NCBI GenBank assembly: GCA_034667685.1
Contig: JAXDQU010000115.1
Location: 1-12,813, forward strand
Source of the DNA: Thermoplasmata archaeon
GTDB lineage: Archaea > Thermoplasmatota > SW-10-69-26 > JACQPN01 > JAJPHT01
Reading direction: 5' to 3'
Length of the DNA: 12,813 nt
Part shown: in pieces, positions 1 through 12,813 of the stretch
Position numbering within the stretch: position 1 is the stretch's first letter
Layout: each line of letters starts with the position of its first letter
The notes under the pieces: model-generated
Seen by the model: only the letters and a program-made list of their open reading frames with translations
The model's database searches: none
Told to the model about the DNA's origin: nothing
Position numbers and translations under genes: made by a program

Positions 1-114
1 CAGCCTCAGCCTCAGCCTCAGCCTCAGCCTCAGCCTCAGCCTCAGCCTCAGCCTCAGCCTCAGCCTCAGCCTCAGCCTCAGCCTCAGCCTCAGCCTCAGC
101 CTCAGCCTCAGCCT
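1..114. repeat. Perfect hexamer tandem array (CAGCCT)x19, truncated by the window edge
   Basis: 19 exact CAGCCT units read directly from position 1 to 114. The TGA stop of the adjacent minus-strand gene (108-110) lies inside the array. Confidence 0.98.
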
Positions 115-494
115 TCGATCCCACTTCGGTTCCCACCGCGCCGTCTCTCCATGGCGTGGATCAGTGTCGTGACCATCGCCATGACCTGCTCCAGCCCCTC
201 TTGAGCCGCGTCGATACCCGTGGCTTCCGGGGCCTCGATGAGAACGAGATCGAGCGCCGCGATGCACTCTGCCGAGGAGCGACGTGACATGCGGTAGAAC
301 CGCGCCTTCTCGGCCGCGCTGAACTCGGCGGCTCCCTCCGCAAGGTTGAGCACCATGGAGTACGAGGCGCGAGTCATCTGGTCGCGAAGCTCGCCGTGCG
401 CGGTCCCGAGCCGGTTGCGGACGTCTCGGAGGAGTCGGACGGCTCCGAGAGCGGCCTTGTACGCATGCAGCTTGTCGTGCGGTGGCTTGCCCAT
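108..494 (-). CDS. Four helix bundle protein (23S rRNA IVP / Avd-like family), 128 aa
   Basis: Family hallmarks: N-terminal H-x-K-L-x-A-Y, [41 protein letters not shown], typical length. ATG at 494. Confidence 0.9.
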
Positions 495-557
495 CGTAGA
501 CAGGGTCGCGCACGTTGACTTGGCATTTGTCCCCCGGAATGCGACGCTGCGGATTGG

Positions 558-581
558 AGGCTAGGGCTGAGGCTGAGGCTA
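558..581. repeat. Degenerate 4-unit hexamer array AGGCTA-GGGCTG-AGGCTG-AGGCTA, reverse complement of the 1-114 unit
   Basis: Direct reading; AGGCTG is the reverse complement of CAGCCT. Contains the TAG stop (579-581) of the upstream minus-strand gene. Confidence 0.9.
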
Positions 582-1019
582 AGGGGTCGGCTTCCGCTTC
601 CACAGCGTCGTCCCACGGAACCCGCCCTCGACGTAGCCCACCATCCAGCGGACCTCCTCGCTGTTGTCGTCGGCCTCCGGGTCGTTCGCCAGGTCGGACA
701 TCGCGACCGCGACGTCGAGCAGCGCGAGGGCGCGCGGGTCCTTGGCGTTGAGCCGCTGGAGGTAGTGCTGCGCGTCGGGGCACCGGTCGTGCAGGATCAC
801 CTTGTCCTTCATCGGCACCAGCGGGTACGTCTTGCAGCGGACGGGCCGCATGGGGCCGAGCTGGCAGCCGGAGCCCGGCGTGAGGAAGTAGCAGGCGCCG
901 CAGCAGCGCTTGACGCATTGCTCCTCGCCCGCGGCGTGGTGCTCCGCGCAGCGCCACGGGAACTGGTCGGCGAGCTCGGGCTGGAGCCATCCGGGCTTCA
1001 CGCGCACCGGCGTCTTCAT
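579..1019 (-). CDS. YkgJ/CxxCxxCC-like cysteine cluster (putative Zn/Fe-chelating) protein, 146 aa
   Basis: CVKRCCGAC...GC...RPVRCKTYP...RCP matches the YkgJ-family pattern. ATG at 1019 is preferred because the longer ORF to 1424 overlaps the response regulator on the opposite strand. Confidence 0.7.
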   Translation of the reverse strand: MKTPVRVKPGWLQPELADQFPWRCAEHHAAGEEQCVKRCCGACYFLTPGSGCQLGPMRPVRCKTYPLVPMKDKVILHDRCPDAQHYLQRLNAKDPRALALLDVAVAMSDLANDPEADDNSEEVRWMVGYVEGGFRGTTLWKRKPTP

Positions 1020-1100
1020 GACGGGGGCAGCGCCGCGCGGACCTGAATACTCTCCATAGACGACACGTTGAAGTCCCCCTCGCCGTGCTGGCTTGGCGTC

Positions 1101-1472
1101 ATGTCGCGCCGCCCCCTGGTCTTGCTCGTGGACGACGAGCCTTCGATCCTGCGGAGCACGGGACTGCTGCTGGAGGACCTGGGCTTCCGGGTCCACGCGC
1201 TGGGCGAGCACGAGGGCGTCGCCGAGGCGGCGCGGCAGCTCGCTCCCGACGTGATCCTCCAGGACGTGCGCATGCCCGGCCTCGACATCGAGCGGCTCGT
1301 CCGGGCGCTGCGCGCCCAGAAGGCGACCGCCGGCATCCCGATCGTGCTCTTCTCGGCCTCGATGGACCTCGAGGAGATCGGGGGCCGCGTGGCGGTGGAC
1401 GACGTGCTGGAGAAGCCGTTCCACCCTGAACAGTTGCAGGCGGCGCTCGAACGAGCGCTGAAGGCCGCCTGA
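1101..1472 (+). CDS. Single-domain (CheY-like) response regulator, 123 aa
   Basis: VLLVDDE acidic pocket, phosphoacceptor Asp in ILQDVRMPG, IPIVLFSA, and EKPF. ATG at 1101 with TATA-like GTTGAAG about 30 bp upstream. Confidence 0.93.
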   Translation: MSRRPLVLLVDDEPSILRSTGLLLEDLGFRVHALGEHEGVAEAARQLAPDVILQDVRMPGLDIERLVRALRAQKATAGIPIVLFSASMDLEEIGGRVAVDDVLEKPFHPEQLQAALERALKAA

Positions 1473-1529
1473 GTCTTCGCCATTTGTCCCGGAAGCGACT
1501 CAGGCCCCGCTCTCCAGGTTGGCCCGAGC

Positions 1530-1700
1530 ATGGCCGACGGCGAAGACGATCCCCGACCGCGCCTCCGCACCTTCCTGGCGCGTCTCTTCGGACGATCCAA
1601 GGAGGGGAAGAACGGCACGCACCGCGTCGAGGGGTACGTGCCGCCCCACAGCACGCGCGTCCACCAGGGCGACGAGCTGGACGGGGGCAGGGAGGAGTAG
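1530..1700 (+). CDS. Small hypothetical protein, 56 aa (not in the supplied ORF track)
   Basis: ATG 1530 to TAG 1700: MADGEDDPRPRLRTFLARLFGRSKEGKNGTHRVEGYVPPHSTRVHQGDELDGGREE. Mostly G/C-ending codons; ends 3 bp before the convergent korB stop. Confidence 0.6.
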   Translation: MADGEDDPRPRLRTFLARLFGRSKEGKNGTHRVEGYVPPHSTRVHQGDELDGGREE

Positions 1701-1703
1701 CGC

Positions 1704-2594
1704 TCAGTACAGCTCGGCCATGAGCGCCTTGCGCTGGTCCGCGGTGATCCCGAGCTTGCGCTTGGCGGGATTGCCCACGGCGTAGGCGCGCTCGCCCTCT
1801 TCGTACGTGGGCTTCTGCGTCTCGTAGAAGACGCCCACGGGCACCTTGTCCTCCGGGCCCAGCGTGGGCCACTCGACGGCGCGCGCGACGGCCGCGCTGA
1901 AGTCCTCCTTGTCGTGCCCCTTCTCCTGGAGGTTGTAGACGCGCTCGCGGAACCAGTCGTACGTGTTGAGCTTGTTGTACGTCACGCACGGGCTCTGCAC
2001 GTCGATGAACGAGAAGCCCTTGTGCTCCACGCCCTTCTGGATCAGCTCGGCGAGGCCCTTCGCGTCGCCCGAGAAGCCGCGCGCCACGAACGACGCGCCC
2101 GCCATGAGCGCGAGGCCGACGGGGTTGATGGGCTGCTCGATGTTGCCGAACGGCGTGCTCTTCGTCTTGTGGCCGATCAGCGACGTGGGCGAGGTCTGGC
2201 CCGTGGTGAGGCCGTAGATCTCGTTGTTCATGACCACGTACGTGATGTCCATGTTGCGCCGCATCGCGTGCAGGAAGTGGCCCGAGCCGATGCCGTAGCC
2301 ATCGCCGTCGCCGCCGGTGGCGATGACGGTGAGGTCGGGGTTGGCGAGCTTGATGCCTTGGGCGACGGGGAGCGCGCGGCCGTGCAGCGAGTGGATGCCG
2401 TACGCCTTCAGGAAGTGGGGCAGGTTGCTGCTGCACCCGATGCCGGAGACGACCGCGACCTCGTGCGGCTGCTTGCCGGCGCCCACGAGCGCGCGCGTGA
2501 CGCCCGTGAGGACGGCGTAGTCGCCGCAGCCGGGGCACCACGTGGGCTTCGTGTTGACCTTGTAGTCCGCCAGTTGCACCGTGATCGCCGCCAT
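1704..2594 (-). CDS. korB: 2-oxoacid:ferredoxin oxidoreductase subunit beta (TPP-binding)
   Basis: WCPGCG, SGIGCSS, LHGRA, GGDGDG...NNEIYGLTTGQTSPTS and SPCVTYN motifs. Start overlaps the alpha-subunit stop (TAATG). Substrate specificity cannot be determined from sequence. Confidence 0.96.
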   Translation of the reverse strand: MAAITVQLADYKVNTKPTWCPGCGDYAVLTGVTRALVGAGKQPHEVAVVSGIGCSSNLPHFLKAYGIHSLHGRALPVAQGIKLANPDLTVIATGGDGDGYGIGSGHFLHAMRRNMDITYVVMNNEIYGLTTGQTSPTSLIGHKTKSTPFGNIEQPINPVGLALMAGASFVARGFSGDAKGLAELIQKGVEHKGFSFIDVQSPCVTYNKLNTYDWFRERVYNLQEKGHDKEDFSAAVARAVEWPTLGPEDKVPVGVFYETQKPTYEEGERAYAVGNPAKRKLGITADQRKALMAELY

Positions 2595-4363
2595 TAGTGC
2601 ATCACCGCCTGCTTGCCGCCGGACTTGAGGACGGCCTGCACCTTGGCGACGATGTCGTCGGGCCAGAAGGGCTCGCCGTCGTATTTGCGGAGCGTGTCCG
2701 TCGGGAACCAGCCGATCTCCGCGCGGATGAGCCGCTCGAGCTGGCCGGTCTGGTTGCCTTCGATCATGAGCGTGAACTTCTCCTTCGCGAGCATCGCCTT
2801 GAGCTTCTCGTGGTCGAGCGGGTAGAGGTCGGTGAACTCGATCGACGCGACCTCGACGCCCTGCTGCTTGAGCGTCGCCATCGCCTCGCGCACCGCGCCG
2901 TGCGTGGAGCCCCAGGAGACGAGCGTGACCGGCGCGTTGGCGGGCCCGACGCGCTCCGGCATCCGGAGGTCATGGCGCGCGCCGTCGAGCTTCTTCCAGC
3001 GCTTGTCCATCTGGCGCTTGCGCATCTCGACGGCGTCGGGCAGGCCCGCGCGCACGTCCGAGATCAGCGTGCCGTCCTCGTCGTGCTCGTCGGAGCCGGC
3101 GATGTACGCGGCGTCCTTCGTGCCGGGCACGATGCGGGGGCTCACGCCGTCGTCGGTGAGCTTGTAGCGCATCGGCGCGCCCTGGCCGTCCCACATCTTG
3201 CCGCGGTCGAGGCGCGCGGACTCCATCGGGAACTCCTCGCTCGTCTCGAAGTGCTCCGAGAGGAGGAGGTCGCTGAGCACGAGCACGGGCGTCTGCCACT
3301 TCTCCGCGAGGTTGTGCGCGCGGAGCGTCGCCTCGTACGCCTCGGGCACGGTGCGCGGCGCGAGCACGATGCGCGGGTAGTCGCCCTGGCCCGCGCCCAT
3401 GACCATGTTGAGGTCGCCCTGCTCCGTCTTCGTCGGAAGGCCCGTCGAGGGACCGCTGCGCTGCGAGACCATGACCACGAGCGGCGTCTCGGTGATGCCG
3501 GCCATGCCCATCGCCTCGACCATCAGCGCGAAGCCGCCACCCGAGGTGCTGCACATGCTGCGCGCGCCCGCGTAGGCCGCGCCGATGGCCATGTTGATGA
3601 CGGCGATCTCGTCCTCGCACTGCTTGACCACGATGCCCAGCTCGGGGCCGTGGTCCGCGAGGAACTGGCCCACGCTGGTCGCGGGCGTCATCGGATAGAA
3701 GGAATAGAAGTGGCACCCGGCCGCCATGGCGCCCAGCGCGATGGCCTGGTTGCCGGTGAGGAAGATGCGCTTGCGGTCCGCGTAGGGAAGCGCGAAGTCC
3801 ATCGCGCCCCACTTCTCGGTCGCGTAGTTGATGCCCGCCTGCGCGGCCTTCAGGTTCGCCTCGACGACGTCGGCCTTCTTGTGGCCGAACTGGTCCTCGA
3901 GCACGCTCTTGAACTTGTCCACCGGCGCCTTGATGAACGCCATCGCCGCGCCCACCGCCACCGTGTTGGCCATGATCGGGTTCGGGCTGAACTCCTTCGC
4001 CAGCTCGTAGAGCGGCATCGGACAGAGCGTGACGCCCTTGGGCACGTCGGCCTCCGTGATCTTGACCTTCGTGGGATCGAAGATGACGCGCGCGCCCGCC
4101 GAGAGCGTGTCCTTGTGGACGTCCACGGTCTGCTTGTTGAGCGCGATCAGGATGTCCGCCCGCTGGCCCACGTAGAGCACGGGATCCTTGCCGCCGCGGA
4201 TCTGGAACCACACGTGGCCGCCGCGGATGACGGACTGGTAGGAGTTGTAGGCGTAGACGTGCTGCGCGCTGCGCGAGAGCGTCTTGCCGAAGATCTCGCC
4301 GGTGGACGCGACGCCGTCGCCGGCCGCGCCCCCGATGCGGATGCTCACTTCGGTGCGAGACAT
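2594..4363 (-). CDS. korA: 2-oxoacid:ferredoxin oxidoreductase subunit alpha (gamma-alpha fusion type)
   Basis: IGGAAGDG, YQSVIRGGH, LTGNQAIALGA, YPMTPAT, EDEIA, TSGGGFALM, QRSGPSTGLPTKTEQGD motifs; 589 aa. Confidence 0.96.
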   Translation of the reverse strand: MSRTEVSIRIGGAAGDGVASTGEIFGKTLSRSAQHVYAYNSYQSVIRGGHVWFQIRGGKDPVLYVGQRADILIALNKQTVDVHKDTLSAGARVIFDPTKVKITEADVPKGVTLCPMPLYELAKEFSPNPIMANTVAVGAAMAFIKAPVDKFKSVLEDQFGHKKADVVEANLKAAQAGINYATEKWGAMDFALPYADRKRIFLTGNQAIALGAMAAGCHFYSFYPMTPATSVGQFLADHGPELGIVVKQCEDEIAVINMAIGAAYAGARSMCSTSGGGFALMVEAMGMAGITETPLVVMVSQRSGPSTGLPTKTEQGDLNMVMGAGQGDYPRIVLAPRTVPEAYEATLRAHNLAEKWQTPVLVLSDLLLSEHFETSEEFPMESARLDRGKMWDGQGAPMRYKLTDDGVSPRIVPGTKDAAYIAGSDEHDEDGTLISDVRAGLPDAVEMRKRQMDKRWKKLDGARHDLRMPERVGPANAPVTLVSWGSTHGAVREAMATLKQQGVEVASIEFTDLYPLDHEKLKAMLAKEKFTLMIEGNQTGQLERLIRAEIGWFPTDTLRKYDGEPFWPDDIVAKVQAVLKSGGKQAVMH

Positions 4364-4369
4364 GAGGAT

Positions 4370-4425
4370 TCACCGGAATTCGGGATTGGGCCGACAGACC
4401 CGGGATTCCAGCTTAACGGTTTGCG
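4370..4425 (-). promoter_or_regulatory. Putative BRE/TATA promoter and GGTGA ribosome-binding site of korAB
   Basis: Minus strand CGCAAACCGTTAAG (4425-4412) resembles an archaeal BRE plus TATA box. GGTGA (4374-4370) lies 6 nt before the ATG. Confidence 0.55.
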
Positions 4426-4430
4426 TTGAC

Positions 4431-4620
4431 GGAGGGCAAGGTCAAGGGCAGGGGCAAGGGCAAGTTCTCATCCCCACGTCGTTTGCCGGCGCTCCTTTTC
4501 CAAACACCGAGAATCCCGGAATCCGCGGATGCCTCGGATGCGCGGCGTCAGGAAAGGAGCGCCACCAAGACAGCCATCGGATAGGAACTTGCCTTGCCAC
4601 TGCCCTTGACCTTGCCCTCC
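4431..4620. repeat. ~190-bp imperfect palindromic element (MITE-like or structured RNA) with terminal inverted repeats built from GGGCAA-like hexamers
   Basis: 4431-4451 is the exact reverse complement of 4600-4620 (21 bp). Pairing continues to about 4473/4579 with a few mismatches and a bulge. Inner stem 4488-4501 pairs with 4551-4563. Confidence 0.88.
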
Positions 4621-4678
4621 CAACCGCATCGACGGCGCAGCCAGAACCGCGAATCGCCCCGCGGCAGAGGGCTTCCCC

Positions 4679-5020
4679 ATGCCCGAAGAGACGACCGGCG
4701 GGCCGCTCACGACCGACGCGCGGACGCCGACGCGCCAGGACGACGCGCCCCGCGGACCGCCCGAGCGCTCCCCCTACGAGATCGCTCCCCGCGACGACCT
4801 CCTGGGCACGCGCGCGATCCACGTCATGCTGCGCGACCTTCCCTTCCCGCTCACGGCGCGGGACGTCCTGGAGCGCGCGGGCGCCTGGCGCGTTCCCGTC
4901 ACCGGCGCGCACTTCCACCCGCTCGCGCAATACCTCGAAGGCATCCCCGACCGGCGCTACCGGAACGTGGACGCGCTCGTGAAGGCCATCGAGAAGGCGC
5001 ACCGGGACCTCGCGCCTTAG
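4679..5020 (+). CDS. DUF2795-like small protein, 113 aa
   Basis: LRDLPFPLTARDVLERAG...LEGIPDRRYRNVDALVKAI resembles the FP-x-T...LPDR-x-Y pattern of DUF2795-type domains; high GC3. Confidence 0.65.
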   Translation: MPEETTGGPLTTDARTPTRQDDAPRGPPERSPYEIAPRDDLLGTRAIHVMLRDLPFPLTARDVLERAGAWRVPVTGAHFHPLAQYLEGIPDRRYRNVDALVKAIEKAHRDLAP

Positions 5021-5074
5021 GAGCATCTGCGCGCGCAGATGACCTCAGGGGCATGTGCGTGCGCAGGTGTCCCT
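5019..5074. repeat. Two tandem ~27-bp palindromic repeats between convergent genes (REP-like or possible terminator)
   Basis: AGGAGCATCTGCGCGCGCAGATGACCT (5019-5045) and AGGGGCATGTGCGTGCGCAGGTGTCCCT (5047-5074) match at 21 of 27 positions. Copy 1 contains a perfect 18-bp palindrome (5024-5041). Confidence 0.75.
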
Positions 5075-5420
5075 AGCCCGCCGCCGTGGACGACCCGCCG
5101 CGGCGCGCCGCGTTGACCCGCGCGTCGGCCAGGGCGCGCTTGGCGGCTTGGATGGCGACGAGGGCGGCTTCGACGGAGGCGTCGGCGCGGGCGAGGACGG
5201 CGTCGAGGTCGGGGGAGCCGGCGGCGGCCATGTCGTCGATGGCGAAGGAGGCGAGGGCGGAGTCGAGGGACGCCTTGGAGGCGGCGATGGTGGACTCCGC
5301 GCTGTGGTAGGGTTCGAGGGCTCGCGTGAGGTTGGCCGCCTCGGAGGCGAGGGAGGTCGCGCAGTGCGACAGCTCGCGGGCGGCCCGGATCGCATGGCGC
5401 GTGCGCTCCTGACCCGTCAC
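5073..5420 (-). CDS. Hypothetical Ala-rich alpha-helical protein, 115 aa
   Basis: GTG start with BRE/TATA-like CCAAAGGTTCAAT about 25-37 bp upstream; high GC3; amphipathic helical pattern. Confidence 0.6.
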   Translation of the reverse strand: MTGQERTRHAIRAARELSHCATSLASEAANLTRALEPYHSAESTIAASKASLDSALASFAIDDMAAAGSPDLDAVLARADASVEAALVAIQAAKRALADARVNAARRGGSSTAAG

Positions 5421-5458
5421 GTCGGCTGCACCTGTTTGGGGACGATTGAACCTTTGGT

Positions 5459-5653
5459 CTACTTCTTTTTGTGCAGCCGGCGTCGCGCCTCTTCGAGCTC
5501 GCGTTCGGCGTCCTCGAGCGCGCGCCGGGCTTCGTCGAGGTCGATGGTGCCGCCGCGCATGGCGGCGCGGAGGCGGTCGAGGGCTTGTTCGAGACGTCGG
5601 GCGGCCTGGCCGACGGCCTCGTCGTCCTCCGGCTCCTGGTCGTCACGGCCCAC
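5459..5653 (-). CDS. Hypothetical coiled-coil helical-hairpin protein, 64 aa
   Basis: GTG start preceded by GGAGGGAG (RBS-like); heptad pattern; high GC3. Confidence 0.65.
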   Translation of the reverse strand: MGRDDQEPEDDEAVGQAARRLEQALDRLRAAMRGGTIDLDEARRALEDAERELEEARRRLHKKK

Positions 5654-5775
5654 TCGCTCCCTCCATCGTCATGCCGGCGCCGTGCTATCATGGGGCCCTC
5701 CTCATCAAAACATATGGGGGCGGGCAGGCCGACACGTCCGGCTTCGGCGCGGCCGATCGACGCCGCCGCCCAAGC

Positions 5776-5970
5776 CTACGAGCGCGTTTGACGGTTCCGG
5801 AGCCGCGCGGCTTCGAGGGCTTGCTGGGCCTCGCGGAGGCGCGCCTGGGCCCTTTCGAACTGGCCGTCGAGGGCGTCGGGGTTGGCGGCGAGGGCTTCGA
5901 CGAGCTCGCGGCAGGCTTCCTCGAACGCCTCCAGCGTCTTGCGAAGCTCACGGTCCCCTTCGCCGTGCAT
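5776..5970 (-). CDS. Hypothetical coiled-coil helical-hairpin protein, 64 aa
   Basis: ATG 5970: MHGEGDRELRKTLEAFEEACRELVEALAANPDALDGQFERAQARLREAQQALEAARLRNRQTRS. This is the protein-like tail of the supplied 352-aa ORF, whose upstream part overlaps another gene. Confidence 0.62.
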   Translation of the reverse strand: MHGEGDRELRKTLEAFEEACRELVEALAANPDALDGQFERAQARLREAQQALEAARLRNRQTRS

Positions 5971-6023
5971 CCGCCCGTGCTGCGGCAGTCCTTCGGGAAA
6001 TAGGTGCGCCGGACGGCGGCAGG

Positions 6024-6767
6024 CTAGCCGGCGAGGTAGGCGACGAGGCTGCGCAGCGACGCCTCGGCCGCGTGTCCGTTCGGCCCGTCGAGGGCTGGGA
6101 CGGGCACGACGCGGACGCGGAATGGCGGCCGCTGCGCGACTTCGGCGAGGGGGTGGCGAAGGAGCGGCGTGGCGGGGGGCCAGCGCGCGAGCCAGGCGTC
6201 CTCGGGGGCGCGGGCGAGGTCGACGAGGTCGCGTTGTCCCAGCGCGTGGCCGAGGGCCGCGAGCGCTTCGGCGCCCACCGTGACGACGGCTTGGGGCCGC
6301 AGGAGGCTCAGCAGGCGCGTGAGGTGGGTGGCGGCGGCGTCGCGGACGGCGGGCATCGGGGCGAGGTCGAAGGGGTTGGCGTGCGCGAGATGCGCGACGC
6401 TGAAGAGCGCGGCCGGGGGCGCGGCGGCCGCGGCGTCCCACCAGCGCGCGGAGGGGCTCGACGTCTCCCCTTCGATCTGAAGGCCGAGGCGTTCGCGCGC
6501 TTCGCGGGGGCCGGTGAAGGGGATGCCCGTCGCCCGCGAGCCGGCGTCGGGGGAGCCTGCGAGGACGAGGGCGCCGGCGCGGGCGAGGCCGCGGGCGTAG
6601 AGCTGGAGGAAGTCGTGCACGAGGGGCCACTGGTCCGCGACGCTCGCGCCGATGCGCACGCCCTGGCGTCCCAGCTTCTCGGCGAGGCGCGCTTCGACGC
6701 CGACGAGGTCGCGGTAGGCGACGAGCACGTCCTCGACGACGCCCGTCTGCGCGATGACCGCGTCCAT
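6024..6767 (-). CDS. Uracil-DNA glycosylase superfamily (SMUG1/SMUG2, DUF4918-like) protein with degenerate catalytic motifs, 247 aa
   Basis: FLQLYA...LVLAGSPDAGSRATGIPFT and RPQAVVTVG align by eye to the F..Y...ILGxNPG..G..TGIPFT and P..VI.LG segments of the family. TATA-like AGAAGCGTTATC about 30 bp upstream. Confidence 0.6.
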   Translation of the reverse strand: MDAVIAQTGVVEDVLVAYRDLVGVEARLAEKLGRQGVRIGASVADQWPLVHDFLQLYARGLARAGALVLAGSPDAGSRATGIPFTGPREARERLGLQIEGETSSPSARWWDAAAAAPPAALFSVAHLAHANPFDLAPMPAVRDAAATHLTRLLSLLRPQAVVTVGAEALAALGHALGQRDLVDLARAPEDAWLARWPPATPLLRHPLAEVAQRPPFRVRVVPVPALDGPNGHAAEASLRSLVAYLAG

Positions 6768-6848
6768 GGCCGAGCAGCGCCAGCGCGAGGTGCGACGATA
6801 ACGCTTCTGATTCGAACGCGCGTCGTCGCACCATATGCTCTCGTCATG

Positions 6849-7016
6849 TCACCGCGGGGGGCGCTCGCGCGTCTTCCTCCGGGCGACGACCTCCTTGAAC
6901 TCGGCCATGCGGCCGCAGCGCGGGCAGAAGGCGTTGAGATGTGCATCCAGGGTGGGATCGGTTCCTTCCCAGCCGCACGTCTCACAAACGAACTCGAATG
7001 GCAACGGGCCCCCCAT
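6849..7016 (-). CDS. C(P)xCG-type zinc-finger microprotein, 55 aa (not in the supplied ORF track)
   Basis: MGGPLPFEFVCETCGWEGTDPTLDAHLNAFCPRCGRMAEFKEVVARRKTRERPPR, with two CxxCG knuckles. Alternative TTG start at 7004. Confidence 0.75.
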   Translation of the reverse strand: MGGPLPFEFVCETCGWEGTDPTLDAHLNAFCPRCGRMAEFKEVVARRKTRERPPR

Positions 7017-7100
7017 CCACGTCTTGGGACTTGGGGCTTGCTTCGGAGGGCGAGGCGAGGGAGCCCCGGCAAACGACCTTCCTCGCCCCCGTGAGGGAAG

Positions 7101-9218
7101 CTAGAACTCCCAGCTCTTCTTCCGGTTCAGGTGGCGCGTCAGCAAGCGCGCCGTCTCTTCCTGCACGACATCCAGACCTGACTCCACAGCAAACCCTTCG
7201 CGCAGCGCGGCGTTGACGTGCTTGCCGAGGTCGTACTCCAGGAGCTTGTCGCGGATCAGCTCGTCGGCGCGGCGGTAGTCGCGCGCGCGTTCGACCTTGA
7301 GGCGCCCCTCCTCCTCGTACACGGGGGAGCGCGCGTCGCGGTGCCCCGTCCACGCCTTGCGGAAGCGCTCCGCGTGCTCGCGGCTGCGCACGGGCGGGCC
7401 GGCGTGCGTGACGGTGTCGGGAAGGCGCAGGCGCGGAAGCTCCAGGAGGATGCGAAGCTCGCGGTCGCCCACCTCGTACGTCGCGCGCTTGAGGTCGAAC
7501 TCGTGGCGCTCGAGCAGCTTGCGGATCGACTCGACGCTCTTGCGCATCTGGTCGTGCAGGTGGTCGGCGAGCACGTCGGGCGCCTTGGTCCGGACCAGGA
7601 GGAAGTCGCTGCGCCGGCGCCGCACGGCCAGCTCCAATTCGTCGGGCGCGCGCGGCACGAGCTGGCGCGGGAAGAAGAACTGCAAGCCCTCGCGCCGCAG
7701 GTATGCGCGGCAGCTTTCGGCGAAGTGCGCGAGCGTGTCCGCGCTCACCGCGCTCGCGGCGTTGCGCTTCGTGTCCACCGGATCGAGGAAGGTGAGCGGG
7801 TCGCCGAAGCGCGGCGTGCCTTCGAGGCGGTCCAGCACGAGGAACGTGCCCGGCTTCCAGCCCTGCGCCGCGCGCAGCACGCCGCGGAACGAGCCGTACT
7901 TGAGGACCAGCAGCTCGCAGAGGTAGCCGCTGAAGCCGCGCGTCTGCGCCTCGGCGCCGTAGACGCCCACGCCCTTCATGAACGCCTTGAGGAGGCGCGC
8001 CTGGTCGCGCTGCTCGCGGCTCATCCGTGATAGCACGAGGCGCGTGTGGAACGGCGTGCGGTCCACGGCCGTCATGCGCTGGCTCACGTCGGAGATCTCG
8101 TAGGCGGGCACGACGTCCGCGCGCACGCCCTCGAAGAGCCCGTGGATGTAGGGGTGCTCGGCGTACTTCTCCTCGGGGTCGTCGAGCACGTCGCGGCCCA
8201 ATTCGAGGCCCCACTGCTCCAGCTTCTCGCGCGGCACGTCGGGCGCGAAGAGGACGAAGCAGTCGAGGTCCACCGCCTGCTTGAGGTACGTGTCCTTGGC
8301 GACGCTGCCCACGAGCATGGGCTTCCCCGCGATGCCGCGCGCCGCGAGCGCTTCGTGCAGCCGCGCCAGCAGACGCTCCGCGCGCTCCACGGTGCGCTGC
8401 GCCTCTTCCGGAGTCGGCTTCACGCGCTGGAGGGCGAGGCGCTCGGTGCTGATGAAGCGCCCCGTGAAGATCGCGACGACGCCCGCCACCACGAGGCCGC
8501 CCAGCACGTCCACGATCCAGTGGATGTTGAGGTAGAGCGTCGCCGCCACGAGAAGGATGGCGTAGCTGTAGGCGAAGATCCGGAAGCCGCGGTTGCGCGA
8601 GTAGCGCGCGGCGTTGGCCGTGAGCGCGGCGAAGGCGACCTGGAGCGAGGGGAACGTGTTGTTCGTGGTGGTGAACGAGTAGTAGAGGTCGGCGAGCTGC
8701 GGGAAGAGGCCGAACACCGGGCTCTGCACGTGGTGGAAGAGGTAGACGTTCGTGATCGGCACTAGGAGATAGAACGGGAGCGCGAGCAGGTACGCCAGCG
8801 GGAACATCAGCAGGTACGCCTTCGCGGGGCGCTCCTCGTCGCTGAGCAGGTAGAGCAGGATCGGGAAGTAGAGCATCCACGGCTGCACCGCGATGTAGAC
8901 GATGCTGAAGAGCCAGTCGAGCGGCGAGCCCCAGAGGTGCTGGAGGCTGGGCACCGCGCCGCGTTCGAGCGCGTCGACCTGCGGCGCGAGGTCGTGGTAG
9001 GGCAGGCGCGGCGTGACGGCCTGGTCCACCTGCACGAGCAGGAGGTGCAGGAGCAGCACCGCGATGGCCGCGAGCAGGAACTTGCCGTACTTGTCGAGAA
9101 GGCGCTGCGCGTCCTTGCGGCCGGGCCACGTGGGCGTCTCCGGCAGGAAGAGGATCAGCCCGGCCCCGACCAGCAGGAGGTTGACGAGCAGCACCACGAG
9201 CCAGAGCGGGAGGTCCAC
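7101..9218 (-). CDS. cca: Fusion of an N-terminal PAP2/AUR1-like multi-pass membrane domain (~aa 1-255) and an archaeal class I CCA-adding enzyme (~aa 259-705)
   Basis: CCA motifs: RVKPTPEE, LVGSVAKDTYL...DLDCF, YAEHPY, DVVPAY, AVDRTPFHT, GVYGAE..TRGFSGYLCELL, DPVDTKRNAASA, HAGPP. Membrane domain motifs: FYLLVP, NTFPSLQ, LYLNIHWIVDVLGG. No stop codon between the domains. Confidence 0.93.
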   Translation of the reverse strand: MDLPLWLVVLLVNLLLVGAGLILFLPETPTWPGRKDAQRLLDKYGKFLLAAIAVLLLHLLLVQVDQAVTPRLPYHDLAPQVDALERGAVPSLQHLWGSPLDWLFSIVYIAVQPWMLYFPILLYLLSDEERPAKAYLLMFPLAYLLALPFYLLVPITNVYLFHHVQSPVFGLFPQLADLYYSFTTTNNTFPSLQVAFAALTANAARYSRNRGFRIFAYSYAILLVAATLYLNIHWIVDVLGGLVVAGVVAIFTGRFISTERLALQRVKPTPEEAQRTVERAERLLARLHEALAARGIAGKPMLVGSVAKDTYLKQAVDLDCFVLFAPDVPREKLEQWGLELGRDVLDDPEEKYAEHPYIHGLFEGVRADVVPAYEISDVSQRMTAVDRTPFHTRLVLSRMSREQRDQARLLKAFMKGVGVYGAEAQTRGFSGYLCELLVLKYGSFRGVLRAAQGWKPGTFLVLDRLEGTPRFGDPLTFLDPVDTKRNAASAVSADTLAHFAESCRAYLRREGLQFFFPRQLVPRAPDELELAVRRRRSDFLLVRTKAPDVLADHLHDQMRKSVESIRKLLERHEFDLKRATYEVGDRELRILLELPRLRLPDTVTHAGPPVRSREHAERFRKAWTGHRDARSPVYEEEGRLKVERARDYRRADELIRDKLLEYDLGKHVNAALREGFAVESGLDVVQEETARLLTRHLNRKKSWEF

Positions 9219-9221
9219 GGC

Positions 9222-9767
9222 TCAGGCCTCCAGGGGCGACTCGTGGAGCACGTCGTGCAGCGCGCCGCCGCGGGCCAGCGTGCTGCGGTAGAGGCGGACG
9301 GCATGGACGCGCGCGGGCGGGTGCTCGAACGCGGCGTGCTCCGCGAGCCACTGGGGCAGCGCGCCGACGCGCCCGCGCTCCTGCACGCGCGCCAGGGTCA
9401 CGTGCGCGGCGAAGGGCTTCGCGTCGTCGGGCGGCAGGCGCTCGCGCACGCGGGCCGCCAGCGTCTCCAGCGGCGGGCACGGCATCGACCCGAGCCAGAT
9501 GACGCGCGGCGCGCGGGGATTCGGGAACGCGCCCACGCCGTGCAGCGGGAGGTCGAACGGCGCGATGCCGCGCGCGGCCTCGTCGAGCAATGCCCCCATG
9601 CGCGCGGCCTGGTCTTCGGCGACGTCGCCCAGGAACGACAGCGTGAGATGATGTTGGCTCTCGGGTGCCATCTTGAGGTCGGCGCCCGTCCGCGCGAGGC
9701 TGGCCAGGAGCGCCTCAGACTCCGGCGCCCGCGGCAGGGGGACGGCCACGAAGGCCCGGAACGCCAT
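9222..9767 (-). CDS. thpR: RNA 2',3'-cyclic phosphodiesterase (2'-5' RNA ligase, 2H family), 181 aa
   Basis: RAFVAV start, two HxT motifs (HLTLSFLG, HVTLAR), GVGAFPNPRAPRVIWLG, LYRSTL. ATG at 9767; stop is 3 bp from the cca-fusion start. Confidence 0.93.
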   Translation of the reverse strand: MAFRAFVAVPLPRAPESEALLASLARTGADLKMAPESQHHLTLSFLGDVAEDQAARMGALLDEAARGIAPFDLPLHGVGAFPNPRAPRVIWLGSMPCPPLETLAARVRERLPPDDAKPFAAHVTLARVQERGRVGALPQWLAEHAAFEHPPARVHAVRLYRSTLARGGALHDVLHESPLEA

Positions 9768-9789
9768 CGGAGGGGCAGCCGGGGCCACG

Positions 9790-9802
9790 CGAATAAGACT
9801 GG
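9790..9802 (-). promoter_or_regulatory. Putative TATA box for a leaderless thpR-cca transcript
   Basis: Minus strand CCAGTCTTATTCG, an AT-rich patch centred about 27 bp upstream of the thpR ATG. Confidence 0.5.
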
Positions 9803-9882
9803 CGCCGCCGCGGACGCCGCGCGAGCTTTGCAAGATCGATCCTGCCAACCGAGATGTCCCCGACGTCGGTAGCGTCCCTCGC

Positions 9883-10653
9883 ATGACGCGAAGCATCCTG
9901 CTCCTGACGCCATTCCTTCTGCTGCCCCTGGCGCTGCCGCTCACCGTGGCCGGCGGCTCGTGCGAGGCGTTGGCGCTCCCGGACCTCCCGACCTTGGCCG
10001 GCGGGGCCTCCGGCTGCGCGCTCGCCGCGTCCTCCCCCGGCGGTGAGGGTGGGCCGCAGACCGACGGAAGCGCCGACGTGGCCGCGTGCGCCGTGACCCG
10101 CGCGCCCACCGACGACGTGCGCCACGTGTGCGTCGACGGAAGCGCCTCGGTGGTCCTGGCCGGCAGCCGCCTCGAGCACGCCGAGAAGGTGAACTGGAAC
10201 TACGCGGACGGCTTCAGCTCCTCGGGCGGCAACCCCTGCCCGGGCTGCGTCACGCCGCCCATCTCCATCCACCTCCAGAGCTTCCTCGGCCCCGCGCTCG
10301 TGGACGTGTACAACGCCGGTGCGTACTCGTGCGCGACGACGTACCCGCCCGCCACCACGTATGACGTCCTCGTCACCTGCACGGCGCAGCACGCGCCGCC
10401 CACGGGCCACTGGGAGTGCGTGAACACGAACATGGCCGCCCATCCGGAGACGGACGTGACGACGGTCACCGGCACGCTGGGCTGCGGCAGCACCGCGATC
10501 AGCGCGACGGGGCACGGCTACCGCAACCCGTGGCCGGACGCGAACGGCGTCGTCGGGAAGGCCGACCAGGGCAGCGCCGACGTCATCACGTGCGCCGCCC
10601 ACGACGACTTCCGCAACAGCCTGAGCGACTGGGAAGTCTGGTGCACGTACTGA
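9883..10653 (+). CDS. Hypothetical secreted Cys-rich protein, 256 aa
   Basis: N-terminal signal-peptide-like MTRSILLLTPFLLLPLALPLTVAG; 12 Cys; rich in T/G/A/S; high GC3. Confidence 0.75.
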   Translation: MTRSILLLTPFLLLPLALPLTVAGGSCEALALPDLPTLAGGASGCALAASSPGGEGGPQTDGSADVAACAVTRAPTDDVRHVCVDGSASVVLAGSRLEHAEKVNWNYADGFSSSGGNPCPGCVTPPISIHLQSFLGPALVDVYNAGAYSCATTYPPATTYDVLVTCTAQHAPPTGHWECVNTNMAAHPETDVTTVTGTLGCGSTAISATGHGYRNPWPDANGVVGKADQGSADVITCAAHDDFRNSLSDWEVWCTY

Positions 10654-10689
10654 GCGCACCTTCTTGACCCGGCCGTCCCTGCGCAGCGC

Positions 10690-11562
10690 ATGCGCCTCGC
10701 CGGCCCGGTCGACCTCGTCGCCACGCTGCGCGGGGGCCAGGCGTTCCGCTGGGAGCAGGACGCGGAGGGCGCGTTCGTCTCGACGGTGGGCGCGCGCGCC
10801 GTGCGCTACCAGCCGGGGCGCGGGCTCGCGGTCCACGCGGAGGCCTGGCCGCGCGCGTCGAGGGCCTGGCACGAACGATATCTCGGCGCGACGGCGGAGG
10901 ACGACGCGGCGCTGGCGCGGCTGGCGCGCGACCCCGTCCTCGCGCCGGCCATCGCCGCGCATCCGGGGCTGCGCATCCTGCGCCAGGAGCCCTGGGAGAC
11001 GACGGTCGCGTTCCTCGTGAGCGCGAACAACCACGTCCTCCGGATCGAGGGCATCCTGCGCCGGCTCGCGGCGAAGGGCCCGGAGGTCGGCTCGCCCTGG
11101 GGCGCCCTGCATGCGTTCCCCGACGCCGCGACCCTGGCGCGCGTGCCGGAGCGCCAGCTTCGCGCGATGGGGCTGGGCTACCGCGCGCCGTTCCTGCGCG
11201 CCACCGCGCGGGCCGTCGCGGCGGGCGAGGTGGACCTCGATCCGCTCGTGGGCGCGCCCTTTCCCGAGATCCGCGAGGCGCTGCTCGCGCTCCCCGGCGT
11301 GGGGCCCAAGGTCGCCGGCTGCATCGCTCTCTTCGCGCTCGACGCCCGCGGCGCGTTCCCCGTCGACCGCTGGGTGCTGCGCGCGGTGTCCGATTCGTTC
11401 TTCGAGGGCGAGCCGGTCAAGCCGCGCGAGGCCGAGGCGTTCGCCCGCGCCCGCTGGGGCGAGGACGCGGGCCTCGCGCAGCAGCTCCTCTTCCACGCGC
11501 AGCGCGTAAGCGCCAAGAGGAGGGGCCCGGATGCGGCCGCGTGGACCCCCTCCTCGCGGTGA
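10690..11562 (+). CDS. ogg: 8-oxoguanine DNA glycosylase, OGG1 type (HhH-GPD)
   Basis: TLRGGQAFRW, GLRILRQEPWET, SANNH, GLGYRA, HhH motif LPGVGPKVA with catalytic Lys, FPVD with catalytic Asp, AGLAQQLLF. Confidence 0.9.
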   Translation: MRLAGPVDLVATLRGGQAFRWEQDAEGAFVSTVGARAVRYQPGRGLAVHAEAWPRASRAWHERYLGATAEDDAALARLARDPVLAPAIAAHPGLRILRQEPWETTVAFLVSANNHVLRIEGILRRLAAKGPEVGSPWGALHAFPDAATLARVPERQLRAMGLGYRAPFLRATARAVAAGEVDLDPLVGAPFPEIREALLALPGVGPKVAGCIALFALDARGAFPVDRWVLRAVSDSFFEGEPVKPREAEAFARARWGEDAGLAQQLLFHAQRVSAKRRGPDAAAWTPSSR

Positions 11563-11939
11563 GCGTCGGCCTCGTCCTCGCGGTGCTCGCGCTCGTCATC
11601 ACGATCCGGACGTACGCGGACCAGGTCGGCCGGCTGCGCGACCAGCTTCGCGAGCAGCAGGGCGCGCGCCGCGACCTGGAGGCCATGCAGGCGCGTCTCG
11701 CCGCGCAGTGGGGCCCCGTGCTGTCACGCTACCCCTACGACCCGCGCAACATGCGCCACGTCGCGGGCGCGCCCTTCGACGCCGTGCAGCTCGAGGAGGA
11801 CCGCGTGGTGCTCGTCGCGTTCCCGCGCGGCGCCCTCACGCCCGAGCAGGAGCGCGTGCGCGACCAGGTGCGCGCGGGGCGCGTCGAGTGGGCCGAGGTG
11901 CCGCTCTTCGCGCCGCAGGCGCCCCCTTCCGAGCCGTGA
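11541..11939 (+). CDS. Membrane-anchored Holliday-junction-resolvase-like (Endonuc_Holl) protein, apparently catalytically degenerate
   Basis: N-terminal TM helix and coiled coil, then QWGPVLSRYPYDPRNMRH..GAPFD...LTPEQERVRDQVRAGRVEW matching the family pattern. Overlaps ogg by 22 bp. Confidence 0.72.
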   Translation: MDPLLAVSVGLVLAVLALVITIRTYADQVGRLRDQLREQQGARRDLEAMQARLAAQWGPVLSRYPYDPRNMRHVAGAPFDAVQLEEDRVVLVAFPRGALTPEQERVRDQVRAGRVEWAEVPLFAPQAPPSEP

Positions 11940-11941
11940 TA

Positions 11942-12728
11942 TCACCCGTAGCCTCGGAAGACCTCGAACACGATGCGCTCGCGGCGGACGCCCAGGTCGA
12001 GGAGCTGCTGGCCCGCGCCCATGACCATCTCGCCCTTGCCGCACAGGTAGTACGCGGGATCGGCGAGACCCGCGGCGGCTTCCTGGAGGAGCTTCGCGTC
12101 GACGCGCCCGCGGCGTCCGGCCCAATCGCTCGTGGCCGGCTCGCGCGTGAGCGTGTGCACGACGCGGAAGCGCGGGTTCTGCGCTTCGAGCGCCGCGAGC
12201 TCGTCGCGGTAGGCAATCTCGCCCCGCGAGCGGTTGCTGTAGACCAGGACGGCGCGCCGGAGCGAGCCCGCGTCGGCCAGGTACTCGGCCATGCCCTTGA
12301 GCGGCGTGATGCCGATGCCGCCCAGCGACGTGCCGCCTTGGACGACTGCCGGCGGCACGTCGCGGCGCCGACGAACGCTTGAATAACTGCGGCGTTCGTC
12401 GAGCGCCCGCGACGAAGACCGCGTCGCGCGACTCGTCGAGCACGAAGTGGCCGTAGGCGCCGTCCACCTCGACCTCGTCGCCGGGGCGCAGCGCCGCGAA
12501 GGCCTGCTTCCAGGGCGAGTCGGAGAGGCGCGCGCCGAACTCGAGGTAGGGCTTCGTGGGCGAGCAGGCGAGGCTCATCGGATACTCCTCGCCCCCCTCG
12601 CTCGTCATGATCTCGAGGCCGCAGAACTGCACGGGACGGAACGCGAAGCCTGGCGCCTTCTCGACGCGGATCATGTGCGTGCTGGGCGTCAGGGCGCGCG
12701 AGACGAGGACCTTGCCGCGGAAGATCAC
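11942..12728 (-). pseudogene. FAD/NAD(P)-binding oxidoreductase (ferredoxin-NADP reductase family) interrupted by an 85-nt insert; pseudogene or recoded gene
   Basis: The 5' part (GTG 12728 ...DGAYGHF..AVFVAG) and the 3' part (GIGITP, LVYSNR, GRRGRVD, YYLCG, FEVF) are in different frames. Removing 85 nt restores a 233-aa ORF with VFVAGGIGITP. Confidence 0.88.
12319..12408. mobile_element. Two-hairpin insertion: 80 unique nt (12324-12403) flanked by a 5-bp direct repeat CGCCC
   Basis: Direct repeats at 12319-12323 and 12404-12408. Perfect 13-bp stem 12325-12337/12351-12363 and 10-bp stem 12369-12378/12392-12401, each with a 13-nt loop. Mobility is inferred, not shown. Confidence 0.75.
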
Positions 12729-12763
12729 GCCCGTCCATGGCGCTCGCTGCGCAAATAGCGGTC

Positions 12764-12813
12764 CTAGGGCTGGCTCTTCTGCCGCAGCTTGGCCAGCTCT
12801 CCGGCGAGCGAGC
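12764..12813 (-). CDS. 3' end of a gene truncated by the window edge (...SLAGELAKLRQKSQP*)
   Basis: Open frame with G/C-ending codons ending in TAG at 12764-12766; too short to identify. Confidence 0.45.
   Translation of the reverse strand, partial: SLAGELAKLRQKSQP

Follow-up and report, generated by a model that had tools for sequence, protein, structure and literature searches.

A gene of a soil archaeon was found to encode a membrane domain of the PAP2_3 family and a complete class I CCA-adding enzyme in one polypeptide. The gene lies in the window (the whole stretch of 12,813 nucleotides that was analysed) and its features are listed in Table 1. The PAP2-CCA fusion is confirmed as real. 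It is probably a genuine, selected fusion formed by loss of a stop codon within an operon, in which CCA would be added on the inner side of the membrane and the PAP2 domain would serve mostly as a non-catalytic anchor.

Table 1. Coordinates of the fused gene, its parts and the adjacent thpR gene in the window.
Feature	Positions	Strand	Remarks
Fused gene pap2-cca, 705 AA plus stop codon	7101..9218	-	GTG start at 9218, stop codon 7103..7101
PAP2_3 membrane domain, residues 1-258	8445..9218	-	Pfam, AF2, positive-inside counts, Foldseek
C2-like motif P190-S-L-Q193 (family PSLH; catalytic His replaced by Gln)	8640..8651	-	
S207-R208-N209, predicted cytoplasmic TM5-TM6 loop	8592..8600	-	
C3-like motif H233-W-I-V-D237, retained	8508..8522	-	
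Junction, residues 256-266 (ISTERLALQRV)	8421..8453	-	
Complete class I CCA-adding enzyme (head, neck, body, tail), residues 259-705	7104..8444	-	
thpR, LigT-type 2H phosphoesterase, 181 AA, HLT and HVT motifs	9222..9767	-	

Translation of the fused gene gave a single frame without internal stop codons, as had been described in the sequence-only reading, which had further noted the lack of an ATG at the junction, a membrane part of about 255 AA and a size of 430-460 AA for characterised CCA-adding enzymes. The junction reads ...GRFISTERLALQRVKPTPEE... and contains no ATG; an in-frame GTG is present at V266 (8423..8421). The sizes agree with those of unfused relatives (423-475 AA). Only ~2-6 residues lie between the last transmembrane helix and the helix that opens the CCA head domain. 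At the aligned start codon, ATG is found in loci L004, L007 and L011, compared with GTG in the window. Two other long frames were discarded: 6982..9480 on the minus strand, which covers the same stretch, is an Arg/Pro/Ala-rich high-GC artefact, and a frame of 679 AA at 5055..7094 on the plus strand, convergent on the fused gene, was judged spurious because it is Arg/Gly/Ala-rich and without any family match.

An artefact of assembly or sequencing, or two genes misread as one, would be favoured by the nature of the source, a metagenome-assembled genome in 124 contigs; at its GC content of 70%, spurious long frames are common. However, a contig from run X2, whose sample and study are not those of the possible source run X1, showed no differing letters and no gaps compared with the window over 7000-9333; a check of the junction thus found it identical in an independent contig. 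Insertions or deletions inside 7101-9218 were absent from all four runs compared. The short contigs of a relative (~94% alike) recovered from an RNA library run did not span the junction; the gaps in their coverage carry no weight. The search for the fusion was extended to independent genomes, and it was found in 14 of 15 genomes of the order, including that of the window. Full-length matches without stop codons were obtained in all four genomes of the same genus, in all four from other genera of the family and in five of the six remaining genomes of the order; in G013, which is among these five, the match is cut by a contig end. Both halves were present in 75 protein clusters of 640-721 AA from independent assemblies (NCBI, JGI, ENA, Logan), and a cluster with 68 members in the ESM Atlas has the identical architecture. 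In many assemblies, the fusion is still present at identities as low as 36-43%. The artefact reading was rejected by these tests, and what probability it keeps is negligible. In genome G012, which belongs to the same order, thpR is followed directly by an unfused cca and PAP2 is absent, so at least one lineage can do without the PAP2 anchor.

For the C-terminal half, residues 262-665 matched the NCBIfam model TIGR03671 (cca_archaeal; model positions 5-408 of 410) with 412 bits at a cut-off of 281.3, and the Pfam domains NTP_transf_2 (301-391), tRNA_NucTransf2 (405-516) and CAA_C (539-681) all scored above their cut-offs. The signature G304-S305 and D317-x-D319 is invariant in 75/75 fused proteins; according to the family signature, G304, S305, D317 and D319 are presumably the catalytic residues. 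Using Foldseek, the CCA half was matched to 3ovb_A with an E-value of 1.3e-32 and a TM-score by target of 0.90. The genome is 99% complete and contains one match to TIGR03671, the fused gene, so that no second cca was found; a match to PolyA_pol (class II) was not obtained either. None of the 48 tRNA genes carries CCA directly after its end. Judged from this gene content, the window protein is presumably the sole enzyme making tRNA CCA ends in this genome.

The N-terminal half, which had been called PAP2/AUR1-like from the letters alone, was indeed assigned to this family by Pfam PAP2_3 (PF14378; residues 100-249, 40.4 bits, cut-off 27) and PAP2 (PF01569; residues 186-257, 30.8 bits, cut-off 27.2). 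Seven transmembrane helices were predicted (5-24, ~46-66, 98-125, 129-152, 192-204, 210-229 and 235-255), with the N-terminus outside and the C-terminus inside. The median number of Lys plus Arg per loop among the 75 fused proteins was 6, 2, 4 and 4 for loops predicted inside versus 0, 2, 0 and 0 for those predicted outside. These positive-inside counts predict a cytoplasmic CCA domain, and the C2 and C3 motifs fall into loops predicted outside. In solved PAP2 enzymes, the C2/C3 motifs are likewise located on the extracytoplasmic face. The AF2 model of the full-length protein had a pLDDT of 92.1 and a pTM of 0.82. A Foldseek search with all 705 AA gave only nucleotidyltransferases among the best 50 matches; hence, residues 1-258 were modelled separately (pLDDT 93.5). 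The best matches of this model were inositol phosphorylceramide (IPC) synthases, namely 9vj4_A (E 5.5e-4, TMq 0.55) and 9ivc_A (E 1.1e-3, TMq 0.57); these two as well as 6ebu (LpxE) and 5jki (PgpB/YodM) were found with a probability of 1.00 and TMq values of 0.39-0.57. By sequence, 5jki and 6ebu were the best PDB matches (each E ~6e-4). Since the modelled likeness is one of fold, at an identity of 17-18%, membership in the Aur1-type IPC synthases was not assigned.

The catalytic motifs of the PAP2 domain are unevenly preserved. Position 193 is His in 52 and Gln in 11 of the 75 fused proteins (the window protein and 10 others), and the C2 His is kept in 20/20 free-standing PAP2 paralogues. H233 is retained in 56/75 and D237 in 52/75 fused proteins, all three residues being intact in 34/75. 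At least one of them is lost in 41/60 proteins of the near group, compared with 0/15 in the distant fused group and 0/20 in the free paralogues. The 26 near relatives without the C3 His or Asp still retain the whole PAP2 domain. The C1 motif KxxxxxxRP, searched as a regular expression, was absent from all 75 fused proteins; this motif is usually absent from the Aur1/SMS branch. The cytoplasmic-loop residues S207 (60/75), R208 (61/75) and N209 (70/75) are conserved even where catalytic residues are gone. On the outer face, N187, P190 and a TT.NN.FP stretch are conserved, which could reflect ligand binding rather than mere anchoring, and residual chemistry might persist with Gln193, H233 and D237 still present. 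Within the genus, dN/dS values (NG86, a crude measure at 70% GC) of the two parts were about equal, the closest pair giving 0.289 for the PAP2 part and 0.292 for the CCA part; the PAP2 domain is under purifying selection like the CCA domain. The sole other PAP2 domain of the genome belongs to a VTT+PAP2 protein, in which the C3 His and Asp seem to be missing as judged by eye.

The stop codon of thpR lies 3 nt ahead of the GTG of the fused gene, and thpR is the first gene of a conserved thpR-pap2-cca order, which was present in 25 of 26 loci holding pap2; the remaining locus (L025) has pap2-cca without a thpR match. In many relatives thpR directly adjoins cca and PAP2 is absent, in line with the observation that the membrane domain of the window sits between two genes that are often neighbours. 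The family f18 of other Thermoplasmatota has the identical gene order, with 32-36% identity to the PAP2 and 33-38% to the CCA part of the window protein. Unlike in the window, two proteins with a stop codon between them are encoded: either the pap2 stop is followed in frame by the cca ATG (TAA ATG, TGA AAA ATG), or the genes overlap. All eight aligned f18 rows retain the catalytic H, H and D. An older thpR-pap2-cca operon would be the ancestral state of the fused gene, and loss of the stop codon between in-frame, translationally coupled pap2 and cca would have produced the fusion. In the CCA tree, fused rows appear in at least three places, and a single clade of fused forms, a group defined only after inspection of the tree, was rejected by the AU test (dlnL 150, p-AU 0.00068). 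In the PAP2 tree, the fusions of family f29 are nested inside f18. These trees indicate that the fusion arose more than once, at least twice independently; alternatively, one fusion may have been followed by fissions. Frames of ~700 AA in f11 and f28 combine PAP2_3 with a different, non-CCA C-terminal region; they were rejected as extra fusions and left out of the fusion count.

The fusion, its conservation and recurrence, its status as the only copy, the loss of motifs and purifying selection are direct results; from them we infer the topology, the membrane as the site where CCA is added and the use of PAP2 as an anchor. The CCA domain would follow the cytoplasmic end of the final transmembrane helix almost without a linker; therefore, all tRNAs would have their CCA ends made and repaired at the inner membrane face, beside the co-transcribed 2',3'-cyclic phosphodiesterase ThpR. 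The outward-facing PAP2 motifs are degraded in the window protein and in most near relatives, which makes a non-catalytic anchor or scaffold the most likely role of the PAP2 domain, not a lipid phosphatase or transferase. The sequence-only reading had proposed membrane tethering or a coupling to lipid-phosphate metabolism or sensing. Tethering is the part favoured by the evidence: the fusion has been confirmed, its membrane part resembles PAP2/Aur1 and sits between thpR and cca, the predicted place of the CCA domain is the cytoplasm and there is no second cca. Coupling through lipid-phosphate catalysis is doubtful for the window protein, because its C2 His is Gln and 41/60 near relatives are without at least one catalytic residue; the motifs are also predicted to lie on the face of the membrane opposite to the CCA domain. 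The PAP2 domain may nonetheless sense lipids without catalysis.

Nevertheless, a true bifunctional enzyme has to be weighed, in which PAP2_3 is still a lipid phosphatase or phosphotransferase of the outer leaflet, the CCA domain works independently and the fusion is a neutral by-product of abutting in-frame genes, without meaning for tRNA. H233 and D237 are intact in the window, 34/75 proteins, among them the whole distant group of 15, have all three residues, the outer face keeps N187 and P190, loss of a stop is easy between in-frame abutting genes, and G012 copes without the domain. However, the C2 His, kept by every one of the 20 free paralogues, is Q193 in the window, and 26 near relatives retain the entire domain after losing the C3 His or Asp. 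The other PAP2 protein of the genome, by eye, also seems to be without these two residues. Moreover, the pap2-cca link across several families and a fusion recurring at least twice exceed the neutral expectation. We consider the bifunctional enzyme unlikely, albeit to be kept in mind. About as tentative is a broader proposal, according to which the PAP2-like protein is a dedicated tRNA 3'-end partner across a large branch of the Thermoplasmatota, in a complex where split and covalently bound where fused. It would keep the CCA-adding enzyme, together with end repair that depends on ThpR, at the membrane, and its conserved outward-facing pocket could be a sensor that couples the supply of tRNA 3' ends to the state of the envelope or to lipid phosphates. 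A complex prediction for the split f18 pair of PAP2 and CCA gave a score of 0.00 (mark 0.32), which weighs neither for nor against this proposal.

If the working form were a soluble CCA enzyme, produced from an internal GTG start at V266 or by proteolytic release, tRNA maturation would be cytosolic. The window and 7 of the 12 loci L003-L014 have the in-frame GTG, and initiation there would take from the head domain no more than its first short helix. Yet the other five of these loci carry CTG, ATC or GTC at this codon, and position 266 is I or T in the distant fused group; the codon is not kept as a start among the loci, and V266 was rejected as an internal start. The junction has no conserved Met or start codon, and the ERLALQR preceding V266 is conserved as protein and aligns to the CCA model from position 5 onward. 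A soluble working form is accordingly improbable. Far less probable still is a three-step repair line thpR-pap2-cca, in which PAP2 removes from RNA the 2'-phosphate left by ThpR and the CCA enzyme then extends the repaired end, much as with the phosphoesterase HD domain of bacterial class II CCA enzymes. That ThpR leaves a 2'-phosphate is stated in PMC4201822, and a phosphatase-family gene does stand between a cyclic phosphodiesterase and a CCA enzyme in 25/25 three-gene loci. Against this, the C2/C3 motifs are extracytoplasmic by the positive-inside rule, i.e., opposite to the CCA domain, 41/60 near relatives miss catalytic residues, and many relatives have thpR-cca without PAP2.

With tethering as the preferred reading, uncultured soil archaea of an entire order would have the single copy of an apparently essential tRNA-maturing enzyme as part of a membrane protein, and in other families this fusion arose anew. 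If the localisation holds true, every tRNA must reach the membrane before becoming chargeable, an unexpected spatial organisation of archaeal translation, and PAP2 would be a clear example of an enzyme domain reused as a non-catalytic anchor. The conserved thpR-pap2-cca cassette may in turn be a module for tRNA end repair at the membrane, a proposal that can be tested. The architecture had been called unfamiliar in the sequence-only reading, and no published description was found. Full-text literature searches gave no mention of a PAP2-CCA fusion ('PAP2' there denotes poly(A) polymerase 2), and the main text of a survey of archaeal fusions (PMC11237513) has none, while its supplementary tables might list one. 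The architecture is invisible in annotation because database records say only 'CCA tRNA nucleotidyltransferase'.

Among known systems, the class I CCA enzyme of Archaeoglobus fulgidus (PDB 3ovb, 1r89, 1uet) resembles residues 259-705 over the full length with 32-33% identity and has the three Pfam domains and the G-S...D-x-D signature in common with the window protein. Compared with characterised CCA enzymes and unfused relatives, which are soluble and comprise 423-475 AA, the window protein has 258 extra N-terminal residues with seven membrane helices; to our knowledge, CCA-adding enzymes have been described only as soluble housekeeping enzymes. The PAP2 domain shares the positions of the PS.H and H...D motifs with Aur1/IPC synthase, LpxE and PgpB, but differs from these enzymes by Gln in place of the C2 His and by an extra N-terminal helix, and none of them has an RNA enzyme as fusion partner. 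In bacterial class II CCA enzymes, a soluble HD phosphohydrolase domain works on the end of the RNA. These bacterial enzymes likewise join CCA addition and a phosphoesterase-family domain in one polypeptide and are likewise linked to the repair of 2',3'-cyclic phosphate ends. The nucleotidyltransferase of the window is of a different class, as it gave no PolyA_pol match, and in contrast to the soluble HD domain its PAP2 domain is membrane-embedded with the motifs on the far side.

The window has a GC content of about 70% and, therefore, contains many long spurious frames. An overlapping frame of 832 aa was rejected as Arg/Pro/Ala-rich noise; translation of the fused gene gives a normal-looking protein of 705 aa, in which a PAP2_3 membrane domain (residues 1-258) is followed by a CCA-adding enzyme (residues 259-705). 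The NCBIfam equivalog TIGR03671 matches residues 262-665 with 412 bits (cut-off 281.3). Since this match starts at model position 5, no more than a few residues separate the last hydrophobic helix from the CCA enzyme. As the sequence-only reading had claimed, the junction DNA has no ATG; a stop codon is likewise absent, and the codon of V266 is an in-frame GTG. The TGA of thpR lies 3 nt ahead of the GTG start of the fused gene.

Features of the window and Pfam domains of the fused protein
Feature	Coordinates	Strand	Remark
2-oxoacid:ferredoxin oxidoreductase, TPP-binding beta subunit	1704..2594	-	within window 1704-4363
2-oxoacid:ferredoxin oxidoreductase, POR/POR_N alpha-gamma	2594..4363	-	within window 1704-4363
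Frame without family match	4442..5026	-	family search
Frame without family match	5017..5691	-	family search
Frame without family match	5055..7094	+	family search
Frame without family match	5776..6834	-	family search
Frame without family match	6308..7072	-	family search
pap2-cca	7101..9218	-	fused gene
PAP2_3	residues 100-249		Pfam, fused protein
PAP2	residues 186-257		Pfam, fused protein
NTP_transf_2	residues 301-391		Pfam, fused protein
tRNA_NucTransf2	residues 405-516		Pfam, fused protein
CAA_C	residues 539-681		Pfam, fused protein
thpR	9222..9767	-	upstream of fused gene; LigT/ThpR 2H phosphoesterase, 181 aa, HLT and HVT motifs
8-oxoguanine DNA glycosylase (OGG_N + HhH-GPD)	10690-11562	+	upstream of thpR, opposite strand

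Immediately downstream of the fused gene, no family match was obtained for the long frames tested in a stretch of about 2.6 kb (4442-7094), and the frames tested in 9768-10690, between thpR and the glycosylase gene, gave none either. The 679-aa frame on the plus strand looks spurious, being Arg/Gly/Ala-rich. The two oxidoreductase genes share one base, 2594.

The uninterrupted fusion is genuine, and an independent contig, the genomes of relatives and protein clusters all agree on it. A contig from the public run X2, whose sample and study differ from those of X1 (the possible source of the window), spans 7000-9333 with 0 differences and 0 gaps, and no insertion or deletion inside the fused gene was found in any of the four public runs compared. 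A full-length, stop-free match is present in 4/4 genomes of the genus (68-84% identity), in 4/4 other genera of the family (49-57%) and in five of six further genomes of the order, one of which (G013) ends at a contig edge. The exception, genome G012, has thpR followed directly by an unfused cca. An artefact was rejected because the independent contig is identical and the fusion is conserved across relatives. Both halves are carried by 75 protein clusters of 640-721 aa from NCBI, JGI, ENA and Logan assemblies, compared with 423-475 aa for unfused relatives. Names, where given, are just ‘CCA tRNA nucleotidyltransferase’ from Thermoplasmatota or Thermoplasmata archaea, so that database records reflect the CCA half alone. 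One ESM Atlas cluster of 68 members has the same architecture. No other genome of the order lacks the PAP2 domain; at the G012 locus (L027), about 30 nt separate the end of thpR from cca, and the high GC content stretches the cca open frame to 655 aa even though the gene is unfused.

The genome searched (3.48 Mb, 99% complete) encodes no second cca: the fused gene is the single TIGR03671 match, and a class II PolyA_pol match was absent. ARAGORN predicted 48 tRNA genes, none of which is followed by CCA downstream. Seven end in CCA within the predicted gene; with lengths in the ordinary range (72-75 nt; Ser, 87 nt), these are most likely acceptor stem plus discriminator base. With no CCA encoded downstream and a sole enzyme, at least 41 of the 48 tRNAs, and probably all, depend on the fused protein. 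Its CCA domain can be superposed on 3ovb_A from Archaeoglobus fulgidus with a TM by target of 0.90 (E 1.3e-32, 32% identity), and 75/75 fused proteins keep G304, S305, D317, D319 and the stretches DRTPFH and GFSGY unchanged; nothing in these sequences suggests loss of function.

AlphaFold2 models were calculated with 75 homologues for the whole protein (pLDDT 92.1, pTM 0.82) and for residues 1-258 alone (pLDDT 93.5, pTM 0.90). The model has seven long hydrophobic helices; two residues separate the last of these (235-255) from the helix with which the CCA head opens (258-266). The description as PAP2/AUR1-like holds: the N-terminal model is structurally closest to 9vj4_A, a membrane-bound inositol phosphorylceramide synthase (E 5.5e-4, TMq 0.55), and to Aur1 9ivc_A (E 1.1e-3, TMq 0.57), followed by LpxE and Bacillus subtilis PgpB, and the sole significant solved relatives in the profile search were PgpB/YodM and LpxE (E about 6e-4). 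Lys/Arg are enriched in alternate loops of the 75 fused proteins, with medians of 6, 2, 4, 4 versus 0, 2, 0, 0. According to the positive-inside rule, the N-terminus is therefore predicted outside and, after seven helices, the C-terminus inside, which would make the CCA domain cytoplasmic, as had been expected. The PAP2 motifs C2 (P190-S-L-Q193) and C3 (H233-x3-D237) would then lie on the outer face, the usual PAP2 orientation, and the PAP2 site is therefore very unlikely to act directly on tRNA.

The family motif PSLH ... HWxxD was kept in 20/20 free-standing paralogues examined. Fused proteins were divided by CCA identity to the query into a distant (<45%) and a near group (≥45%). Both motifs are kept in 15/15 distant proteins; in the near group H193, H233 and D237 are all present in just 19/60, the C2 His alone is missing in 15/60, including the window protein (Q193), and the C3 His or Asp in 26/60. 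The KxxxxxxRP motif occurs in 0/75 fused proteins. Despite this residue loss, the domain is still full-length, with structural prolines, N187 and P190 kept and a conserved Ser-Arg-Asn stretch in a predicted cytoplasmic loop (N209 in 70/75). Within the genus, dN/dS (NG86, crude in a GC-rich genome) was 0.289 for the PAP2 part versus 0.292 for the CCA part in the closest pair and 0.36-0.61 versus 0.29-0.66 in seven other pairs. Full-length retention, conserved residues and CCA-like dN/dS show that the PAP2 domain is under purifying selection; in most members of the order, PAP2 catalysis does not appear to be what is selected.

A single further PAP2 match is present in the genome, a VTT(DedA)+PAP2 fusion of 412 aa (locus L034, 1456..2694 (-), contig C39). 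By eye, its C3 region also lacks His and Asp, and the genome may therefore have no PAP2 protein with the full catalytic set.

For the origin of the fusion, 401 genomes of the phylum were surveyed and 50 loci examined. thpR directly adjoins cca in family f6 (5/5 loci) and also in f5, f7, f10, f14, f21 and f38; in f26, a gap separates them. Of the 26 loci with a PAP2 gene, 25 have it between thpR and cca, and the 26th (L025; genome G026, family f12) has pap2-cca and no thpR match. In family f18, pap2 and cca are separate genes: at least 17 genomes have a match to the whole of residues 5-704 broken by exactly one stop, and since this is TAA, TAG or TGA, recoding is not involved. Each of the five in-frame f18 loci examined has a single internal stop, which abuts the ATG of cca wherever the junction was read (e.g. 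...AAG GAG GAG TAA ATG...); in three other f18 loci the genes overlap (G032; G174, by 23 nt; G222, by 14 nt). Removing the one stop yields exactly the fused protein of the window's order (f1-f4), f29 (four genomes) and f50 (one genome). Both motifs are kept in 8/8 split f18 proteins and in 4/4 f29/f50 fusions aligned.

The fusion recurs in the CCA-domain tree (50 rows, 17 fused). The window's order and f6, a family of the same class without PAP2, group together, f29 is sister to the split f18, and f50 is placed with f38 and f7, both without PAP2; given the starred branches, the fused state must have changed three times or more. Constraining the 17 fused rows to one clade lowers the log-likelihood by 150 units (p-AU 0.00068); this group was named after tree inspection, though the trait that defines it is independent of the tree. 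In the PAP2 tree (46 rows), cca-linked domains are separate from most free-standing paralogues (support 86), the fused domains of the order form one clade (97) and f29 is nested in f18 (100). We infer that thpR-pap2-cca is an old cassette, that many lineages lost pap2 from it, and that fusion happened independently at least twice and probably three times. One fusion followed by fissions is less parsimonious.

In two other families of the phylum, a PAP2_3 domain with PSLH and HWxxD intact is joined to another type of C-terminal region, about 440 aa long, at L037 178..2268 (-) (G036, f11) and at L035, L036, L038 and L039 (f11, f28). This region is not a CCA enzyme and contains a final hydrophobic helix; whole-protein queries gave no strong CCA match, and all matches (best E about 1e-12) were on the PAP2 part.

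The reading best supported for the fused protein is that of a CCA-adding enzyme anchored in the membrane. The former lipid enzyme would serve as anchor or scaffold, keeping the CCA head domain at the inner membrane surface, and the fused enzyme would be co-expressed with ThpR, which is reported to convert 2',3'-cyclic phosphate RNA ends to 2'-phosphate ends (PMC4201822). That PAP2 would be the missing 2'-phosphatase of such an RNA repair line is highly improbable, since both the predicted topology and the motif loss argue against it. A still active PAP2 domain in a bifunctional enzyme, with the fusion itself neutral, is rather unlikely. Abutting in-frame genes fuse readily, and G012, which lost or never had the domain, and the many families with thpR-cca and no pap2 argue against a strong functional coupling. 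A soluble CCA enzyme could also be released by initiation at the GTG of V266. This is improbable, because the codon is a start codon in just 7/12 loci of the order and the position is Ile or Thr in distant fused proteins. Under the membrane-anchor reading, CCA addition would take place at the membrane.

A description of the PAP2-CCA architecture was found neither in the full-text literature searched nor in the main text of an archaeal fusion survey (PMC11237513). Each of the two domains belongs to a known kind; the novelty lies in their combination, in a sole CCA enzyme that would sit at the membrane, in the conservation of the three genes as a cassette and in repeated fusion.

Follow-up and report, generated by a model that had tools for sequence, protein, structure and literature searches.

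The window analysed here, 12,813 nt long, is the entire contig C115 of a genome assembly (G000) of 3.48 Mb, 124 contigs and 71% G+C. The genome looks archaeal, with a class-I CCA-adding enzyme and 2-oxoacid:ferredoxin oxidoreductase subunits. Near the end of the contig, on the minus strand, lies a single-copy gene for an FNR-family reductase that is interrupted by 85 nt between the motifs VFVAG and GIGITP. No paralogue of the reductase was found in this genome. The parts of the gene, and the reading frames that run into or out of the interruption, are as follows.

12405..12728, minus strand: 5' gene half, 108 codons from a GTG start at 12728, ending ...DAVFVAG with GGC at 12407-12405
11942..12322, minus strand: 3' gene half, GGIGITPLK... 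to the stop at 11944-11942, NAD(P)-binding domain
11724..12728, minus strand: frame open from the start codon, 334 codons, of which 108 are genuine and the following approximately 226 are out of frame; first stop at 11724
12356..12358, minus strand: in-frame GTG in the 5' arm of hairpin 2 (described below), opening a 138-codon ORF at 11942..12358

The 5' half aligns at 70% identity with residues 2-111 of the 232-aa orthologue from a related genome (G003), and on its own it has no Pfam match. The 3' half aligns with residues 108-232 of the same protein and matches PF00175 (NAD_binding_1, E 2.7e-19). The orthologue is a stand-alone FNR-family flavin reductase that itself carries PF00175. The arrangement typical of the FNR family, a GGxGxxP NAD(P)-binding domain that follows a flavin-binding barrel, is therefore seen both from the PF00175 match of the 3' half and from the orthologue. 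The NCBIfam matches were all far below their equivalog cut-offs and we therefore assign no specific reductase name.

At the interruption the upstream frame ends GTC GCG GGC, and the downstream frame starts GGC (12322-12320) GGC (12319-12317) ATC GGC ATC ACG CCG. The insertion thus separates the beta-strand VFVAG of the nucleotide-binding fold from its GxGxxP loop, and a joined reductase peptide across the junction would read ...VFVAGGIGITPLK... The initial annotation of this DNA described the motif as split by exactly 85 nt with a shift of frame, and we confirmed both, along with every position that it gave; the shift is +1, because 85 = 28x3+1. The GTG at 12358 could in principle act as a restart for the NAD-binding half.

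Two hairpins between GGGCG repeats

The 85-nt insert is made up of an 80-nt core and a 5-nt direct repeat, GGGCG, with the following parts in mRNA order.

12404..12408, minus strand: left GGGCG copy, directly preceding the insert and containing the GGC that would be the take-off codon of a ribosomal bypass
12324..12403, minus strand: insert core, 80 nt, reading on the mRNA strand CT, hairpin 1, GCGCC, hairpin 2, T
12369..12401, minus strand: hairpin 1, a perfect 10-bp stem (12401-12392 with 12378-12369) and a 13-nt loop (12391-12379)
12364..12368, minus strand: spacer GCGCC, pairing with 12407-12403 and thus with part of the left repeat copy
12325..12363, minus strand: hairpin 2, a perfect 13-bp stem (12363-12351 with 12337-12325) and a 13-nt loop (12350-12338)
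12319..12323, minus strand: right GGGCG copy, overlapping the would-be landing GGC at 12322-12320

Two perfect hairpins with similar 13-nt loops had been reported initially, and this description holds, with stems of 10 and 13 bp. The loops are equal in length and identical at 9/13 positions, for which the chance is approximately 0.004 at this base composition (hand estimate). Both stems start with CGACG and end with CGTCG. In mid-stem the two hairpins differ by several substitutions and a 2-bp change in length, all of which are compensated. The loops read alike on one strand, and the hairpin units are therefore direct and not inverted repeats; beyond the 5-nt stem bases (CGACG/CGTCG) the insert has no terminal inverted repeats.

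The predicted fold of the 131-nt region has a free energy of -80 kcal/mol, compared with a mean of -61.9 (sd 3.5) for shuffled sequences (z = -5.2), and none of 200 shuffles was as stable as the real region. The minimum-free-energy fold includes a 5-bp helix between 12407-12403 and 12368-12364 with one bulged U, in agreement with the initial proposal of a 5-bp stem extension that holds the upstream GGC. By sequence inspection, CGCC of the spacer is also complementary to GGCG of the right repeat copy. Across the genome, perfect 10-bp stems occur at chance level (181 real vs 206 in codon-block shuffled sequence), and perfect 13-bp stems are above chance (32 vs 7).

The chance of the 5-nt repeat is approximately 0.001 for uniform bases (hand estimate). 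With a single copy seen, GGGCG on both flanks may be either a target duplication or a constant target together with the element's own end. The likeness between target flank and insert end extends further, since CGTCGC-GGGCG (12414-12404) and CGTCGCTGGGCG (12330-12319) agree at 11/12 nt. This would fit end-mimicry by a site-specific enzyme, or an insertion driven by microhomology. A plain staggered-cut duplication does not predict a likeness of this extent.

Filled and empty alleles

Whether the insert is present or absent in four metagenome runs (X1 to X4) was judged from assembled contigs. In run X1 a 5299-nt contig spans 11900-12813 with 0 differences. X1 is the likely source run, and its contig does not count as independent evidence. 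Run X2 belongs to a different sample and study; it yielded a 282-nt contig that covers 12085-12366 with 0 differences, in which the downstream gene half is joined to the insert's 3'-terminal 47 nt, the entire hairpin 2 included. Depth in X1 over 12334-12395 was 10.4, the same as for the single spanning contig, and no other X1 contig matched the insert. An assembly or sequencing artefact might be suspected in a gene near a contig end, in a genome where hairpins break assemblies. We reject it as scarcely credible because the X1 contigs, a second assembly of the likely source run, span the insert without a difference and the X2 contig carries its 3' part joined to the downstream half of the gene. 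The initial annotation had named an assembly artefact as the outcome that would refute it, and in view of these two contigs that objection does not apply.

The site without the insert was also found. In run X4 (record 27), a 261-nt contig from an approximately 96% identical strain joins 12318 to 12404 and skips 85 nt; 5 letters at the joint fit either side, making this an exact empty site. Run X3 (approximately 97% identical) has one contig that ends at 12323 plus 6 letters and another that starts at 12404 with 17 letters before it, a pattern that would be expected of an empty site. Among the pieces listed for X3, depth over parts of the insert was low (1.87 and 0.65), conceivably because filled and empty alleles are both present in that run.

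Orthologous loci were aligned from relatives within the genus and, at the furthest, within the class. All seven are uninterrupted and read ...AGG(I/V)GITPLKGM..., and at the insertion point one of them (L004) has exactly the window DNA minus the 85 nt. A comparison of orthologues for empty sites had been suggested at the outset, and the site proved empty in 7/7 aligned orthologues as well as in the 96%-identical strain.

These results establish that the insert is real DNA that is present at the strain level and carried in two samples, with same-species relatives and other genera uninterrupted. Given the empty site in X4 and the uninterrupted orthologues, the insertion postdates the split between strains of a single species, and both gene halves are still intact because the insertion is recent. 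Filled and empty alleles are thus both visible in public metagenomes. Judged from its sequence, the interrupted allele is probably null, or at best split, and would belong to one strain lineage that is found in at least two samples.

Proposed bypass and splicing at the interruption

Three readings had been offered for the insert initially: a translational bypass element, an intron without a bulge-helix-bulge motif, or a hairpin MITE that inactivates the gene. The results favour inactivation by an insertion over the bypass and the intron. In a programmed bypass, ribosomes would leave the mRNA at GGC 12407-12405, slide over 85 nt and resume at GGC 12322-12320 to give an intact reductase. Several features fit such an event: the take-off and landing GGC codons match, the take-off codon lies on the 5' side of a stable stem-loop in the predicted fold, rare codons follow it, and neither half of the gene is damaged. 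T4 gene 60 and the yeast mitochondrial elements have matching codons and a take-off stem-loop as their key common signals (PMC7026636). The signals listed for bypassing are a stop after the take-off codon, a stem-loop at take-off, a matching landing codon, a nascent-peptide signal and stem-loops on the flanks (PMC7026636, PMC8211752).

The matched GGC codons at 12407-12405 and 12322-12320 are present as claimed initially, and they match because they are part of the 5-nt GGGCG repeat. The codons after the take-off GGC are indeed rare (GCT 2.5, CGA 1.96 and TTA 0.08 per 1000) when usage is taken from 913 long high-GC3 ORFs, in which TTA is the rarest codon. However, rare codons are expected of any non-coding stretch in a 71% G+C genome, and tRNA-Arg(UCG) and tRNA-Leu(UAA) are present for CGA and UUA. 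As the initial annotation also observed, no stop follows the take-off codon; the next codons are GCU CGA CGA and no stop is reached before 11724, whereas a UAG stands at this point in gene 60 (PMC7026636). The gap is 85 nt compared with 50, and four GGC triplets within it would compete with the landing codon (12369-67, 12350-48 in loop 2, 12337-35 and 12334-32). Furthermore, the upstream peptide is ordinary orthologous sequence and therefore no dedicated nascent-peptide signal can have evolved.

Across the genome, hairpin elements that combine a frame change with open flanks are few (7/862, the insert included), and the other 6 look like gene junctions when judged by eye. The genome is thus without a population of bypass-like elements. 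Membership of a Magnusiomyces-type byps family was likewise considered and rejected, since such elements have many copies in the genes of one genome and this insert has 1 copy. Where bypassing comes up in passages of a 2021 review on recoding in archaea, it concerns phage T4 and yeast mitochondria only (PMC8211752). We regard a programmed bypass at this site as very improbable. The same holds for the bolder proposal that the insert is the first archaeal translational bypass element, a mobile two-hairpin cassette that would carry matched GGC codons and a take-off stem-loop into a conserved glycine-rich motif while the reductase continued to be produced. If the joined protein were detected, it would represent the first archaeal ribosome hop. 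The locus also carries a caution, namely that a short direct repeat plus a hairpin will automatically mimic the matched codons and the take-off stem-loop of a bypass element.

Removal of the insert from the mRNA as an intron, of the bulge-helix-bulge type or some other self-processing form, would suit an archaeal organism, in which a splicing endonuclease is to be expected, and an insert with so much predicted structure. The archaeal bulge-helix-bulge motif has a 4-bp helix between two 3-nt bulges, which are placed at the two junctions. Over 40 start positions and both topologies, no register of sites 85 nt apart gave a 4-bp central helix; the best had 3/4 pairs, with flanking helices of at most 2 bp. 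A search of Rfam gave 9 matches at E up to 10 and no family at its gathering score (best 24.6 bits vs 41.2). The insert is also much too short to be a group I or group II intron and is present as a single copy. An intron is hardly conceivable on these grounds. The bypass and splicing readings are both disfavoured, and the insert most likely just inactivates the reductase gene rather than being skipped by ribosomes or spliced.

Copy number, origin and known relatives of the insert

No second copy of the insert was found in its own genome, in which blastn-short gave the insert itself and other matches of at most 24 nt. The strict loop motif has 2 matches in the genome, both inside the insert. 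A relaxed form has 11, with stems only at the insert's two loops; one look-alike loop, at C42:52100, was dismissed because it sits within an ordinary reading frame. We built a covariance model (R1) from the two hairpins, which scored hairpin 2 at 63.3 bits and hairpin 1 at 47.1 bits. Its next best match in the same genome reached 24.2 bits (E 0.11), and among 101 genomes of the phylum (this one and 100 relatives) the best non-self match had an E of 0.049.

The twin-loop pattern was found in 1/21 genomes of the class, that one being G000 itself. In public collections it matched at least 119 genome-contig stretches and 24 viral-contig stretches, none of them a second copy among the matches listed. 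Inspection of 175 loop pairs from the matches listed revealed no insert-like stems, the best being tandem repeats with stems of at most 7. The single-hairpin pattern matched 47 metagenome-contig stretches and 1 viral-contig stretch, in which the inner stems were not complementary (best 4 of 6). These 47 + 1 stretches were discarded as copies; with their inner stems unpaired, they are coding coincidences. A blastn search of plasmids (10 records) and phages (2 records) gave nothing above 50% query cover (E 0.07-0.9). The insert is therefore an orphan, for which we found no second copy in the searched collections (for the genome contigs, among the matches listed). A search for copies in the genome and its relatives had been put forward initially as a way to tell the readings apart; it returned a single copy and no family elsewhere.

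Our preferred explanation, to which we give a probability of roughly 0.72, is a recent strain-level insertion of a small structured non-coding DNA into the GGxGxxP codons that created a null allele. The event that brought it in would have been transposition-like or site-specific, with the 5-nt repeat either used or newly made. Given their common stem base and loop consensus, direct orientation and fully compensated mid-stem differences, the two hairpins may be the ends by which a protein recognises a minimal non-autonomous element, the parent of which is missing from the assembly. Precise deletion by slippage classically acts on hairpins that lie between direct repeats. The insertion would accordingly be prone to exact loss in this way, and the allele may revert. 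There is one copy only, and the case for mobility thus rests on one event.

We could tie no transposase to the insert. Y1_Tnp (PF01797) had 0 matches in G000, which is 99% complete, and was found in 0/21 genomes of the class (G000 included), compared with 16/101 genomes overall. The rve domain was absent, a TnpB-type domain was matched only under its cut-off, and the one DDE_Tnp_1 locus has no ends like those of the insert. Assembled metagenome genomes can miss insertion sequences.

One specific form of transposition would make the insert a PATE-like, terminal-only derivative of an IS200/IS605-type element that was placed by a Y1 (HUH) transposase in trans. The hairpins would then be subterminal palindromes, the left GGGCG the target and the right GGGCG the element's own end. 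In accordance with this reading, the two hairpins repeat each other directly on one strand and are alike in stem base and loop, and the insert lacks terminal inverted repeats and is far below coding size. The spacer immediately upstream of hairpin 2 is complementary to the GGCG of each repeat copy, which is reminiscent of the pairing of guide and cleavage site in the IS200/IS605 family. Terminal-only forms as short as 52 bp are described, and they seem to be mobilisable (PMC3119063). Against these points, PF01797 was found in none of the 21 genomes of the class, G000 among them, the TnpB-type domain stayed under its cut-off, and the insert is a single copy. PATEs make no target duplication, whereas 5 nt are repeated here, and the hairpins lie 1-2 nt from the insert ends, whereas the 5' distance in PATEs is longer (PMC3119063). 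We consider a PATE-like origin possible though unlikely.

The 80 nt may also be a repair or replication filler, or a templated patch, laid down by microhomology-mediated template switching with CGTCGC(T)GGGCG as the microhomology. The 11/12 nt common to the left flank (12414-12404) and the 3' end of the insert (12330-12319) are consistent with this, as is a single copy with no family. However, the 3.48-Mb assembly holds no donor for arm plus loop, the longest matches being 17-24 nt of G+C-rich stem or spacer, and a random patch would not be expected to yield two mutually related hairpins with a loop consensus, a common stem base and compensated stems. Such a patch is doubtful, and we place it a step below the PATE-like origin. 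Our ranking accordingly starts with the transposition-like insertion of an element that is foreign or was not assembled, the PATE-like event being one form of it, and continues with a templated patch. A milder novel reading would have the two-hairpin 80 nt as the minimal form of a so far undescribed family of strand-specific transposons in soil Thermoplasmata, with an enzyme other than a known Y1 transposase.

Taken together, the evidence supports an ordinary inactivating insertion and does not support bypassing or splicing, and the insert is an orphan whose directly repeated hairpins make an unusual architecture. The locus offers a clean case, from an uncultured soil archaeon, of a very small structured insert that probably inactivates a gene at the strain level. 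If more two-hairpin copies turn up, they would define a new minimal mobile element, whose directly repeated hairpins point to strand-specific recognition in a lineage in which no Y1 transposase was found.

Among known systems, T4 gene 60 and the Magnusiomyces byps elements resemble the locus in that matched glycine codons flank a non-coding gap in a conserved gene, in the location of the take-off codon in a stem-loop and in the probable mobile origin of the insertion. The insert differs from both in having no stop, a gap of 85 nt, competing triplets and no dedicated nascent peptide, and in being a single case.

The long perfect intergenic hairpins of the same genome are also lineage-specific and vary in stem sequence while pairing is kept. 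Unlike the insert, they are single hairpins with 7-8-nt tandem units and occur in many copies. Since 68/84 of them lack a flanking direct repeat of at least 3 nt, they provide no model for the 5-nt repeat.

Prokaryotic MITEs are similarly small and non-autonomous, with a short flanking direct repeat (5 bp in the insert) and strong structure, and can disrupt genes. The insert departs from them in that its only terminal inverted repeats are the 5-nt stem bases, its halves are direct repeats, and neither related transposase ends nor a second copy were found. Of the hairpin MITE with a 5-bp duplication that was proposed initially, the recent, probably inactivating insert and the 5-nt repeat are borne out, while the terminal inverted repeats and the multiple copies of a classical MITE are missing, and we set that class aside. 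A REP or REPIN assignment was also rejected, since those elements have abundant extragenic copies and an associated RAYT (Y1) gene, and here we found a single intragenic copy and no PF01797 match.

PATEs, the haloarchaeal terminal-only derivatives of IS200/IS605 elements, have similar near-terminal palindromes in the same orientation and no inverted repeats (PMC3119063). The insert differs from PATEs in its 5 nt on both sides, in hairpins that nearly touch its ends, in its single copy and lack of a sequence relative, and in a host genome in which neither Y1 transposase nor TnpB was found, within a class in which no Y1 was found. Like PATEs, however, it is tiny and non-coding, has a short conserved oligonucleotide at the insertion point and is a strain-specific insertion, and it carries two similar palindromes of the same orientation at its two ends without inverted terminal repeats.

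Hairpin repeats across the genome

Besides the 85-nt twin-hairpin insert that breaks the reductase gene, the Thermoplasmata genome holds two further small twin-hairpin repeat families. Both have G+C-rich stems of 9–10 bp, loops of 3–5 nt and a spacer of 9 or 13 nt, and neither shows sequence kinship to the insert. The copies, by contig (C), are as follows.

C113:12269-12324, C21:83104-83159, C28:54431-54486 and C64:22457-22512: first family, 4 copies
C120:999-1054, C35:13133-13186 and C79:68626-68681: second family, 3 copies

Long perfect hairpins are also abundant throughout this genome: 194 have stems of at least 13 bp, versus 11 in codon-block shuffles, with a maximum stem length of 65 bp. 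Tandem units of 7–8 nt make up the stems, and several families can be distinguished, in which the sequence varies between copies while perfect pairing is kept. Many of these hairpins lie at contig ends. A flanking direct repeat of at least 3 nt was absent from 68 of the 84 hairpins with stems of at least 20 bp. Examples are listed here.

C116:7292-7437, long perfect hairpin
C89:32685-32807, long perfect hairpin
C17:44232-44308, long perfect hairpin
C16:2230-2313, long perfect hairpin

CCA-adding enzyme frame and tRNA set

Domain matches were obtained along a single open frame of the window.

7101-9218, minus strand: 705-codon open frame

PAP2-family phosphatase domains occupy residues 100–257 and are followed by a complete archaeal CCA-adding enzyme at residues 301–681. 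This arrangement may represent a gene fusion or a pair of genes that share one frame without a stop between them. ARAGORN, run with the intron search off, recovered 48 tRNAs in the genome and did not find those for Trp, Tyr and Glu(UUC), whose genes may bear introns or be unassembled.

Surroundings of the reductase gene

Position 12813 is the exact end of both the MAG contig and an independently assembled 5299-nt contig from X1, the likely source metagenome run. Because both end there while the contig of a related strain from a second run, X3, extends 76 nt further, a repeat or strain-variable junction is suggested near 12813, just upstream of the reductase gene. On the other side a convergent gene is found.

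11541-11939, plus strand: 132-codon gene, weak match to PF10107 (E = 2.3e-6)

The out-of-frame read-through of the broken reductase gene overlaps this gene. PF10107, to which the match is weak, is an endonuclease family akin to the archaeal Holliday-junction resolvase.
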